Shown: positions 1 to 45,073 of the stretch, in pieces
How positions within the stretch are numbered: the first letter of the stretch is position 1
Layout of the letters: every line of letters starts with the position of its first letter
NCBI GenBank assembly: GCA_964391355.1
Contig: CAYMJY010000004.1
Coordinates: 1-45,073, forward strand
Source: an uncultured Dehalococcoidia bacterium
Lineage (GTDB): Bacteria > Chloroflexota > Dehalococcoidia > Lucifugimonadales > Australimonadaceae
Reading direction: 5' to 3'
DNA: 45,073 nucleotides
Translations under genes and position numbers: made by a program
The notes under the pieces: model-generated
What the model saw: the letters and a program-made list of their open reading frames with translations, nothing else
Told to the model about the DNA's origin: nothing
The model's database searches: none

Positions 1-787
<787 letters not shown>

Positions 788-880
788 AGGATCCTAAGAT
801 CCTTTAGTGTTTGACCTAACTAAATATATAAAACTATCCGTCTCTCAAAGAGACGGGGCGCCTTCCTTTCACTATTCACT

Positions 881-892
881 TGTTAACGTGCA
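881..892 (-). promoter_or_regulatory. rrn boxA antitermination element
   Basis: TGCACGTTAACA on the - strand matches E. coli boxA TGCTCTTTAACA at 10/12, and lies between the promoter and the 16S 5' end. Confidence 0.7.
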
Positions 893-902
893 AAAAACAG
901 AT

Positions 903-919
903 GCCCCTCAAATGGGGGC
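903..919 (-). promoter_or_regulatory. boxB-like hairpin in rRNA leader
   Basis: GCCCC-N7-GGGGC stem-loop just downstream of the predicted -10 and upstream of boxA. Confidence 0.5.
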
Positions 920-925
920 TTAAGC

Positions 926-954
926 ACGATAGCCCATTTAAGGCTTTCAGTCAA
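926..954 (-). promoter_or_regulatory. sigma70-type rRNA promoter
   Basis: TTGACT (954-949), 17 nt spacer, TATCGT (931-926) on the - strand. Confidence 0.75.
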
Positions 955-963
955 CATCCGTAG

Positions 964-1596
964 TCATAAGATCTGCCTAACAGAACCAACTTGAACAAGA
1001 TAATTCCATATTTCCTTTTGAACGAAATTTATTGACTTAGAGGAGTCAATTATTACGCATCTGCTAGATTCATTTGCTGCGACATGTCTGAATCCTGTGA
1101 AAACTCTCGAGTGAAAGCTTTCATTCATATCTTCGAAACGCCTTTCGTTAGATTCATTATCACGAGCTACACCTCTATTAAAAGCCTGTGCTGGTTCCAA
1201 ATCTAAGATAAATGTATGGTCGGGGTACACCCCCTGAGTAGCAATACTGTTAACCCTTTCAATAACCTCTAAAGGCAATTCATGCCCATATCCCTGGTAC
1301 GCTGTTGTTGAATCACAATAGCGATCCGCCACAACAATGGTGCCTTTGGCTAAAGCAGGCTTAATGATATTTCTAACTAATTCTGTTCTCGCTGCTGCAA
1401 AAGCTAATAATTCCGCCTGTGGAGAAATTTCCCTGCCTGTTTCTTTCAACCAAGCTCGTAGCAACTCCCCTAAATCAGTACCACCTGGTTCATGAACAAG
1501 TAGGACGCTCGAACCGTTACTTTCAAGCGTATCGGCGAGCAGCCGAGCTTGTGTTGTTTTACCGGTTCCATCGCCACCTTCAAATGATATGAACAT
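964..1596 (-). CDS. tmk: thymidylate kinase (dTMP kinase)
   Basis: FISFEGGDGTGKTTQ P-loop, EPGGT, DRYxDSTxAYQG. Start moved from 1635 to the ATG at 1596 (MFISFEG), 1 nt after the upstream stop. Confidence 0.95.
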   Translation of the reverse strand: MFISFEGGDGTGKTTQARLLADTLESNGSSVLLVHEPGGTDLGELLRAWLKETGREISPQAELLAFAAARTELVRNIIKPALAKGTIVVADRYCDSTTAYQGYGHELPLEVIERVNSIATQGVYPDHTFILDLEPAQAFNRGVARDNESNERRFEDMNESFHSRVFTGFRHVAANESSRCVIIDSSKSINFVQKEIWNYLVQVGSVRQIL

Positions 1597-1597
1597 A

Positions 1598-3196
1598 TTA
1601 TTCTCTGTGAATAGTGACGCGCCGAGATTGTCCACGCCCTATGCTGTAAGATTTCAAGTTTGAACGTTCAACAATTTTATGCTGGATTTTTCTAACAAAA
1701 GAGCTTTGAGGGCTTAGCTCAACGTCACCTTTTAATCCATCACTAATACTGCTTATCCCCTTTTGAGCCTCAAGCTCAGCAAGCTCCAAAACTCCTCCAA
1801 TCTCATTCACGTCGTTTGCTCTTGATGCCCAAAGGCTGAAAAAATAACTGATTTGCTCGACAGTATTCCTCCGCAATACGTGTACAGGTATCGACAATTT
1901 CTCTGCGCTTAGGAGTACATTGGGCCTTCGCCTATAATGAGCTTTAGTTGTAAGGACAAATTCCGATTTTTGAGGTTCATCAACTATCCCAACGCTGAAA
2001 CCCAACCGTAAAGCAACTTCCGTCAAACGTTGAGAATCCACTCCGAAAGGGAAGATTCGAACATTCTTATTTGTGGTTTTCTGAATAGTATTGAAGAAGG
2101 AGTCCATTCCCAGAGATTTTTTTGTATCACCGAACTTACTTAACGCTTGAGGGCTTTTCTTGTCATTGTTCTGCCTCTGATCATTTTTTGCTGATACCAC
2201 TATTCCATCAGAATTTATGGAGCGAATTTCAGGTTGAGTTTCATATCCCCTCAGAATTTTATCGACAGTCGTGGCAACGTCTAAATGGATGTTTACTTTT
2301 TCCCAGCTTTGTATTTCAACAAGAACGTCAAATGTAGGAGGTGATTGCCTTTCAAGGACAGTTTTTTGTGTAGCTCTTCTTCTTGCTTCATCATCACCAA
2401 GGGTAACTGCTTTTACACCACCTACTAGGTCTGAAAGTGTAGGATTTGCAATAAGGTTCTCTAACGTATTGCCATGAGCGGTAGCAATTAGTTGCACACC
2501 TCTCTCAGCAATCGTGCGAGCGGCTATTGCTTCTTGTTCTGTACCCATTTCGTCTATAACTATTACTTGCGGCATATGGTTTTCAACAGCCTCGATCATG
2601 ACTGAATGCTGCATTTCTGGAGTAGGGACCTGCAACCTCCTAGACCTACCTATTGCCGGATGAGGAATGTCTCCGTCTCCTGCTATTTCATTAGAAGTAT
2701 CAACTATTACTGTTCTTCTACTAGCATCATTGGCCAACATCCTTGCAACTTCTCTCAACATCGTGGTCTTACCTACGCCCGGGCGCCCTACTAATAAAAC
2801 ACTTCGCCCTTCTCGTACGATATCCTCGATTAGTTTTGCGGTGCCTTCAATAGCCCTCCCTATACGGCATGTCAATCCAATAATCACACCAGATCTATTT
2901 CTCAGAGCTGAAATTCTATGCAATGTGCGCTCTATCCCTGCTCTGTTATCAGCCCCAAATAAACCAATCTGTTTCGTAACGAAAGCGATGTCTTCTTGCG
3001 ATACTTCAATGTCTTCAAGAGTTATTGTGTCATCAGAAAACCGCAATTCAGGATTCCTTCCAAGGTCTAGAACAACCTCAAGAAGAATAGCATTCCCTTT
3101 TGTTGAATTGTTTTGGATATAACTAGGTAGTCGATGCAGTAGAATTTCTATTTCGTTATCTAGATTATCAGCTCTTAAATTTGAAATTTTAGTCAC
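1598..3196 (-). CDS. SpoIIIAA/Ycf45-like AAA ATPase with C-terminal R3H domain
   Basis: GRPGVGKT Walker A, IVIDE Walker B, DTSNEIAGDGDIPH family motif, C-terminal RKIQH (R-x3-H). Confidence 0.88.
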   Translation of the reverse strand: MTKISNLRADNLDNEIEILLHRLPSYIQNNSTKGNAILLEVVLDLGRNPELRFSDDTITLEDIEVSQEDIAFVTKQIGLFGADNRAGIERTLHRISALRNRSGVIIGLTCRIGRAIEGTAKLIEDIVREGRSVLLVGRPGVGKTTMLREVARMLANDASRRTVIVDTSNEIAGDGDIPHPAIGRSRRLQVPTPEMQHSVMIEAVENHMPQVIVIDEMGTEQEAIAARTIAERGVQLIATAHGNTLENLIANPTLSDLVGGVKAVTLGDDEARRRATQKTVLERQSPPTFDVLVEIQSWEKVNIHLDVATTVDKILRGYETQPEIRSINSDGIVVSAKNDQRQNNDKKSPQALSKFGDTKKSLGMDSFFNTIQKTTNKNVRIFPFGVDSQRLTEVALRLGFSVGIVDEPQKSEFVLTTKAHYRRRPNVLLSAEKLSIPVHVLRRNTVEQISYFFSLWASRANDVNEIGGVLELAELEAQKGISSISDGLKGDVELSPQSSFVRKIQHKIVERSNLKSYSIGRGQSRRVTIHRE

Positions 3197-3296
3197 TACG
3201 GTTAATACCTTGAGTTGCGTGTTTATCTATGGAGATGTCTATAAATACTAGATGCAACAACTGTTGGTTGAAAATCAGGTTCATGATTTACTTTTG

Positions 3297-3899
3297 TCAC
3301 CTATTTTGTTTCATTGACTCAATAGTCATTCGCACAAAATAATCGTGCACTCTGCAATCTTTAGTTAACTCAGGGTGAAATGCTGTCGCCAATAAATTAT
3401 TTTCACGCACCGCTACAATCGTATCGTCATCCAACCTCGATAGAACATCGACTCCGCTATTTGCTTTTACCACATATGGAGCCCTTATAAATATTGCTTC
3501 AAACATCCCGCCAGAAATACCAGTAAATTTGATTTTTGTAGAAAATGAATTAACTTGTCTGCCAAACGCATTTCTTTGCACTACAGTGTTCATCAATTTT
3601 AGTGGACTCGGTTCCGGTTCGATTAAGGAGCCTGCCAAAAGTATCATCCCCGCGCAGGTTCCCCAAACTGGCCTTCCATTTCCAGCAAACTCTATGATTG
3701 GTTGTCGAAGATCATAAACATCTAGGAGTTTTGCAATCGTAGTGCTCTCTCCTCCAGGAATGATCAAAGAATCAACTTCAGATAACTCTCGGCTATTTCT
3801 TACCTCTATAACATCAACTTTAAGGGCTTTTAAAAGATTCGAGTGCTCAAGAAAATCACCTTGTAAGGCTAGAATTCCAACAGAAGTGTTATTTGGCAA
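3297..3899 (-). CDS. pdxT: pyridoxal 5'-phosphate synthase glutaminase subunit
   Basis: LALQGDF, PGGESTT, GTCAGMI, FHPEL. Start placed at the TTG at 3899 (SD GAGG inside the pdxS 3' end) rather than 3920. Confidence 0.95.
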   Translation of the reverse strand: MPNNTSVGILALQGDFLEHSNLLKALKVDVIEVRNSRELSEVDSLIIPGGESTTIAKLLDVYDLRQPIIEFAGNGRPVWGTCAGMILLAGSLIEPEPSPLKLMNTVVQRNAFGRQVNSFSTKIKFTGISGGMFEAIFIRAPYVVKANSGVDVLSRLDDDTIVAVRENNLLATAFHPELTKDCRVHDYFVRMTIESMKQNR

Positions 3900-3900
3900 T

Positions 3901-4788
3901 CTACCAACCTCGTGTTGCAAGAAGTTCCTGAGGGTCTATCGAGCGAGCGCTAATTCCCACCATAGCTTCCCCTAAACCTCGAGATGCCTCAGCAATAAGG
4001 GAAGGGTCGTTGTAATTTGTAACAGCCTTTACCATAGCCTTACCTCGCGCTGAAGGATCACCAGACTTGAAAATTCCAGATCCTACAAAAACGCCGTCAG
4101 CGCCTAACTGCATCATGAGAGCAGCGTCCGCAGGAGTAGCGACGCCACCTGCAGCAAAATTAACTACCGGCACTCTCCCTATTCTTTTTACTTCTTGAAC
4201 CAATTCGATTGAGGCGCCAATGCTTTTGGCAAATGTCGTTAATTCTTCGTCAGGTAAATTTTGAAGCTGTCGGATTTGACCCTGTACCGTTCGCATATGC
4301 CGGACTGCTTCAACCACGTCCCCAGTTCCTGCTTCTCCTTTAGTACGAATCATTGCGGCACCTTCACCTATGCGCCTCAATGCTTCGCCAAGGTCCCTGC
4401 ACCCACATACGAAAGGCACTTTAAATGAATCTTTCCAAACATGGAAAGATTCATCAGCAGGAGTCAAAACTTCTGATTCGTCTATGAAATCAACGCCTAT
4501 AGATTCAAGTACTTGTGCCTCTACAAAATGACCTATACGGCATTTTGCCATCACAGGCACGCTGACAGATTTAATAATTTCATCGATTAATCCAGGATCA
4601 GACATTCGAGCTACCCCGCCATCTGCACGGATATCGGCAGGTACGCGTTCTAATGCCATTACAGCACAAGCACCCGCGTCTTCTGCAATGCGTGCGTGCT
4701 CTGCTGTAACGACATCCATGATGACGCCACCCTTTAGCATCTGAGCTAATCCAGACTTGACTTGAAATGTACCAGTTTGTTCTACCAT
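3901..4788 (-). CDS. pdxS: pyridoxal 5'-phosphate synthase lyase subunit
   Basis: [46 protein letters not shown]. Confidence 0.98.
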
Positions 4789-4939
4789 TTTGACACCATT
4801 CCGTGTTATGTACTCAAATTATATCCGATAAGTATTCGCCAGCAATGTTGTTAATAAACTACCCTTAAGTTGGTTTGTTAAAAAGTAGGATTTTGGCACA
4901 ATAAGCTTATGCTTTATGCTTACGGACGGAGTTGCAACA

Positions 4940-5560
4940 ATGATTTATGATCTTCGCACATACCAACTAAGACCGCGAGGTGCACCCGAATTTTCAAAGC
5001 GTTTGGAGGCAGGGTTATCTTTTCGTGAGAAATTTTCACCTCTTGGTGCTTATTTCAGTACTGAAGTTGGTACATTAAATGAGGTGGTCCATATTTGGCC
5101 TTACGAAAGTATTGCACACGCAGAGCAAGTTCGAGCTGAGCTGTCTAGATCCCCTAACCCTGATTGGCCACCTAAAGCTGATGATCTAATTCTTAGCATG
5201 AAGTCTGAATATCTTGCATCAACACCACTGATGCAGGAATGGGAAGGGCCCAGAAAATTGGGAGAGGTTTATGAACTCAGGATTTATACCTATCGTGCAG
5301 GTTCATTGCCCACAGTGGTTACTGAATGGGAGAAACTACTTCCAAAGCGCGAAGCCTACTCACCTATCGCTGGTGCATGGATTAATGCGCAAGGGTCCAA
5401 CAAGTTTTACCATCTTTGGCCGTATTCTAGCCTAGACCAACGGGCGAAAATTCGTTCTGAGTCAGTTGCTGCTGGAGATTGGCCTCCCAATACCTCAGAA
5501 ATCATGTTGCATCAAGAAAATAAAATCCTAATACCATCAAATTTTTCCCCCTTACATTAA
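4940..5560 (+). CDS. two-domain NIPSNAP family protein
   Basis: Tandem Y(D/E)LRxY...HxWxYxS..R repeats. The ATG at 4940 follows SD GGAG (the ORF track starts at 4916). Confidence 0.85.
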   Translation: MIYDLRTYQLRPRGAPEFSKRLEAGLSFREKFSPLGAYFSTEVGTLNEVVHIWPYESIAHAEQVRAELSRSPNPDWPPKADDLILSMKSEYLASTPLMQEWEGPRKLGEVYELRIYTYRAGSLPTVVTEWEKLLPKREAYSPIAGAWINAQGSNKFYHLWPYSSLDQRAKIRSESVAAGDWPPNTSEIMLHQENKILIPSNFSPLH

Positions 5561-5561
5561 A

Positions 5562-7259
5562 ATGCGTGCATCAAGATTCCTAACCAAAACACTTCGTGAA
5601 GTACCATCGGACACTGAGACAATTAGTCATCAGTTGATGGTGAGAACTGGCATGATCCAGCAAGTATCTGCAGGAATCTACTCTTATTTACCTTTAGCGC
5701 TTCGAGCATTACGGAAAATTGAAACCATAATTAGAGAGGAAATGGATAATGCAGGTGCAATCGAAGTACGAATGCCCGTTCTTCAACCAATAGAAATTTG
5801 GGAGCAAACAGGCAGAAGTAATACTGTCGGCCCAATATTGTTCAAACTTGAAGATCGACGGAATAGAGCCCTAGTATTAGGCCCTACTCATGAAGAAATA
5901 GTAACGGGAATAGCTAAATCAAATACCTCTTCTTACAGGGATCTCCCTAGGATCATTTATCAAATTCAAACCAAATTTAGAGATGAACCCAGACCTAGAG
6001 CAGGACTCCTTAGGGGCAGGGAATTTGATATGAAAGACGCATATTCATTTGACACAGATCAAGCTGGCTTAGATGTTTCATATCAACGTATGGTGGAGGC
6101 CTACGATAATATTTTCAGAAGATGTGAGCTGCCAACTATAAAAGTAGAAGCCGACTCTGGTGCAATTGGAGGCAAAGATTCACATGAATTTATTATGCCT
6201 GCCGAAAATGGTGAGGATCTGGTGATCACTTGCTCCAAGTGTGATTATGCTGCGAACGTAGAAAAAGCAAAATCAAATCCTCCGGCCTTTATTTCAAAAG
6301 AAATTGAACAAATGCAAAGAGTCTCCACTCCAAAACAAAGTACGATTGAGCAAGTTTCTTCATTTTTCAATGCCCCTACGGCTCAAACCATCAAGACTCT
6401 TATTTATAAAGCCGACAATACTTTATTACTTGTTGCTATCCGCGGTGACTTAGAAGTTAATGAAGTTAAACTATCCAATTACTTAACTGCAACCGATTTA
6501 CGCCTAGCTACCAAGGAAGAAGTTGATAATGCCAACCTTGTATCCGGTTATGTTTCTCCTATTGGATTAAATACAGAAATACGAACTATAGGCGATGAAT
6601 CCTTGCTTAAAAGCACTAATATGGTCGCTGGAGCAAATGATGACGGGTACCATTATACTGGGGTGAATTACCCAAGAGATTTCTCTTTGGATTCTGTGAC
6701 TGATATTGCACAAGCCGAAGAAGGACATCCTTGTCCTTTATGCCAAAACACCCTGAGAGCAATTAAGGGCATAGAAGTCGGCCACGTGTTTAAATTAGGC
6801 ACCTTTTACTCAGAATCAATTGGTGCAGCATTTTTGGACCAACATGGAGAACAAAGACCGATTGTGATGGGTTGCTATGGAATAGGGGTTACAAGAATTC
6901 TTGCTGCTGCAGTAGAGCAAAACCATGATGCTGAGGGTATCATTTTCCCCACGCCTATTTCCCCATACAGTGTTCACCTGATCGCGCTAAACACTGATGA
7001 TCAAAAAGTTCTCGACCATGCAGAAATTCTTTACTCAGAACTAATGGCAAATGGTACCGATATACTTTTTGATGATCGAAAGGAAACGCCCGGAGTTAAA
7101 TTAAAGGATGCTGATCTACTGGGGTTGCCTATTAGACTCATTATTAGCAAACGCACTCTAGAAAATAACACCGTCGAATTAAGAGATAGAAAAACTAAGG
7201 CTACTACCAACGTAGGGTTGGGTGAACTAGTACAAGTGATCAAAGATAGCTTGGGATAA
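5562..7259 (+). CDS. proS: proline--tRNA ligase (bacterial type with INS editing domain)
   Basis: LGPTHEE, QIQTKFRDEPRPRAGLLRGREFxMKDAYSF, GIEVGHVFKLG, MGCYGIG. Confidence 0.98.
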   Translation: MRASRFLTKTLREVPSDTETISHQLMVRTGMIQQVSAGIYSYLPLALRALRKIETIIREEMDNAGAIEVRMPVLQPIEIWEQTGRSNTVGPILFKLEDRRNRALVLGPTHEEIVTGIAKSNTSSYRDLPRIIYQIQTKFRDEPRPRAGLLRGREFDMKDAYSFDTDQAGLDVSYQRMVEAYDNIFRRCELPTIKVEADSGAIGGKDSHEFIMPAENGEDLVITCSKCDYAANVEKAKSNPPAFISKEIEQMQRVSTPKQSTIEQVSSFFNAPTAQTIKTLIYKADNTLLLVAIRGDLEVNEVKLSNYLTATDLRLATKEEVDNANLVSGYVSPIGLNTEIRTIGDESLLKSTNMVAGANDDGYHYTGVNYPRDFSLDSVTDIAQAEEGHPCPLCQNTLRAIKGIEVGHVFKLGTFYSESIGAAFLDQHGEQRPIVMGCYGIGVTRILAAAVEQNHDAEGIIFPTPISPYSVHLIALNTDDQKVLDHAEILYSELMANGTDILFDDRKETPGVKLKDADLLGLPIRLIISKRTLENNTVELRDRKTKATTNVGLGELVQVIKDSLG

Positions 7260-7268
7260 AAACTCGAC

Positions 7269-8615
7269 CTACCCCCCATAAAGACTTAATTTTCCTTTTT
7301 TAAAATGCTCAGGCCCTACATGGTCGTTAATTTTATCAAATAGCTCTAAATCCCATTCCCCTACAAACGTGATCGCGTTTCCTGGGCGGCCCATTCGAGC
7401 TGTACGCCCGATTCGGTGAAGGTAATCCTCAATACTGTCCGGGATATCATAATTGATGACATTCTCGACTGTAGGAATATCGATACCGCGAGAAGTCAAA
7501 TTAGTAGAGACTAGCAGTTTAACTTCACCGGACCTGAATTGGCTCATCACTTTATCTCGTTCTTTCTGATGCATTGCGCCATGAATACCGACAATCCTAT
7601 TGCCTTTGCTGCGAAGTATTTTTACAACTCTATCAACAGCAATCTGGGTTCTGCAGAACAACAACATTTGTTCCCCTTGATGAGATGCTAGAACTTCCGA
7701 CATGGCCTCTGGTTTGTCACGCTCTGCGACTTCATAGTATTGCTGATTAACCTCATCCACTGGCATTGCATCACGGCCCACTATTAACCATTGGGGGTCA
7801 TTTAGGTACGAATAAACTAGTCGTTTAATTTGCGTAGGGACTGTGGCCGTAAATAAACAAGTCTGGCGAGAACTAGGTATTCTACGCAAAATTCTGCGGA
7901 TATCAGGCAGAAAACCGATATCCAGCATCTGATCTGCTTCATCCAGAACTACAATTTTCGTAGATGTCAGAACTAAAGATCCCCGCATAATATGATCAAT
8001 AATTCTCCCAGGTGTTCCTACAACCACATGAGTCCCTCTAGAAAGTGAATTTATCTGAGGCCCAATCGCTGTACCACCGTAGACTGATAAAACTGAAACT
8101 TGGCTATACTTTGAAATTTTCGTCAATTCTGCAGAAACTTGGCGTGCCAATTCTCGAGTAGGAACCAAAACTAAAACTTGAACCTTTCTATTCTTTCTAT
8201 CCACCATGCTAAGGGCTGGTATGCCAAAACTTGCAGTTTTGCCTGTTCCTGTCTGGGCTTGTCCAACAATATCTGCCTTCTCCATAAATGGCTTAATAAC
8301 CAACTCTTGGATTTTTGTGGGTTCCGAATAACCCATATCTGTTACTGCACGTAAAATGGCTTTAGGTAAAGGTATATCTCCGAAATAGCTTCTACTCTCC
8401 TCAGAAAGTTGCATGCTATTTGTTCTGCTATTTGAAGAACTGGACCCATTATTTTTTCGATTGGATCTCAAATTCCTCTTTTTAAAATTACGAGGGCTTT
8501 CTTGAGCTTTTGGAGAAAAGGTTTCAGTTGAGAGGGGGGTTTTGGATACAGCAGAGCGTTGTTTTAGTATCCCAAGTGACCATATTAAAAAAGATTTGAA
8601 AGTTTTTCTGAACAT
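7269..8615 (-). CDS. DEAD-box ATP-dependent RNA helicase
   Basis: Q motif, AQTGTGKT, PTRELA, TPGR, DEAD, TAT, SRGID, HRIGRTAR. Start uncertain (alternative ATG at 8414). Confidence 0.93.
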   Translation of the reverse strand: MFRKTFKSFLIWSLGILKQRSAVSKTPLSTETFSPKAQESPRNFKKRNLRSNRKNNGSSSSNSRTNSMQLSEESRSYFGDIPLPKAILRAVTDMGYSEPTKIQELVIKPFMEKADIVGQAQTGTGKTASFGIPALSMVDRKNRKVQVLVLVPTRELARQVSAELTKISKYSQVSVLSVYGGTAIGPQINSLSRGTHVVVGTPGRIIDHIMRGSLVLTSTKIVVLDEADQMLDIGFLPDIRRILRRIPSSRQTCLFTATVPTQIKRLVYSYLNDPQWLIVGRDAMPVDEVNQQYYEVAERDKPEAMSEVLASHQGEQMLLFCRTQIAVDRVVKILRSKGNRIVGIHGAMHQKERDKVMSQFRSGEVKLLVSTNLTSRGIDIPTVENVINYDIPDSIEDYLHRIGRTARMGRPGNAITFVGEWDLELFDKINDHVGPEHFKKGKLSLYGG

Positions 8616-8684
8616 ATGTACGTTTTTACTAGGTCGAACTGAAGGGAATAATGTGATTCATTTAACTCGTCCCAGTAATTCTTT

Positions 8685-9818
8685 TTATGGTGCGACTACA
8701 GCGTCTACTTCTTCAATTAAAGCAGACATCATTTCTGAAGCTTCAACGACACGCACCTTTTTACCCTTTCGGAAAATTACAGCCCTGCCATTGCCAGCTG
8801 CTATACCTACATCTGCGTCTTTAGCTTCACCAGGTCCATTTACTTCGCAGCCCATAACAGCAACTTTGATTGGTGAGTCCTTACTTTTAAGTAATTGATC
8901 CACATCATTCGCTAATTTTCTAATATCAACGTCGGCTCTTCCACATGATGGGCATGCAACCATTTGTATGCCTTTCTTCCTCAAACCTAACGATTTTAAA
9001 ATTTCGTAGCCAACTTCAACTTCTTCTTTCGATTCATCGGCTAAAGAAACACGGATGGTGTCACCTAAGCCCTCATAAAGTAGAACCCCAAGTCCTATTG
9101 CACTTCTAATAGATCCACTACGAGCAGTTCCTGCTTCAGTAATGCCTAAATGTAATGGATATGGAACTAGGCGGGCGAGCTTCCTGTATGCTTCTACAGT
9201 TGTGTCCACATCAAAAGCTTTCATAGATATTTTTATTAGATCAAAATCTAAATCTTCCAAAATCCCGATTTCCCATAACGCGGTTGCGACCATATGGTCG
9301 ACCACAGAGATATCTTGACCGGAACCAGAAGCTTCTGCACCCTTCTCCAACTCGTTCACCCCATCATTATGTCGATGTTGCCCTCTGGTTTTTCCAATTG
9401 CTCCAACTGGTGGCAGTGAGCCGAAATTTACCCCGATTCGAATAGGCACATCTCTAGTTTTTGCTTCACGGACAATCTCTCGAACCTTATCAGCATCCCT
9501 AATATTTCCAGGGTTTAACCGGAGGCAATCCACCCCCTGGCGAAGAGATTCCAAAGCTAATTGGTGGTGAAAATGAATATCAGCTACTAACGGTATATGG
9601 ATAGATTTTTTAATCTCAGACAATGCATTTGCGGCCTCCATATCAGGAACAGCGCAACGGATTATTTCACAGCCCGCTTGCTCAAGCTCGAGTATCTGCG
9701 AAACAGTTGCCTTCACATCTCTAGTATCGGTTTTGGTCATTGATTGAACTGTTATTGGCGCGTCGCCCCCAACTTTAACGTTGCCAACATTTACTGCTTT
9801 GGTTACACGACGAGCCAT
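8685..9818 (-). CDS. ispG: (E)-4-hydroxy-3-methylbut-2-enyl-diphosphate synthase
   Basis: VQSMT, PLVADIHF, RLNPGNI, GDTIRVSL, CPSCGR and MGCEVNGPGE Fe-S ligands. Confidence 0.97.
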   Translation of the reverse strand: MARRVTKAVNVGNVKVGGDAPITVQSMTKTDTRDVKATVSQILELEQAGCEIIRCAVPDMEAANALSEIKKSIHIPLVADIHFHHQLALESLRQGVDCLRLNPGNIRDADKVREIVREAKTRDVPIRIGVNFGSLPPVGAIGKTRGQHRHNDGVNELEKGAEASGSGQDISVVDHMVATALWEIGILEDLDFDLIKISMKAFDVDTTVEAYRKLARLVPYPLHLGITEAGTARSGSIRSAIGLGVLLYEGLGDTIRVSLADESKEEVEVGYEILKSLGLRKKGIQMVACPSCGRADVDIRKLANDVDQLLKSKDSPIKVAVMGCEVNGPGEAKDADVGIAAGNGRAVIFRKGKKVRVVEASEMMSALIEEVDAVVAP

Positions 9819-9846
9819 AAAACCCCCGGTCCGCTCATAATTGTTT

Positions 9847-11157
9847 CTAAATAAGTCTTCGGATGTCCTGTATGCTGACCAGAATTATCACCATCAGAAG
9901 TACGGTAAACCCTATGAAATGCACCAGCTTTTCCTTGTCGGGTGCTATTCGGCGGCCTCCACTAACTAATTCTATCAATACGAATAATATTCGACCACCA
10001 TCGAGTGCTGGAATGGGGAGTAGGTTGATGATAGCCAAATTAATGGAAAGCAGTGCTGTCCAAGTGATTAACGTGATAAACCCGTCATTCGCTACTTCGC
10101 CCGTGATTTGTGCAATTCCTATCGGGCCTGCAATATCAAAACTAGCTGATCCGGAAACCACTCTTGCAAATTCATTTTTAAGCAATATTAAAATCTCAAA
10201 TAATCTACCAAAACTATTCCAGAATGCTAAGTGAAGAGGTTCTGAAAGATTTTGAGTTGGGAATGATGAAAATTCAACTTTGGAGAGAAATTTTTGAACT
10301 GGCTCAACCGGGGATAAATATATTAAGTCTCCTTTTCGCCAGACCAGTACGGATATTTCACCATCTTTAATTGTGTTCTTTGCAGCTGCAGCCAACGCAT
10401 CCTCTACACCGTTTGGCTCAGATATTTGAATAGGGTTATCATGGTTCAATCCCCCTACTGACAAAATTAAATCATCAGCGAGAAAGGAATTACGGCTAGA
10501 TGCATCAGTACTTGCTGACGATTTAACCCATACTTTACCCTCAGCAATACCGATCCCCACAGCTCCTTGGCCAATTGGTGGATCAATCCGCGGATTGATA
10601 TCAACTTCGAGAATTGTGCCACGTCTCTCAATTTTCCATTCACTATTAGCGCCAAGCTTTAAATAAATAGACTTCTGAAGATCCGCAACTCTCATAATTT
10701 GTGTTTCATCTACGACACGAATTACATCACCGGGTAACAGTCCCGCGATTTGAGCTGGGCTATTTTGTTCAACTTTTGCAATAATCACATCACTAGAAGG
10801 AACTTCTTGAGGCAATATTGCTACAAAAGTGAAAAGGAAAATTGGTAAAATTGCATTAACGGTGGCTCCCGCAGCCAAAATCGCTAAACGCGAAAAAGGT
10901 CCTTTATTAGTAAATGAATGAGGGTCGCTAGAATCTCTTGTTCCATCCTCACCGTGCATGCGCACAAAACCACCTAGCGGGAGTAAATTTAAAGTATAGG
11001 TTGTTTCACCATATTTGAATCCGAATATCTTTGGAGGGTACCCTAAACCAAATTCTAAAACCCTCACACCACGAAGTTTAGCAACTGCAAAATGTCCAAG
11101 TTCGTGGGCAGTAACTAAAAACCCTAAAATTGCTATGAAAATTAATACGCTGCTCAT
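9847..11157 (-). CDS. rseP: RIP/site-2 metalloprotease with PDZ domain(s)
   Basis: HELGH, LLPLGGFV, GPIGIAQ, NLLPIPALDGG; canonical position after dxr. Confidence 0.93.
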   Translation of the reverse strand: MSSVLIFIAILGFLVTAHELGHFAVAKLRGVRVLEFGLGYPPKIFGFKYGETTYTLNLLPLGGFVRMHGEDGTRDSSDPHSFTNKGPFSRLAILAAGATVNAILPIFLFTFVAILPQEVPSSDVIIAKVEQNSPAQIAGLLPGDVIRVVDETQIMRVADLQKSIYLKLGANSEWKIERRGTILEVDINPRIDPPIGQGAVGIGIAEGKVWVKSSASTDASSRNSFLADDLILSVGGLNHDNPIQISEPNGVEDALAAAAKNTIKDGEISVLVWRKGDLIYLSPVEPVQKFLSKVEFSSFPTQNLSEPLHLAFWNSFGRLFEILILLKNEFARVVSGSASFDIAGPIGIAQITGEVANDGFITLITWTALLSINLAIINLLPIPALDGGRILFVLIELVSGGRRIAPDKEKLVHFIGFTVLLMVIILVSIQDIRRLI

Positions 11158-12269
11158 CCGGACCTAGCTATAAACTGACGAGCTCGGTCTCGTGCCCATT
11201 CATCAGCAAAAAGAATTGACTCTAACGAAACATCGAACATGGGTTCGTGGGAATCTAGTACATCATTTAACAGTTCGTGAATTGTGCCAAAGTTAATTTT
11301 CCCTTTCAAGAATGCATGAACAGCTTCCTCATCAGCAGCACTGAGTACGGCTGGATAAGTTCCTCCTTTTTGACCAGCTTCTAAAGCAATTGGGAAACAC
11401 GGATTATTATCGAAATCTAATTTTTCAAAGGTCAATGAGGGATACGCTAGAGGGTTGTAAATGGGTGTCACGCCAGAACTAACTCTGTCTGGGTAAGACA
11501 TTGCGCATTGAATTGGGAGCCTCATATCAGGTGGGCCCATCTGTGCTTTAACAGATCCGTCTGCAAATTCAACCATTGAATGAATGACGCTTTGAGCATG
11601 CACCAACACCTCAATTTTCTCAAAAGGCATATTAAATAACCAATGGCTCTCTATTACCTCAAACCCCTTGTTCATTAAAGTGGCTGAATCCACCGTGATT
11701 TTCCTACCCATTACCCAAGTAGGATGCCGCAAGGCTTGCTCAGGTGTAACTTGGTTTTTCTCAGACAAAGTTAACGACCTAAATGGACCACCACTAGCTG
11801 TGATGAATAACCTTCTAACTGGTTGACCCTCACCTCGCATGCATTGCCATATTGCGGATGGTTCGCTATCCACTGGCAAAATTATTCCATTTCCTTCTTC
11901 TGCAGCAGCAATGACTAATTCACCAGCCATAACAATTACTTCCTTATTAGACAATGCGACAGACTTACCATTCCTTAAAGCAGCGAGGGTAGACTTCAGT
12001 CCAACTTTCCCCGTACTCGCTACCATAACTAAATCTACGTCTTGATCAGATGCCATTTCTTCCGGGAGAGTCCAAGTTCCTTCAATATGCGATTCAGATG
12101 CGCAATACACCATTCGAGGCTGAAACTCTCGAATTTGGTCTTTGAGAAGTGTCAGGTTGTATCCAGCTGAAAGGCCTATGACTTTAAAAAGTTCTGGAAG
12201 CGCCCTAACAATGTCCAGAGTTTGTGTTCCAATCGATCCAGTAGATCCAAGAATTACTATATTTTTCAT
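11154..12269 (-). CDS. dxr: 1-deoxy-D-xylulose-5-phosphate reductoisomerase
   Basis: LGSTGSIG, LSNKE, PVDSE, ASGGPF, HPTWVMGRKITVDSATLMNKG. Start placed at the ATG at 12269. Confidence 0.97.
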   Translation of the reverse strand: MKNIVILGSTGSIGTQTLDIVRALPELFKVIGLSAGYNLTLLKDQIREFQPRMVYCASESHIEGTWTLPEEMASDQDVDLVMVASTGKVGLKSTLAALRNGKSVALSNKEVIVMAGELVIAAAEEGNGIILPVDSEPSAIWQCMRGEGQPVRRLFITASGGPFRSLTLSEKNQVTPEQALRHPTWVMGRKITVDSATLMNKGFEVIESHWLFNMPFEKIEVLVHAQSVIHSMVEFADGSVKAQMGPPDMRLPIQCAMSYPDRVSSGVTPIYNPLAYPSLTFEKLDFDNNPCFPIALEAGQKGGTYPAVLSAADEEAVHAFLKGKINFGTIHELLNDVLDSHEPMFDVSLESILFADEWARDRARQFIARSG

Positions 12270-12277
12270 TACAATTT

Positions 12278-13102
12278 CTATCCTGACCAATTTGCGGACG
12301 CATAATATATTAGTGCGAAAACTGGCAGCAAACTGTCCAACCTGTCTAATATGCCGCCATGCCCAAGTATTATCCGCCCACTGTCCTTAATATCGGCAAT
12401 TCGTTTTAACTTCGACTCAAAAAGATCTCCAAATTGCGCAACTATAACTATAGAAATCGCCAAAATAACTCCCATCTCTATATCCCATGGGATGTTTGTA
12501 ACGCGCAACATCACCAAAGTGGTTATAAATCCAAAAATGGAACCACCAATAGCGCCTTCCCAGGTCTTATTAGGGCTGATAGTCGGGGCCATTGCGTGTC
12601 GCCCAAACATTCGACCAAAAATATACGCACAGGTGTCAGTCATAAATACGGAAGCTAAGGCCAAGATAGTCCAATCAAACCCATTATTCCTGTCAGATAA
12701 CAAAGTCAACAAAGCAAGGGGTACTGAAACATAACCTAAAAGCAAAGAGCCTTGAAAGGCTATGCGAATTGAATCAAGGTTTCTACTCCTTAAAATTGTT
12801 TCCACAGTCAGCACGCCAGTAACCATTAAACTAGCAATGATTACAGTAAACAAATTAAACATACCCATGAAAACCACGGTAGCCCCACACACAACAAAAA
12901 TCATGGGTGTAAACCGATAGCCCATATGTTTCAAAATATTAAAGGTCTCAAATGATGCAACTGCACCAATCGCAATCAAAGCAAAAGCAAGGACAGGATT
13001 CCCCACTCGAAGTGCTAAATAAATTAAAGGTAATGCAAATAAAGCAGTTGCAATTCTAGCAGGCAACCCTGAAAAGCTTGTGATTTTTTGGGCGGAATTC
13101 AT
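12278..13102 (-). CDS. cdsA: phosphatidate cytidylyltransferase
   Basis: DTCAYIFG, ISPNKTWEG, GDLFESKLKR, HGGILDRLDS. Confidence 0.95.
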   Translation of the reverse strand: MNSAQKITSFSGLPARIATALFALPLIYLALRVGNPVLAFALIAIGAVASFETFNILKHMGYRFTPMIFVVCGATVVFMGMFNLFTVIIASLMVTGVLTVETILRSRNLDSIRIAFQGSLLLGYVSVPLALLTLLSDRNNGFDWTILALASVFMTDTCAYIFGRMFGRHAMAPTISPNKTWEGAIGGSIFGFITTLVMLRVTNIPWDIEMGVILAISIVIVAQFGDLFESKLKRIADIKDSGRIILGHGGILDRLDSLLPVFALIYYASANWSG

Positions 13103-13842
13103 GGTTTTGGTAATGTTCCGAAACGACGCTGTCGTTTTTGGTATAACCCAATCGCCTCATCCACTTCGTTTACGCCAAAATCAGGCCACAGTGTAGGGGT
13201 GAAATAAAGTTCAGAGTATGCTGCCTGCCAAATCATAAAATTACTCAACCTCTGCTCCCCTCCAGTTCGTATAATCAAATCCGGGTCTGGCACTTCAGGA
13301 AGGTATAAATTGGCTTTTAACTTTGCTTCGCTGATTTCATCAACGGAGATTCCTTCCGAGACTAACCGACGAAATGCATCAACTATTTCAGCTCTGCCAC
13401 CATAATCAAAGCCTACACATAAAACTAATCCGTTGTTTTTGCTTGTAAGAGTTTGTGCACTGCTTATGGCTTTTGCGATTGAGCTTGGAAGTCTATTTTT
13501 TAAACCTAAATGGAGAATCCGTACATTTTCTTTGTTTAATTCATGTGCTTCTTTGTCTATAACTTCTCCAAGAATCGTAAAAAGGCCCTTTACTTCATCT
13601 TTTGGACGCCCCCAATTTTCTGTAGAAAAAGCAAAAATCGTAACAAACCTGACTCCTTTAGTTGCTAAAGCCTTGAGAACTCTTCTGACGTTCTCTGTAC
13701 CTGCTCTATGTCCAGCAAGCCTTGGCAAACCTTTTTCAGAAGCCCAACGTCCATTACCATCCATTGTAATTGCCACGTGGTTTGGAATCGGCAAATTAGG
13801 ATTATTAGAATCTACATCAAATGCTTCTCGGCTCGATGTCAC
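13099..13842 (-). CDS. uppS: undecaprenyl-diphosphate/polyprenyl diphosphate synthase
   Basis: HVAITMDGNGRWA, AFSTENW, DLIIRTGGEQRLSNFMIWQ. Confidence 0.96.
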   Translation of the reverse strand: MTSSREAFDVDSNNPNLPIPNHVAITMDGNGRWASEKGLPRLAGHRAGTENVRRVLKALATKGVRFVTIFAFSTENWGRPKDEVKGLFTILGEVIDKEAHELNKENVRILHLGLKNRLPSSIAKAISSAQTLTSKNNGLVLCVGFDYGGRAEIVDAFRRLVSEGISVDEISEAKLKANLYLPEVPDPDLIIRTGGEQRLSNFMIWQAAYSELYFTPTLWPDFGVNEVDEAIGLYQKRQRRFGTLPKP

Positions 13843-14415
13843 TCAGACCTCCAGAAGCTCAGCCTCTTTTTTAGCAGAAACTCGGTCTGTTTTTTCGACA
13901 TGTTTATTAGTCGCTTGTTGTAACTGTTCTTGTGCTTTATACAATTCGTCTTGAGATATTTGTTTATCTTTCTCAGTTTGCCGTAATTGTTCAAGACCGT
14001 CTCTTCGAACATTCCGAATAGCTACATGCGTATCTTCGCGCAAACGATGCAACCTTTTAACCATTTCTTGACGCCTCTCTTGCGTCATCGGAGGAATTGG
14101 TAATCTGATGATCTGTCCATCATTACTCGGGGTTAATCCGAGATCTGATTTAAGTAATTCACGTTCAATCGTACTCAAAGCACCCTTGTCCCAAGGTTGA
14201 ATCGTTATTAGCCTTGGGTCAGGTGCCGCTATTGTAGCAATTTGATTGATTGGCATTGTAGTGCCGTAGTAATCGACGTTGATGCCATCAAGAATGGATA
14301 CATTTGCGCGCCCACTTCTAATTGACTCAATATCTGATTCGAAACGTTCAAATGAACGGAGCATTCTCCGTTCAGTATCATTTAAGACATCTACAACAGG
14401 GTTATGTTCCACCAT
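13843..14415 (-). CDS. frr: ribosome recycling factor
   Basis: IRSGRAN, IQPWD, LGLTPSNDG, RLPIPPMTQERR, AIRNVRR. Confidence 0.97.
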   Translation of the reverse strand: MVEHNPVVDVLNDTERRMLRSFERFESDIESIRSGRANVSILDGINVDYYGTTMPINQIATIAAPDPRLITIQPWDKGALSTIERELLKSDLGLTPSNDGQIIRLPIPPMTQERRQEMVKRLHRLREDTHVAIRNVRRDGLEQLRQTEKDKQISQDELYKAQEQLQQATNKHVEKTDRVSAKKEAELLEV

Positions 14416-14427
14416 ATACTTTCCGCC

Positions 14428-15156
<729 letters not shown>

Positions 15157-15176
15157 TTAGTTCTTCGATCTGATGG

Positions 15177-15677
15177 TTACTCGCCAAGACCAAAGCGAGT
15201 AAATCGACTAATGCGAACATTCTCGCCGACCCTGGCTCGAACATCCATCACTAAATCATTGATGGTCTTTGAGGGATCCCGGATGAATGCCTGATTTAGC
15301 AAACATACCTCTTCTGGTTTACGTGTTTCATCTGCAGGTAATTCATTCTCTTCTACATACTCAGGAGCCATTGCGGCCACTTGCATCGCTAAATTATGTG
15401 CAAGTCCTTTGAATTCTTCAGTTCGGGCAACAAAATCAGTTTCACAATTCAATTCAACCATCGCGCCGATTCTATTACCAGTGTGTATATAAGACTCGAT
15501 AATGCCTTCAGCTGTTGCCCTATCTGACTTTGAGGCTGCTTTAGAAAGACCTTTTTCACGCAATGCCGATTCTGCTTTATCTATGTCACCACCAGCATCT
15601 TCTAATGCCCGTTTGGAGTCCATAATTCCAGCGCCGGTTCGCTCGCGCAAAGTTCTTATAAGATCTGTAGAAACCAC
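15177..15677 (-). CDS. tsf: elongation factor Ts (short form, about 166 aa)
   Basis: LRERTGAGIMDSKRAL, ELNCETDFVAR. The true start is probably the GTG at 15677, 1 nt after the rpsB stop. Confidence 0.95.
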   Translation of the reverse strand: MVSTDLIRTLRERTGAGIMDSKRALEDAGGDIDKAESALREKGLSKAASKSDRATAEGIIESYIHTGNRIGAMVELNCETDFVARTEEFKGLAHNLAMQVAAMAPEYVEENELPADETRKPEEVCLLNQAFIRDPSKTINDLVMDVRARVGENVRISRFTRFGLGE

Positions 15678-15678
15678 T

Positions 15679-16497
15679 CTATTCTTCCGCCTCTTCAGCA
15701 AATACCGGATCGGGCTCCCTATCGTTATGCCCTGCCTGACTGTATCCTCCACGATTCTCCAACCATTCAGCATGCCCCTCTAAAGCAGCAGAGGCTAGAT
15801 GGTTTGCGATTAATCGAATTGAACGAATAGCATCATCGTTACCTGGAATAGGCCAATCAATTTTTACGGGATCGCAATCAGTATCAACCAATGCCACAAC
15901 AGGAACACCAGCTCTTTGTGCTTCTGCGATAGCGATTTTTTCACGGCCGATATCAACAACAAACAAGGCGCCAGGGAGTTCGGTCATCTCTTTGAATCCA
16001 CCGAAATATCGATTCATTTTCTCTATTCGATTTTCTAAGCGTAAGGCTTCTTTCTTAGGTAAGTGAACAAATTCACCCCTGCTTTTTCTCTCTTCTTGTC
16101 TAACTAAGTAATCAATCCTAGTTTGAATCGTAGAAAAATTCGTAATTGTTCCACCTAGCCAGCGGTGGTTGATAAAGTATTGGCCTGACCGAATAGCTTC
16201 TTCCCTAATAGGATCCTGAGCTTGTTTTTTCGTACCCACCATCAGAACCCGTTTACCAGATGATGCGACCTCATAAATAAAGTCGCGAGCACTATTGAGA
16301 AGATCCATAGTCTGTTGCAAATCAACAATATGGATTCCGTTTCGCTCTGCGAAAATGTATCGCTTCATCCTTGGGTTCCAGCGATGTGTCTGGTGCCCGA
16401 AGTGGACACCTGCTTCGAGTAAAGCTTTCATGCTTAAAGCATCAACTTGTTCGTCTACAGCCGGATCCTCAAGGGCGGCCTCTGCCCCTTCTTCCAT
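15679..16497 (-). CDS. rpsB: 30S ribosomal protein S2
   Basis: [40 protein letters not shown]. Start at ATG 16497 (or 16512). Confidence 0.98.
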
Positions 16498-16618
16498 GCA
16501 ATTACCTTTCATTACTTTCTTAGGTGCTTACAATACCTGCCTTAAGCACGCGCCGCTGGGCGAAAAGTATAGCACACCACTGTATATAGGAAAACGACAT
16601 CCAAGTCCGATTGGATTT

Positions 16619-17362
16619 TCAGCTAGATAAACTAAGCATACTAGGGTTATCAGAATCACTAAGGAATTCGTTGATCTCTAGAAGCACTGAATCCATTTTA
16701 TTAGCAGTTAAACGCCCAGTGTTAGTGTTACGAGGGCTAGGGTGATATGAACAAAACAACCTAGGCATATTCTCGCCTAAATCAAAAACACAACCATGAC
16801 CAAACTTGATTCTTAAAGTTTGGCCAGAAATAGCAGAAATTGCTTTGGTTAAATTTTCAAATGCAACTTTACCCAAAGCCAATATTGCTTTCACATGTTT
16901 CAGTAATTTCAACTCTTCGGTTAAAAAATGTCTGCAATTGTTCTGTTCTTCCATTGTTGCGCGATCATTAGGTGGTACACAACGAAGCGCAGAAGTTATA
17001 AAGATATTCTTCAGCTCCAACCCATCGCCCTTGAAATCAGAGCGAGGAGAGGATGTAAAGCCGGCCCGAAATAGCGCAGAAGTCAAAAAGGATGCACTTG
17101 GATCCCCTGTAAACATTCTCCCAGTCCGATTAGCACCATGTGCCCCTGGTGCCAACCCTACTATTAATACCTCAGCAATTGGATCTCCTGTACTAGGCAC
17201 TGGGGCTCCCCAGTAATCCCAATCTGCAAAAGAAGCTCGTTTTTCAATGGCAATTCTTTCCCTAAATTCGACTAGCCGTGTACATGCTTCACATTTGACT
17301 ATTCGTTGTTGAACCTTACCCAAGCTGTTTACAAGGTCACCTTTATAACTTCGTTTATTCAA
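16619..17362 (-). CDS. udgB: uracil-DNA glycosylase family 5 (UdgB-type, 4Fe-4S)
   Basis: CEACxRL, GLAPGAHGANRTGRMFTGD, RCVPP, HPSxRN; TTG start with SD AAGGAG. Confidence 0.9.
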   Translation of the reverse strand: MNKRSYKGDLVNSLGKVQQRIVKCEACTRLVEFRERIAIEKRASFADWDYWGAPVPSTGDPIAEVLIVGLAPGAHGANRTGRMFTGDPSASFLTSALFRAGFTSSPRSDFKGDGLELKNIFITSALRCVPPNDRATMEEQNNCRHFLTEELKLLKHVKAILALGKVAFENLTKAISAISGQTLRIKFGHGCVFDLGENMPRLFCSYHPSPRNTNTGRLTANKMDSVLLEINEFLSDSDNPSMLSLSS

Positions 17363-17492
17363 TGGCTTCCGCTCCTTACATCAAATTTGAGAGATTTCTA
17401 ACTGAGAGCCACTTAATATTTCTTAAGTTGAACTAATTAGCATGATTTATCAATTAATGATATAAGTTCTTCATAAATCACTGCTGGAGGAA

Positions 17493-18443
17493 TTGATGGC
17501 TACTACAGTGGAAACTCTAAAATTATCGAAGGAAGTAAAAGCAAGGCCGTTGTCTGAATGGCCCACTATTGCAGTAGAGCTACTGGGAACTCAAACTCGA
17601 ATACTTCAAGGCAAACAATATAGACATCGCGTGATTGAATGTGGTGATTCTGGCGAGCCTCTCATTTTGATTCACGGTGTTGGGGGGCATGCAGAGACCT
17701 ATGCTAGGAACCTACACAACTTAAAAAATAACGGCTTTCATGTTTTCGCTATTGACGCTCTATATCATGGATTCTCTACACATGAACCCTATGATGATGA
17801 TGACAGAACTGGTAGGCAAGCAGAAGCATTAGCAGATCTAATTGATGCGCTTGGATTTCCATATGCACATGTCGAAGGTGAGTCTATGGGCGGTGCTATC
17901 ACAATGGAATTTGGACTGAAATTCCCAGAAAAGGCTGGGAAACTAATCATGAACACTGGGGTCGGTGGCGTTAATTGGAAAAAAACAGACTTCCCTCAAA
18001 ATCCTGGTGGTGGGAATACTCTCGCCGAACTTTCTCGAGCTTCAATCCTCACACCAACCTTTGAAACCGTGAGGAAACGGATGGAGTGGTTAGTCGCGGA
18101 ACCTTCAAGAATGACCGATGAAATGGTCGACGTTCGGTTACGCCTCTACTCTTTCACAGATGTATATGAATCTATCAAAAGGGTGTACCGAGTTGCAGAT
18201 GACAGTCCTCAAGACTGGAACAGGGAACCCAAGTATGAAGAGGAAGACCTTCAGGGATTCAAGCCGGAAGGTCTTGTTTTCTGGACTGAGAAAAACCCTG
18301 GTCAAGGTCCTGCCTTTGGTGAGTATGCTGCAAGTAAAATACGCGGCGCAAAATTCTATAACATGCTTGATGCTGCACATTGGCCTCAATGGGAAAAACC
18401 TGAAGAGCATGATCAGGTTTTAATCGATTTCATACTAGGTTAG
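17493..18443 (+). CDS. alpha/beta hydrolase, HppC/OhpC-like meta-cleavage product hydrolase
   Basis: HGVGGHAETYARNL, GESMGG nucleophile elbow, AAHWPQWEKP; SD GGAGG upstream. Confidence 0.8.
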   Translation: MMATTVETLKLSKEVKARPLSEWPTIAVELLGTQTRILQGKQYRHRVIECGDSGEPLILIHGVGGHAETYARNLHNLKNNGFHVFAIDALYHGFSTHEPYDDDDRTGRQAEALADLIDALGFPYAHVEGESMGGAITMEFGLKFPEKAGKLIMNTGVGGVNWKKTDFPQNPGGGNTLAELSRASILTPTFETVRKRMEWLVAEPSRMTDEMVDVRLRLYSFTDVYESIKRVYRVADDSPQDWNREPKYEEEDLQGFKPEGLVFWTEKNPGQGPAFGEYAASKIRGAKFYNMLDAAHWPQWEKPEEHDQVLIDFILG

Positions 18444-18452
18444 GAATACTTT

Positions 18453-18485
18453 AAGCAGGGGCTCGGAATCCGAGCCCCTGCTTTT
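18453..18485 (+). terminator. Rho-independent terminator
   Basis: AAGCAGGGGCTCGG-AAT-CCGAGCCCCTGCTT perfect 14-bp inverted repeat ending in TTTT. Confidence 0.85.
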
Positions 18486-18493
18486 GGAAAAAT

Positions 18494-19015
18494 ATGACCA
18501 GCTACGACTACCGAAGTCTAATCAACGATTACGTCAATTTCCCCAAACAGGGCATTATTTTTCGAGATATCTCTCCCCTTCTGAGCCATCCAAAGGCATT
18601 CAAGTTAGCGATTAAAGAAATGTCAGACCCTTTTCGTGATTCAAGTATCGACCGAGTCATTAGTCTTGAATCTAGGGGTTTTATCATAGGTTCCCCCATT
18701 GCTCTGGAGCTCGGAGTTGGCTTTACTCCTATTCGCAAAGCAGGCAAACTCCCGGGCCATACACTCCAGGTTCCATACTCACTTGAATATGGGGAAGCCT
18801 CACTTGAATTACAGTCCGATGTACTAAAACCCAATCAAAATGTTTTATTAGTTGACGATGTGCTTGCAACTGGTGGAACTCTCGAAGCCGCAATCAGATT
18901 GATCAAAAATTGCGGAGCCCAAATTGCAGGTGTTGCTATAATTTTAGAGCTAAAAGATTTATGCGGACGCGATAAGTTATCAGGGTATGAAGTGACAACG
19001 CTAATACAAATTTAA
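18494..19015 (+). CDS. apt: adenine phosphoribosyltransferase
   Basis: FPKQGIIFRDISPLL, ESRGF, RKAGKLP, YSLEYG, VDDVLATGGT. Confidence 0.97.
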   Translation: MTSYDYRSLINDYVNFPKQGIIFRDISPLLSHPKAFKLAIKEMSDPFRDSSIDRVISLESRGFIIGSPIALELGVGFTPIRKAGKLPGHTLQVPYSLEYGEASLELQSDVLKPNQNVLLVDDVLATGGTLEAAIRLIKNCGAQIAGVAIILELKDLCGRDKLSGYEVTTLIQI

Positions 19016-19956
19016 GTGCTACTCAATGCTGGGATTACTTGGTCAGAGAAAATTTCCAATGATTCATAATCTTCATTTGCTACACTTACGAAAACTGTGT
19101 TTAGACCCAATTTTTCGAACTCTTGTAATCGCTTTATAGCCTGCTCTGCCGTACCCACCAGACTCCGATATCCTTCTGGTAAACGGCCACCTCTGGCGTT
19201 CCATTTTTCTTCTGCGAGTGCCTCAGTCGGTGCCAAACACAATCGATCAAGCTTTGTCACTTCAATTTCTGATGCGTCCCTACCTTGCTCATTACAATAA
19301 TTGCGAAGCAAGTTAAGTTTATGACGAAAAACCTCAGGATTTGCCATCATTAAGTTGCATAAGTCTGCTTCTTCAGCCACTATCCTCAAAGTGACCTTTT
19401 CACCACCACCTCCAATTAAAATCCTTGGCCTTGGCTTCTGCAATGCTTTTGGTTCTAGTAAGGCATCCCTTGTTACGAAATGTTTACCCTCATAAGTAGA
19501 AGAACCCTCACTCCATAAACTTTTAATCAACCTGACTGCATCTCTAAGCTGAGAAAGCCTAGTCGAGGCTTTTGGGAATTCATAACCATATCCTTTATAT
19601 TCAGCTTCGTACCACCCAGCACCAATCCCAAGAATTGACCTCCCCCCACTGATAACATCTAAAGTAGTGGCCATCTTGGCAAGCAATGCTGGGTTTCTGT
19701 ATCCAACACTTGTCACCATAGTCGTAATATTGATTTTTTCTGTAGTTGCTGCAACTGCGCCCATGGTAACCCAAGGCTCCATAAATGACTGCTCAGCAGG
19801 CCCAACTCCAGGTATTTGCCAGAAGTGGTCCATGAAGGAAATGTAACTAAATCCATTGTTTTCGAGCCATTGAGCTCGAGTTTTAAGTTCAGGAAAGATT
19901 TCTTCAGCAGACCCAGCATTCGTAAGAAAAGAATTATTATGCAGCCCGAATTTCAT
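19012..19956 (-). CDS. luciferase-like (LLM) F420-dependent oxidoreductase, TIGR03560-like
   Basis: MDHFWQI, EPWVTMGAVA, YRNPALLAKMATTLDVISGGR, GIGAGWYEAE, IGGGGEKVTLR. Confidence 0.9.
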   Translation of the reverse strand: MKFGLHNNSFLTNAGSAEEIFPELKTRAQWLENNGFSYISFMDHFWQIPGVGPAEQSFMEPWVTMGAVAATTEKINITTMVTSVGYRNPALLAKMATTLDVISGGRSILGIGAGWYEAEYKGYGYEFPKASTRLSQLRDAVRLIKSLWSEGSSTYEGKHFVTRDALLEPKALQKPRPRILIGGGGEKVTLRIVAEEADLCNLMMANPEVFRHKLNLLRNYCNEQGRDASEIEVTKLDRLCLAPTEALAEEKWNARGGRLPEGYRSLVGTAEQAIKRLQEFEKLGLNTVFVSVANEDYESLEIFSDQVIPALSST

Positions 19957-20038
19957 TAGTCCACCTCATTCATTGCCCGATGACGACTCTAATGTTAGTA
20001 ATTGTATCTAGTCAAGCTCATTGCATATTATTGGGGAA

Positions 20039-20067
20039 TTGACGCATCGGCAGACGGAGTCTAGCCT
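20039..20067 (+). promoter_or_regulatory. sigma70-type promoter for downstream hydrolase
   Basis: TTGACG-N17-TAGCCT. A divergent TTGACT (20015-20010), N18, TAGAGT may drive the LLM gene. Confidence 0.6.
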
Positions 20068-20097
20068 TAACAGATGCTATAAATCAGGAGTTGCAAA

Positions 20098-20958
20098 ATG
20101 ACCAATAATCCATGGCGCGAAAATTGGGTTCTCGCAAGAGACATTAAAACACGGTACGTAGATGCTGGGGAAAACGGCCCAACTGTTGTGATGCTTCATG
20201 GCGGAGGACCTGGCGCTTCTGGTGCTGCGGGTTTTCAGCACATAATACCCTTGATGAGCGATCACTTCAGAATTTATGCCCCAGACCAAATTTCATATGG
20301 CGAGACTACAGCACCCACTATCGCTTACCCGGTTCTAGCTCATCATAGCCTAGTGAATCATGTGCGAGATTGGATGGATGCTCTTTGCATTACAAACGCT
20401 TATTTTATTGGGAACTCCCAAGGTGCCTATGTAGCAGCTCGATATGCACTCGATTTCCCTGGGCGTGTCTCAAAATTGTTCATGATAGGCAGTGGCACTA
20501 TAGCGCAAGCGTATGGGCTCCCTGCTCCTGAAAATGAGGCAAGAAAAGCGCTGCAGGAATTTGATGGCAGTCAAGATGGAATGCGCCGGTTCCTTCAAGC
20601 CATTGTGAATGACCCTGCCAAGGTCACTGATTCTTTAGTTGAAAGTCGTACAGCTAAGTATAACTTGCCCGGTATTCCTGAAATGACACAATCTTTTAGC
20701 GAAGGACGAGAAAGGATAATGACCAATTCGTTTTGGCATGACAAATTTATGCTTAAAGGCAAATTGGAAAACCTCGATATTCCTTCAATGATGGTTTGGG
20801 GCGAAGATGATCTTTTTGCACCAGTTGAACTTGGTTACGAGTTAGAAAAGCTTCTCCCCAATATCCAATTTAAGTATGCACCTAAAGCAGGTCACCAAGT
20901 CCAAACAGACCAACCGGAATTAGTTGCGCAAATGGCTACTGAATTCTTTCTCACTTAG
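20098..20958 (+). CDS. alpha/beta hydrolase, MhpC/BphD/HsaD-like C-C hydrolase
   Basis: HGGGPGASG, GNSQG (Ser107), WGEDD, AGHQVQ; catalytic triad intact. Confidence 0.82.
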   Translation: MTNNPWRENWVLARDIKTRYVDAGENGPTVVMLHGGGPGASGAAGFQHIIPLMSDHFRIYAPDQISYGETTAPTIAYPVLAHHSLVNHVRDWMDALCITNAYFIGNSQGAYVAARYALDFPGRVSKLFMIGSGTIAQAYGLPAPENEARKALQEFDGSQDGMRRFLQAIVNDPAKVTDSLVESRTAKYNLPGIPEMTQSFSEGRERIMTNSFWHDKFMLKGKLENLDIPSMMVWGEDDLFAPVELGYELEKLLPNIQFKYAPKAGHQVQTDQPELVAQMATEFFLT

Positions 20959-21033
20959 CTCAATTAAATTCAGGTAAATTTCGTTAATAGTTCTTAACGA
21001 GATATAATAGTCAATCTTGGAGATTGAAAAATT

Positions 21034-22623
21034 ATGTCTGAAGTAACACTATATGACACCACGCTTCGTGATGGTGCGCAGATGGAAGGGATAAGCTTAT
21101 CGGTTGAAGATAAGCTTAAAATCGCTGGACGCCTCGACCTACTAGGTATTCATTTTATCGAAGGCGGATGGCCAGGGGCCACGCCTAAAGACGATGCATT
21201 TTTCAGAGAAGCGAAACAACTGAACTTAACAAATTCGACCTTGGTTGCCTTTGGGTCAACGCGAAGAGCTGGAGCCTCTGTTAAATCCGATGCACAAGTG
21301 AAAGCTCTCATCGCTTCTGGTGCTCCTGTGGTTACCATTGTCGGAAAAGCTTCCCTATCTCAAGTCGAGACGGTATTAGAGACGTCCATTGAAGAGAACT
21401 TATCGATGATCCGTGAGACGGTAGAGCACCTGAAAAAGCACTCTATTCGTGTAATCTTTGACGCTGAACATTTTTTTGATGGATTTGCAGAAAACCCCGA
21501 ATATGCTCTCAAATGCGTCTCAGTTGCTGCTCAGTCAGGTGCCGAATTTGTAGTACTTTGTGACACTAATGGTGGAACACTGCCTGTGGATGTTTTCAAC
21601 GCGACCCATCGTGTAGTTACCGAAGTAGGTAATATTGTAGGCATTCACTGTCACAACGATGCTGACGTAGCAGTTGCCAACAGCATTGCGGCGGTTCAGG
21701 CTGGTGCAACTCAAGTTCAAGGTACAATTAATGGTTACGGTGAACGTTGTGGCAACACTAACCTTTTAAGCGTGATAGCCAACCTAAAGCTCAAACTCGG
21801 AATCGATTGTGTTAATGACGACCAACTTTCACATCTGACTGAGATTCATCGCTATGTCAGTGAAGTTGCAAACATGCCTCGTTCTCGATATCAAGCGTTT
21901 GTAGGTGACAGTGCATTCAGTCATAAAGGAGGGCTTCATGCATCTGCGATGGCCAAGGATGAGGATTCTTATCAGCATGTAGAGCCATCCTTGATCGGCA
22001 ATAGCACTCACATCTTGGTCTCTGAGCTTTCTGGGAGAGGCAACATAGCTATTAAACTTCAAGAAATGGGCATAGCCAACAAAGTACGCACAGAACAATT
22101 AACTGAACTCGCTAAACTAGTAAAAGAAAAAGAGGCTGAAGGGTTTCAATACGAGGGCGCTGACGCATCATTTAGATTATTAGTAGAGCGTGTGTTGCCA
22201 AGTTATGGCGCTCCATTTGAGTTAGTTGATCTACTAGTTGTGATGGAAAAAGGTAGGCGTGTTCAATCAGACAACTTGGAAAATACAGTATTAACAGAAG
22301 CAATGGTGAAAGTACGAGTCGGTGAATCCCTAGCTCACACAGTCGCAGAAGGGAATGGCCCAGTTAATGCATTGGACCATGCTTTGCGTCGCGCACTTGA
22401 ACAATACTACCCTGTGCTCAAAACTATCAGCCTTACCGATTTTAAAGTCAGAGTAGTTGAACAAACTAAAGACGGTACAGGAGCAGTTGTACGTGTACTG
22501 GTTGAGTCATCAAATGGTGAGAATGTTTGGTCTACGGTAGGAGCTTCGTCTAATATCATAGAAGCGTCATGGCAAGCCCTGTCAGATTCAATTGAGTATG
22601 CGCTTTTAAACTCCAAAGAATAG
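21034..22623 (+). CDS. cimA: citramalate synthase (TIGR00977 type)
   Basis: DTTLRDGAQ, FDAEHFFDG, HCHND, GERCGN, HKGGLH, GNGPVNALD. Confidence 0.92.
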   Translation: MSEVTLYDTTLRDGAQMEGISLSVEDKLKIAGRLDLLGIHFIEGGWPGATPKDDAFFREAKQLNLTNSTLVAFGSTRRAGASVKSDAQVKALIASGAPVVTIVGKASLSQVETVLETSIEENLSMIRETVEHLKKHSIRVIFDAEHFFDGFAENPEYALKCVSVAAQSGAEFVVLCDTNGGTLPVDVFNATHRVVTEVGNIVGIHCHNDADVAVANSIAAVQAGATQVQGTINGYGERCGNTNLLSVIANLKLKLGIDCVNDDQLSHLTEIHRYVSEVANMPRSRYQAFVGDSAFSHKGGLHASAMAKDEDSYQHVEPSLIGNSTHILVSELSGRGNIAIKLQEMGIANKVRTEQLTELAKLVKEKEAEGFQYEGADASFRLLVERVLPSYGAPFELVDLLVVMEKGRRVQSDNLENTVLTEAMVKVRVGESLAHTVAEGNGPVNALDHALRRALEQYYPVLKTISLTDFKVRVVEQTKDGTGAVVRVLVESSNGENVWSTVGASSNIIEASWQALSDSIEYALLNSKE

Positions 22624-22666
22624 CCGCCAATACAAATCACGAAGGGGGAATATCTATAATAAACCC

Positions 22667-23938
22667 TTAATAATTATCCATATCCAAAGCAATCGAGGCA
22701 CCGGAATAGGATTTTAACCCAAGCCCTTCGCCGTTCAATGGATTATAAAAAGCCCTCAGCCCCGATCTTCTAATTAAATCACTTGTTCGTAATGCAAGTG
22801 ATTCAGCCAAATCTTCAAAACCATGTCGCTTAAGGCCCCTCCAAATAATCCAATTGGCCTCAATACTGGTTGGCCCTCTCCATGATAATTTCTGATTCCT
22901 CGGATCGAATGAGGGATCAGTAGCAGATACAGTTGATAGTGGATGTCTAACCCAGAATTTACTCCCATCGCTTAAATTGCGATGAACTAATTCTTCAGCA
23001 ATTTTCGATGGAAGACTCCTAATTATCAAAGGAGACAAGCCAGCAATTGTCAACGAGGATGTTCTTCTATCTGCTTGGCCAGTTGTAGCAAAGAAAGCAC
23101 CTCCGTCTCTTGAGTAAAGATGGGCAATTAGTGACTCGGTCATTTTATTTGCTTGATCAGCATAGGCTTCAGCGACATTTGCAGCCCCAAAAGAACTATG
23201 CAACCTTGACATTGTTTCTAGAGAATCTATAAATAGTGCGTTAGTGAGGACATCTTTCGCTCTGAATGCACTTTTGACCATCAAATGTTGTTGATCGTAA
23301 CCAGCCATCGCGTTTCGTAAATCTATTAAGTATCTTCGCGAGTTCAAAGACCAACTGCTGGCAGTGCCCTCAGAAAAACCTAGTTCGGAATCAAACGCAG
23401 GTGAATGAGTGTTCACTGTCTCCTCAGGGCTAATACTAACTAGCAACCCGTCTACATCAACTCTATTTGACCCTATCCAATTGTGGTATCGATCAAGTGG
23501 TTCCATAAATGTAAGAGGCAATGCTTTATCAGTTGTTATTTCAGAAACCCTCTCGACTGCCTGGGCTAACATAGGTGGGTGAATAAGAGCACTATGTCGT
23601 GGGGCAATAGGATCACGGCTTTGAACGCTGGTCCAAACATCCTTCCATGTAAATCTTCGAGCATGCCAATTCGTTTTATGTCCAATAAACCCATCTGAAT
23701 CTTGGCGTGCTAATAAAGATGCTAATTCTTTGATCGCATGGTCGGGCGTCACATGTGCAGTAGCAATTGCGCTGAAGCAAGAGTGCCAGAAGCTTTGACC
23801 GGAATTATTTAACGGCGAGGGACGGATATATGAATATCTGAAACCAGTCAACCTATCGCGACCAGTTCGCAAGTTGATTGAAAGCAAGTGCTCAACTTGA
23901 TTGCGTACTGAATAAGTAAAATCGGAATCAGGATTCAC
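22667..23938 (-). CDS. GH63/MGH1-like (alpha/alpha)6 glycoside hydrolase fold protein with degenerate active site
   Basis: HPPMLA, HSPAFD, WRGPT, NWIIWRGL, YNPLNGEGLG scaffold motifs present; catalytic acidic residues absent (see findings). Confidence 0.8.
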   Translation of the reverse strand: MNPDSDFTYSVRNQVEHLLSINLRTGRDRLTGFRYSYIRPSPLNNSGQSFWHSCFSAIATAHVTPDHAIKELASLLARQDSDGFIGHKTNWHARRFTWKDVWTSVQSRDPIAPRHSALIHPPMLAQAVERVSEITTDKALPLTFMEPLDRYHNWIGSNRVDVDGLLVSISPEETVNTHSPAFDSELGFSEGTASSWSLNSRRYLIDLRNAMAGYDQQHLMVKSAFRAKDVLTNALFIDSLETMSRLHSSFGAANVAEAYADQANKMTESLIAHLYSRDGGAFFATTGQADRRTSSLTIAGLSPLIIRSLPSKIAEELVHRNLSDGSKFWVRHPLSTVSATDPSFDPRNQKLSWRGPTSIEANWIIWRGLKRHGFEDLAESLALRTSDLIRRSGLRAFYNPLNGEGLGLKSYSGASIALDMDNY

Positions 23939-24015
23939 AAGCTATATTATGAAACCCAATGGTAAAAATGAATACCCAAATTATGGCGTTACAAGAATCA
24001 TTGTATTTAACATCA

Positions 24016-26946
24016 TTACTTTAATGCTTGTGCCATGATTTCAACGACATGTTTAGATTTTTTCGTCGTGAAATGGTCTATTTGTTGTCTGCATGATATA
24101 CCGCTTACTGCTATTTCCCATTCACGTTTGTCTGTAGCCTCTATTGCTGGAAATAATTTAAACGCTCCCATTGATTTTGATACACCATAATGCTCAGATT
24201 CGAAGCCAAAAGTACCAGCCATCCCACAACATGCTGAATCAATTAACTCCGCAGAAAAACCGGGGATCGAGTTGAGAACTTTAATTGTCGGCCCAGTTCC
24301 AACAATAGCTTTCTGATGGCAATGTCCATGGACCTGAATGTCCACATTCAGGTCCTGTCGGAATATTGATCCAAAATCTCCCTCATTAATTGCGATCTGC
24401 TCCAATAGCTCATCTAACATCATTGAGGATTTTGCGACAGCTCTAGCCTCATCAGTCTGCAATAGGTCCGGGTACTCATCTCGCAAAGTCAGTAAGCAGG
24501 ACGGTTCAGTTCCTACTATTTTTAACCCTTGTTCGACAAATTTCGTCAAAATTGAAACATTATCCTTAGCCCATTTAGTAGCTAACCCTAGTTGGCCCTT
24601 AGAAATTGCTGGTCTACCGCAACAGCTTTTTTGGTTGATGATGATTACTTCATATCCGCAAGCTTCCAGAAGTTTGACAGCTGCTTGCCCGACTTCTGGA
24701 TGCATAAACTCAGTAAATGTATCGTTGAAATATACGATTTGACCTCGCCAGTTTTCAGTTTTAGAAACCGCTCTAGATTTAAACCATGATGAAAAGCGTT
24801 GACTTGCAAAACTAGGAAGCGGTCTTTTAATTGCTATACCCAAACACAATTTGGCTAGATAGCTCGTCACCGGAAAACGAGAGAAAAAGTTAGAAAGTGG
24901 AGCCATCGCTTGTCCAATTCGACTGATCTTTGCGATATTTGCAAAAGCTTTAACTCGCAACGGAACTCGCCTTACTTCGTAATACTTGGCCAAAACTTCG
25001 GTTTTGAGTTTTGCCATATCTACGTTAGAAGGGCACTCAGCCTTACAGGCCTTGCACTCAACACATAAATCTAATGCGCTATGCAGCCGCTCACTTCTCA
25101 GTTCTTCATAAGGTAATTTTCCAGACAGAATCAACCTCAGTAAGTTAGCTCTGCCCCTAGTAGAATGCTCCTCTTCCTGCGTAACCATGTAAGAAGGGCA
25201 CATGCCCCCATCCGTCCTTCTGCATGCTCCCTGCCCATTACACAATTCAACATGGCTTGCAAAGCCCCCGTCTTCTGAAAAATCCATAACTGTATCGATT
25301 TCTATATTCTTTGTTTCAGGACTCAAGCGCAGAACTTCCCTAATACCAGGAGTTTCAATGATCTTTCCTGGGTTCATAATCCCTTGGGGGTCAAAAGCAT
25401 TCTTCAAATTTTTGAAGGCCTCATAAATTTCTGAGCCAAACATTTTCTCCATGAATGCTCCACGAACTATCCCATCGCCATGTTCTCCTGATAAAGACCC
25501 CTCAAACTCAAGGACTAAATCCGCGACCTGAGACGCGATACTTTCCATCTTGCTGAGTCCCTCTTCAGTCTTTACATTCACTATGGGCCGTATATGTAAG
25601 CACCCAGTCGATGCATGGCCATAGTAAGCAGCCTCTGTATCATGGCTTTTGACTATCTCCTCAAATCTCGCTACATACTCAGGGAGTAGCTCCGGAGAAA
25701 CTGCAGTGTCTTCAACATAAGGTAGTGGCTTTGCATCTCCCTTGACCGCCATAGCGAGTCCTAGTCCTGCTTCCCGCAAAGACCACATATGACGTTGCTG
25801 TGCCGGATCACTCGAAATGATCGTGGCGTAGCCAAGGCCTTTTTTCTCTAAATCTGCTTTAATTCTAGAGAGTTTTGAATCTAGCTCCGCAACAGAATCT
25901 CCATAGAATTCAACAAATATCATCGCCTCAGGATCGCCTTCAACCCAATCAAGCAAATGCCTATATCCAGCATTAGTTTTGCAGTTCCTCAAAATCATTT
26001 CCCCAATCAGCTCAACCGCTGATGGGCCGTGTTGAAGTATTGCAACAGTGGCCTCCATTGACTCCACAAGCCCTCGGAAATGAATCGCTGCTGTTCCTCG
26101 CATCAACGGAACTGGAACTAAATTGACTTTTGCTTCAGTTACAATGGCCAACGTACCTTCAGATGCTCCAACCATTCTTGTTAAATTCATGGGCGCATCG
26201 TTTATAAAATCGTCTAAGTTATACCCCGAGACTCTTCTGAGAATCTTAGGGAAACGCCTCGCCACCTCATCCCGATGGTTAAATGCAATTCTTCGAACTT
26301 CACGGTATAACTGACCTTCTAGTGTTTCCAAGGACATTCTTCGTTCGAGTTCTTGTCCTCCTGCAGAGTCAAACTTTACGGAATTGCCATCTGATAAAAC
26401 CGCCCTTACTTCCAAAATATGATCTAGCGTCTTGCCATAAATCACAGAGTGCGCACCGCAGGAGTTGTTCCCAATTCCACCTCCAACCGTCGCTCTTGCA
26501 CTCGTGACCGGATCTGGCCCATACATCAAGCCATATGGGCGCATATATGCGCTCAAGTGGTTGTTTACGATCCCTGGTTGTACTCGAGCCCAGCGCTGTT
26601 CAGTTTGGACTTCAATAACATTTCTCATGTATTTGGAAAAATCCATAACAATAGCGTGGTTAGTAGTCTGCCCTGCCAAGCCTGTGCCACCACCTCTGGG
26701 GAGTACTGGCACATTGTGCTGGAGTGCAACCTGGACTGTTGCCTCAACATCATCGCTGTTCCGTGGTAGGACAACTCCCACTGGCTCCATCTGATACATT
26801 GAAGCATCAGTAGAATATAAAGCGCGGCTATAGGAGTCCATCCGAACTTCCCCAGAAACCTCGCCTTTTAGTTTTTGGGTGATTTCTTTTAACTCAGTCG
26901 ATGCTAGATCTTTGGCCTTACGAACACTTTCGTAAAGAATAGGCAT
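24016..26946 (-). CDS. FAD-binding and Fe-S-binding oxidoreductase (YdiJ/GlcD-GlcF-type D-2-hydroxyacid dehydrogenase)
   Basis: PRGGGTGLAGQ, GGGIGNNSCG, GEHGDG, CNGQGAC, CVECKACKAEC, CCG domains. Confidence 0.9.
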   Translation of the reverse strand: MPILYESVRKAKDLASTELKEITQKLKGEVSGEVRMDSYSRALYSTDASMYQMEPVGVVLPRNSDDVEATVQVALQHNVPVLPRGGGTGLAGQTTNHAIVMDFSKYMRNVIEVQTEQRWARVQPGIVNNHLSAYMRPYGLMYGPDPVTSARATVGGGIGNNSCGAHSVIYGKTLDHILEVRAVLSDGNSVKFDSAGGQELERRMSLETLEGQLYREVRRIAFNHRDEVARRFPKILRRVSGYNLDDFINDAPMNLTRMVGASEGTLAIVTEAKVNLVPVPLMRGTAAIHFRGLVESMEATVAILQHGPSAVELIGEMILRNCKTNAGYRHLLDWVEGDPEAMIFVEFYGDSVAELDSKLSRIKADLEKKGLGYATIISSDPAQQRHMWSLREAGLGLAMAVKGDAKPLPYVEDTAVSPELLPEYVARFEEIVKSHDTEAAYYGHASTGCLHIRPIVNVKTEEGLSKMESIASQVADLVLEFEGSLSGEHGDGIVRGAFMEKMFGSEIYEAFKNLKNAFDPQGIMNPGKIIETPGIREVLRLSPETKNIEIDTVMDFSEDGGFASHVELCNGQGACRRTDGGMCPSYMVTQEEEHSTRGRANLLRLILSGKLPYEELRSERLHSALDLCVECKACKAECPSNVDMAKLKTEVLAKYYEVRRVPLRVKAFANIAKISRIGQAMAPLSNFFSRFPVTSYLAKLCLGIAIKRPLPSFASQRFSSWFKSRAVSKTENWRGQIVYFNDTFTEFMHPEVGQAAVKLLEACGYEVIIINQKSCCGRPAISKGQLGLATKWAKDNVSILTKFVEQGLKIVGTEPSCLLTLRDEYPDLLQTDEARAVAKSSMMLDELLEQIAINEGDFGSIFRQDLNVDIQVHGHCHQKAIVGTGPTIKVLNSIPGFSAELIDSACCGMAGTFGFESEHYGVSKSMGAFKLFPAIEATDKREWEIAVSGISCRQQIDHFTTKKSKHVVEIMAQALK

Positions 26947-27017
26947 TTAAGGCTCCGTTGAAATGATATGATCCTTATTCTAGCCGACGTTGGGAGCGCG
27001 TAACATACATACTGATA

Positions 27018-28262
27018 ATGTTTACAGCTGAAGGTTCTAATTTAAATCGACGTTGGCGAATGCTAGCTCTAATATGGCTGGTATACGTGTGCTTCGGTAT
27101 CACTGTAGGCAGCTTTCCTCCATTAGTTAGTTTCATATCTGAAGATTTAGGACTATCTAGCACAGAAATGGGCTTAGTCCTTGGTGCGTGGCAACTAGTT
27201 TATATTTTTACTGCTTCCCCAATCGGAAGACTAATAGACAAGTATGGGGTGCGTAAGTCCGTTACAGTTGGTCTGATAATTATTTTGATTTCACTTGTTT
27301 CCAGAACTATTGCTGACAACTTCATAACTCTTTTTTTAACCGTTGCCATTTTTGGGATAGGGGGTCCAATTATTTCAATTGGTGCTCCAAAAGTTGTCTC
27401 CGAATGGTTCCAAGGTACTGAAAGAGGTTTCGCCGCCGGTGTTTATACCACAGCGCCTTTGGCTGGAGTCGCAATAGCTATTGCAACTGCAGCAAGCATA
27501 GTAGAACCAATTACAGGAAGTTGGCGAGGCATCGCTTTAGTATATGGCTCAATTATTTTAGGGGTTTTGATTCTTTGGGTTTTAGCTGCCGTTGATCCTC
27601 CAGACAAAGCAAGTGAAAGTTTCAATGGACGAGATAAAGCAAAGCCCCAAACACTACCTCTTCTAAAAATTACAAACGTTCAAATAATACTCATTTTGGC
27701 TTTAGTAACATTTTTAGCAAGCCATGGTTTGCAAAACTGGCTACCCACACTCCTAACCGATGATGGTATGTCAGTAACCATCGCTGGGAATTGGGTATCC
27801 GCAGCAATAGTAGCCGGTGCGATTAGCCTTGTTCTTATTCCTCTAGTATCAACATATGGAATCAGGCGGTTTGTGATGGGGTCGATGCTTTTAGCATCGT
27901 CTCTTAGTGGATTAGGGTTAGTCTTTTTTGATGGCACTGGCCAGATCATCTCTGTTATGGCTTGGTCGATTGCCAGAAGCCCTATTATTGCCGTTTCAAT
28001 GCTGATATTGATGGATACCAAAGGCGTTGGGAAAGCCAAAATGGGCACCGCAGCAGGGCTATTTTATGCAGTAGCAGAGGTAGGGGGGTTTTCAGGTCCC
28101 TTCATATTGGGTGCGGTTCGCGACATCACCGGAAATCTCGATATAGGCGTTGTTTCAATCTCACTAGCCACAATGGCTTTAATCGCACTAATGAAACTGG
28201 TCCGCGAATCTGCATCCGATATAGAAAGAGACTCTACCCCTAATACCACCCATGTTCCTTAA
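27018..28262 (+). CDS. MFS transporter (CynX/NimT-like)
   Basis: About 12 hydrophobic segments and the GRLIDKYGVR motif A. Confidence 0.88.
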   Translation: MFTAEGSNLNRRWRMLALIWLVYVCFGITVGSFPPLVSFISEDLGLSSTEMGLVLGAWQLVYIFTASPIGRLIDKYGVRKSVTVGLIIILISLVSRTIADNFITLFLTVAIFGIGGPIISIGAPKVVSEWFQGTERGFAAGVYTTAPLAGVAIAIATAASIVEPITGSWRGIALVYGSIILGVLILWVLAAVDPPDKASESFNGRDKAKPQTLPLLKITNVQIILILALVTFLASHGLQNWLPTLLTDDGMSVTIAGNWVSAAIVAGAISLVLIPLVSTYGIRRFVMGSMLLASSLSGLGLVFFDGTGQIISVMAWSIARSPIIAVSMLILMDTKGVGKAKMGTAAGLFYAVAEVGGFSGPFILGAVRDITGNLDIGVVSISLATMALIALMKLVRESASDIERDSTPNTTHVP

Positions 28263-28755
28263 TCAAACCTCGGAGGTACGCAATCTGGCCAATGTGCTGG
28301 ATATTATCGCCAAGAACAATCGATAAAATTTGTGCCAGTGTCATAGAGTCCCCTCCTGGGCGCATGGGTGGGAACTCTTCATCCAAGTCGTTTGGTTCTA
28401 ATTTTGAGATGAATTCGTCTGTTCTCGACTTAACAGCATCCCAAAAACTGATCAATGATTCGGCTGATGCACCTGTAAAGGTGTGCACATTATCAGGAGT
28501 CCACTGAATTTCATTATCGACTATGCCAAATTCTTCAGACCAATTTCCTTCTTCCCATTCCGTTTTCTTGCTTTGGACTCTGGAAAGTAGATTATCTTGC
28601 ACTCTTGTTAGATGCATTGCCAACCAAGCAATAGGGTTGGACCTCTCACCACCTGGCTGTGCAACTAACTCGCTGTCGGTAAGACCATCAAGCGACCTTT
28701 TGAATGTATTCTCAGCCCTGTTTAAAATTGTACCGAATAGTAAATTTGGCTCCAT
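28240..28755 (-). CDS. DinB/DUF664 family protein (thiol S-transferase-like)
   Basis: NPIAWLAMHLTRVQD and QHIGQIAYLRG, typical of the DinB four-helix family. Confidence 0.85.
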   Translation of the reverse strand: MEPNLLFGTILNRAENTFKRSLDGLTDSELVAQPGGERSNPIAWLAMHLTRVQDNLLSRVQSKKTEWEEGNWSEEFGIVDNEIQWTPDNVHTFTGASAESLISFWDAVKSRTDEFISKLEPNDLDEEFPPMRPGGDSMTLAQILSIVLGDNIQHIGQIAYLRGLIKEHGWY

Positions 28756-28910
28756 GGTTCACCTTAATAGTTGAATATGAATAGGGTAATCTAATTGCCT
28801 TGAATAGAGAACACCAAGAGAGTTTTTTTTGAATAGAAACATTTGTTTTTGGTCCTGAAAAATGCACTGTAATTATTTCTCGATGGTATGATCGACCTGC
28901 GGATAATTAA

Positions 28911-29390
28911 ATGGATAATAGAGCAATAGACGTCCAAATTCTTCCTGAATACTGTGATTCAGTCAACGAGACTTGGGTCCAGAATCTTGTCTCCAATACT
29001 CTTTTTTTGGCGAATCCAAATGGGGGAAGCGGAGTCAATGTACTTATTACCAATAGCGATACACTTCATAAGCTGAATTTGCGCTTTAGGGGTTTGAATG
29101 AAAGTACCGACGTTCTTTCTTTTGCACAGGAATCCGACGATCATCCGGATATTCAATTCCCCGTTTTCCCTAGTGAAGAATCGCTTGGTGATGTAGTTAT
29201 TTCGTTTCAACATGCTAAATCACAAGCAAATACTCACAATGTCACTTTTGAACGGGAAATAGCTTTACTTATAGTCCATGGAGTCCTCCACCTTTTAGGA
29301 CATGACCACGCAGAACCTACAGAAACAAAGGCAATGCAGCATCTGGAGAGTTTAATTCTGGACGATTTTTTTGCGAGCACTAAATCATGA
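28911..29390 (+). CDS. ybeY: rRNA maturation endoribonuclease YbeY
   Basis: LNLRFRG, TDVLSF, LGDVVIS, HGVLHLLGHDH. Confidence 0.95.
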   Translation: MDNRAIDVQILPEYCDSVNETWVQNLVSNTLFLANPNGGSGVNVLITNSDTLHKLNLRFRGLNESTDVLSFAQESDDHPDIQFPVFPSEESLGDVVISFQHAKSQANTHNVTFEREIALLIVHGVLHLLGHDHAEPTETKAMQHLESLILDDFFASTKS

Positions 29391-31168
29391 AAGCAGATCA
29401 AGTCCTTTATCGAAAATGGCGACCTCCAAAATTCGCAGACATAGTCGGCCAAAATGCTATTACCCTTACTCTAAGTAGGGCGGTAGGCATGGATAGAATC
29501 GCACATGCCTATTTACTTTGTGGGCCTCGAGGAACTGGGAAAACTTCTACGGCAAGAGTACTGGCTAAAGCTCTAAATTGCTCAAACATGGCAGAAGGAG
29601 CAACGGACCCTGACGGTGTTTGCTCAAATTGTACTGCGATCGATTCAGGATCCTTTATGGATTTAATTGAAATCGATGCTGCTTCAAACCGTGGCATAGA
29701 TGATATGCGCGATCTGAGAGAAAAAGTGCAATACTCCCCTACCGTGGGGAAGTACAAGGTCTACATAATCGACGAAGCCCATATGCTAACCGTTGATGCT
29801 GCAAACGCCTTTTTGAAAACTTTGGAAGAGCCCCCTCCGTATACCGTCTTTATCCTCGCAACGACAGATCCCGACAAACTTCCCGCCACAATCGTTTCTC
29901 GATGTCAGCGTTTCGACTTCAAGCGCATCTCTACTACTGATGTTGCAACAAGGCTGAGTGAGATTGCTCAAAATGAAGGCGTTAATGCGGAAATAGAGGG
30001 ACTCCACACCATAGCTAGAGCTTCAAGCGGTAGTTTGCGTGATGCTACTAACCTCCTAGATCGATTGATCGTTACGCATGGCATGCAATTAACACTAGAA
30101 AATGTTCGAGAGGGATTGGGAATCACTAGCGAGGACACCGCTATAGCTTTGGTCAAACATCTTCTGGGTGGCAACACCACCCAAAGCTTAGAACTTATTA
30201 ATAACATTGCAACTGATGGTTTTGATCTTAGGCCCTTACTTAAGAGTTCTGTAGAACTTTTAAGGGCTACATTGTTAATTAAAAGTGGCGTTCAGGACTC
30301 GAGTGGATTATCCAAAGAAGCACAGCTAGAACTAGGTGGGCTAGCTGCACGAGTACCTCTCACCACTATAGTCCGTACCTTAAAAATTTTCAGTGCAATC
30401 TCGTTGAGGAATGAGCAACCAGTATCTTTGCCTATTGAACTGGGAATTATAGAACTAAGTGTCGAATCTGAAGTATCGGAGGTCGGGCCTAGGCAATCCA
30501 GTACACCTATACAGAAAAACCAGCCTATTCCAAATATTCAGCACCCTCCACTAGAAAAAATTGCAAAGCCCCAAACATCGCCACCGATGGACTCCGTCAG
30601 CGTCGAGAATAAAAGCCCAAGCAGCTACGTCCCTCAAAAAGCGATCCCACATCAGGCTTTTTCTCCAGAATCATCCACAGATGAACGGTTATTGTCCACT
30701 TGGAATACTATCTTGAGATCTTTAAGCAGAATACCAAGGAATAAGTTTGATGTTGGTGCCCTTTTGAGAAGTTCAAGAGAGCGAATAATTGAAGACAACG
30801 TTTTAGTCGTCAAATTTTCCCATCAGTCAAACTGTGAAAGGCTCCAAGAGGAACTTAATGATCCTCGGTGCAGAATCGCAGTCGAACAAGTTTTAAGTGA
30901 TACTCTTGGAGAAAAGTTTTCTCTAAGGGTCGAAGCTATTAACTCTAAGCCAGATGCTTCCATCGATACTTCTCATGGGCATTTGATTAGAGCAGCAATG
31001 AACCTTGGCGGACAAGTTATAGATGATGCAATTCAAGATGATCAACAAGACGGAGATTTAAGTATTCGATCAACGGAGGAAAGTACAGATGAAATGGAAA
31101 CAACCTCAGCCCAAAGGGAACCGCAACCTCCTGAAACAAGCACAACAGATCCAAACACAGATAGCTAA
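29387..31168 (+). CDS. dnaX: DNA polymerase III subunit gamma/tau
   Basis: LYRKWRP, GPRGTGKT, IDAASNRG, IIDEAHML, KTLEEPP, SRCQ. Confidence 0.97.
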   Translation: MKADQVLYRKWRPPKFADIVGQNAITLTLSRAVGMDRIAHAYLLCGPRGTGKTSTARVLAKALNCSNMAEGATDPDGVCSNCTAIDSGSFMDLIEIDAASNRGIDDMRDLREKVQYSPTVGKYKVYIIDEAHMLTVDAANAFLKTLEEPPPYTVFILATTDPDKLPATIVSRCQRFDFKRISTTDVATRLSEIAQNEGVNAEIEGLHTIARASSGSLRDATNLLDRLIVTHGMQLTLENVREGLGITSEDTAIALVKHLLGGNTTQSLELINNIATDGFDLRPLLKSSVELLRATLLIKSGVQDSSGLSKEAQLELGGLAARVPLTTIVRTLKIFSAISLRNEQPVSLPIELGIIELSVESEVSEVGPRQSSTPIQKNQPIPNIQHPPLEKIAKPQTSPPMDSVSVENKSPSSYVPQKAIPHQAFSPESSTDERLLSTWNTILRSLSRIPRNKFDVGALLRSSRERIIEDNVLVVKFSHQSNCERLQEELNDPRCRIAVEQVLSDTLGEKFSLRVEAINSKPDASIDTSHGHLIRAAMNLGGQVIDDAIQDDQQDGDLSIRSTEESTDEMETTSAQREPQPPETSTTDPNTDS

Positions 31169-31421
31169 AGCACAGGAGGAAATGGATTTAGCAAAAGTCG
31201 AGGCTTCTGCAGGAGGAGGTGTTGTTAAAGTTATCGCTACTGGAAAACAAACTATTGATTCAATTGTAATAGACCCTTCGGTAATCGATCCAGAGGACAT
31301 CGACCTGCTGCAAGATTTAATTATGACTGCTGTAAACGATGCCTTAGAGAAATCAAAAACCATGGTCAGTGAACGCATGGGCTCGATTACCGGAGGTCTT
31401 GGGCTACCCGGATTACTTTAA
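31089..31421 (+). CDS. ybaB: YbaB/EbfC nucleoid-associated protein
   Basis: KQAQQIQ, ASAGGGVVKV, IDPEDIDLLQDLIMTAVNDAL; SD GGAGGA at 31075-31080. Confidence 0.93.
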   Translation: MKWKQPQPKGNRNLLKQAQQIQTQIAKAQEEMDLAKVEASAGGGVVKVIATGKQTIDSIVIDPSVIDPEDIDLLQDLIMTAVNDALEKSKTMVSERMGSITGGLGLPGLL

Positions 31422-31423
31422 AA

Positions 31424-32047
31424 ATGAATCAGAATAATGCTTCAAACAACCAAGCCTTAGCTGCGCCGATAGCGAGACTAGTCCAGCAATTTCACAAAAT
31501 GCCTGGTATAGGTCCTAAATTGGCACAACGTTTAGCATATTGGCTGATAAGGATGCCCAAAGAAGAGTCCATTTCCCTTGCCGAAGCAATTGGTGCTATA
31601 AAAGAGCAGACAACATTTTGCAGCGACTGTCAGAACATTACTGAACAAGATCCATGTCCAATCTGTGATGATCCAAGTAGAGATCGAGCACGCATATGTA
31701 TCGTTCAAGAACCCTTGGATGTATTGGCATTGGAAAAGACCGGTGCCTTCAAAGGTATATACCACGTATTGCATGGGGTCCTTGATCCGATGAGTAATAT
31801 TGGCCCTGATGAAATTCGGATAAAGGAGCTATTGATTCGAATCAATTCATCTAAAATTACTGAGTTAGTGCTTGCTACCAATCCAAATGTTGAAGGAGAA
31901 GCAACAGCTATGTATATCCAGCAATTAGCTTCTCCCTTCGTCGATAAAATCACTAGACTCGCTCGTGGCCTACCTGTTGGTGGTGATCTTGAATATGCGG
32001 ATGATCTGACTTTAACTCGAGCTTTTGAAGGGCGCCAATCAGTTTAA
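31424..32047 (+). CDS. recR: recombination mediator RecR
   Basis: MPGIGPKLAQRL, CSDC..CPIC, YHVLHG, TNPNVEGEATA, GGDLEYAD. Confidence 0.97.
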   Translation: MNQNNASNNQALAAPIARLVQQFHKMPGIGPKLAQRLAYWLIRMPKEESISLAEAIGAIKEQTTFCSDCQNITEQDPCPICDDPSRDRARICIVQEPLDVLALEKTGAFKGIYHVLHGVLDPMSNIGPDEIRIKELLIRINSSKITELVLATNPNVEGEATAMYIQQLASPFVDKITRLARGLPVGGDLEYADDLTLTRAFEGRQSV

Positions 32048-32599
32048 TTAATCACTAAATCGTCGAAAACAACCTTCATCATGATCGTTTATTAAACCCG
32101 CTGCCTGCATAAATGAATTACAGATAGTTGGACCAATAAATTTCCACCCTTCGGATCGCAATTGTTTTGACATTGCGGCTGATTCTGCTAAATAGCCATA
32201 TGCATTTCTTTGCACTAATGGAGCAAATCGCCAGAAATATGCATCCAGCGAACCAAATTTGTCCCGAACTTCCAAGGCTCGGGCGGCATTATTTATTGTT
32301 GCCAAAATTTTCAACCTATTCCTGACAATTTTCACGTTGGTTAAAAGGCTTTCGATCTTAGCGTAGTCGTAATTTACAATTTGGTGGAAGTCAAAATTAT
32401 TAAAGGCTTCCCTATACCCAACTCGCTTGTTAAGAATAGTCAGCCATGACAAACCTGCTTGAGCAATCTCAAGCGAAATAATTTCAAATAAACGAACATC
32501 ATCATGAGTAGGTGTTCCCCATTCTTCATCATGGTACAGTTCCATCAATTGGTCATCTTTTCTTACCCAATTGCAACGATTTAATGTTTCGCTACTGAT
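32048..32599 (-). CDS. tag: DNA-3-methyladenine glycosylase I
   Basis: YHDEEWG, QAGLSWLTIL, IVRNRLKI, FIGPT, NDHDEGCF. The conserved RCxW lies upstream of the ORF-track start; proposed start is the ATC at 32599. Confidence 0.92.
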   Translation of the reverse strand: MSSETLNRCNWVRKDDQLMELYHDEEWGTPTHDDVRLFEIISLEIAQAGLSWLTILNKRVGYREAFNNFDFHQIVNYDYAKIESLLTNVKIVRNRLKILATINNAARALEVRDKFGSLDAYFWRFAPLVQRNAYGYLAESAAMSKQLRSEGWKFIGPTICNSFMQAAGLINDHDEGCFRRFSD

Positions 32600-32729
32600 A
32601 TTTGTTCTCCTCTTTTGTTCAAATTGGTAGTCTGGCTATAGAGTAATAGTATACAAAACAAAAACACGGGATAAATTAACCTAAAAGGATTTCAAGGCAA
32701 TCACAACACTAAACCAAAATCCTAGGACG

Positions 32730-33497
32730 TTGAAAACTCAAGCGATCGTACTACGTTCGTTTGAAGACGGCGAGGCAGATAGAACTATATTTATTCTGAC
32801 ACCGGAAATAGGCAAGATAAAGGTTAAGGTCCGTGGAGCGCGAAGGATTAATAGTAGATTGGGTGGGCACACCGATCTGCTCAATCTTGTTCTATTAAAT
32901 ATATCCATTGGAAAGCGATCAAACATCGTAACTTCAGCTGACTCAATAAACAGCTTTATCAACCTCAAGTCTGATCTCGAACGTTTAGCAGTTGCTATAT
33001 ACCTAGCAGAGCTTATCAACTCACTAGTTCCTGAAGAAATACCGCACATCGGGGTTTATCATATATTTCGACGATCTCTAGAAGAGCTTAACAAAAACCA
33101 AGATCCTCAAATTATTTCTAGATACTTAGAATTGAAAATATTATCCGAAACCGGTTATTCACAAGAACTTTATAATTGTGTTTTATGCAGGAGCGAGATA
33201 CTCCCCAATCAGCATTCATATAATCCTTCTTTGGGAGGAGTTATATGCTTAAATTGCCCCGTAAACCCAAGCCAATCGCTTCCGCTATCACTAAACTCTC
33301 TTAAAGTACTTCGGTATTTTGACCGCTCTGAACTCAATCACACGCTCAGTATAAATTTAGATAGGCAGGTCCAATCTGAGTTGGAGAAAGTATTAAATCA
33401 GAGTATTTCATGGATTATAGACAAACAAAGCAAAGCTCGTAAGTTTGTAGAACATTTGCAGACCATCCGGGAGAATAACTCTGAAGTTATTTCATAG
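32730..33497 (+). CDS. recO: DNA repair protein RecO
   Basis: KTQAIVLR, EADR, GKI..KVRGARR, CVLC and CLNC zinc ligands. Confidence 0.93.
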   Translation: MKTQAIVLRSFEDGEADRTIFILTPEIGKIKVKVRGARRINSRLGGHTDLLNLVLLNISIGKRSNIVTSADSINSFINLKSDLERLAVAIYLAELINSLVPEEIPHIGVYHIFRRSLEELNKNQDPQIISRYLELKILSETGYSQELYNCVLCRSEILPNQHSYNPSLGGVICLNCPVNPSQSLPLSLNSLKVLRYFDRSELNHTLSINLDRQVQSELEKVLNQSISWIIDKQSKARKFVEHLQTIRENNSEVIS

Positions 33498-34052
33498 TTT
33501 CTCCGATATAGCTTCGGCTAATTCTAAGTGAACTGTTCGATTAATACGGTCAACGGTCATCTCTAACTCAACTGCCACAACTAATCGTCCATTTAAAAAT
33601 GTGACAATACTTGGAGGCTCGATAAAACCAGAAAGTCCTTCACCTGAAAGAACACCATAATAGGAGCGATCCCCAATTTTAGAGTTTGTTATTGTCAAAT
33701 TTTCGCTCAATACAAAATCGTTCAATGTTTCTCTCGCATGTCGGTCAGTGAAAAATTGGAAAATATACAAACCGAGAGGAGAGTCCTCTTGGTCATCTAA
33801 ATACAAGGCAATATATTGGTTTTCCATTCCATAAACACCAGCAAAAACATGGTGTTTGATCGCATCATCCGCCTTAGATTTGTCAAAAACCTCTCTTTTA
33901 CTTAAAACTACTCCCAAAGACTCAGAAGCCTCTTGTAGTGATAATAAATCTGGAAATGTTTTTTGGTTTAGAGGCTCAGTTGAACAAGCTATTACCGAAA
34001 ATATAAAAACCCAAAACAATAATACATATCGAAGCTTAGAGAAAGTCACCAT
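33492..34052 (-). CDS. hypothetical lipoprotein
   Basis: Basic N-terminus and hydrophobic stretch ending in a VIAC lipobox-like Cys; no recognisable family. Confidence 0.65.
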   Translation of the reverse strand: MVTFSKLRYVLLFWVFIFSVIACSTEPLNQKTFPDLLSLQEASESLGVVLSKREVFDKSKADDAIKHHVFAGVYGMENQYIALYLDDQEDSPLGLYIFQFFTDRHARETLNDFVLSENLTITNSKIGDRSYYGVLSGEGLSGFIEPPSIVTFLNGRLVVAVELEMTVDRINRTVHLELAEAISEKL

Positions 34053-34097
34053 AATGCAACATCGGGTTTTCCAAATTTCAAACTCTGCACCACTCCC

Positions 34098-34502
34098 CTA
34101 AACTGTATCCGAGACGATCAATGGAGCTTCAGAAATTTCACCATCTACAATCCAAAAATTTCGAATTTGGGGGTTTTCTTTGTCCATCAAAGAAATAAGC
34201 ATGTACTCGGCATCTGGCCAAGTAGCCAATCGAACATCTGTGGAAGATGGGAAAGCAGGTGTATGTGTATGAGAATGGTAAATGGCACCTAATTCCCATC
34301 CGTTATCTTCTATTTCGTTATAAGCATTCAGAACCTGTTTGCCGTCCATACTATACCGATAAGGACTTTGCTCCACATTTGTAATGGGGTAAAGCTTTAC
34401 TGCAACTCCTTCTCTTGAACCCAAGATTCCACAACATTCGTTTGGCATTTCACTAATCGCATGCCTGATTAGGTCATCTTTAATTGATTTCGATATTTGC
34501 AT
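34098..34502 (-). CDS. M67/JAMM (Mov34) metallopeptidase, Mec-like
   Basis: PNECCGIL and the YHSH-x-x-x-x-x-PS-x-x-D JAMM zinc motif. Confidence 0.92.
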   Translation of the reverse strand: MQISKSIKDDLIRHAISEMPNECCGILGSREGVAVKLYPITNVEQSPYRYSMDGKQVLNAYNEIEDNGWELGAIYHSHTHTPAFPSSTDVRLATWPDAEYMLISLMDKENPQIRNFWIVDGEISEAPLIVSDTV

Positions 34503-34526
34503 ACTATATTTCCCTGATTTCTTGTA

Positions 34527-35567
34527 TTACCTATCAACGATAATTGGAAATTCCAAAGAGTCGCTAACACTGCCAATCACCTTGTTGAATACGCCTTTTG
34601 CCTTAAGTGCGCTTAAAAACAACGTTAATTTTGCAGTTGGTATTGAAATAAGTAATCCACCAGAAGTTTGGGCATCACATAGCAATAATTTATCAGAATC
34701 TGAAATCTTTGAACCCCAGCCTACTTTTTGACCCAAAGTCTCTAAGTTAGTAATAGTTCCACCTGGAACTACTCCTTGATTTAATAGATCTCGCGTACCC
34801 TCTAGCTCAGGAATGAAATTAGCATTGACTAATGCAGTTGTTCCGCTGCTCTCCATCATTCTATGCAGATGGCCAACTAGACCAAATCCCGTTACATCTG
34901 TAGCCGAACTAACACCAGCTGAATTCATTACTTCAGATGCCTCACGATTTAAAATGCGCATAACCTTAACGGCATTGTCTAAGACTTCTGGTGACACTAT
35001 TTGATTTTTAGCTGCAGTCGAAATAATACCAGTGCCCAAGGGCTTTGTGAGCACCAAAGAATCCCCGGGCTTAGCCCCTACATTCTTAACCAAATTCTTG
35101 GGATCGACTGTGCCAGTAACCGCCATTCCATACTTGGGTTCCTTGTCTTTGATTGTGTGTCCGCCCGCCACAAGCATTCCAGCGTCTCGAGCAACTTCTG
35201 AGCCACCTTCCAGTATTCGAGCTAAGATAGAAATCGGCTGGTCTTCTGGAAAACACACAATATTTAAAGCCAGTACTGGTTTTCCTCCCATAGCGTACAC
35301 ATCACTAATCGCGTTAGTTGCCGAAATAGCTCCAAATTCAAAAGGGTCATCTACTATAGGTGGGAAAAAATCGACAGTTTGGATGATTGCAAGATTATCA
35401 GCAAGGCGATACACGGCAGCATCATCACCGGTCTCTATACCTACTAATAGCTCTGGGTGGCTGATATGAGGTATGTGCTTTAGCACTTCACCGAGAACCT
35501 CGGCGTTAAATTTTCCTGCTCAGCCCGCGCATGTTGCCAGACTTGTTAACCGAGTCACATTCTCCAT
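34527..35567 (-). CDS. selD: selenide, water dikinase (selenophosphate synthetase), selenocysteine-containing (U16)
   Basis: MENVTRLTSLATCAG-TGA-AGK from the ATG at 35567 is in frame with the track ORF (DDAAVY, TVDFFPP, NAISDVYAMGG, GGHT, TDVTGFGL, DAQTSGGLL). Confidence 0.95.
35489..35505 (-). promoter_or_regulatory. bacterial SECIS-like hairpin
   Basis: CGCCGAG-GTT-CTCGGTG stem-loop begins 14 nt 3' of the UGA (35522-35520), with a G-rich apical loop. Confidence 0.75.
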
Positions 35568-35632
35568 GGCATAAGTATATAGGTGATTTCATGTAACAGC
35601 GAGCATTATACTTAGTGTATAAGGAGGATGTC

Positions 35633-35875
35633 ATGGCTAATGGAATTGTGCTTAAGAGTAGTAAAGAAGGAGATCGGCTTGAAATAGGTTGTACACACCA
35701 AAATGGGTTATTGTACGTTGTTCCATCAGCTGCTAATTGGGTTTGTGACAAAAAAACTGTACCCGCGCATGCCCTTGCGGGGTTCCTTAGGGATGTATTC
35801 GAACTAAACCTATCTTCTGTTCAGGAAATAGCTCAAAAATGGGGTATTTATTATCGCGAAAGGCCACTAGATTAG
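35633..35875 (+). CDS. small hypothetical protein (80 aa) with Cys/His residues
   Basis: Perfect SD AAGGAGG (35621-35627) before the ATG at 35633; protein-like composition; fills the gap between selD and ftsH. Confidence 0.75.
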   Translation: MANGIVLKSSKEGDRLEIGCTHQNGLLYVVPSAANWVCDKKTVPAHALAGFLRDVFELNLSSVQEIAQKWGIYYRERPLD

Positions 35876-35887
35876 CTGGAATTATAA

Positions 35888-37762
35888 TTAACTTGCACCG
35901 AGTGCTGCATTTCCATCCAGTGGTGGGGCTTCCGATTCAAAAAGCTCAGCCAAATCCTTACCCTCAACGGTTTCGTTTTTCATTAAATACCTAGCGACTT
36001 GGGCTAATTTTGCGTAGTTTTCGCTTAAAACTTTTTTCGCATGCGCATAGGCTTCAAAGATCAACCCGTTTACCTCATCATCAATTTCTTGGGCAACACG
36101 CTCAGAATAATTGCGTTGTTCAGATATTTCTCTGCCTAAAAATACCAATTCTTGAGTCTGTCCAAATGTTCTTGGACCTAACTTATTGCTCATTCCGTAG
36201 CGTGTGACCATAGCACGTGCCATCTGTGTCACCTGCTCTAAATCATTTCCAGCTCCCGTTGTAACCTCACCAAAGGTGATTTCCTCAGCTACACGTCCTC
36301 CCAATGCCATAGCCATGCGGTCTAAAAACTGATCCCTTCTCATAAAAAGACGATCTTCTTCAGGAACAGATTTTGTATAACCAGCAGCCATGCCACGTGA
36401 CACAATGCTTATTTTTTGAACAGGATCAGCATTGGGCAATACATGGCCAACAATGGCATGTCCGCCTTCGTGATATGCAACTATCTCTTTCTCACGCTGG
36501 GATATCACACGGGTTCTACGCTCTGGTCCCATCAAGACTCGATCGACTGACTCAGCAAATTCCTCTAATCCAATTTCCTTTTTAGATCTCCTTGCAGCAA
36601 GTATGGCAGCTTCATTAACTAAATTGGATAAGTCTGCGCCCGTGAACCCAGGGGTCGATTGAGCTATTTCATTCAAGTCCAAATTAGCAGTAAGTGGTTT
36701 CCCTTCACTGTGCACCTTTAAAATGGCAACTCGTCCATTGATATCTGGCAAATCTAAAACAACCCTTCGATCAAACCGTCCAGGGCGTAATAATGCAGGA
36801 TCAAGAATGTCGGGTCTATTAGTCGCTGCAATTACAATCACGTTGGTGTTAGTGTCAAACCCGTCCATCTCAACCAAAATTTGATTCAGAGTTTGTTCTC
36901 TTTCATCATGACCACCGCCAAGCCCTGCACCTCGTTGGCGACCCACAGCATCAATTTCATCAACAAAAACAATCGCAGGCGCATTGCGTTTTGCTTGGTC
37001 AAATAAATCTCTCACTCGAGATGCTCCGACTCCTACGAACATTTCGACAAATTCAGAACCGCTAATTGAAAAGAATGGTACTCCAGCCTCGCCAGCCACT
37101 GCTCTGCTAAGTAAAGTCTTGCCTGTCCCAGGTTGACCAACCATCAAGACACCCTTGGGAATGTGTGCACCTAGCTCTAAGAATCTTTCAGGAAATTTCA
37201 AAAATTCAACAATCTCTTGTAACTCGGTTTTTGACTCTTCGACACCTGCCACATCGGCAAATGTAACTGTGGGGCGGTTGCCGGTTAACATCCGAGCACG
37301 GCTTTTACCAAATCCCAATGCCTGATTATTTGTTCCTTGAGCCTGCCTCATCATAAAGAGCAGTATTGCACCAAAGAAAATAAGTGGTAAAAATTGGAGT
37401 AAGACACCAAAAAGGCTTCCAAATCCTCCAGCCTCTTTTACGTCAATCTGTATACCCTTAGCCGCAGGTTGAATTCCCTCTGCAGCAAAAATCTCAAAGA
37501 TGCTAGTGCCTGGTTCTTTAGCTGCACTGAGTGGTTCATTTGGAGACAAACGAGGTGTAACTAATAAACGATCACCATCAACGACAATCCTAGTGATTTC
37601 GTCTCGCTTCGCCATATCCAGAATTTGAGTTAGGCTTGCTGATTTTGCATTCTCCGATGAGGAAACCATCGTGAAAAATACTACAATCAGCACCACGAAA
37701 ATCATCAAATAAACAAAGCTATTGCCAAACCAACGCCTACCGCCCATATCCCCCACTTTCAT
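35888..37762 (-). CDS. ftsH: ATP-dependent zinc metalloprotease FtsH
   Basis: Two N-terminal TM segments, [36 protein letters not shown]. Alternative start at 37747. Confidence 0.98.
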
Positions 37763-37878
37763 CCTAGCAGTCCGAGATTATCTTACAGAAATCCCAAAAA
37801 CGAAACTATTGGCCCTCTATTGTATACGATAAACCTCAAAAAATTTAATTACCCACTACGCATAATTGCAATGGATCG

Positions 37879-37908
37879 TTGACGCTTTTTACTAAGTCAA
37901 CCTATTAT
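37879..37908 (+). promoter_or_regulatory. sigma70-type promoter for greA-like gene
   Basis: TTGACG-N18-TATTAT. The ORF-track TTG start is this -35 hexamer. Confidence 0.6.
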
Positions 37909-37938
37909 GTGAATACTCCAATATTTAGGAAGTCTTGC

Positions 37939-38739
37939 ATGACGAACATGTCTGATGCGCTCACCGGCTATATAACAAGCACAGGGTTGATGAAAACTTC
38001 TAATGCCCAATATGCACAAAAGGAGTTACATCGCTTTGGTCGCTCAATTGGGTGGAATCGCCTAGTAGCGTCTTTAGCACCTCCTGAAATAGCTAGCTAT
38101 GCCGAAAGCGTTATTTCTGCAGGTGGTGATATTTCAGGAAGGTTGGGTTTCATTAAAGATTTTCTATCGTACTTGAAAAAACATGGCCTTTCCTCTCATT
38201 CTCTTGCGCCTCATGTGAAGATCCCTAGAGCTGCGTCTCAAGCAGCTGCGGCAATTAGCTCTAAAAATAACGAGACTATTCAGATTACCCCAGATGGACA
38301 TGCTTCAATGCTGAGTGAACTTGAAGGGTTGAAAAATCAAAGGGGCCCTATTGCTGAAACAATTGGCATAGCTCGATCGGATGGTGACATCTCTGACAAT
38401 GCGCCACTTGAAGCTGCAAGAGAGTTGCAAGTCAACACTGAAAGCAGAATCAGAGAGTTAGAAGAAATGCTACGTAGGAGCGTTGTTCTAGACCAAACCC
38501 GCCCTTCGGGTAAAGCTATCTTCATCAAAATAGGAAGTAAAGTCGAACTGATTGACGAGGAGTCTGGCAAAGCTACCTCTTACACTCTTGTTGATTCCGC
38601 TGAAGCTGATCCCAGCCTAGGGAAAATTTCCGTGGCATCTCCTGTAGGGAAAGCTGTAATGGGTCAAAAACAGGGACAAAGTATCAAAGTTCAGGCTCCT
38701 AAAGGTGAACGTCACTATCGAGTCAAATCTATTTCTTAA
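37939..38739 (+). CDS. greA: GreA/GreB-family elongation factor with extra N-terminal helical domain
   Basis: C-terminal half has ITPDG..ELE.LK, GDISDN, IGSKV, GKISVASPVGKA, VQAPKG. The ATG at 37939 follows SD AGGA. Confidence 0.85.
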   Translation: MTNMSDALTGYITSTGLMKTSNAQYAQKELHRFGRSIGWNRLVASLAPPEIASYAESVISAGGDISGRLGFIKDFLSYLKKHGLSSHSLAPHVKIPRAASQAAAAISSKNNETIQITPDGHASMLSELEGLKNQRGPIAETIGIARSDGDISDNAPLEAARELQVNTESRIRELEEMLRRSVVLDQTRPSGKAIFIKIGSKVELIDEESGKATSYTLVDSAEADPSLGKISVASPVGKAVMGQKQGQSIKVQAPKGERHYRVKSIS

Positions 38740-38747
38740 GGATCGCC

Positions 38748-39791
38748 ATGGCCGTTCCTGACATTCTCCGGCCGATACTGGGATTCCATTTGTATCGCTT
38801 TATTCTCCGCCCTTTTTTGTTCTTACTTAGCCCTGAATCCGCTCAGGCAATGGCTGGTTTCGCTCTGAGGATAAGGCCCCTTTGGCAGTTCCATAGAATC
38901 ATGACTAGGGTTGATTCAAAGTCACTAACAACACCTATGGGGGGATTTGAGGTTTCCAATCCCATAGGTTTAGCCGCAGGGTTCGACAAGAATTTGGAGT
39001 TTTTGAATAGCCTTGCGGATATGGGGTTTGGGTATTTAGTATGCGGCACAATTACTCTGGAACCCAGAAATGGAAACCCAAAACCAAGATTGTTAAGAAA
39101 TGTAAAGCGAAATTCACTTATTAATTCTTTAGGCTTCCCCGGACAAGGACTTAATTCAGCAGTTAGCAGGCTAACTGCCTATACTCACTCAGGGTATGTC
39201 ACTCCTGTGATTGTGAGCATCGCTGCTTTAAACGAGCAAGACACCCTATACTGCCACGAGACTCTTCAGCCCATGTGTAGTGCAATAGAATTAAATATAA
39301 GTTCTCCTAACACAGAGGGCGTCCGCGTGTATCAATCGAAAAATAATCTTAAGAATTTGCTCGAGAAATTAAACGACTCACGCAGCAAGCCATTATTCGT
39401 TAAATTACCCCCTTGGACCGACGATGCTTCCCGAGAGCAAGTACTATCGCTTGTTAAGGTTTGCAAAGAGACAGGTGTGACAGGTGTAACAGCATTTAAC
39501 TCACTACCAGTTAATTGTCCTAGTCTCGCGATAGGTAAGGGAGGTTTAAGTGGCAAACCATTATTTGAAGACATGATAGATTCACTGCCCTTGATTAGGT
39601 CCGAGCTAGGTTCTAATGCCATAATCAATGCATGCGGCGGTATCTCTTCATCCAATGATGTGATATCTGCGATAAATGCTGGTGCTAATTCTGTACAAAT
39701 CTACACTTCTATCATTTTTGAAGGTCCTGGCTTAGTTAATTCAATTATCCGCGACTTAGACACTTATCTCACAGAGGCAAGAAATGGCTAA
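38748..39791 (+). CDS. pyrD: dihydroorotate dehydrogenase, quinone-dependent (class 2)
   Basis: NPIGLAAGFDKN, GNPKPRL, LNISSPNT, FVKLPP, GGLSG, N-terminal membrane helix. Confidence 0.93.
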   Translation: MAVPDILRPILGFHLYRFILRPFLFLLSPESAQAMAGFALRIRPLWQFHRIMTRVDSKSLTTPMGGFEVSNPIGLAAGFDKNLEFLNSLADMGFGYLVCGTITLEPRNGNPKPRLLRNVKRNSLINSLGFPGQGLNSAVSRLTAYTHSGYVTPVIVSIAALNEQDTLYCHETLQPMCSAIELNISSPNTEGVRVYQSKNNLKNLLEKLNDSRSKPLFVKLPPWTDDASREQVLSLVKVCKETGVTGVTAFNSLPVNCPSLAIGKGGLSGKPLFEDMIDSLPLIRSELGSNAIINACGGISSSNDVISAINAGANSVQIYTSIIFEGPGLVNSIIRDLDTYLTEARNG

Positions 39792-40125
39792 AGGTGCTTC
39801 TTCAAAACCTCCCAATCATCACATTCAGGCTTTAGAAGAATTAACTGAAAAAATTGCGGCTACTACCGTGATGGCGCAAATGTATATAGAGTTACAAGAT
39901 TACCCTCTAAGGCTGATGCGTCAACTAATCACAGAGTATAAACGGAGGCAGACATCCGTTCCTGACCATTCTTTAGATCTCTCTCCCCTTTTAGGAGAAA
40001 CTGCGTTGAGATCGTTAGTAGAATCGGGTTTAGCCGAAAGAGTAGACGATTCGCCATATGCGATTCATACCTACATCCCCACCACGGAAGGTATTCGATT
40101 AGGCAGTTCATTACTCGGAACTTGA
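39784..40125 (+). CDS. hypothetical protein, possible winged-helix
   Basis: Overlaps the pyrD stop by 8 nt; ALRSLVESGLAE...YIPTTEG resembles a wHTH recognition helix and wing. Confidence 0.65.
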   Translation: MAKGASSKPPNHHIQALEELTEKIAATTVMAQMYIELQDYPLRLMRQLITEYKRRQTSVPDHSLDLSPLLGETALRSLVESGLAERVDDSPYAIHTYIPTTEGIRLGSSLLGT

Positions 40126-41130
40126 TTCTTGTGCAATTGGACGTGTGATTTCGATAAATCCTTGCCCCAAAACACGTTTCTGTTCATCCATTACCTCAAC
40201 TGCACTCTCCCAATATTCTATTCCTAACGCTTTACTTCTAAATTGGGAATGTTGGATCAATGGTGTCAAAATCAATTCCAATTTTGATTCAGGAATTTTT
40301 AGTACCCAAACATTTTCATTGTTCTGAAGTAAACGTCCAAATGAAAACTGACCTTGAGAGAGGTGAGTGAAATCAGCACCTAGAGACAAACTTCCATATT
40401 CATCAACTTCTGAATTATCAGAATCAAGTATTCTGGCAACCATGATATTTGTTCCGTCGTAAAGCTGAACGTTCGCCCAATCCCAGCCAATTAACGAAGG
40501 TTTGAAATTCCCCCACTGTTTGTCCATCCATCCAAGGCCTGAAACCTGAACTGCCACTCCCTGATCATTCACGATCGCACCCTCAGCTTTTAGCCGTGGT
40601 CTGGAATAATAATAACTGGGGCCAGCAGGCCCTAACTGAACTATACCTTCATTCCCATGGAGTATCGGATCAGTGTAGCTAGTTAGAGTAAGGTGCAATT
40701 TCGATTCTCCGAAGCTAGATTCTAAACTGTATGAATTACCATTAATCCCAGCTATGGACCAATCAAATAGATTAAAGTCAAAACCATTGTTAGTTTTCAA
40801 GGGAAGGCTTGGTAGAATTTTTATTTTTTCAGTAGTCAAATAAGTTTCCAGTTCGACATCAGCTAATGCACCTTGAGCTACATATAGCGTTCTACCGCTA
40901 CTGACTTCATGTATTTGGAACAAAACCTGGTGGAGTGCCCAACGTTTATGAGGATGCTCATTAGCTGTAAGGTGCACATTGAAATACCACCATTCTGTTT
41001 GTGAATTGTGTAAGGCTTCATCATCGGGCAAAGTAAGAGGTCGATAGCTCTCTTCGACCTGATTTGCCAAGCAACCGCAAAACACTAAAACCACTGAAAG
41101 CAGGCATAGATATAAGGCGGGGATTTTCAC
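40111..41130 (-). CDS. AttH/CrtC-like lipocalin-fold protein, probable lipoprotein
   Basis: EWWYF, YYYSRPRL, GWMDKQWG, GWDW, YWE; signal peptide ending in FCGC. Confidence 0.82.
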   Translation of the reverse strand: MKIPALYLCLLSVVLVFCGCLANQVEESYRPLTLPDDEALHNSQTEWWYFNVHLTANEHPHKRWALHQVLFQIHEVSSGRTLYVAQGALADVELETYLTTEKIKILPSLPLKTNNGFDFNLFDWSIAGINGNSYSLESSFGESKLHLTLTSYTDPILHGNEGIVQLGPAGPSYYYSRPRLKAEGAIVNDQGVAVQVSGLGWMDKQWGNFKPSLIGWDWANVQLYDGTNIMVARILDSDNSEVDEYGSLSLGADFTHLSQGQFSFGRLLQNNENVWVLKIPESKLELILTPLIQHSQFRSKALGIEYWESAVEVMDEQKRVLGQGFIEITRPIAQESSSE

Positions 41131-41223
41131 ACTTGCTCTCTCTTTTATGCTTTATTTCCGTTTAGATATTTTAAGTAAAAGAATAACAAACCCTCTGGAA
41201 GTTTAAAGGCGTAGAAGCGTGGG

Positions 41224-41253
41224 TGGACAATTTCATTGAATTAGGCATAAAAT
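41224..41253 (+). promoter_or_regulatory. promoter of nusA operon
   Basis: TGGACA-N18-TAAAAT. Confidence 0.55.
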
Positions 41254-41263
41254 ATAGGCGTAT

Positions 41264-41287
41264 AGAGTGGGCATGTGCCCACTCTTT
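41264..41287 (+). terminator. rimP-leader-type attenuator hairpin in nusA 5' UTR
   Basis: AGAGTGGGCA-TG-TGCCCACTCT-TT perfect inverted repeat with a GGGC/GCCC core just after the predicted TSS. Confidence 0.7.
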
Positions 41288-41338
41288 CGTTGTTAAAATT
41301 ATACTGATTTGGCTTAAACGCCAGGAGGCGCGATCCAA

Positions 41339-42913
41339 ATGAAAAGCGACTTTCTTATTGCAGTTACCCAATTGGCAGCTGAGCGAAACCTGCCCAGAGA
41401 TATGGTTTTATCGGCAGTCGAAGCCGCATTAGTATCTGCCTACAAAAAAAATGGTGCCCCAGGGACCGGCGACATTAAGGTGAATCTTGATCCAAATACG
41501 GGAGATGTATCCGTGTTTCAGCTCAAAACCGTCGTGGAAATCATAGAGGACGAAGAGACTGAATTAACACTGGAACAAGCAAAGAAGCTACAGCGCTCAA
41601 CTAAACCACAACTTGGTGATGTGATTGAATTCTTGATGGAACCACAAGAAGCAGGCAGGATTGAAGCTCAAACGGCCAAGCAAGTAGTGATTCAACGTTT
41701 ACGAGAAGCTGAACGAGAATTGGTTTTTACAGAGTTTGCAGAAAAAGAAAGTGAAGTTTTCACCGGCACCGTTCAGCGAAGTGAAGCGCGTTATGGTGGA
41801 CCTGTCACTCTAGACTTAAACGGCCGAGCCGAAGCTGTCTTGCCCCATGAGGAACAATCACCCTATGACAGATATCGACCCGGCGTGAAAGTTAAAATAA
41901 TGATTCTTTCAGTCGACAGGACCAGTAGGGGACCAGAGATAATTGTTACCAGAGCCCATCCCGACTTACTCCGTCGTTTATTCGAAATGGAAGTACCAGA
42001 GATTTACAACGGAGTAGTCGAAATCCGTGGGATATCAAGGGAAGCTGGCTCAAGAAGCAAAGTTGCCGTATTTGCTAAACAAGAAGGCGTTGATCCTGTA
42101 GGTGCATGTGTGGGATTGAGGGGAATACGAATCCAAAACATAGTAAATGAACTGCAGGGTGAAAAAATTGATGTTATTCAATGGTCGCGAGATCCTGCAG
42201 TGTTTTTAAGCAATGCGCTTAGCCCTGCACAACCCCTAAAAGTGGAAATTGATGAAATTGAACAAACAGCTTCGGTGGTTGTTCAAGACCGACAACTTTC
42301 ATTGGCGATCGGTAGAGATGGCCAAAATGCCAGATTAGCTGCAAAGCTCTGTGGCTTAAAGGTAGATATCAAGAGTTCAACCGAAATCGAAATTGAGCGG
42401 ATGAAACAAGATATAGAAGGCGCGGTAGCTAAGCAAGAAGCTGAATCTCAAGTTTCAGAAACTGGGGAAAGTGTGAAGGCGGACAAGCCTATAGTTTCTG
42501 CTGTCGAAGTACCCTTGCAACCAGTAGAGATTGATGATTCAGTTTCTGGTGAAGAAACCATCTTACTGGCTCCTGAATTAGAGAATGAGATCGCCGAAAT
42601 TGTTGAGCCTGGGGACTCGGAAGAACTCTTGTCAAAATTATCTGGCTCTCAAAGCGCTGAGGAAATATTAGCACTTGAGTCTTTAGATATAGAAGGCTCA
42701 GAGGTTCTGCAAACTACCGAGGAGGTAGTTGAAGAGGTAGTTGAAAATTCTGAAGAAGATATATGGGTAGTGCCAGATGTTAATGCCACTGCTAATTCGG
42801 GTCTGAGGTTTGCTGAAGATATTTTAGACAACGATGAAGGTTCATCCCGAGGCTCGGGCCGGAAACGTACAAAACGGAAAACAAATAACCGCACAAACCG
42901 TCAGCAGAATTAA
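41339..42913 (+). CDS. nusA: transcription termination/antitermination factor NusA with long acidic C-terminal extension
   Basis: [44 protein letters not shown]; SD AGGAGG. Confidence 0.97.
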
Positions 42914-42916
42914 CTG

Positions 42917-43252
42917 TTGCCTATGGTTCAGAAAGAGGAAAGATTGCGAAATAAGCACGTGCCAATTCGCAGTTGCGTTACCTGTAATTCCAAATCAACA
43001 AAGCGTTATTTGTACCGCCTTGTCCGGACAGAGGATGATCAAGTTGTTTTTGACGAAACGGGCAAAATGAATGGTAGGGGGGCTTATTTGTGTGACGATA
43101 AGAAGTGCTGGGAGAAGGCTATTTTAACTGATCGCCTGTCCAAGGCCTTAAAAACGAGTATAGATCCTTCTAATGCTGCCGCACTATTTTCATCCATAGG
43201 CTCATCAATAGTTTTACAAAAACAGGCTAGCGAAAGCTCATGGAGAACATAA
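42917..43252 (+). CDS. ylxR: YlxR/RnpM (DUF448) RNA-binding protein
   Basis: KHVPIRSCVTC, GRGAYLC, KALK; canonical position between nusA and infB. Confidence 0.92.
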   Translation: MPMVQKEERLRNKHVPIRSCVTCNSKSTKRYLYRLVRTEDDQVVFDETGKMNGRGAYLCDDKKCWEKAILTDRLSKALKTSIDPSNAAALFSSIGSSIVLQKQASESSWRT

Positions 43253-43255
43253 TTT

Positions 43256-45022
43256 ATGGTTAACCAAGACGAATCTACTCCAGCAACAAGAACAGTGGTT
43301 CTAAAACCGGTCCAGCTCCCAGAAATGGTCACTGTTGGGATGCTTGCTGAAAAGCTAGATGTAGACTCCGTACAGGTTATTAAGCTTCTAATGCGGGCTG
43401 GAATCTTTGCAAGTGTCAATGAAGTGATAGATTTCGAAACCGCGGCTTCAGTAGCTCGCCCACTAGGATATTCCGCTAAAAAAATCCTTGCTCCAGTTGG
43501 ATCTAAAGATATTGCAGTGTCCCCAGAGGATATAGCTAACCTTGTATCTCGTCCTGCCGTCGTGACCATATTGGGCCACGTTGATCACGGTAAAACATCT
43601 CTCTTGGATACTATCCGTAAATCTTCAATTGCAGAGGGTGAAGCCGGAGGTATAACTCAACATATTGGAGCTTATCAAGTTGAGCATGGGACTGAAATTT
43701 TAACGTTCATCGACACACCAGGGCACGAGGCATTTACTGCCATGCGGGCTAGAGGTGCGCAAACAACTGATATAGCTATCTTAGTAATAGCTGCAGATGA
43801 TGGTGTCATGCCGCAAACTGCAGAAGCCATAGACCATATAAAAGCAGCTAAAGTACCTATGATAGTCGCTATTAATAAAATCGATGTTATAGATTCTGAC
43901 CCCGAACGAATCAGGAGACAACTTTCTGAACGTGAGGTTTTAGTAGAGAAATGGGGCGGAGATACTCTAGACGTGGAGGTTTCAGCTAAAACTGGCACCG
44001 GCTTGGATGATTTACTTCAAACTATCCAGCTAGTAGCGGAAATGTCGGAACTGAAAGCAAACCCTAAACGTATGGCTATTGGTTCAGTTGTAGAAGCAAA
44101 GCTCGATAAAAGTAGAGGCCCTGTTGCTACCGTCTTAATACAAACGGGAACACTGAAAGTCGGTGAAACTATTGTAGTTGGTGCATCAAAAGGCAAAGTT
44201 AAAGCGCTGATAGACTCTAATGGGTCTAGAGTATCTGAAGCTGGGCCTTCTATGCCTGTAGAAGTTCTTGGAATTAGTGATCTACCAAGTGCTGGTGATC
44301 GTTTGGTTGCAGTAAGTGATGATCGTTCAGCCCGAGAAATTGTTGCGGAAAAGATACGGCTCGATGAAGAAAAACGGGGTGGGACTCTTCTAGAGCTAAG
44401 TTCACGAGCATCAACCTCAGGAACCGCACTTCACATTATTTTGAAAACTGATGTGGATGGTAGCGTAGACGCGGTGCAAAAAATACTTGGAGATATTGAA
44501 ACAACTGAGACTAGTATCAGAGTGATTCATGCTGCGCCGGGCACTGTCACAGAAAGTGACGTATTACTTGCTGCCGCTTCTGAAGCAATTATCCTCAGCT
44601 TCAACACTCGAACTGAGCCCGGTGCAAAAAAACTTGCAGAACAAGACGGTATCGAAATTAGGAATTACAGCATTATTTACAGATTGGCTGAAGATATAGA
44701 AAAGGCTTTGCTTGGTATGGCAGCACCAACTCTGCATGATGTTATTGAGGGTACACTAGAAGTTCGTGCTGTATTTGCTCTTAGCCGTGGACGTAATAGC
44801 GCGGGTTGTTTTGTCACCAACGGGCAGATTTCTAGAGGTTCCATGGCGCGCATAATGCGCGACGGGATTGAGATATTCGATGGTCCCATCAGTAGCCTTC
44901 GACGCTTCAAAGATGACGTAAGGCAAGTGTCTCAAGGGTATGAATGCGGTATCAGAATCGATGGATTCTCAGAATTTGTTGAAGGCGATATTATCGAATC
45001 TCATCGTCAAGAAAGTTTTTAG
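43256..45022 (+). CDS. infB: translation initiation factor IF-2 (short N-terminus)
   Basis: GHVDHGKT, GGITQHIGAY, DTPGHEAF, NKID, LRRFKDDV, GYECGI. Confidence 0.98.
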   Translation: MVNQDESTPATRTVVLKPVQLPEMVTVGMLAEKLDVDSVQVIKLLMRAGIFASVNEVIDFETAASVARPLGYSAKKILAPVGSKDIAVSPEDIANLVSRPAVVTILGHVDHGKTSLLDTIRKSSIAEGEAGGITQHIGAYQVEHGTEILTFIDTPGHEAFTAMRARGAQTTDIAILVIAADDGVMPQTAEAIDHIKAAKVPMIVAINKIDVIDSDPERIRRQLSEREVLVEKWGGDTLDVEVSAKTGTGLDDLLQTIQLVAEMSELKANPKRMAIGSVVEAKLDKSRGPVATVLIQTGTLKVGETIVVGASKGKVKALIDSNGSRVSEAGPSMPVEVLGISDLPSAGDRLVAVSDDRSAREIVAEKIRLDEEKRGGTLLELSSRASTSGTALHIILKTDVDGSVDAVQKILGDIETTETSIRVIHAAPGTVTESDVLLAAASEAIILSFNTRTEPGAKKLAEQDGIEIRNYSIIYRLAEDIEKALLGMAAPTLHDVIEGTLEVRAVFALSRGRNSAGCFVTNGQISRGSMARIMRDGIEIFDGPISSLRRFKDDVRQVSQGYECGIRIDGFSEFVEGDIIESHRQESF

Positions 45023-45038
45023 CCCAGCGAGATTGCCA

Positions 45039-45073
45039 TTGAAAACCCGAAGTAAGCGAATCGCTGGATTATT
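45039..45073 (+). CDS. rbfA: probable start of ribosome-binding factor A (truncated by window edge)
   Basis: TTG AAA ACC CGA... reads MKTRSKRIAGL, resembling the RbfA N-terminus (xRxxRVxxLI), in the expected position after infB. Confidence 0.55.
   Translation, partial: MKTRSKRIAGL

What the first reader, a model, noticed from the sequence alone, without database searches (positions are those of the whole stretch)
22667..23938. GH63/MGH1-fold protein that has lost all three key carboxylates: candidate pseudo-enzyme
The intact 423-codon ORF keeps the scaffold motifs of mannosyl/glucosylglycerate hydrolases, but the active-site motifs are changed. W-x-W-D becomes S-F-W-H (about 23776-23800). 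E-S-G-x-D-N-S-P, which holds the catalytic acid, becomes E-T-V-N-T-H-S-P (about 23398-23426). E-Y-Y, which holds the catalytic base, becomes A-F-Y (about 22745-22753). Targeted loss without frameshifts points to a selected non-hydrolytic role, such as sugar sensing, lectin activity or a scaffold subunit, or to new His-based chemistry (two new His residues sit at these positions).
Basis: partly seen in the sequence, partly recalled or inferred. Interest (0 to 1): 0.62.

Follow-up and report, generated by a model that had tools for sequence, protein, structure and literature searches.

The report
Dead-site sugar hydrolase homologue kept by selection
A marine SAR202 bacterium with a very small genome keeps an intact relative of sugar-splitting enzymes (GH63/mannosylglycerate-hydrolase type) that has lost the acid, the base and most of the sugar-holding residues. 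The gene is still under strong purifying selection, so it has been kept for a job other than the usual hydrolysis.

Summary
ORF 22667-23938(-) encodes a 423-aa MGH1-like/GH63-fold protein: Pfam PF22422 E=6e-50, AlphaFold pLDDT 95.9, TM 0.81-0.88 to Thermus MGH and Mycolicibacterium GgH. It lacks the catalytic acid (Asp->Thr177), the base (Glu->Ala396) and the sugar-anchoring Asp (->His52). Six further residues of the -1 sugar site are also replaced, including three Trp; 9 of 13 family-wide conserved site residues are changed.

It is not decaying. An 80%-identical orthologue found in at least 25 ocean assemblies carries the same replacements. dN/dS is about 0.05 with saturated synonymous sites. 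The protein diverges about as slowly as the neighbouring FAD/Fe-S dehydrogenase and more slowly than MFS or YbeY. The replaced residues persist through synonymous codon changes. It is the only MGH1-like copy in a 1.43-Mb genome.

Context is new. Canonical orthologues sit at the same locus in other SAR202 genomes. Within this orthologue group the acid Asp was lost at least 12 separate times, but the base only once, here.

The role is unresolved: a non-catalytic pseudo-enzyme or an enzyme with new chemistry. A lectin for the old sugar is unlikely. It is a new variant of a known kind, and interest is moderate.

The parts
22667..23938 (-). Intact 423-codon gene for an MGH1-like / GH63-fold (alpha/alpha)6 protein. 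GTG start, with an in-frame TAG two codons upstream. No signal peptide is evident.
23783..23806 (-). N45...S49-F-W51-H52. These replace Tyr36, Trp40 and Asp43 of MhGgH. W51 (= Trp42) is kept.
   Evidence: contact list from PMC6608630
23579..23581 (-). H120 replaces the conserved sugar-binding Gln (MhGgH Gln115; I-Q-P-P becomes I-H-P-P).
23399..23422 (-). E173-T-V-N-T177-H-S-P180. The catalytic-acid Asp (MhGgH Asp182) is now T177 and Gly180 is now V175. The invariant E173 is kept.
23330..23332 (-). Y203 replaces an Arg that is at least 96% conserved in canonical SAR202 orthologues.
22859..22867 (-). S358-I-E360. Trp381 of MhGgH is now Ser, and a conserved Asn is now Glu, a new carboxylate near the site.
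22745..22753 (-). A396-F-Y. The catalytic-base Glu (MhGgH Glu419) is now Ala. This is unique to this lineage among 165 family members that have a residue at this position.
22700..22702 (-). G413 replaces the conserved Trp (MhGgH Trp436).
24016..26946 (-). Upstream gene on the same strand, 77-bp spacer: a 976-aa YdiJ-like FAD-linked oxidase with 4Fe-4S and CCG domains. The adjacency is conserved in SAR202 relatives, but this is a core gene.
27018..28262 (+). MFS transporter, divergent from the oxidase gene. It is part of the conserved neighbourhood.
21034..22623 (+). Citramalate/isopropylmalate-synthase-type gene, convergent with the MGH-like gene (43-bp gap). It is the conserved right-hand border of the locus.

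Best explanation
The gene encodes a folded cytoplasmic (alpha/alpha)6-barrel protein descended from a canonical SAR202 MGH1-like alpha-glycoside hydrolase. The ancestral gene sat at this same locus, between the YdiJ-like dehydrogenase gene and cimA.

In the lineage leading to this genome and its 80% relative, the -1 sugar site was taken apart. The acid became Thr, the base Ala and the sugar-anchoring Asp His. The sugar-binding Gln became His, and three stacking Trp became Ser, Ser and Gly. A Tyr became Asn and a conserved Arg became Tyr. About 20 further nearby positions were repacked. The protein therefore cannot run the GH63 inverting acid/base mechanism and is unlikely to bind the ancestral gluco/manno-pyranoside. 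(Shown: the residue states. Inferred: the loss of activity.)

After this remodelling the protein, including the replaced residues, has been held nearly constant by purifying selection in a widespread oceanic population (shown). It therefore serves a hydrolysis-independent function.

My committed reading is a repurposed derivative. The more likely form is a non-catalytic ligand-binding or partner protein, that is, a pseudo-enzyme. The less likely form is an enzyme with new chemistry in the rebuilt His/Glu-lined pocket. The at least 12 independent erosions of the same site in sister lineages suggest that hydrolysis is often dispensable for whatever keeps this gene (inferred).
For: Homology and fold:
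- PF22422 matches at 171 bits.
- The AlphaFold model has pLDDT 95.9 and pTM 0.95.
- Foldseek gives TM 0.81-0.88 to Tt8MGH and 0.85 to MhGgH.

Residue losses:
- The losses were mapped on the published MhGgH contact list.
- D43A, D182A and E419A each abolish MhGgH activity, and D43A also abolishes binding (PMC6608630).
- Of 148 positions at least 90% conserved in 25 canonical SAR202 orthologues, the window protein differs at 33, and 26 of these are shared with P0002.

Selection:
- Against P0002/L090, dN/dS is 0.045-0.095 and synonymous sites are saturated.
- dN is 0.10-0.12, compared with 0.09-0.10 for FADox, 0.17-0.19 for MFS and 0.24 for YbeY.
- At equal FADox divergence, canonical enzyme pairs are 59-65% or 74% identical, whereas the variant pair is 80% identical.
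- The tree path is 0.24 for the variant pair against 0.43 for a canonical pair.
- H52, T177, Y203, S358, E360 and N45 are kept through different synonymous codons.
- 23 of 26 pocket positions are identical in all intact members from at least 25 assemblies, including Tara.

Genomic setting:
- It is the only MGH1-like copy in a 1.43-Mb, 92%-complete genome.
- In this bacterial family the gene is readily deleted; it is absent from 35 of 57 genomes.
- Canonical orthologues sit at the same syntenic locus.
Against:
- Only two sub-lineages carry the full set of changes, so site-specific constraint is inferred from a single deep comparison.
- Pocket positions are not significantly more conserved than the protein average (3 of 26 differ, against about 20% overall). 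The pocket itself may therefore not be the selected element.
- New or retained carboxylates (E172, E173, E360) and three His lie near the site.
- The long stem branch is not gene-specific. All genes of this genome are comparably diverged.
Confidence: 0.72

Rival explanations
1. Neo-enzyme. The rebuilt pocket catalyses a different, non-GH63 reaction on a different substrate, for example His/Glu acid-base chemistry such as isomerisation or elimination, or a metal-dependent reaction. The pocket contains H52, H87, H120, E173, E360, Y203 and Y411, and about 400 cubic angstroms of side-chain volume have been removed.
For: - The new polar residues are conserved through synonymous turnover.
- Three Trp were replaced by small residues, with a net change of -410 cubic angstroms at 11 site positions.
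- An independent lineage, P0012, reached the same S49/H52/H120/S358 state through different Ser codons. The AU test rejects common origin at p=0.0002.
- From general knowledge, (alpha/alpha)6 barrels host His-based epimerases (AGE family) and lyases.
Against: - Q120->H and W358->S are the usual replacements whenever these sites erode: 6 of 8 and 8 of 11 events. The parallelism with P0012 is therefore only weakly informative, at roughly p=0.02 on my estimate.
- P0012 lacks H87 and E360 and keeps the base Glu.
- Hydrophobic gains (G175V, A237I, A408L) may simply refill the cavity.
- No candidate substrate can be named from the neighbourhood.
Confidence: 0.28
2. It is still a glycosidase. The catalytic carboxylates have moved (for example to E172 or E360, with E173) and the specificity has changed. 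On this reading it is a divergent active hydrolase rather than a dead one.
For: - E360 replaces a conserved pocket Asn. E172 sits at the position of substrate-contacting Trp177 of MhGgH. E173 is invariant.
- From general knowledge, the catalytic base occupies different positions in subfamilies of the inverting (alpha/alpha)6 family GH8.
Against: - Sugar recognition was dismantled as well as acid/base catalysis: the Asp43, Gln115, Trp40, Trp381, Trp436 and Tyr36 equivalents are all replaced.
- E/D at position 172 is common in canonical members, which still need the canonical Asp and Glu.
- No other member of 169 lacks the base.
Confidence: 0.1
3. Neutral decay. The gene is a dying pseudogene that has not yet acquired a stop codon.
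For: - The gene is accessory and often lost; it is present in 22 of 57 family genomes.
- Sister lineages show at least 12 independent erosions of the acid, often on long branches.
Against: - dN/dS is about 0.05 with dS above 2.
- The protein is 80% identical across a divergence at which YbeY is 68% and MFS 74% identical.
- All of the full-length members from the at least 25 assemblies are intact.
- The genome is streamlined to 1.43 Mb.
Confidence: 0.02
4. The protein is an obligate accessory subunit or chaperone of the adjacent YdiJ-like FAD/Fe-S dehydrogenase.
For: - The two genes are on the same strand with a 77-bp spacer that has no promoter-like or terminator-like site.
- The adjacency is conserved in most SAR202 relatives and in the P0002-type contig.
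Against: - The dehydrogenase is present in 53 of 57 genomes, including whole genera that lack the MGH-like gene.
- Other genes (Amidohydro_2, a Rieske oxygenase) are inserted between the two genes in some relatives.
- The two genes lie on different contigs in four genomes: G011, G016, G024 and G031.
- The adjacency can be explained by conserved core gene order.
Confidence: 0.1

Closest known systems
Thermus thermophilus HB8 mannosylglycerate hydrolase Tt8MGH (PDB 2Z07, 4WVA-C), GH63
   Same: It is the best sequence and fold match: phmmer E=1.5e-19, profile E=9e-90, TM 0.81-0.88, about 24% identity. It shares the (alpha/alpha)6 barrel, the cap and a similar length.
   Different: Tt8MGH has W-x-W-D, E-S-G-M-D and R-E-Y-Y. 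The window protein has S-x-W-H, E-T-V-N-T and R-A-F-Y. The glycerate-site residues Tyr, Arg and Tyr are also absent.
Mycolicibacterium hassiacum glucosylglycerate hydrolase MhGgH (PDB 5OHC, 5OI1, 5OIE, 6Q5T)
   Same: It has the same fold (TM 0.85). Its published ligand-contact list could be mapped residue by residue onto the window protein.
   Different: 9 of 13 family-wide conserved site residues are replaced. The window protein naturally combines the equivalents of the three inactivating mutations D43A, D182A and E419A. It scores 93.7 bits against the NCBIfam GgH equivalog cut-off of 550.
Canonical SAR202 orthologue P0003 (contig L087) and the G005 orthologue (L042)
   Same: They occupy the same locus: DinB, MFS, FADox, [slot], MGH-like, cimA, hydrolase, LLM, PRTase. 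They are 55-58% identical and form the sister group in the tree.
   Different: They keep every catalytic and sugar-site residue. P0003 has an Amidohydro_2 gene in the slot that is empty in the window.
Eroded SAR202 orthologues (P0012; the P0016/P0232/P0233/P0230 clade; L022/P0239; L009/P0242; L013/P0253; P0247; P0229; P0017)
   Same: They belong to the same orthologue group and, where checked, sit at the same locus. They show independent loss of the acid Asp, Asp52, Gln120, Trp358 and Trp413.
   Different: All keep the base Glu, and none has the full set of changes. Long-term purifying selection after the loss was shown here only for the window/P0002 lineage.
Glycosidase-derived pseudo-enzymes in other folds or families: chitinase-like lectins (GH18), heparanase-2, and the GH15-like domains of phosphorylase kinase alpha/beta (from general knowledge; heparanase-2 is mentioned in PMC12406646)
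   Same: The principle is the same: a glycosidase fold is kept under selection after loss of the catalytic carboxylates.
   Different: These are different families and mostly eukaryotic, and many of them retain glycan binding. Here the sugar-binding residues are also replaced, and the host is a streamlined marine bacterium.

Membership tests
Pfam MGH1-like_GH (PF22422) / GH63-clan fold | Full-length match to the family HMM above the gathering score | tested here: met
   171.2 bits against a cut-off of 27; residues 48-412 match profile positions 4-354 of 356
Pfam MGH1-like_GH (PF22422) / GH63-clan fold | (alpha/alpha)6 barrel with cap, superposable on solved members | tested here: met
   AlphaFold pLDDT 95.9; Foldseek TM 0.81-0.88 (Tt8MGH), 0.85 (MhGgH), 0.75 (YgjK)
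GH63-type inverting alpha-glycosidase (functional membership) | Catalytic general-acid Asp (MhGgH Asp182) | tested here: not met
   Thr177. Asp is present in 158 of 169 family members.
GH63-type inverting alpha-glycosidase (functional membership) | Catalytic general-base Glu (MhGgH Glu419) | tested here: not met
   Ala396. Glu is present in 162 of 165 members; Ala occurs only in this lineage.
GH63-type inverting alpha-glycosidase (functional membership) | Residues of the -1 sugar subsite (Tyr36, Trp40, Trp42, Asp43, Gln115, Gly180, Trp376, Trp381, Trp436) | tested here: not met
   Only the Trp42 and Trp376 equivalents are kept. The others are now N45, S49, H52, H120, V175, S358 and G413.
Glucosylglycerate / mannosylglycerate hydrolase (NCBIfam NF047898 equivalog) | Score above the equivalog cut-off, and the glycerate (+1) site residues Tyr88, Arg216, Tyr222 and Tyr375 | tested here: not met
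   93.7 bits against a cut-off of 550. The +1 residues are absent here and also in canonical SAR202 orthologues. No MpgS (PF09488) is found in any of the 57 family genomes.
GH37 trehalase (the name given to the P0002 record by its source) | Full-length trehalase domain with catalytic Asp and Glu | tested here: not met
   PF01204 matches only residues 190-384 (31.8 bits) and is far out-scored by PF22422. The catalytic positions are Thr and Ala.
Pseudo-enzyme (general concept) | Clear homologue of an enzyme family that lacks its essential catalytic residues | tested here: met
Pseudo-enzyme (general concept) | Maintained by purifying selection after the loss | tested here: met
   dN/dS 0.045-0.095; dN comparable to the core dehydrogenase; intact in at least 25 assemblies
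Pseudo-enzyme (general concept) | Absence of the ancestral (or any) catalytic activity | not testable with these tools
   This needs purified protein and assays.

The most novel reading that the evidence does not exclude
The GH63-type (alpha/alpha)6 barrel has been converted in oceanic SAR202 into an enzyme with non-glycosidase chemistry. The pocket would be His/Glu-lined (H52, H87, H120, E173, E360), possibly metal-binding, and would act on an unidentified marine metabolite. The many partly eroded sister lineages would be evolutionary intermediates on the way to this or similar activities.
Probability: 0.25. Interest if true: 0.8.

Novelty: new variant of a known kind. Interest (0 to 1): 0.58.

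Why it matters
Glycosidase-derived pseudo-enzymes are known mainly from eukaryotes and from other folds. I found no paper that names both SAR202 and mannosylglycerate; I did not search the literature for catalytically dead GH63/MGH1-like members as such.

This case is unusually clean. The acid, the base and the sugar-anchoring Asp are all gone. The canonical ancestor state is preserved at the same locus in sister genomes. Purifying selection after the loss can be measured against neighbouring genes. The host is an abundant, uncultured, genome-streamlined ocean bacterium, in which useless genes are quickly deleted.

The at least 12 independent erosions of the same active site in one orthologue group form a natural series for studying how enzymes lose or change function. 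There is also a practical point: public annotation calls these proteins 'trehalase' or 'glycogen debranching enzyme', which would inflate the inferred carbohydrate-degrading capacity of SAR202.

Tried and rejected
1. A gene-specific burst of evolution on the stem branch was rejected. The stem is long (0.62-0.72), but every neighbouring gene of this genome is equally diverged from L087 and L042: MFS 58%, PRTase 54%, DinB 60%.

2. A common origin or recombination between the window protein and P0012, which shares S49/H52/H120/S358, was rejected. The AU test gives p=0.0002. The Ser codons are AGY in one lineage and TCN in the other, and no local identity peak is seen.

3. Using that parallelism as strong proof of a shared new function was downgraded. 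Q120H and W358S are the commonest replacements in all eroded lineages.

4. Recycling of self-made mannosylglycerate was rejected. No MpgS (PF09488) is found in any of the 57 family genomes, and the +1 glycerate residues are absent even in canonical orthologues.

5. An obligate partnership with the adjacent dehydrogenase is not supported by the phyletic pattern.

6. The scan of genome contigs with the single protein found nothing. The alignment-based scan gave relatives and their names. The metagenome scan gave only the P0002-type locus.

7. The promoter and terminator scan of the spacers found nothing above shuffled expectation.

8. The 'stops inside' reported for the G040 and G049 orthologues are only the natural terminal stops.

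10. Pocket geometry (His-His-Glu distances, cavity volume) could not be measured, because the model's coordinates are not exposed. Only residue-volume arithmetic was possible.
Full report
**The object.** ORF 22667..23938 on the minus strand is intact, with 423 codons and a GTG start. An in-frame TAG lies two codons upstream of the start. The protein matches Pfam MGH1-like_GH (PF22422) over nearly its whole length, E=6e-50 and 171 bits against a cut-off of 27. It has only partial, weak matches to Trehalase and Glyco_hydro_63. It falls far short of the NCBIfam glucosylglycerate-hydrolase equivalog, 93.7 bits against a cut-off of 550. Its best solved relatives are Thermus Tt8MGH (2z07, 4wva-c), Mycolicibacterium MhGgH (5ohc and others) and, more distantly, E. 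coli YgjK. An AlphaFold2 model built on 86 homologues is very confident, with pLDDT 95.9 and pTM 0.95. Foldseek places it on Tt8MGH at TM 0.81-0.88 and on MhGgH at TM 0.85. The fold assignment is secure.

**Check of the observation.**
- Q-W-L-W-D has become Q-S-F-W-H (S49-H52, window 23783-23794).
- W-E-S-G-M-D-N-S-P has become E-E-T-V-N-T-H-S-P (E173-P180, window 23399-23422).
- R-E-Y-Y has become R-A-F-Y (window 22745-22753).

The MhGgH paper identifies Asp182 as the acid, Glu419 as the base and Asp43 as a substrate anchor. D43A, D182A and E419A are each inactive, and D43A no longer binds substrate (PMC6608630). I rebuilt the MhGgH and Tt8MGH sequences from the profile alignment and aligned them with the family. 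This gave the following mapping:

| MhGgH residue | Window protein |
|---|---|
| Tyr36 | N45 |
| Trp40 | S49 |
| Trp42 | W51 (kept) |
| Asp43 | H52 |
| His78 | H87 (kept) |
| Gln115 | H120 |
| Glu178 | E173 (kept) |
| Gly180 | V175 |
| Asp182 | T177 |
| Trp376 | W353 (kept) |
| Trp381 | S358 |
| Glu419 | A396 |
| Trp436 | G413 |

Nine of 13 family-wide conserved site residues are therefore replaced, not three. Among 169 diverse family members, 146 carry the full D-D-E triad. Ala at the base position occurs only in this protein and its close relative. Residue-volume arithmetic over 11 site positions gives a net loss of about 410 cubic angstroms. Hydrophobic gains nearby (G175V, A237I, A408L) may refill part of that space.

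**Who carries it.** The assembly is 1.43 Mb in 101 contigs, 92% complete, and holds a single MGH1-like gene. The relatives' records are named Dehalococcoidia, SAR202 cluster or Chloroflexota MAGs. The large protein collection contains only one other cluster with the same site, P0002, at 80% identity. Its 25 members come from NCBI, ENA, JGI, Logan and Tara assemblies. All listed full-length members are intact, and 23 of 26 site positions are identical to the window protein. The NCBI record for P0002 is labelled 'Gammaproteobacteria bacterium, alpha,alpha-trehalase'. Its 2.2-kb contig and the longer metagenome contig L090 nevertheless have the SAR202 gene order, so that label is probably a binning and annotation error.

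**Selection.** Between the window gene and the P0002-type gene, dN/dS is 0.045 (NG86), 0.05 (ML) or 0.095 (LWL85). Synonymous sites are saturated, and identity by codon position is 83%, 94% and 48%. The table compares this gene with its neighbours, measured on the same pair of genomes.

| Gene | dN | Amino-acid identity |
|---|---|---|
| MGH-like | 0.10-0.12 | 80% |
| YdiJ-like dehydrogenase (FADox) | 0.09-0.10 | 85% |
| MFS transporter | 0.17-0.19 | 74% |
| YbeY | 0.24 | 68% |

Canonical SAR202 genome pairs with a similar dehydrogenase divergence have MGH identities of only 59-65% or 74%. The tree path between the two variants (0.24) is shorter than between canonical orthologues of comparable genomic distance (0.43). 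H52, T177, Y203, S358, E360 and N45 are encoded by different synonymous codons in the two lineages, so these residues have been kept through mutational turnover. In this bacterial family the gene is absent from 35 of 57 genomes, so unneeded copies are removed. Neutral decay is excluded.

**Origin.** The locus is orthologous across the family. The gene order DinB, MFS, FADox, [variable slot], MGH-like, cimA, hydrolase, LLM monooxygenase, PRTase recurs in relatives. It is almost gene-for-gene identical on the contig of the canonical orthologue P0003, which carries an Amidohydro_2 gene in the slot. In the tree, the window protein and P0002 are sister to canonical P0003 (95/90). The long stem branch is not a gene-specific burst, because all neighbouring genes of this genome are similarly diverged.

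**Recurrent erosion.** Many SAR202 orthologues have partly eroded sites. On a 78-row tree, the minimum numbers of independent losses are:
- acid Asp: 12
- Trp358: 11
- Trp413: 9
- Asp52: 8
- Gln120: 7
- base Glu: 1 (this lineage only)

P0012 sits at the orthologous locus and has the same S49/H52/H120/S358 state. The AU test rejects a common origin (p=0.0002). Its Ser codons are TCG and TCC against AGC and AGY here, and no recombination signal is seen. Q120H and W358S are, however, the commonest replacements wherever these sites erode. I therefore treat this parallelism as weak evidence for a shared new function.

**What the canonical ancestor did.** The -1 site of the canonical orthologues is that of an alpha-gluco/mannosidase. 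The glycerate-binding residues of MhGgH and Tt8MGH (Tyr88, Arg216, Tyr222, Tyr375) are not conserved in them. No mannosyl-3-phosphoglycerate synthase is found in any of the 57 family genomes. They are thus MGH1-like hydrolases of unknown aglycone specificity. The adjacent 976-aa FAD/4Fe-4S/CCG oxidase is a core gene, present in 53 of 57 genomes. Other genes can lie between it and the MGH-like gene. The adjacency therefore does not prove a functional link, although the 77-bp same-strand spacer has no promoter-like or terminator-like site.

**Interpretation.** The following points are shown:
- The fold is intact.
- The GH63 catalytic machinery and most of the sugar site are gone.
- The gene and its replaced residues are under strong purifying selection in a widespread marine population.

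The following are inferred. The protein cannot hydrolyse by the family mechanism. It is unlikely to bind the ancestral sugar. It serves a hydrolysis-independent role.

I cannot decide between a non-catalytic binding or partner protein (favoured, given the repeated tolerance of site erosion in sister lineages) and a new catalytic activity in the rebuilt His/Glu-lined pocket. A glycosidase with relocated carboxylates (E172, E360) remains a minor possibility. The tools gave no access to expression data or to model coordinates.

**Comparison and novelty.** Pseudo-glycosidases are an established kind; examples are GH18 chitinase-like lectins, heparanase-2 and the GH15-like domains of phosphorylase kinase (general knowledge). 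My literature searches were narrow. The three-term search (glucosylglycerate hydrolase, GH63, catalytic) returned only papers on active enzymes, and no paper names both SAR202 and mannosylglycerate. I did not search specifically for catalytically dead GH63/MGH1-like members, so their absence from the literature is not established. I rate this a new variant of a known kind, of moderate interest. It would rise to high interest if the pocket proves catalytic.

Noticed in passing
L027 (GCA_022450965.1 contig JAKUNQ010000251) and protein P0002: The 80% orthologue is deposited as 'alpha,alpha-trehalase [Gammaproteobacteria bacterium]'. Its contig and the longer metagenome contig L090 have the SAR202 gene order (tau, YbeY, DinB, MFS, FADox, MGH-like). 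This is probably a mis-binned contig and a misleading product name.
   Followed up: partly
L087:8717-9967; L091:8671-9954; window 23939-24015: The slot between the dehydrogenase gene and the MGH-like gene is variable. It holds an Amidohydro_2 gene in the P0003 genome and a Rieske/LigXa_C oxygenase in the P0012 genome, where an arylsulfotransferase and a glyoxalase follow the MGH-like gene. In the window it is empty (77 bp).
   Followed up: partly
SAR202 orthologues P0230/P0016/P0232/P0233, L022/P0239, L009/P0242, L013/P0253, P0247, P0229, P0017: The active site has eroded many separate times in one orthologue group: the acid Asp was lost at least 12 times, while the base Glu is almost never lost. 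The P0230-P0016-P0232-P0233 clade looks like a stepwise series. Whether these copies are constrained or decaying was not tested.
   Followed up: partly
L087:2207-4399 versus window 28240-28755: The close relative carries four tandem DinB/MST-family genes where the window has one, plus several extra small genes. This is consistent with genome streamlining in the window's lineage.
   Followed up: no
window 23938-23950: The window gene starts at GTG, with an in-frame TAG two codons upstream. The P0002-type gene starts at an ATG three codons further upstream (MIAVNPDS...). The start codon has shifted between the two lineages.
   Followed up: partly
window-wide: Every gene compared is more diverged in this genome than between two other genera of the family (for example PRTase 54% against 81%, MFS 58% against 73%). 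This suggests a fast-evolving or deep-branching streamlined lineage.
   Followed up: no

Follow-up and report, generated by a model that had tools for sequence, protein, structure and literature searches.

Why should the gene of a selenophosphate synthetase be followed directly by the gene of a JAMM/MPN zinc peptidase? The question is raised by a locus in a 45,073-nt stretch of DNA from an uncultured Dehalococcoidia bacterium (the whole of this stretch is called here the window). A first-pass annotation had described the locus as a candidate selenium-handling operon, and had proposed that the peptidase processes a protein carrier loaded with selenium. The features on which our argument relies are the following:

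34527..35567, minus strand: selD, encoding selenide,water dikinase (selenophosphate synthetase), 346 codons long, including a single in-frame UGA read as selenocysteine (Sec)
35489..35505, minus strand: SECIS-like hairpin of selD (CGCCGAG-GUU-CUCGGUG), beginning 15 nt after the UGA
34098..34502, minus strand: gene of a mec-like JAMM/MPN zinc peptidase of 134 aa, directly downstream of selD
33492..34052, minus strand: gene of a predicted lipoprotein of 186 aa
35615..35875, plus strand: orf86, a conserved divergent neighbour of selD without Pfam or NCBIfam match
35605..35634, minus strand: sigma-70-like promoter candidate of selD (ATGACA, 18-nt spacer, TATAAT)

The coordinates agree with the layout originally described, that is, three co-oriented genes separated by 24 nt (selD/JAMM gene, 34526-34503) and 45 nt (JAMM gene/lipoprotein gene, 34097-34053), with no terminator-like sites between them. 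The promoter candidate, located by sigma-70 consensus matching alone, has 11 of the 12 consensus positions (the top site of the region) and ends 38 nt upstream of the selD ATG. The Shine-Dalgarno sequence reported before the JAMM gene is present as AGGGA, 8 nt ahead of the ATG, yet it is weak and deserves only to be called Shine-Dalgarno-like, and the lipoprotein ATG has no comparable sequence. The three genes are probably co-transcribed, judging from this layout; in marine metatranscriptomes, six short contigs touch selD or the JAMM gene and none spans a junction.

The first gene is an otherwise conventional selD. With U read as C, its product is a full-length equivalog match to TIGR00476 (385.6 bits, cut-off 125), scores 362 bits against NF002098 (cut-off 299) and contains the Pfam domains AIRS and AIRS_C. 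The N-terminal reading is MENVTRLTSLATCAG-UGA-AGKFNAE..., with the UGA codon at 35522-35520 on the minus strand; the identical codon is found in every Chloroflexota relative examined, and the position is Cys (GAGCGCK, with the K conserved) in the actinomycete locus L073 and in gut and other lineages. Its CAG-U-AGK stretch corresponds in the alignment to the Cys17/Lys20 loop of the canonical enzyme, so that both the catalytic Sec and the Lys are in place. In common with the bacterial enzymes of E. coli and H. influenzae, the window protein is a full-length equivalog with Lys20, Sec standing at the position of Cys17 and the UGA being followed by a SECIS-type hairpin; it differs in its C-A-G-U-A-G-K loop where the canonical one is G-A-G-U/C-G-C-K. 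The hairpin of the window has a 7-bp stem, present in both the MFE and centroid folds. Support for its SECIS function comes mainly from the relatives, since the window's own fold is no better than those of shuffled sequences (z = -0.5): the relatives' hairpin has 8 bp, lies a few nucleotides further downstream and shows compensatory changes in five pairs, the shifted register being used by the window and by one relative (L001). Together, the profile score, the conserved UGA and the downstream hairpin confirm the earlier assignment of a Sec-containing SelD. What sets this selD apart is its neighbour. Canonical selD genes lie near selA/selB/selC, selU, yedF or DUF3343 (in mycobacteria, selD is grouped with selC/selA/selB and not with mec), whereas here the neighbour is the JAMM gene; no selA, selB or tRNA-Sec gene was found within the window, where an Rfam search returned only a partial 16S rRNA, and no SECIS family, riboswitch or tRNA-Sec.

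The neighbour is a stand-alone MPN domain (Pfam Prok-JAB, 67 bits) with the full E...HxH...S..D motif, whose residues E22, H76, H78, S86 and D89 are invariant across 43 homologues, and a homologue 58% identical to it carries the JGI name '[CysO sulfur-carrier protein]-S-L-cysteine hydrolase'. These data bear out the family placement made at first sight and point to a Mec-type sulfur-carrier peptidase, a biochemical role that we assign by analogy. In Mycobacterium tuberculosis, Mec+ (Rv1334) works with CysO, CysM and MoeZ in protein-thiocarboxylate-dependent cysteine synthesis. Both peptidases are stand-alone JAMM/MPN proteins, some 130-150 aa long, in which the E/HxH/S/D set is intact, and they differ in their surroundings, which for the window protein are selD and a lipoprotein gene, without a carrier, E1 or CysM within 45 kb. 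The first-pass annotation had noted that the operon has no sulfur carrier or cysteine synthase. For the window as a whole, the absence was verified by Pfam scans of every ORF of at least 70 aa, by tblastn with the CysO, CysM and MoeZ proteins of relatives and by inspection of small ORFs ending in GG(x0-3): no ThiS/MoaD, MoeB/MoeZ or CysK/CysM was found in the 45-kb window.

The classical Mec context does exist for the orthologues of this peptidase. In three genomes, genes of orthologues of the window peptidase (47-63% identity, and 47-57% for the three loci listed here) adjoin a cysO-like carrier gene, moeZ and/or cysM:

L037, without selD: moeZ-cysO-cysM-rhodanese-x-JAMM
L066, without selD: moeZ..cysO-cysM-JAMM, with a 4-nt overlap
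L073, an actinomycete MAG: JAMM-moeZ-cysO

The carriers in these loci belong to the MoaD/SAMP1 family (56.7 bits against TIGR01687, cut-off 49.5; 57-60.7 bits against the SAMP1 model, cut-off 60) and have homologues named 'molybdopterin synthase sulfur carrier subunit' in the source databases, and the E1 resembles MoeB/MoeZ and includes a rhodanese domain. Their tails are GG+A, GG+C, GG+FE and GG+A. The CysO of M. tuberculosis ends in GG, unlike these Chloroflexota carriers with one or two further residues, and therefore a trimming step would also be needed. Such trimming is known from QbsD/QbsE (thioquinolobactin) and HcyD/HcyS (the methionine pathway of Wolinella), in which JAMM peptidases remove residues past the carrier GG; those systems serve siderophore and homocysteine pathways, and no such pathway genes were seen in our loci. 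The cysO-linked synthase falls in the cysKM subfamily, under the CysK cut-off, and is a different type from the CysK enzymes encoded upstream of some selD genes (see below), the two groups being about 38% identical to each other. When four CysO-like carriers were used for a profile search, the best 120 of about 8000 matches included no contig shared with selD-mec loci.

How general, then, is the selD-JAMM adjacency? In the related loci (whose genes were called by codon-usage log-likelihood, with the JAMM gene forced), it is found well beyond this genome: 13 of the 80 species-level JAMM loci taken from GTDB have it, as do 8 of 62 informative metagenomic SelD loci and, within the SelD clade of the window, 21 of 24 informative loci, where the JAMM gene lies downstream of selD. 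One group of marine Dehalococcoidia has inherited the pairing, which is not an accident of one genome. Among these loci of a deep SelD clade (SelD about 55-65% identical) there are at least five different upstream and at least seven different downstream neighbours, and the selD/JAMM junction is better kept than either flank junction. Additionally, selD is immediately preceded by a CysK-type synthase gene (CysK equivalog at 372-381 bits, cut-off 351) in three loci (L022, L077, L097) and has one nearby in four others (L080, L102, L122, L168), so that it is found repeatedly among sulfur amino-acid genes. A further lineage with 31% GC (L116/L120) has selD close to the JAMM gene, and in L073 a Cys-type selD of another SelD clade is located two genes upstream of JAMM-moeZ-cysO. 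In the portion of the comparative selenium survey text available to us, JAMM is not among the selD-associated genes named.

The lipoprotein gene does not share this conservation. The third gene is a putative lipoprotein gene, as first proposed, with a signal peptide and lipobox (MVTFSKLRYVLLFWVFIFS-VIAC23) read by eye; its product has no Pfam or NCBIfam match, and the gene shares its last 6 nt with the convergent recO. Homologues (28-31% identity; the one in L007 has the lipobox LIAAC) occur only in the nearest loci, in several of which a PDZ gene intervenes between the JAMM and lipoprotein genes, so the lipoprotein is outside any conserved module.

Conversely, the JAMM gene is common without selD (65 of the 80 species-level loci), often in an identical ftsH-orf86-JAMM-recO slot. 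Gene orf86 is divergent from JAMM or selD-JAMM in about 28 of the 80 GTDB loci, plus L001-L009 and L173, and is directly divergent from JAMM, in the selD-less ftsH/recO slot, in about 28 of the 65. The FtsH tree indicates at least three removals of selD from this slot, and in the JAMM tree the selD-linked proteins are interspersed with unlinked ones and form no separate subfamily. We attribute the selD-less slots to loss or relocation of selD. Loss of selenium use as such was considered and rejected, as at least some of these genomes keep selD in sen clusters: on the L041 chromosome, the JAMM gene is in the orf86-JAMM-recO slot and selD is within a senC-senA-senB cluster, and contig 3,494,098 carries both a JAMM gene (P0063) and a sen-linked selD. 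In L065, the contig has JAMM-lysA and, at a distance of about 900 kb, cysK-like..selD. Outside JAMM-linked loci, the closest SelD relatives are in fact SenC-position genes of Dehalococcoidia sen clusters (L167, L169, L170; SenA 475 bits, SenB 340-385 bits). Of the 120 SelD clusters nearest in sequence, 54 belong to the sen-linked subclade; about half of the nearest relatives have thus moved into selenoneine clusters, and their genomes retain the JAMM gene at another site. Another SelD relative (L171) is followed by an Oxidored_molyb gene. The selenoneine cluster is organized as senC-senA-senB (Kayrouz et al., bioRxiv 10.1101/2022.04.13.486033), whereas selD of the window is followed by the JAMM gene, and the window contains no FGE-sulfatase or TIGR04348 gene that could represent senA or senB, which places the locus outside the sen clusters.

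Starting from these observations (the gene identities, the layout, the conservation pattern and the orthologue contexts), we favour, with some reserve, the interpretation that the three genes form one transcription unit, made of ordinary parts and inherited in one marine Dehalococcoidia lineage. SelD would make selenophosphate for selenium-dependent pathways (certainly including selenocysteine, because selD itself needs Sec, and possibly others), its own UGA being decoded with the help of the downstream hairpin. The peptidase, like Mec+, QbsD and HcyD, would trim the one or two residues past the Gly-Gly of a CysO/MoaD/SAMP-like carrier, and would also hydrolyse the carrier-cysteine adduct formed by a CysM-type synthase, with the carrier, the E1 (moeZ) and cysM presumably encoded elsewhere in this genome. 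The lipoprotein would be a lineage-specific passenger. The two genes may be neighbours because an ancestral selD landed between the JAMM gene and the divergent promoter region on the orf86 side; the JAMM gene (for which the 24-nt gap leaves no room for a promoter of its own) may have come to depend on the selD promoter, and the junction would therefore be hard to break, although it was still broken repeatedly through selD loss or relocation. Against this assembly of ordinary parts stands the fact that the selD/JAMM junction outlasts its flanks, which in comparative genomics is usually taken as a hint of functional coupling.

That hint also speaks for a second explanation, in which the locus is what remains (selD-mec) of a co-regulated sulfur and selenium assimilation module, cysK-selD-mec, with the peptidase acting on sulfur carriers as before. 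Cysteine and selenophosphate supply would be under common control, possibly to keep free selenide off cysteine synthases or, alternatively, because free selenocysteine made by CysK would feed SelD through a lyase; Lacourciere and Stadtman reportedly proposed that CysK-made free Sec and NifS-like lyases supply SelD in E. coli. Besides the persistence of the junction under flank turnover, the CysK equivalogs adjoining or near selD and the independent-looking co-locations in L073 and L116/L120 argue for such a module. Nevertheless, the window and the entire ftsH/recO group lack cysK, many genomes have retained both genes but not side by side, neither a Sec lyase nor a NifS-like gene occurs in the sampled neighbourhoods, and the association is limited to essentially one class. 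We regard this explanation as rather unlikely.

The proposal of the first-pass annotation fares worse. Here the peptidase would process a ubiquitin-like carrier loaded with selenium (as a selenocarboxylate or a carrier-Sec adduct), in a SelD-fed analogue of the CysO/CysM/Mec system. Conserved adjacency and the cysK-selD-JAMM order are the only observations in its favour, and the window has no carrier, E1 or CysM to serve it. The annotation had named two genomic patterns that would tell against the proposal. One, an adjacency confined to this genome, is not what we see; the other, JAMM orthologues flanked by moaD or cysM, occurs in the three loci listed above, two of which (L037, L066) show the same orthologue group serving cysO/cysM/moeZ without selD. 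Furthermore, genomes that have lost or moved selD still have the JAMM gene, there is no distinct subfamily, and selenophosphate is not known to act as a donor to acyl-adenylates, which in terms of general chemistry also counts against it. We consider a selenium-loaded substrate very unlikely. The broader version, in which (cysK-)selD-mec is a dedicated selenium-trafficking route (a carrier or cysteine-synthase product would hold selenium as a protected adduct that the peptidase releases, either supplying SelD or using selenophosphate), seems to us just as improbable. Of the operon as first conceived, the conserved selD-JAMM layout stands, and for a selenium role of the peptidase nothing speaks except this adjacency. 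The idea is undescribed rather than disproved in the accessible part of the searched literature, which yielded no description of a protein-carrier selenium pathway, no link between selenophosphate synthetase and JAMM or CysO and no biological selenocarboxylate.

Two other functions for the peptidase appear more doubtful still. It could mature a MoaD carrier while SelD provides Sec, both for a common end product such as a Sec- and Mo/W-containing formate dehydrogenase; the MoaD-family scores and names of the carriers beside JAMM orthologues, and the Oxidored_molyb gene of L171, are consistent with this, but the informative contexts show a cysteine synthase as partner and not moaE or moaA, and neither the window nor the sampled selD-JAMM loci contain Moco or fdh genes, which makes it highly improbable. 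Equally far-fetched is a peptidase acting chiefly as a deconjugase in a bacterial SAMP/TtuB-like conjugation system, regulating targets (conceivably SelD) rather than cysteine synthesis: its best NCBIfam match is indeed the haloarchaeal desampylase NF041370 (75.7 bits), its nearest solved relatives (2KKS, 2KCQ, PfJAMM1 5LD9/5LDA, E 4e-14) include the characterised PfJAMM1 with SAMP2, it shares the fold family of HvJAMM1 and PfJAMM1, the carriers score at about the SAMP1 cut-off and the E1 is similar to UbaA/MoeZ, but the desampylase score is under the cut-off (130), the organism is bacterial, the tight JAMM/cysM overlap in L066 points to biosynthesis, and conjugation targets are not inferable from sequence.

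If the locus is indeed composed of ordinary parts, the appropriate annotation of the JAMM gene is a Mec-type sulfur-carrier peptidase and not a selenium enzyme, and conserved adjacency alone can outlive any functional tie. The junction that survives flank turnover and the recurrent cysK-selD order nevertheless make up a neighbourhood signal that is unnamed in the portion of the survey text available. Under the same interpretation, Dehalococcoidia would have at least three types of selD neighbourhood (selD-mec, cysK-selD and senC-senA-senB), which would aid in reading selenium use in the abundant Chloroflexota of the deep ocean.

The selD gene heads a set of three co-oriented genes separated by gaps of 24 nt (selD/JAMM) and 45 nt (JAMM/lipoprotein), and no terminator-like hairpin was found between them. 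The features of this region, in window positions, are:

35567-34527, minus strand: selD, a selenocysteine-containing selenophosphate synthetase gene
34502-34098, minus strand: JAMM/MPN peptidase gene
34052-33492, minus strand: lipoprotein gene, 186 codons, encoding a signal peptide and the lipobox VIAC23
32730-33497, plus strand: recO, convergent with the three-gene set
35615-35875, plus strand: orf86, 86 codons, divergent and preceding ftsH
35634-35605, minus strand: selD promoter-like site (11/12 match)

The first-pass annotation described this layout accurately, including the lack of a carrier gene or CysK/CysM: ThiS/MoaD, MoeB, CysK/CysM and other sel genes were not found within the 45-kb window, whose remaining genes are housekeeping ones (16S fragment, tmk, pdxS/T, proS, ispG, rseP, dxr, cdsA, uppS, frr, pyrH, tsf, rpsB, dnaX, ybaB, recR, tag, recO, ftsH, greA, pyrD, nusA and others). 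We infer that the three genes are co-transcribed; metatranscriptome contigs match selD and the JAMM gene (95-99% identity), none of them spanning either junction. The lipoprotein, which matches no family, is taken to be a passenger, because it is restricted to the nearest relatives and commonly has a PDZ gene in front of it. Elsewhere, the start of the window falls inside a bacterial 16S rRNA gene (1-787, minus strand; RF00177, 785 bits; model positions 1-803 of 1533), which could allow precise organism placement through rRNA database comparison, and the short EF-Ts gene tsf (15177-15773, minus strand, between rpsB and pyrH), whose longest ORF overlaps rpsB, probably has its true start well downstream of the first ATG.

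SelD scores 385.6 bits against the equivalog TIGR00476 (cut-off 125) and is read through a single in-frame UGA (35522-35520), giving MENVTRLTSLATCAG-U-AGKFNAE.... The UGA occupies the same codon in every Chloroflexota-type relative, within a conserved CAG-U-A[GAS]K loop, with Cys instead of Sec in one actinomycete MAG and in gut lineages; judged from the sequence, it is a genuine Sec codon. A SECIS-like 8-bp hairpin closed by a 3-nt loop is common to the relatives, 20 nt after the UGA; it has compensatory changes at five pairs, and one covariation combines a synonymous Leu codon change with an E/Q replacement. In the window and its nearest relative (locus L001) this helix is disrupted (G.G and U.U at two pairs; columns 29-47 of A3, the alignment of selD relatives) and is replaced by a shifted-register 7-bp hairpin a few nt upstream (window 35505-35489).

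Pfam Prok-JAB is matched by the JAMM protein at 67 bits, and E22, H76, H78, S86 and D89 are all retained, none of them varying among 43 homologues; the nearest solved structures are two structural-genomics MPN proteins (2KKS, 2KCQ) and PfJAMM1. The best of its 1845 homologues (53-82% identical) come from Dehalococcoidia/Chloroflexota and carry the database name M67 family metallopeptidase, or, in one case, CysO-cysteine hydrolase.

JAMM is not tied to selD. One genome per GTDB species was scanned, with genes in related loci called by a heuristic caller made for this analysis and neighbours then clustered, and selD was absent within 10 kb at 65 of the best 80 JAMM loci (47-63% identity; taking the best 80 weights the sample toward close relatives). 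About 35 of the 80 have the order ftsH-orf86(-)-[selD]-JAMM-recO(-), 15 a zinc-protease-like gene(-)/JAMM/large lipoprotein and 12 nth-like(-)/JAMM/lysA-like/holB-like, the rest showing assorted contexts. At about 28 of the 65 selD-less loci orf86 is directly divergent from JAMM, in the same slot where the window has selD. In neighbour-joining trees, built without support values and, for JAMM, from a short protein, selD presence is patchy among the adjacent FtsH proteins, implying that selD left the slot three times or more, and selD-linked JAMM proteins are mixed among unlinked and cysO/cysM-linked ones. Contigs of equal length among the JAMM and SelD hits, inspected for gene context, reveal genomes with the two genes at separate sites. 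A chromosome of 2,381,319 bp (L041) carries JAMM in the orf86-JAMM-recO slot and selD elsewhere, in a selenoneine cluster senC-senA-senB (SenA 475 bits, SenB 340 bits); the L065 contig has JAMM-lysA, and its selD lies ~900 kb off together with a cysK-like gene and a BNR gene; and a further contig (3,494,098) holds both genes apart. The orf86 product is an 80-96-aa protein without Pfam/NCBIfam match (also at L007 8598-8834, L173 3572-3829 and ~28 GTDB loci) and a very constant divergent neighbour of JAMM or selD-JAMM, usually beside ftsH; this small protein may regulate the divergent promoter region. In L012 (3-392, minus; 572-955, plus) selD and JAMM are adjacent and head-to-head, and so cannot be co-transcribed, although this order, on a 2.2-kb contig, may be an assembly error.

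JAMM orthologues flanked by moaD/cysM, which the first-pass annotation had named as evidence against its own proposal of a peptidase acting on a selenium-loaded carrier, do occur, since three of the 80 loci have a classical Mec neighbourhood. These, with the positions of the CysO/MoaD-like carriers (a fourth being at L026), are:

L037: moeZ-cysO-cysM-rhodanese-x-JAMM; carrier 237-515
L066: moeZ ... cysO-cysM-JAMM, with a 4-nt overlap between cysM and JAMM; carrier ~8786-9064
L073: JAMM-moeZ-cysO, with cysM 5 kb beyond; carrier 11239-11517
L026: carrier ~18545-18856, near a JAMM orthologue, with its C-terminal ...LPAIAGGA segment tandemly duplicated

By family the carriers are MoaD/SAMP1 proteins; the E1, which includes a rhodanese domain, resembles MoeB/MoeZ, and the synthase is of cysKM type, scoring below the CysK cut-off. 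All four carriers found extend one or two residues past Gly-Gly (A in two of them, C and FE in the others), a tail that would call for a trimming peptidase. The QbsD/QbsE and HcyD/HcyS systems likewise need a peptidase to trim the carrier tail.

In the other direction, selD is partly tied to JAMM, within one SelD clade. The adjacency extends beyond one genome: JAMM lies downstream at 21 of the 24 informative loci in the window's SelD clade, and at 8 of the 62 informative loci in a SelD-centred metagenome sample (best 80, 42-65% identity, likewise weighted to close relatives). Neighbours of the pair in that clade vary both upstream (orf86, ftsH, cysK, a HesB-like gene, others) and downstream (lipoprotein, PDZ protein, recO, dnaK, a deacetylase-like gene, an F420-type oxidoreductase, others), and two additional loci show ftsH-(orf85)-selD-JAMM-PDZ-...-recO. 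A CysK equivalog stands directly upstream of selD at L022, L077 and L097 and close by at L080, L102, L122 and L168; a Fic-motif gene is inserted between cysK and selD in L080 (5155-6303), and cysK is broken across three reading frames in L102 (4963-5870; pseudogene or sequencing errors). Beyond this clade the two genes co-occur in two places. In the low-GC lineage L116/L120 (6001-7471 and 6001-7468; GC 31%) the spacing is 2-60 nt and SelD groups with SelDs without a JAMM neighbour; the pairing was either kept from an ancestor or arose a second time. In the actinomycete MAG L073, SelD is Cys-type and of another clade, and two genes separate it from JAMM; here (7651-9957) the selD ORF has no stop and reads on into a DoxX-like membrane segment (fusion or frameshift), and a small Rieske-like ORF precedes JAMM. 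The junction, kept at 21 of 24 loci yet split or absent elsewhere, is thus sticky but dispensable.

Many SelD relatives have other partners. Among the closest 120 SelD clusters of the protein collection, 54 group tightly in one subclade, and those of its members that were sampled are sen-linked; a second, small subclade is sen-linked too, and one relative is followed by an Oxidored_molyb gene. The Dehalococcoidia selenoneine clusters, senC(Sec-type selD)-senA-senB, are:

L167: 7001-10253
L169: 7001-10259
L170: 4001-7394

Downstream of the sen genes, L167 and L169 encode an ABC transporter that includes a phosphonate-binding-type protein, then a LysR regulator and an EgtD-like methyltransferase (Methyltransf_33); L170 shows a part of this set.

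The simplest account, and probably the right one, is that two ordinary enzymes share an inherited operon. In an ancestor of the group, selD would have come to separate the Mec gene from its divergent promoter region; the 24-nt gap would leave the Mec gene no space for a promoter of its own, and splitting rearrangements would silence it, which by itself can account for a junction more lasting than those on either side. If selD were cleanly lost, this would bring back the orf86-JAMM arrangement, the state in many genomes. That sulfur and selenium assimilation are genuinely coupled in their regulation, as the recurring cysK-selD-mec order suggests, seems unlikely. The gene layout of the first-pass annotation stands, and the adjacency is conserved; its selenium-loaded carrier is very improbable, the adjacency being the one observation in its favour, with orthologues in cysO/cysM loci and JAMM without selD against it. 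A molybdopterin/formate-dehydrogenase link and a SAMP-like deconjugase role of JAMM are less probable still.

The survey of genes overlapping selD in which the sen cluster was discovered gives selA, TIGR04348 (senB), selU, yedF and DUF3343 as top overlapping genes (bioRxiv 10.1101/2022.04.13.486033), and no mention of JAMM/Mov34/MPN, MoaD or cysteine synthase was found in the accessible portions of the comparative selenium literature searched. Neither selenophosphate synthetase paired with JAMM nor a biological pairing of selD with CysO was found in the searched literature, where selenocarboxylate belongs to synthetic chemistry only; the selD-mec neighbourhood therefore seems undescribed there and, on this evidence, combines known parts in a new arrangement. 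By analogy with the Mec system, the most likely function of JAMM is to mature and recycle a sulfur carrier of the CysO/MoaD type whose gene would lie elsewhere, and we predict that cysO/cysM/moeZ, as well as selA/selB/tRNA-Sec, lie elsewhere in this genome.

Follow-up and report, generated by a model that had tools for sequence, protein, structure and literature searches.

Results

A selD frame crossed by a single UGA

The window (the whole 45,073-nucleotide stretch of DNA that was analysed) carries on its minus strand a selD gene with one in-frame TGA near its 5' end, and a hairpin resembling a bacterial SECIS element directly after it. The features of the locus, with one related locus (L003) as reference for the spacer, are listed below.

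35605..35634, minus strand: sigma-70-like promoter ATGACA-18 nt-TATAAT, 5' of selD (consensus scan, 11/12; a consensus match only)
34527..35567, minus strand: full-length selD (selenide, water dikinase), 346 codons including the predicted Sec16, stop codon TAA at 34529-34527
35565..35567, minus strand: ATG start codon, the first start past the upstream in-frame stop
35520..35522, minus strand: in-frame UGA, codon 16, in C13-A-G-U16-A-G-K19; aligns with E. coli SelD Cys17
35506..35519, minus strand: spacer of 14 nt from the UGA to the SECIS stem; codons as in L003 save one synonymous AAA to AAG change
35489..35505, minus strand: SECIS-like hairpin, CGCCGAG (35505-35499), loop GUU (35498-35496), CUCGGUG (35495-35489)
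35484..35486, minus strand: GTG at which ORF finders restart, giving a 319-aa call; probably not the true start
34098..34502, minus strand: Prok-JAB (MPN/JAMM) gene, 24 nt 3' of selD (Pfam PF14464, 67 bits)

Translated on the minus strand from the ATG at 35567, the frame reads MENVTRLTSLATCAG-TGA-AGKFNAEVLGEVLKH... and stays open to the TAA at 34529-34527. Its sole internal stop is the TGA at 35522-35520 (codon 16), and frameshifts are absent. This is the arrangement that an initial annotation of the DNA had put forward: an ORF track that begins at GTG 35486 and lacks the catalytic N-terminus, a longer frame from ATG 35567 that is open apart from one TGA, and a stem-loop CGCCGAG-GTT-CTCGGTG 14 nt downstream. 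These coordinates all hold, the hairpin starting exactly 14 nt past the TGA. An equivalent ATG is found 15 codons 5' of the TGA in L003 and in a further related locus, L004. The predicted sigma-70-like promoter would leave selD a 5' UTR of about 30 nt. We conclude that the 319-aa ORF from GTG 35486 is an artefact of taking the UGA as a stop.

Is the interrupted gene indeed selD? For profile matching, U was replaced by C in the protein sequence. The product then matches the NCBIfam equivalog TIGR00476 with 385.6 bits (cutoff 125) over residues 6-311, corresponding to model positions 1-308 of 311, and NF002098 with 362 bits (cutoff 299) over residues 2-337. The best match among solved structures is E. 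coli SelD (PDB 3u0o, E = 3e-76), to which the N-terminus aligns without gaps, pairing U16 with C17, K19 with K20, G18 with C19 and C13 with G14. By this alignment, the window's SelD possesses the glycine-rich N-terminal loop with its catalytic Sec/Cys and Lys. Because the HMM matches begin 5' of the TGA and the N-terminal alignment to 3u0o is ungapped, the upstream segment is genuine SelD sequence that includes the catalytic loop. The PurM-like domains AIRS (PF00586) and AIRS_C (PF02769) are precomputed for the 319-aa product (P0001) and for all of the best 120 relatives. Judged by these matches the gene is selD, as first proposed, and the proposed equivalence of U16 and K19 with E. coli C17 and K20 is borne out. 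So is the CxxU motif attributed to C13 (C13-A-G-U16), in which the cysteine occupies the position of E. coli Gly14.

The Prok-JAB gene is a possible operon partner of selD. The gene order ftsH, small ORF, selD, Prok-JAB, recO is common to the window and to relatives at 73% and 64% identity, and selD-Prok-JAB adjacency is kept only in the marine SAR202-type clade. A functional association between the two genes was considered; as the linkage is confined to one marine clade, we treat it as synteny.

The TGA is a true and conserved codon

The TGA is identical in three independent assemblies, one from Logan (L001), one from TARA (L002) and one from a third marine metagenome (L005). The window's selD sequence is present in about 20 marine or subsurface metagenome runs. 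Logan contigs of six runs, spanning 35380-35680, all show TGA at word depths of about 4-17x. Population SNPs in these contigs lie at 35457, 35483, 35541, 35559, 35569, 35591, 35629 and 35632; TGA, spacer and hairpin are all free of SNPs.

How far does the codon reach beyond this population? The TGA, embedded in the peptide RLTSLATCAG-UGA-AGKFNAE, is kept in the Dehalococcoidia MAG GCA_002728295.1 (73% identity), and the same TGA and peptide (RLTSLATCAG-U-AGKFNAE) are kept on a 2.64-Mb contig of a relative at 64% identity. L003, L004 and the related loci L087-L093 likewise conserve a TGA at the codon 16 site. A wider sample comprised the best 80 SelD loci among the matches listed, from a scan with one genome per species; the closest genomes (>60% identity) lie outside this set. 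These loci come from Dehalococcoidia, Anaerolineae, Nitrospirota, Marinimicrobia, Gemmatimonadota, Acidobacteriota, Bacillota and others. TGA occupies the site in 77/80 and TGC or TGT in the remaining 3/80, and a R/K-L-T...G-U-A-x-K motif is kept across phyla. The orthologue comparison that the initial annotation had recommended thus gives the Cys/Sec alternation it had in mind: in the aligned sequences, the UGA position alternates with Cys (E. coli C17; 3/80 loci). Protein databases present a different picture of the same family, since the best 120 homologues are all short (253-327 aa, covering at most 92% of the query). Such uniformly short lengths are the signature of gene callers restarting 3' of the Sec codon.

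Elsewhere in the window TGA behaves as a stop. It terminates 5 of 28 well-supported genes (tmk, pdxT, dxr, uppS and frr) at the expected length, and among these 28 genes only selD contains an internal TGA. This indicates that the organism uses the standard code.

The hairpin 3' of the UGA

The window hairpin consists of a 7-bp stem closed by a GUU triloop, with a folding energy of -8.7 kcal/mol and 21 nt between the UGA and the loop. It was found with a hairpin scan and set against the bSECISearch model, which expects roughly 16-37 nt between the UGA and the apical loop, and a G in that loop; at 21 nt, and with the loop GUU, the window hairpin falls within it.

Does such a hairpin stand out by itself? 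An equally good downstream hairpin with a G early in the loop accompanies 0.96% of all window positions and 0.90% of the window's TGA triplets. Judged by itself, the hairpin is moderately unusual at most, roughly a 1-in-100 event. Downstream of the five true TGA stops in the window, hairpins are weak (-5.6 to +3.0 kcal/mol). The 61-nt fold shows no excess stability over shuffled sequences (z-score only -0.57). A '+ strand terminator' at 35491-35503 was rejected: it is the SECIS hairpin read on the opposite strand, and no gene on the + strand leads into it.

What makes the hairpin convincing is comparative evidence, namely the codon identity with L003 and the hairpin excess across the family. 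L003 encodes a protein of 74% amino-acid identity to the window's, and from the UGA through the hairpin 10/11 codons are identical (P about 0.001). Gene-wide, by comparison, codon identity between the two at conserved residues is 42%, and only 3/237 sliding windows match the codon identity of the hairpin region. Although the proteins diverge by 26%, L003, L087 and L088-L093 have exactly the window's hairpin. Within our sample the 21-nt register is common only to L003 and, imperfectly, to L004, which has two alternative, overlapping hairpins, the second and stronger one six nt further on. Since the register is restricted to L003 and L004 and the element is invariant in the close clade, the evidence for the window stem is one of conservation rather than covariation.

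SECIS registers and the second cysteine in the SelD family

When the best downstream hairpin is taken at each of 79 distinct Sec-SelD sites, the median energy is -9.9 kcal/mol; control positions within those genes give -3.1 kcal/mol (Mann-Whitney P = 2e-32). Loops start with G at 67/79 sites, as compared with 27% of controls, and triloops are formed at 64/79. This excess, together with the codons shared with L003, upholds the SECIS-like character that the initial annotation had ascribed to the stem-loop.

The distance from UGA to loop varies between lineages, with registers of 17, 20, 21 or 33 nt seen across SelD lineages. The commonest has its loop 33 nt past the UGA and accounts for 40 loci (30 distinct sequences); it is the register of most Dehalococcoidia. 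In this +33 register the stem covaries: pair 4, for instance, is G-C in 19 sequences, C-G in 7, U-A in 2 and U-G in 2. Changes in the pairs go together with amino-acid substitutions (LAQVLRQ, LTQVLGQ, LSQVLRQ, LVQVLHH), indicating that here RNA pairing is preserved at the protein's expense. In the window's SAR202 clade, a repeated E-V-L codon motif (AEVLGEVL) seems to have been the basis on which the 21-nt register was rebuilt.

A second cysteine accompanies the Sec residue in most of the 79 proteins. It sits at -3 (CxxU) in 27 and at +2 (UxC) in 42; 10 have neither, and none has both. That a cysteine is found at -3 or at +2, never at both, points to a resolving thiol that can occupy either of two interchangeable positions. 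Do the register shifts within the SelD family and the exchangeable thiol positions together reflect lineage-level evolution of the element? We put this forward tentatively, as a possibility that we rate somewhat below even. If true, it would provide a modest worked example both of SECIS 'sliding' within coding sequence and of an alternative architecture for the SelD active-site loop.

Taxonomic placement of the window

The 5' half of a bacterial 16S rRNA gene lies at the left edge of the window (1-787, minus strand), as identified with Rfam. The SAR202-312R probe, in what we take to be its correct sequence, matches this partial 16S with zero mismatches at 462-479, the expected 16S position. 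The SAR202-104R probe, whose sequence was confirmed in bioRxiv 10.1101/328013, likewise matches with zero mismatches at its expected position, 673-690. The SelD proteins closest to the window's, among the matches listed, come from marine Dehalococcoidia MAGs. The SAR202 label that the initial annotation had given to this organism is therefore supported by both FISH probe sequences.

Selenocysteine machinery and other selenoprotein genes

Are the genes for Sec decoding close at hand? ARAGORN and Rfam found no tRNA-Sec in the 45-kb window; ARAGORN found no tRNA gene of any kind, and the partial 16S was the only Rfam match. Neither SelA nor SelB was found among the approximately 45 window ORFs with NCBIfam and Pfam models. 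The one match to the selB model (109 bits, cutoff 242) was discarded as an IF-2 GTPase domain. In the approximately 25 Chloroflexota loci fetched, phmmer with E. coli SelA and SelB, and ARAGORN, found no SelA, SelB or tRNA-Sec. Across all 90 fetched loci, SelA adjoins selD only in L040, from a Bacillota MAG, and tRNA-Sec adjoins selD only in L029, L070 and L082 (one Nitrospirota, two Gemmatimonadaceae). When the SelA of L040 was used to search for a Chloroflexota SelA, the best 120 matches were all Firmicutes-like.

No convincing further selenoprotein gene was found in the 45-kb window among read-through ORFs and CxxU/UxxC contexts; the other hits lie in antisense or non-coding frames and were set aside. 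Relatives of the organism do carry such genes. Four Dehalococcoidia genomes contain a DUF3179 gene with the motif VTW-U-PLC (U-x-x-C), whose Pfam match (291 bits) extends across the UGA. The hairpin of this gene begins 14 nt past the UGA and has a GUY triloop, the same geometry as the selD SECIS, and it shows a compensatory G-C to A-U change between genome pairs. We do not present Sec-DUF3179 as something new, since DUF3179 with UxxC/T is an already catalogued selenoprotein family (PMC9312934, PMC13188914). A Rdx/SelW-type CxxU gene was found in an Anaerolineaceae MAG.

Published catalogues bear on the same question. In BSepDB, the ten bacteria richest in selenoprotein genes include two Dehalococcoidia MAGs, one with 49 and the other with 46 (PMC13326102). 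At Lost City, most of the MAGs that encode glycine reductase cluster those genes with SelA and SelB, and GrdB sequences were reported from SAR202-cluster MAGs (bioRxiv 10.1101/2022.01.25.477282). Because a Sec-dependent SelD logically requires the machinery, we infer that selA, selB and selC lie elsewhere in this genome, and it is reasonable to infer the full Sec trait for this organism.

Discussion

We regard it as highly probable that the window encodes a genuine Sec-SelD, made by standard SelB- and SECIS-dependent insertion of Sec at the UGA. Translation would start at ATG 35567, and the ribosome would meet the UGA at codon 16, where SelB, presumably bound to the SECIS hairpin, would direct the insertion of Sec. 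The predicted product is a selenide, water dikinase of 346 residues. Sec16 and Lys19 would sit in its flexible N-terminal loop, where they correspond to the catalytic residues Cys17 and Lys20 of the E. coli enzyme, and the product would make selenophosphate from selenide and ATP. Cys13 of the CxxU motif could form a selenenylsulfide with Sec16, which would give it a redox role.

How else might the interrupted frame be explained? A nonsense mutation could have inactivated selD, leaving the 15 codons upstream of it as decaying remnants. Truncation of selD by gene callers, and a 45-kb window in which no Sec machinery is found, are what one would see in that case. A decaying gene, however, should not have a frame free of frameshifts and other stops, conserved synonymous sites around the hairpin, a population invariant at the TGA, and a TGA that is kept together with its flanking peptide in relatives whose identity ranges from 99% to about 45% and in several phyla. 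We consider a pseudogene exceedingly improbable; given that the TGA is kept in relatives and in many phyla, neither a pseudogene nor a functional truncated enzyme can explain the conservation. The latter would arise if the UGA terminated translation and the enzyme began at GTG 35486 or at another internal start, the 15 upstream codons then being a leader peptide or an untranslated leader. A GTG start does exist 12 codons past the TGA, and recoding of UGA competes with termination, its efficiency in E. coli being reported as 30-40% (PMC4513850). Yet the short product would be devoid of the loop that bears Sec/Cys and Lys (C17 and K20 in E. coli), SelD HMMs match from residue 2-6, and what is conserved upstream is SelD sequence rather than a leader peptide. 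Both loop residues, Sec/Cys and Lys, are required for SelD activity. Nor is there a conserved alternative start, as the relatives differ in the internal start available to them, with calls of 253-327 aa. Termination at the UGA thus appears very unlikely.

Could the UGA instead be read as Trp, Gly or Cys, either by reassignment of the code or by near-cognate suppression? Some uncultured bacterial lineages do reassign UGA, and the window, as noted, yielded no tRNA-Sec. Against this stand the 5 of 28 genes that TGA ends at the expected length, its internal occurrence in selD only, and the site itself, which coincides exactly with the catalytic Sec/Cys position and, like that of known Sec-SelD genes, has a SECIS-type hairpin after it. 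We find such a reading extremely hard to credit. To the possibility that TGC or TGT was missequenced or misassembled as TGA, a concern already voiced in the initial annotation, we give no credence at all: TGA is present in three assemblies from different projects and in the Logan contigs of six runs.

Genuine Sec-SelD remains our preferred reading, and its consequences are chiefly practical. In public databases, the genes of this SAR202 population and of its best 120 relatives are called short and without the catalytic loop, and analyses of selenium metabolism, or SelD alignments, built on these short calls would mislead. The gene also points to selenium use, and very probably to Sec decoding, in pelagic SAR202 bacteria, which abound in the dark ocean. 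This bears on trace-element ecology and agrees with the catalogues in which Dehalococcoidia are rich in selenoproteins (PMC13326102). The window's Sec-SelD raises no new mechanistic question.

How does the gene compare with known systems? That Sec-SelD occurs in other bacteria, as the initial annotation had remarked, is well documented (PMC1794560, PMC13326102): no bacterial selenoproteins are more widespread than SelD and FdhA (PMC1794560), mis-annotation of SelD is described as frequent, and BSepDB gives as an example the SelD of Acetomicrobium mobile, LRLTELARTSGUAAKLGPADL (PMC13326102). Like these proteins, the window's SelD belongs to the AIRS plus AIRS_C fold family, has its UGA at the catalytic site in an N-terminal Gly-rich loop with Lys three residues on, is followed directly 3' by a SECIS hairpin within the coding region, and has been called as an N-terminally truncated ORF. 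Two traits set it apart: its second cysteine lies at -3 (CxxU) instead of +2 (UxC), and its SECIS loop lies at 21 nt, a register found in our sample only in its SAR202 clade. The CxxU arrangement and the lineage-specific SECIS register are its only small peculiarities.

E. coli SelD (3u0o) has Cys17 where the window has Sec16, and hence needs no recoding; its second Cys is at 19, where the window has Gly, and it has Gly at 14, where the window has Cys. The SECIS of E. coli fdhF, which has been defined experimentally and was here read from the genome, is, like that of the window, a hairpin in the coding sequence just past the UGA, with a similar G/U-rich apex (GCA-GGUC-UGC in fdhF, GAG-GUU-CUC in the window). 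The UGA-to-loop distance is 18 nt in fdhF, as compared with 21 nt in the window. The fdhF element is longer, about 40 nt, and has a bulged U, whereas the window hairpin is a perfect 7-bp stem with a triloop and no bulge. Aquifex aeolicus SelD (PDB 2yye, 2zod; E = 2e-57) aligns its SSGCAAK to the window's CAGUAGK; unlike the window protein, to which its identity is lower, it has no Cys at -3. Natively it is a Sec enzyme, and the crystallised protein was a Cys variant. In nothing essential does the window's SelD differ from known bacterial Sec-SelD. It is a known kind of gene, in a lineage with documented selenoproteins, and is new only as an annotation.

Gene neighborhood of selD in the window

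Two features flank selD in the window, one on either side.

Window 34098-34502, (-) strand: Prok-JAB (MPN/JAMM metalloprotease-like) gene, same strand as selD and 24 nt downstream of it
Window 35615-35875, (+) strand: conserved ORF of 80-86 aa, divergent from selD

The adjacency of selD and the Prok-JAB gene is kept in the marine clade of the window (the L003 group, L004 and L026; L-numbers denote fetched selD loci of other genomes or contigs) and is not kept in other Dehalococcoidia. The divergent ORF, which matches no Pfam or NCBIfam family, overlaps the predicted selD promoter region. Its counterpart is called as a gene in the relatives L003 and L004, in L005 (same population as the window) and in L087 and L088-L093.

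Three further features lie elsewhere on the contig.

Window 1-787, (-) strand: 16S rRNA gene, 5' half, truncated at the edge of the window
Window 28240-28755, (-) strand: single DinB_2/MST-family gene
Window 37879-38739, (+) strand: GreA homologue of 286 aa

The 16S rRNA sequence perfectly matches the probe sequences SAR202-104R and SAR202-312R. GreA domains are confined to residues 132-286 of the GreA homologue, and its N-terminal extension of ~130 aa is without a family match; the homologues in relatives measure 264-267 aa, compared to 286 aa in the window. Where the window has one DinB_2/MST gene, the 2.64-Mb contig L004 carries four tandem paralogues (18284-20516).

SECIS register and catalytic loop of SelD

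We compared the 60 nt 3' of the selD Sec codon across L003-L085. The SECIS register varies between SelD lineages, with a UGA-to-loop distance of 17, 20, 21 or 33 nt. At the 33-nt register, stem covariation goes together with a change in encoded amino acids, and in L004 two alternative, overlapping hairpins follow the Sec codon. A consensus scan also proposed a terminator-like site at window 35491-35503 (+). We rejected this candidate: it is simply the SECIS hairpin read on the opposite strand, followed by the spacer's T-rich complement, and no gene on the + strand leads into the site.

Where does the catalytic loop carry its second cysteine? Among 79 distinct Sec-SelD loci (L003-L085 plus the window), it is found at -3 (CxxU) in 27 sequences, including that of the window, and at +2 (UxC) in 42. 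Ten of the 79 have neither cysteine, and none has both.

Sec machinery and possible NifS-SelD fusions in other phyla

tRNA-Sec directly adjoins Sec-selD in three MAGs, one from Nitrospirota and two from Gemmatimonadaceae; a Bacillota MAG encodes selA ~2.4 kb upstream of selD.

L029 1506-1604: tRNA-Sec
L070 6641-6737: tRNA-Sec
L082 1983-2079: tRNA-Sec
L040 6186-7619: selA

Two of three Cys-type SelD genes (L025 3400-4401; L039 10001-10999; from Holophagales and Bacteroidales MAGs) are continuous in frame with upstream sequence that resembles the C-terminal end of a cysteine desulfurase of the NifS type, which suggests that they encode NifS-SelD fusions.

Other UGA-containing genes near selD

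Close to the Sec-selD of an Anaerolineaceae MAG lies a small Rdx/SelW-like ORF with the CxxU motif IEYCAV-U (Pfam Rdx, 77.5 bits). In four Dehalococcoidia genomes a DUF3179 gene lies a few kb away from selD, and its reading frame contains a UGA (VTW-U-PLCYS).

L063 473-475, (+) strand: TGA of the Rdx/SelW-like ORF
L006 20281-20283, (-) strand: DUF3179 in-frame TGA
L007 13984: DUF3179 in-frame TGA
L008 13304: DUF3179 in-frame TGA
L014 13553: DUF3179 in-frame TGA

The DUF3179 hairpin, of 8 bp with a GUY triloop, starts 14 nt 3' of the UGA, and comparison of genome pairs reveals a compensatory change from G-C to A-U. Sec-containing DUF3179 is already known and appears in selenoprotein reviews.

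What the first reader, a model, noticed from the sequence alone, without database searches (positions are those of the whole stretch)
37939..38739. Gre factor fused to a XerC/D-like tyrosine-recombinase core-binding domain
About 95 residues before the Gre coiled-coil (DALTGYI...SNAQYAQKELHRF...LASLAPPEIASYAES...SGRLGFIKDFLSYLKKHGL...LAPHVKIPR) follow the helix pattern of the integrase N-terminal SAM-like domain (T..AY..DL..F...DI..YL...S..R.LS.LRSFF.YL...G...NP...I..PK). No catalytic recombinase domain follows; an Ala-rich linker joins it to Gre. Inference: a secondary-channel factor tethered to DNA or to RNA polymerase through a domesticated recombinase module, possibly acting at specific loci. 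I recall longer GreA annotations in Dehalococcoidia, so this may be lineage-wide but uncharacterised.
Basis: partly seen in the sequence, partly recalled or inferred. Interest (0 to 1): 0.75.

Follow-up and report, generated by a model that had tools for sequence, protein, structure and literature searches.

The report
GreA with integrase-like N-terminal domain
This marine Dehalococcoidia gene encodes a normal-looking transcript-cleavage factor (GreA) carrying an extra N-terminal domain whose fold and profile match the DNA-binding "core-binding" domain of tyrosine recombinases; databases call these proteins only "GreA", and the extra domain's function is untested.

Summary
ORF 37939..38739 (+) encodes 266 aa. 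Residues 114-266 are a complete GreA, with both Pfam Gre domains and the acidic coiled-coil tip. Residues ~4-97 form an extra four-helix domain, joined by a 13-20 aa variable linker.

The domain misses the Pfam thresholds, but four tests point to the tyrosine-recombinase core-binding (SAM-like) domain:
- Weak Pfam and NCBIfam hits, in register, go to Phage_int_SAM_1/4 and XerD/XerC.
- The best PDB profile hit is an integrase N-domain.
- hhalign against XerD/XerC/3nrw gives 95% probability (score 47.7; column shuffles 11 ± 2).
- An AF2 model (pLDDT 94) has integrase core-binding domains as 18 of its top 19 Foldseek hits (TM about 0.6-0.76).

No recombinase catalytic domain is present. The fusion occupies 459 clusters at 50% identity, and every named one is Chloroflexota/Dehalococcoidia. 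It sits in one ORF in all 25 genome loci fetched. It has its own conserved promoter, lies among housekeeping genes and is seen in marine metatranscriptomes.

The function is inferred: a basic, conserved module held outside the RNA polymerase secondary channel, most likely contacting DNA, or otherwise RNAP. I found no literature on it. I rate it a new variant of a known kind, of moderate interest.

The parts
37879..37908 (+). Sigma-70-type promoter of the gene: -35 TTGACG, 18-nt spacer, -10 TATTAT
   Evidence: The consensus scan matches 10 of 12 positions. The TTGAC and TA..AT elements are invariant in an alignment of the upstream regions of 9 Dehalococcoidia loci.
37927..37932 (+). Ribosome-binding site AGGAAG, 6 nt upstream of the ATG
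   Evidence: Read directly from the sequence.
37939..38739 (+). Complete ORF (266 aa plus stop): GreA with an N-terminal core-binding-like domain
   Evidence: P0003 is 98% identical over 100% of the length.
37948..38229 (+). Tyrosine-recombinase core-binding (SAM-like) type four-helix domain, aa 4-97. Helices are at 4-15, 23-37, 48-61 and 65-81, followed by the conserved tail SLAPHVKIPR.
   Evidence: AF2 pLDDT is 93.7. Foldseek hits are integrase core-binding domains with TM 0.57-0.76. hhalign against XerD/XerC/3nrw gives 95.3% probability, with a shuffle control. Sub-threshold Pfam and NCBIfam hits agree. Nine basic positions are conserved.
38230..38277 (+). Linker, aa 98-113 (AASQAAAAISSKNNET). 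Its sequence varies across the family but its length stays within 13-20 aa.
   Evidence: Mean pairwise identity is 17%, against 44-57% for the flanking domains, and length is 13-20 aa. AF2 models it as a lower-confidence helix, pLDDT about 68.
38278..38487 (+). Gre N-terminal coiled-coil domain, aa 114-183. The acidic tip is D150 (38386-38388) and D153 (38395-38397).
   Evidence: Pfam PF03449 E = 2.8e-17. D150 is invariant; position 153 is E in at least 90% of the family and D in this protein.
38524..38736 (+). Gre C-terminal globular domain, aa 196-266 (the part that docks on RNA polymerase in known Gre factors)
   Evidence: Pfam PF01272 E = 2.1e-23. Foldseek of the full-length model matches GreA/Gfh1/GreB with E from 1e-14 to 5e-10.

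Best explanation
Shown: the gene encodes the housekeeping-type GreA of a marine Dehalococcoidia bacterium. Both Gre domains and the acidic coiled-coil tip are intact. A roughly 95-aa four-helix domain is fused to the N-terminus through a flexible linker of about 15 aa. That domain is a remote homologue of the core-binding (SAM-like) domain of XerC/XerD/lambda-Int-type tyrosine recombinases, and it has no catalytic partner domain.

Inferred: the Gre part works as in E. coli. Its C-terminal domain docks on the rim of the RNA polymerase secondary channel, and its coiled coil delivers two acidic residues to the active site to stimulate cleavage of backtracked RNA. The N-terminus of a Gre factor lies at the mouth of that channel, so the appended domain must sit outside the channel on a short tether. 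Its conserved basic residues are on helices B and D and in the HVKIPR tail, the elements that touch DNA in recombinases. The domain has a basic pI while the Gre part is acidic. I therefore propose that it makes a low-specificity contact with nucleic acid on or near the elongation complex, most plausibly duplex DNA. Such a contact would raise the factor's occupancy on transcribing or stalled polymerases.
For: - Gre identity. Acidic tip conserved.
- Integrase core-binding homology from sequence: 11/53 and 10/53 family members give sub-threshold Phage_int_SAM_1 and SAM_4 hits, and no other family recurs in more than 2 members. The family consensus hits SAM_4 and SAM_1 at E about 0.002 in register, and XerD/XerC are the top NCBIfam hits. 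The best PDB profile hit is the integrase N-domain 3nrw. hhalign gives 95.3% probability and score 47.7, against 11.0 +/- 2.1 (max 18.8) for 200 column shuffles.
- Integrase core-binding homology from structure: 18 of the top 19 Foldseek hits for the pLDDT-94 model are integrase core-binding domains.
- Selection: the core-binding domain is conserved at 44% mean pairwise identity, against 57% and 50% for the Gre domains and 17% for the linker, whose length is constrained to 13-20 aa.
- Charge: positions 32, 35, 41, 68, 73, 80, 81, 94 and 97 are K/R in 75% of members at position 80 and in at least 91% at the other eight. Domain mean pI is 9.3 and mean net charge +3.4, against -1.6 for the Gre part. 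K73 aligns with the conserved Arg of XerC/XerD helix D.
- Housekeeping status: conserved own promoter; conserved ftsH / greA-pyrD synteny with nusA and infB nearby; transcribed in marine metatranscriptomes.
- The fusion is universal in the sample: 25/25 loci, and in 26/26 records (loci plus the window) no second Gre gene in about 290 kb.
Against: - No binding or activity data exist.
- The window protein's N-domain alone reaches no Pfam threshold, and Foldseek E-values are modest (0.045-1.3).
- Several XerD helix-B arginines align with Q or K rather than conserved R.
- The domain also has a conserved acidic set (E29, E50, E56, D64), which fits a protein-protein interface better than a DNA interface.
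- Net positive charge is moderate, and a few members are near neutral.
- Isolated recombinase core-binding domains bind DNA only weakly (general knowledge).
- The geometry (reach from the channel rim to DNA) rests on knowledge of Gre-RNAP structures and was not modelled here.
Confidence: 0.45

Rival explanations
1. The core-binding-like domain is a protein-protein module. It docks on a lineage-specific surface of Dehalococcoidia RNA polymerase, or on another factor. This would give the Gre factor extra affinity or regulated access to the secondary channel, much as the N-terminal helical bundle of eukaryotic TFIIS binds other transcription proteins rather than DNA.
For: Conserved acidic positions lie on helix C and the C-D loop: E29 98%, E50 89%, E56 83%, D64 92%. 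Net charge is only moderately positive. Linker length is tightly constrained, which suggests a fixed docking distance. The domain is found only with Gre, never alone or in other architectures, among the top 150 cluster representatives.
Against: No partner has been identified. The nine conserved basic positions lie on the helices that contact DNA in recombinases. The fold family is a dedicated DNA-binding module in every characterised case returned by Foldseek.
Confidence: 0.3
2. The domain confers targeting. It recognises a particular DNA sequence or structure (branched DNA, or a dif-like or promoter-proximal site), so the Gre factor acts at specific loci or at transcription-replication or recombination conflict sites.
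For: Recombinase core-binding domains read specific core sites as part of the full enzyme (general knowledge). The basic helices are conserved.
Against: The gene's context and promoter are those of a general housekeeping factor. No repeated candidate site was looked for or found. The upstream conservation seen is just a sigma-70 promoter. Isolated core-binding domains have weak specificity. The family's DNA-facing positions are mostly K/R, which suggests backbone contacts.
Confidence: 0.1
3. The Gre part is a Gfh1-like inhibitor or competitor of the secondary channel rather than a cleavage stimulator, and the extra domain modulates that role.
For: The best PDB sequence matches are a Gfh1/GreA chimera and Gfh1 (E from 5e-19 to 2e-17), slightly ahead of E. 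coli GreA at 2e-16. The protein scores below all NCBIfam GreA equivalog cutoffs.
Against: The DxxE/D-N-A acidic tip motif is invariant or nearly so. The best NCBIfam models are all GreA. It is the only Gre gene seen in each sampled locus, and it sits in a housekeeping neighbourhood.
Confidence: 0.05
4. Artefact: either a mis-called start or fused ORFs, or a generic four-helix bundle that resembles integrase core-binding domains by chance.
For: The window protein's own Pfam hit is insignificant (Phage_int_SAM_5, E = 0.18).
Against: There are 459 clusters with the domain, 316 of them at E <= 1e-10. All 25 genome loci have one continuous ORF. The ribosome-binding site and conserved promoter sit upstream of the long form. 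A transcript contig crosses the junction. hhalign scores about 17 SD above shuffles. Fold hits go almost exclusively to integrases.
Confidence: 0.02

Closest known systems
Canonical GreA (E. coli GreA, 158 aa; PDB 1GRJ) and Thermus Gfh1/GreA
   Same: Residues 114-266 align end to end with GreA/Gfh1 and match both Pfam Gre domains. The acidic tip motif GD-x-x-(E/D)-NA is conserved. The predicted fold matches GreA/GreB/Gfh1.
   Different: This protein carries about 113 extra N-terminal residues (a folded 95-aa domain plus a linker). It scores below every NCBIfam GreA equivalog cutoff, for example 139 bits against 167. Position 153 is Asp rather than the usual Glu.
Core-binding (N-terminal SAM-like) domain of tyrosine recombinases: XerD (1A0P), XerC, lambda Int (1Z19/1P7D), Tn1549 Int (6EN2), Haloarcula integrase N-domain (3NRW); Pfam Phage_int_SAM_1/4
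   Same: Both have a four-helix bundle of about 95 aa, with TM 0.57-0.76. Profile-profile comparison gives 95% probability over 89 columns, running from helix A to the '...v..PK/PR' tail. The conserved basic residue on helix D (K73) aligns with XerD R80.
   Different: No catalytic domain follows, so no recombination is possible. Sequence similarity is below the Pfam gathering thresholds. The XerD helix-B arginines are not conserved as Arg. In the sequences examined the domain occurs only fused to Gre.
Long GreA fusion proteins of Chlamydia (NCBIfam NF004969, 'transcript cleavage factor/unknown domain fusion protein', about 718 aa) and spirochaetes (NF011309, about 906 aa)
   Same: All are Gre factors with a lineage-specific, uncharacterised N-terminal addition ahead of an intact Gre module.
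   Different: Those models match this protein only over its Gre part: aa 107-265 matches positions 560-712, and aa 139-266 matches positions 776-901. Their N-terminal regions are far larger and show no similarity to this domain.
Eukaryotic/archaeal TFIIS (functional analogue, not a homologue; from general knowledge)
   Same: TFIIS is also a transcript-cleavage factor that reaches the active site through the polymerase pore and carries an N-terminal helical-bundle domain. That domain is dispensable for cleavage and is used for other contacts.
   Different: The folds and ancestry are unrelated. TFIIS domain I binds proteins, whereas the partner of the domain here is unknown.
MrpR of Bacillus phage SPbeta (PDB 8A0A)
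   Same: MrpR is another case of a tyrosine-recombinase-derived protein that acts in transcription regulation. It appears in the Foldseek list (rank 20).
   Different: MrpR keeps the whole recombinase fold and acts as a DNA-binding regulator. Here only the core-binding domain is retained, and it is attached to an RNAP-binding factor. The structural match to MrpR is weak (TM 0.43).

Membership tests
GreA/GreB transcript-cleavage factors | N-terminal antiparallel coiled-coil domain (Pfam PF03449) | tested here: met
   aa 114-183 score 63.1 bits against a cutoff of 24.5, covering the profile 1-71/71. AF2 models helices at 118-147 and 155-180.
GreA/GreB transcript-cleavage factors | C-terminal globular domain that binds the RNAP secondary-channel rim (Pfam PF01272) | tested here: met
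   aa 196-266 score 82.5 bits against a cutoff of 26.9. Foldseek matches GreA/GreB/Gfh1.
GreA/GreB transcript-cleavage factors | Two conserved acidic residues at the coiled-coil tip (E. coli D41 and E44) | tested here: met
   D150 is invariant in 53 sequences. Position 153 is E in at least 90% of members and D in the window protein. N154, A155 and P156 are conserved.
GreA/GreB transcript-cleavage factors | Score above the NCBIfam GreA equivalog cutoffs | tested here: not met
   The best scores are 139 bits against 167 (NF001261), 137.1 against 145 (NF001263) and 128.9 against 139 (TIGR01462). This is a divergent GreA. The models cover only aa 110-266.
GreA/GreB transcript-cleavage factors | Stimulates endonucleolytic cleavage of backtracked RNA by RNAP | not testable with these tools
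   This needs an in vitro transcription or cleavage assay.
Tyrosine recombinases (XerC/XerD/lambda Int) | N-terminal core-binding (SAM-like) helical domain | tested here: met
   The fold matches: 18 of the top 19 Foldseek hits are integrase core-binding domains, TM 0.57-0.76. hhalign gives 95.3% probability with a shuffle control. The top PDB, Pfam and NCBIfam weak hits are all integrases.
Tyrosine recombinases (XerC/XerD/lambda Int) | C-terminal catalytic domain with the R-K-H-R-H/W-Y active site | tested here: not met
   There is no Phage_integrase hit. Everything after the linker is Gre. The protein is therefore not a recombinase and only shares one domain with that family.
Pfam Phage_int_SAM_1 / SAM_4 / SAM_5 domain families | Score at or above the gathering threshold | tested here: not met
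   For the window protein, SAM_5 scores 12.6 bits against 22.3 when aa 1-104 are scanned, and nothing is found when aa 1-100 are scanned. The best family member reaches E = 3.9e-4, and the consensus scores 18.8 bits against 27 and 18.6 against 22.3. This is a remote relative outside the current Pfam family boundaries.
Chlamydial/spirochaetal long GreA fusions (NF004969, NF011309) | Shared N-terminal fusion domain | tested here: not met
   The matches are restricted to the Gre module at the C-terminal end of those models, at 37.5 and 75.4 bits against cutoffs of 697 and 714.

The most novel reading that the evidence does not exclude
The retained recombinase core-binding domain may give this Gre factor real DNA sequence or DNA structure recognition. 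Possible targets are branched or cruciform DNA, R-loop junctions, or a dif-like or promoter-proximal site. That would make it the first secondary-channel factor recruited to particular genomic sites or conflict structures, rather than acting wherever RNAP backtracks.
Probability: 0.1. Interest if true: 0.85.

Novelty: new variant of a known kind. Interest (0 to 1): 0.55.

Why it matters
Gre factors are usually seen as small, free-standing proteins that find RNA polymerase only through the secondary channel. Here an entire bacterial class has fixed a DNA-binding-type module onto its GreA. That class includes the abundant ocean SAR202 group and the organohalide-respiring Dehalococcoidales. If the module contacts DNA or RNAP, it is a natural experiment in how a cleavage factor can be tethered to elongation complexes. 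It would also be a clean case of a recombinase domain reused in transcription. The annotation point is practical: hundreds of database entries named just "GreA" hide an unrecognised domain that current Pfam models miss. A dedicated profile would fix this.

Tried and rejected
- A word-indexed homologue search with the N-domain alone found only 2 fragments. This was a sensitivity limit, not rarity: the full-length search and the exhaustive profile search found hundreds.
I repeated it with a 10-sequence subfamily alignment, so the genome census is biased towards relatives of the window protein.
- The search for homologous proteins with a XerD/XerC/3nrw seed, meant to build a deeper integrase profile, timed out. 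I did not repeat it. Instead I used the 3-sequence profile with a shuffle control.
- The listing of cluster members gave few organism names. Every name returned was Chloroflexi/Chloroflexota/Dehalococcoidia.
- Unusual lengths among the representatives turned out to be contig-end fragments or chimeras with unrelated sequence (P0246, P0191, P0211, P0144, P0145). They are not alternative architectures.
- I considered the TTG start at 37879 (286 aa) and rejected it, because it coincides with the conserved -35 element.
- Five literature searches found nothing on this architecture; a sixth, on the long Chlamydia/Borrelia GreA fusions, also returned nothing relevant.
- I could not test whether the same genomes also carry a short canonical greA. 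No second Gre gene occurs in the about 290 kb sampled.
- Model coordinates are not exposed by the tools, so I could not compute surface electrostatics or superpose the model on DNA-bound integrases.

Full report
**1. What is in the sequence**

The ORF at window 37939..38739 (+) encodes 266 aa.
- Pfam assigns aa 114-183 to GreA_GreB_N (63.1 bits) and aa 196-266 to the GreA/GreB C-terminal domain (82.5 bits). Both are far above their cutoffs.
- The best NCBIfam models are all GreA and cover aa 110-266, but each scores below its equivalog cutoff. This is a divergent GreA.
- PDB sequence matches are Gfh1/GreA/GreB over aa 114-265.
- The first ~110 residues get no significant Pfam or NCBIfam assignment. 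The only hit is Phage_int_SAM_5 at E = 0.18.

**2. The long form is real**

- An AGGAAG ribosome-binding site lies 6 nt upstream of the ATG.
- A sigma-70-like promoter lies at 37879-37908 (TTGACG-18-TATTAT). Its TTGAC and TA..AT elements are invariant in nine related loci. This also rules out the upstream TTG as a start codon.
- A full-length search returned 193 proteins at E <= 1e-10. The best 120 are almost all 257-305 aa and nearly all cover 90-100% of the query. Where named, they are called "transcription elongation factor GreA" from Dehalococcoidia or Chloroflexota.
- In all 25 genome loci fetched, the N-domain and the Gre part are in one ORF. Across those loci and the window, no second Gre or N-domain copy occurs in the ~290 kb sampled.
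- Marine metatranscriptome contigs cover 38059-38622, and one contig crosses the domain junction.

**3. What the N-terminal domain is**

I built an alignment (A1) of 53 diverse N-domains and ran five tests.
- *Pfam scan of every member.* Phage_int_SAM_1 is hit by 11 of 53 members, Phage_int_SAM_4 by 10 (best E = 3.9e-4), Phage_int_M by 2 and SAM_5 by 1. No other family recurs in more than 2 members.
- *Family consensus.* Its two best Pfam hits are SAM_4 and SAM_1 (E about 0.002), in register: query 21-57 against profile 22-59. Its only two NCBIfam hits at E <= 10 are XerD and XerC, with query 22-93 against model 22-96.
- *A1 profile against PDB sequences.* The best hit is the N-terminal domain of a Haloarcula integrase, 3NRW (E = 0.041), covering 88 of 95 profile positions.
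- *Profile-profile comparison.* A1 against a small alignment of E. coli XerD 1-111, XerC 1-112 (taken from the annotated MG1655 genome) and the 3NRW fragment gives 95.3% probability, E = 2.3e-8, over 89 columns. As a control, 200 column-shuffled versions of the template scored 11.0 +/- 2.1 (max 18.8), against 47.7 for the real one. The reversed template scored 8.7.
- *Structure.* AlphaFold2 with A1 gives a confident four-helix model (pLDDT 93.7, pTM 0.85). Foldseek against the PDB returns recombinase core-binding domains in the first 19 places (one, 2KOB, is labelled only by its locus tag): 3NRW, lambda Int, Tn1549 Int, several structural-genomics "integrase SAM-like" domains and XerD. TM-scores are 0.57-0.76 and Foldseek probabilities 0.72-1.0, with modest E-values of 0.045-1.3.

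The full-length model matches GreA/Gfh1/GreB first and integrase core-binding domains next. No PDB chain contains both. Everything after the linker is Gre, so there is no recombinase catalytic domain. The domain is therefore a remote homologue of the tyrosine-recombinase core-binding (SAM-like) domain. It lies outside the current Pfam family boundaries.

**4. Distribution**

- An exhaustive profile search of 1.84 billion cluster representatives found 459 clusters at E <= 1e-3 and 316 at E <= 1e-10. The 150 listed are either ~255-285-aa Gre fusions or fragments.
- Members of odd length are contig-end fragments or chimeras.
- Genome hits are all MAGs labelled Dehalococcoidia (one of them a SAR202 cluster bacterium), Dehalococcoidales/Dehalococcoidaceae or Chloroflexota. 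All names recovered from cluster look-ups are Chloroflexi/Chloroflexota.
- The window itself occurs in marine and seawater metagenomes.
- In the closer relatives (L001-L015) greA is followed directly by pyrD. Most of them also have a divergent ftsH upstream and a 113-aa ORF plus a CrtC-like gene downstream. nusA follows where the locus extends that far, and the window also carries infB. This is a housekeeping neighbourhood.

**5. Anatomy relevant to mechanism**

- The Gre tip motif is intact. D150 is invariant. Position 153 is Glu in at least 90% of members and Asp in this protein. N154, A155 and P156 are conserved.
- The core-binding-like domain is under purifying selection comparable to the Gre domains: mean pairwise identity is 44%, against 57% and 50%. 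The linker is only 17% identical but is held to 13-20 residues.
- AF2 gives a low pTM (0.56) for the whole protein and lower confidence in the linker. This fits two independently folded units on a tether.
- Nine positions in the domain are conserved as K/R: 32 and 35 on helix B; 41 in the B-C loop; 68, 73, 80 and 81 on helix D; 94 and 97 in the HVKIPR tail. Conservation is 75% at position 80 and at least 91% at the others.
- K73 aligns with XerD R80 on helix D.
- The domain is basic (mean pI 9.3, net charge +3.4), while the Gre part is slightly acidic (-1.6).
- There is also a conserved acidic set (E29, E50, E56, D64), centred on helix C and the C-D loop.

**6. Mechanism**

The following is inference. 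Established Gre-RNAP structures (GreB-RNAP and Gfh1-RNAP; general knowledge) show the C-terminal domain bound at the rim of the secondary channel, with the coiled coil inserted into it. The N-terminus of the factor lies at the channel mouth. An N-terminal domain on a ~15-aa tether must therefore stay outside the channel, on the downstream face of the enzyme.

This fold is a DNA-binding module in every characterised relative, and its basic residues are conserved on the helices those relatives use for DNA contact. The most likely role is therefore a low-specificity nucleic-acid contact that increases occupancy on elongation or stalled complexes.

The main rival is a protein-protein docking role on RNAP or on another factor, for which the conserved acidic patch speaks. 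Locus-specific targeting is possible but unsupported. None of these could be tested with the available tools.

**7. Comparison with what is known, and novelty**

The protein is a member of the GreA/GreB family by domain content and tip motif. It is not a tyrosine recombinase, because it has no catalytic domain. The long Gre fusions of Chlamydia and spirochaetes are analogous in idea but unrelated in their added domains.

Literature searches in the available library found no description of a Gre factor with an integrase SAM-like domain, or of a Chloroflexi GreA extension. The precomputed Pfam annotation of all homologues lists only the two Gre domains.

I rate this a new variant of a known kind. 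It is a real, lineage-wide and apparently undescribed architecture whose function is open. Interest is moderate. It would rise if DNA or structure-specific binding were shown.

Noticed in passing
window 37879-37908; L001-L012 about 60-120 nt upstream of the greA start: The long greA has its own strongly conserved sigma-70-type promoter. TTCGTTGAC(G/A) and CTAGAAT are conserved, with TTGAC and TA..AT invariant, in 9/9 aligned Dehalococcoidia loci, although the rest of the intergenic region is unalignable.
   Followed up: partly
window 39784-40125 (+): A 113-aa ORF with no Pfam match has a start that overlaps the stop of the pyrD-like gene. It is conserved in the same position in most related loci (34-56% identity), so it is a real but unassigned gene that is probably co-transcribed with greA-pyrD.
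   Followed up: partly
window 40111-41130 (-): A CrtC-like double-lipocalin protein (PF07143 plus PF17186) has a lipoprotein-like N-terminus (…LVFCGC). It is conserved convergent to the greA-pyrD-orf113 unit in related loci.
   Followed up: no
window 38748-39791 (+): A dihydroorotate dehydrogenase (PF01180) starts 9 nt after the greA stop and has a ~55-aa hydrophobic N-terminal extension, as in membrane-associated class 2 enzymes. The greA-pyrD adjacency is conserved in L001 and L003-L015, i.e. every close locus long enough to show it.
   Followed up: partly
window 41339-45022 (+): A nusA gene (524 aa, longer than the N-terminal and KH domains need), a small 111-aa ORF and infB (588 aa) lie just downstream. 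The long greA therefore sits next to the classical nusA-infB transcription/translation operon.
   Followed up: no
protein P0131 (306 aa, from the representative search): One cluster has the core-binding-like domain and the first residues of the Gre coiled coil, followed by a long Q/E-rich coiled coil with no acidic tip and no Gre C-domain. It is either a real variant architecture or an assembly chimera.
   Followed up: no
window 37948-38229 (core-binding-like domain), family alignment A1: Besides the basic positions, the domain has a conserved acidic set: E29 98%, E50 89%, E56 83%, D64 92%. These fall within the motifs ELHRF, PPEVAxYAE and GGD. This is unusual for a purely DNA-binding module and hints at a second interface, for a protein partner.
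   Followed up: partly
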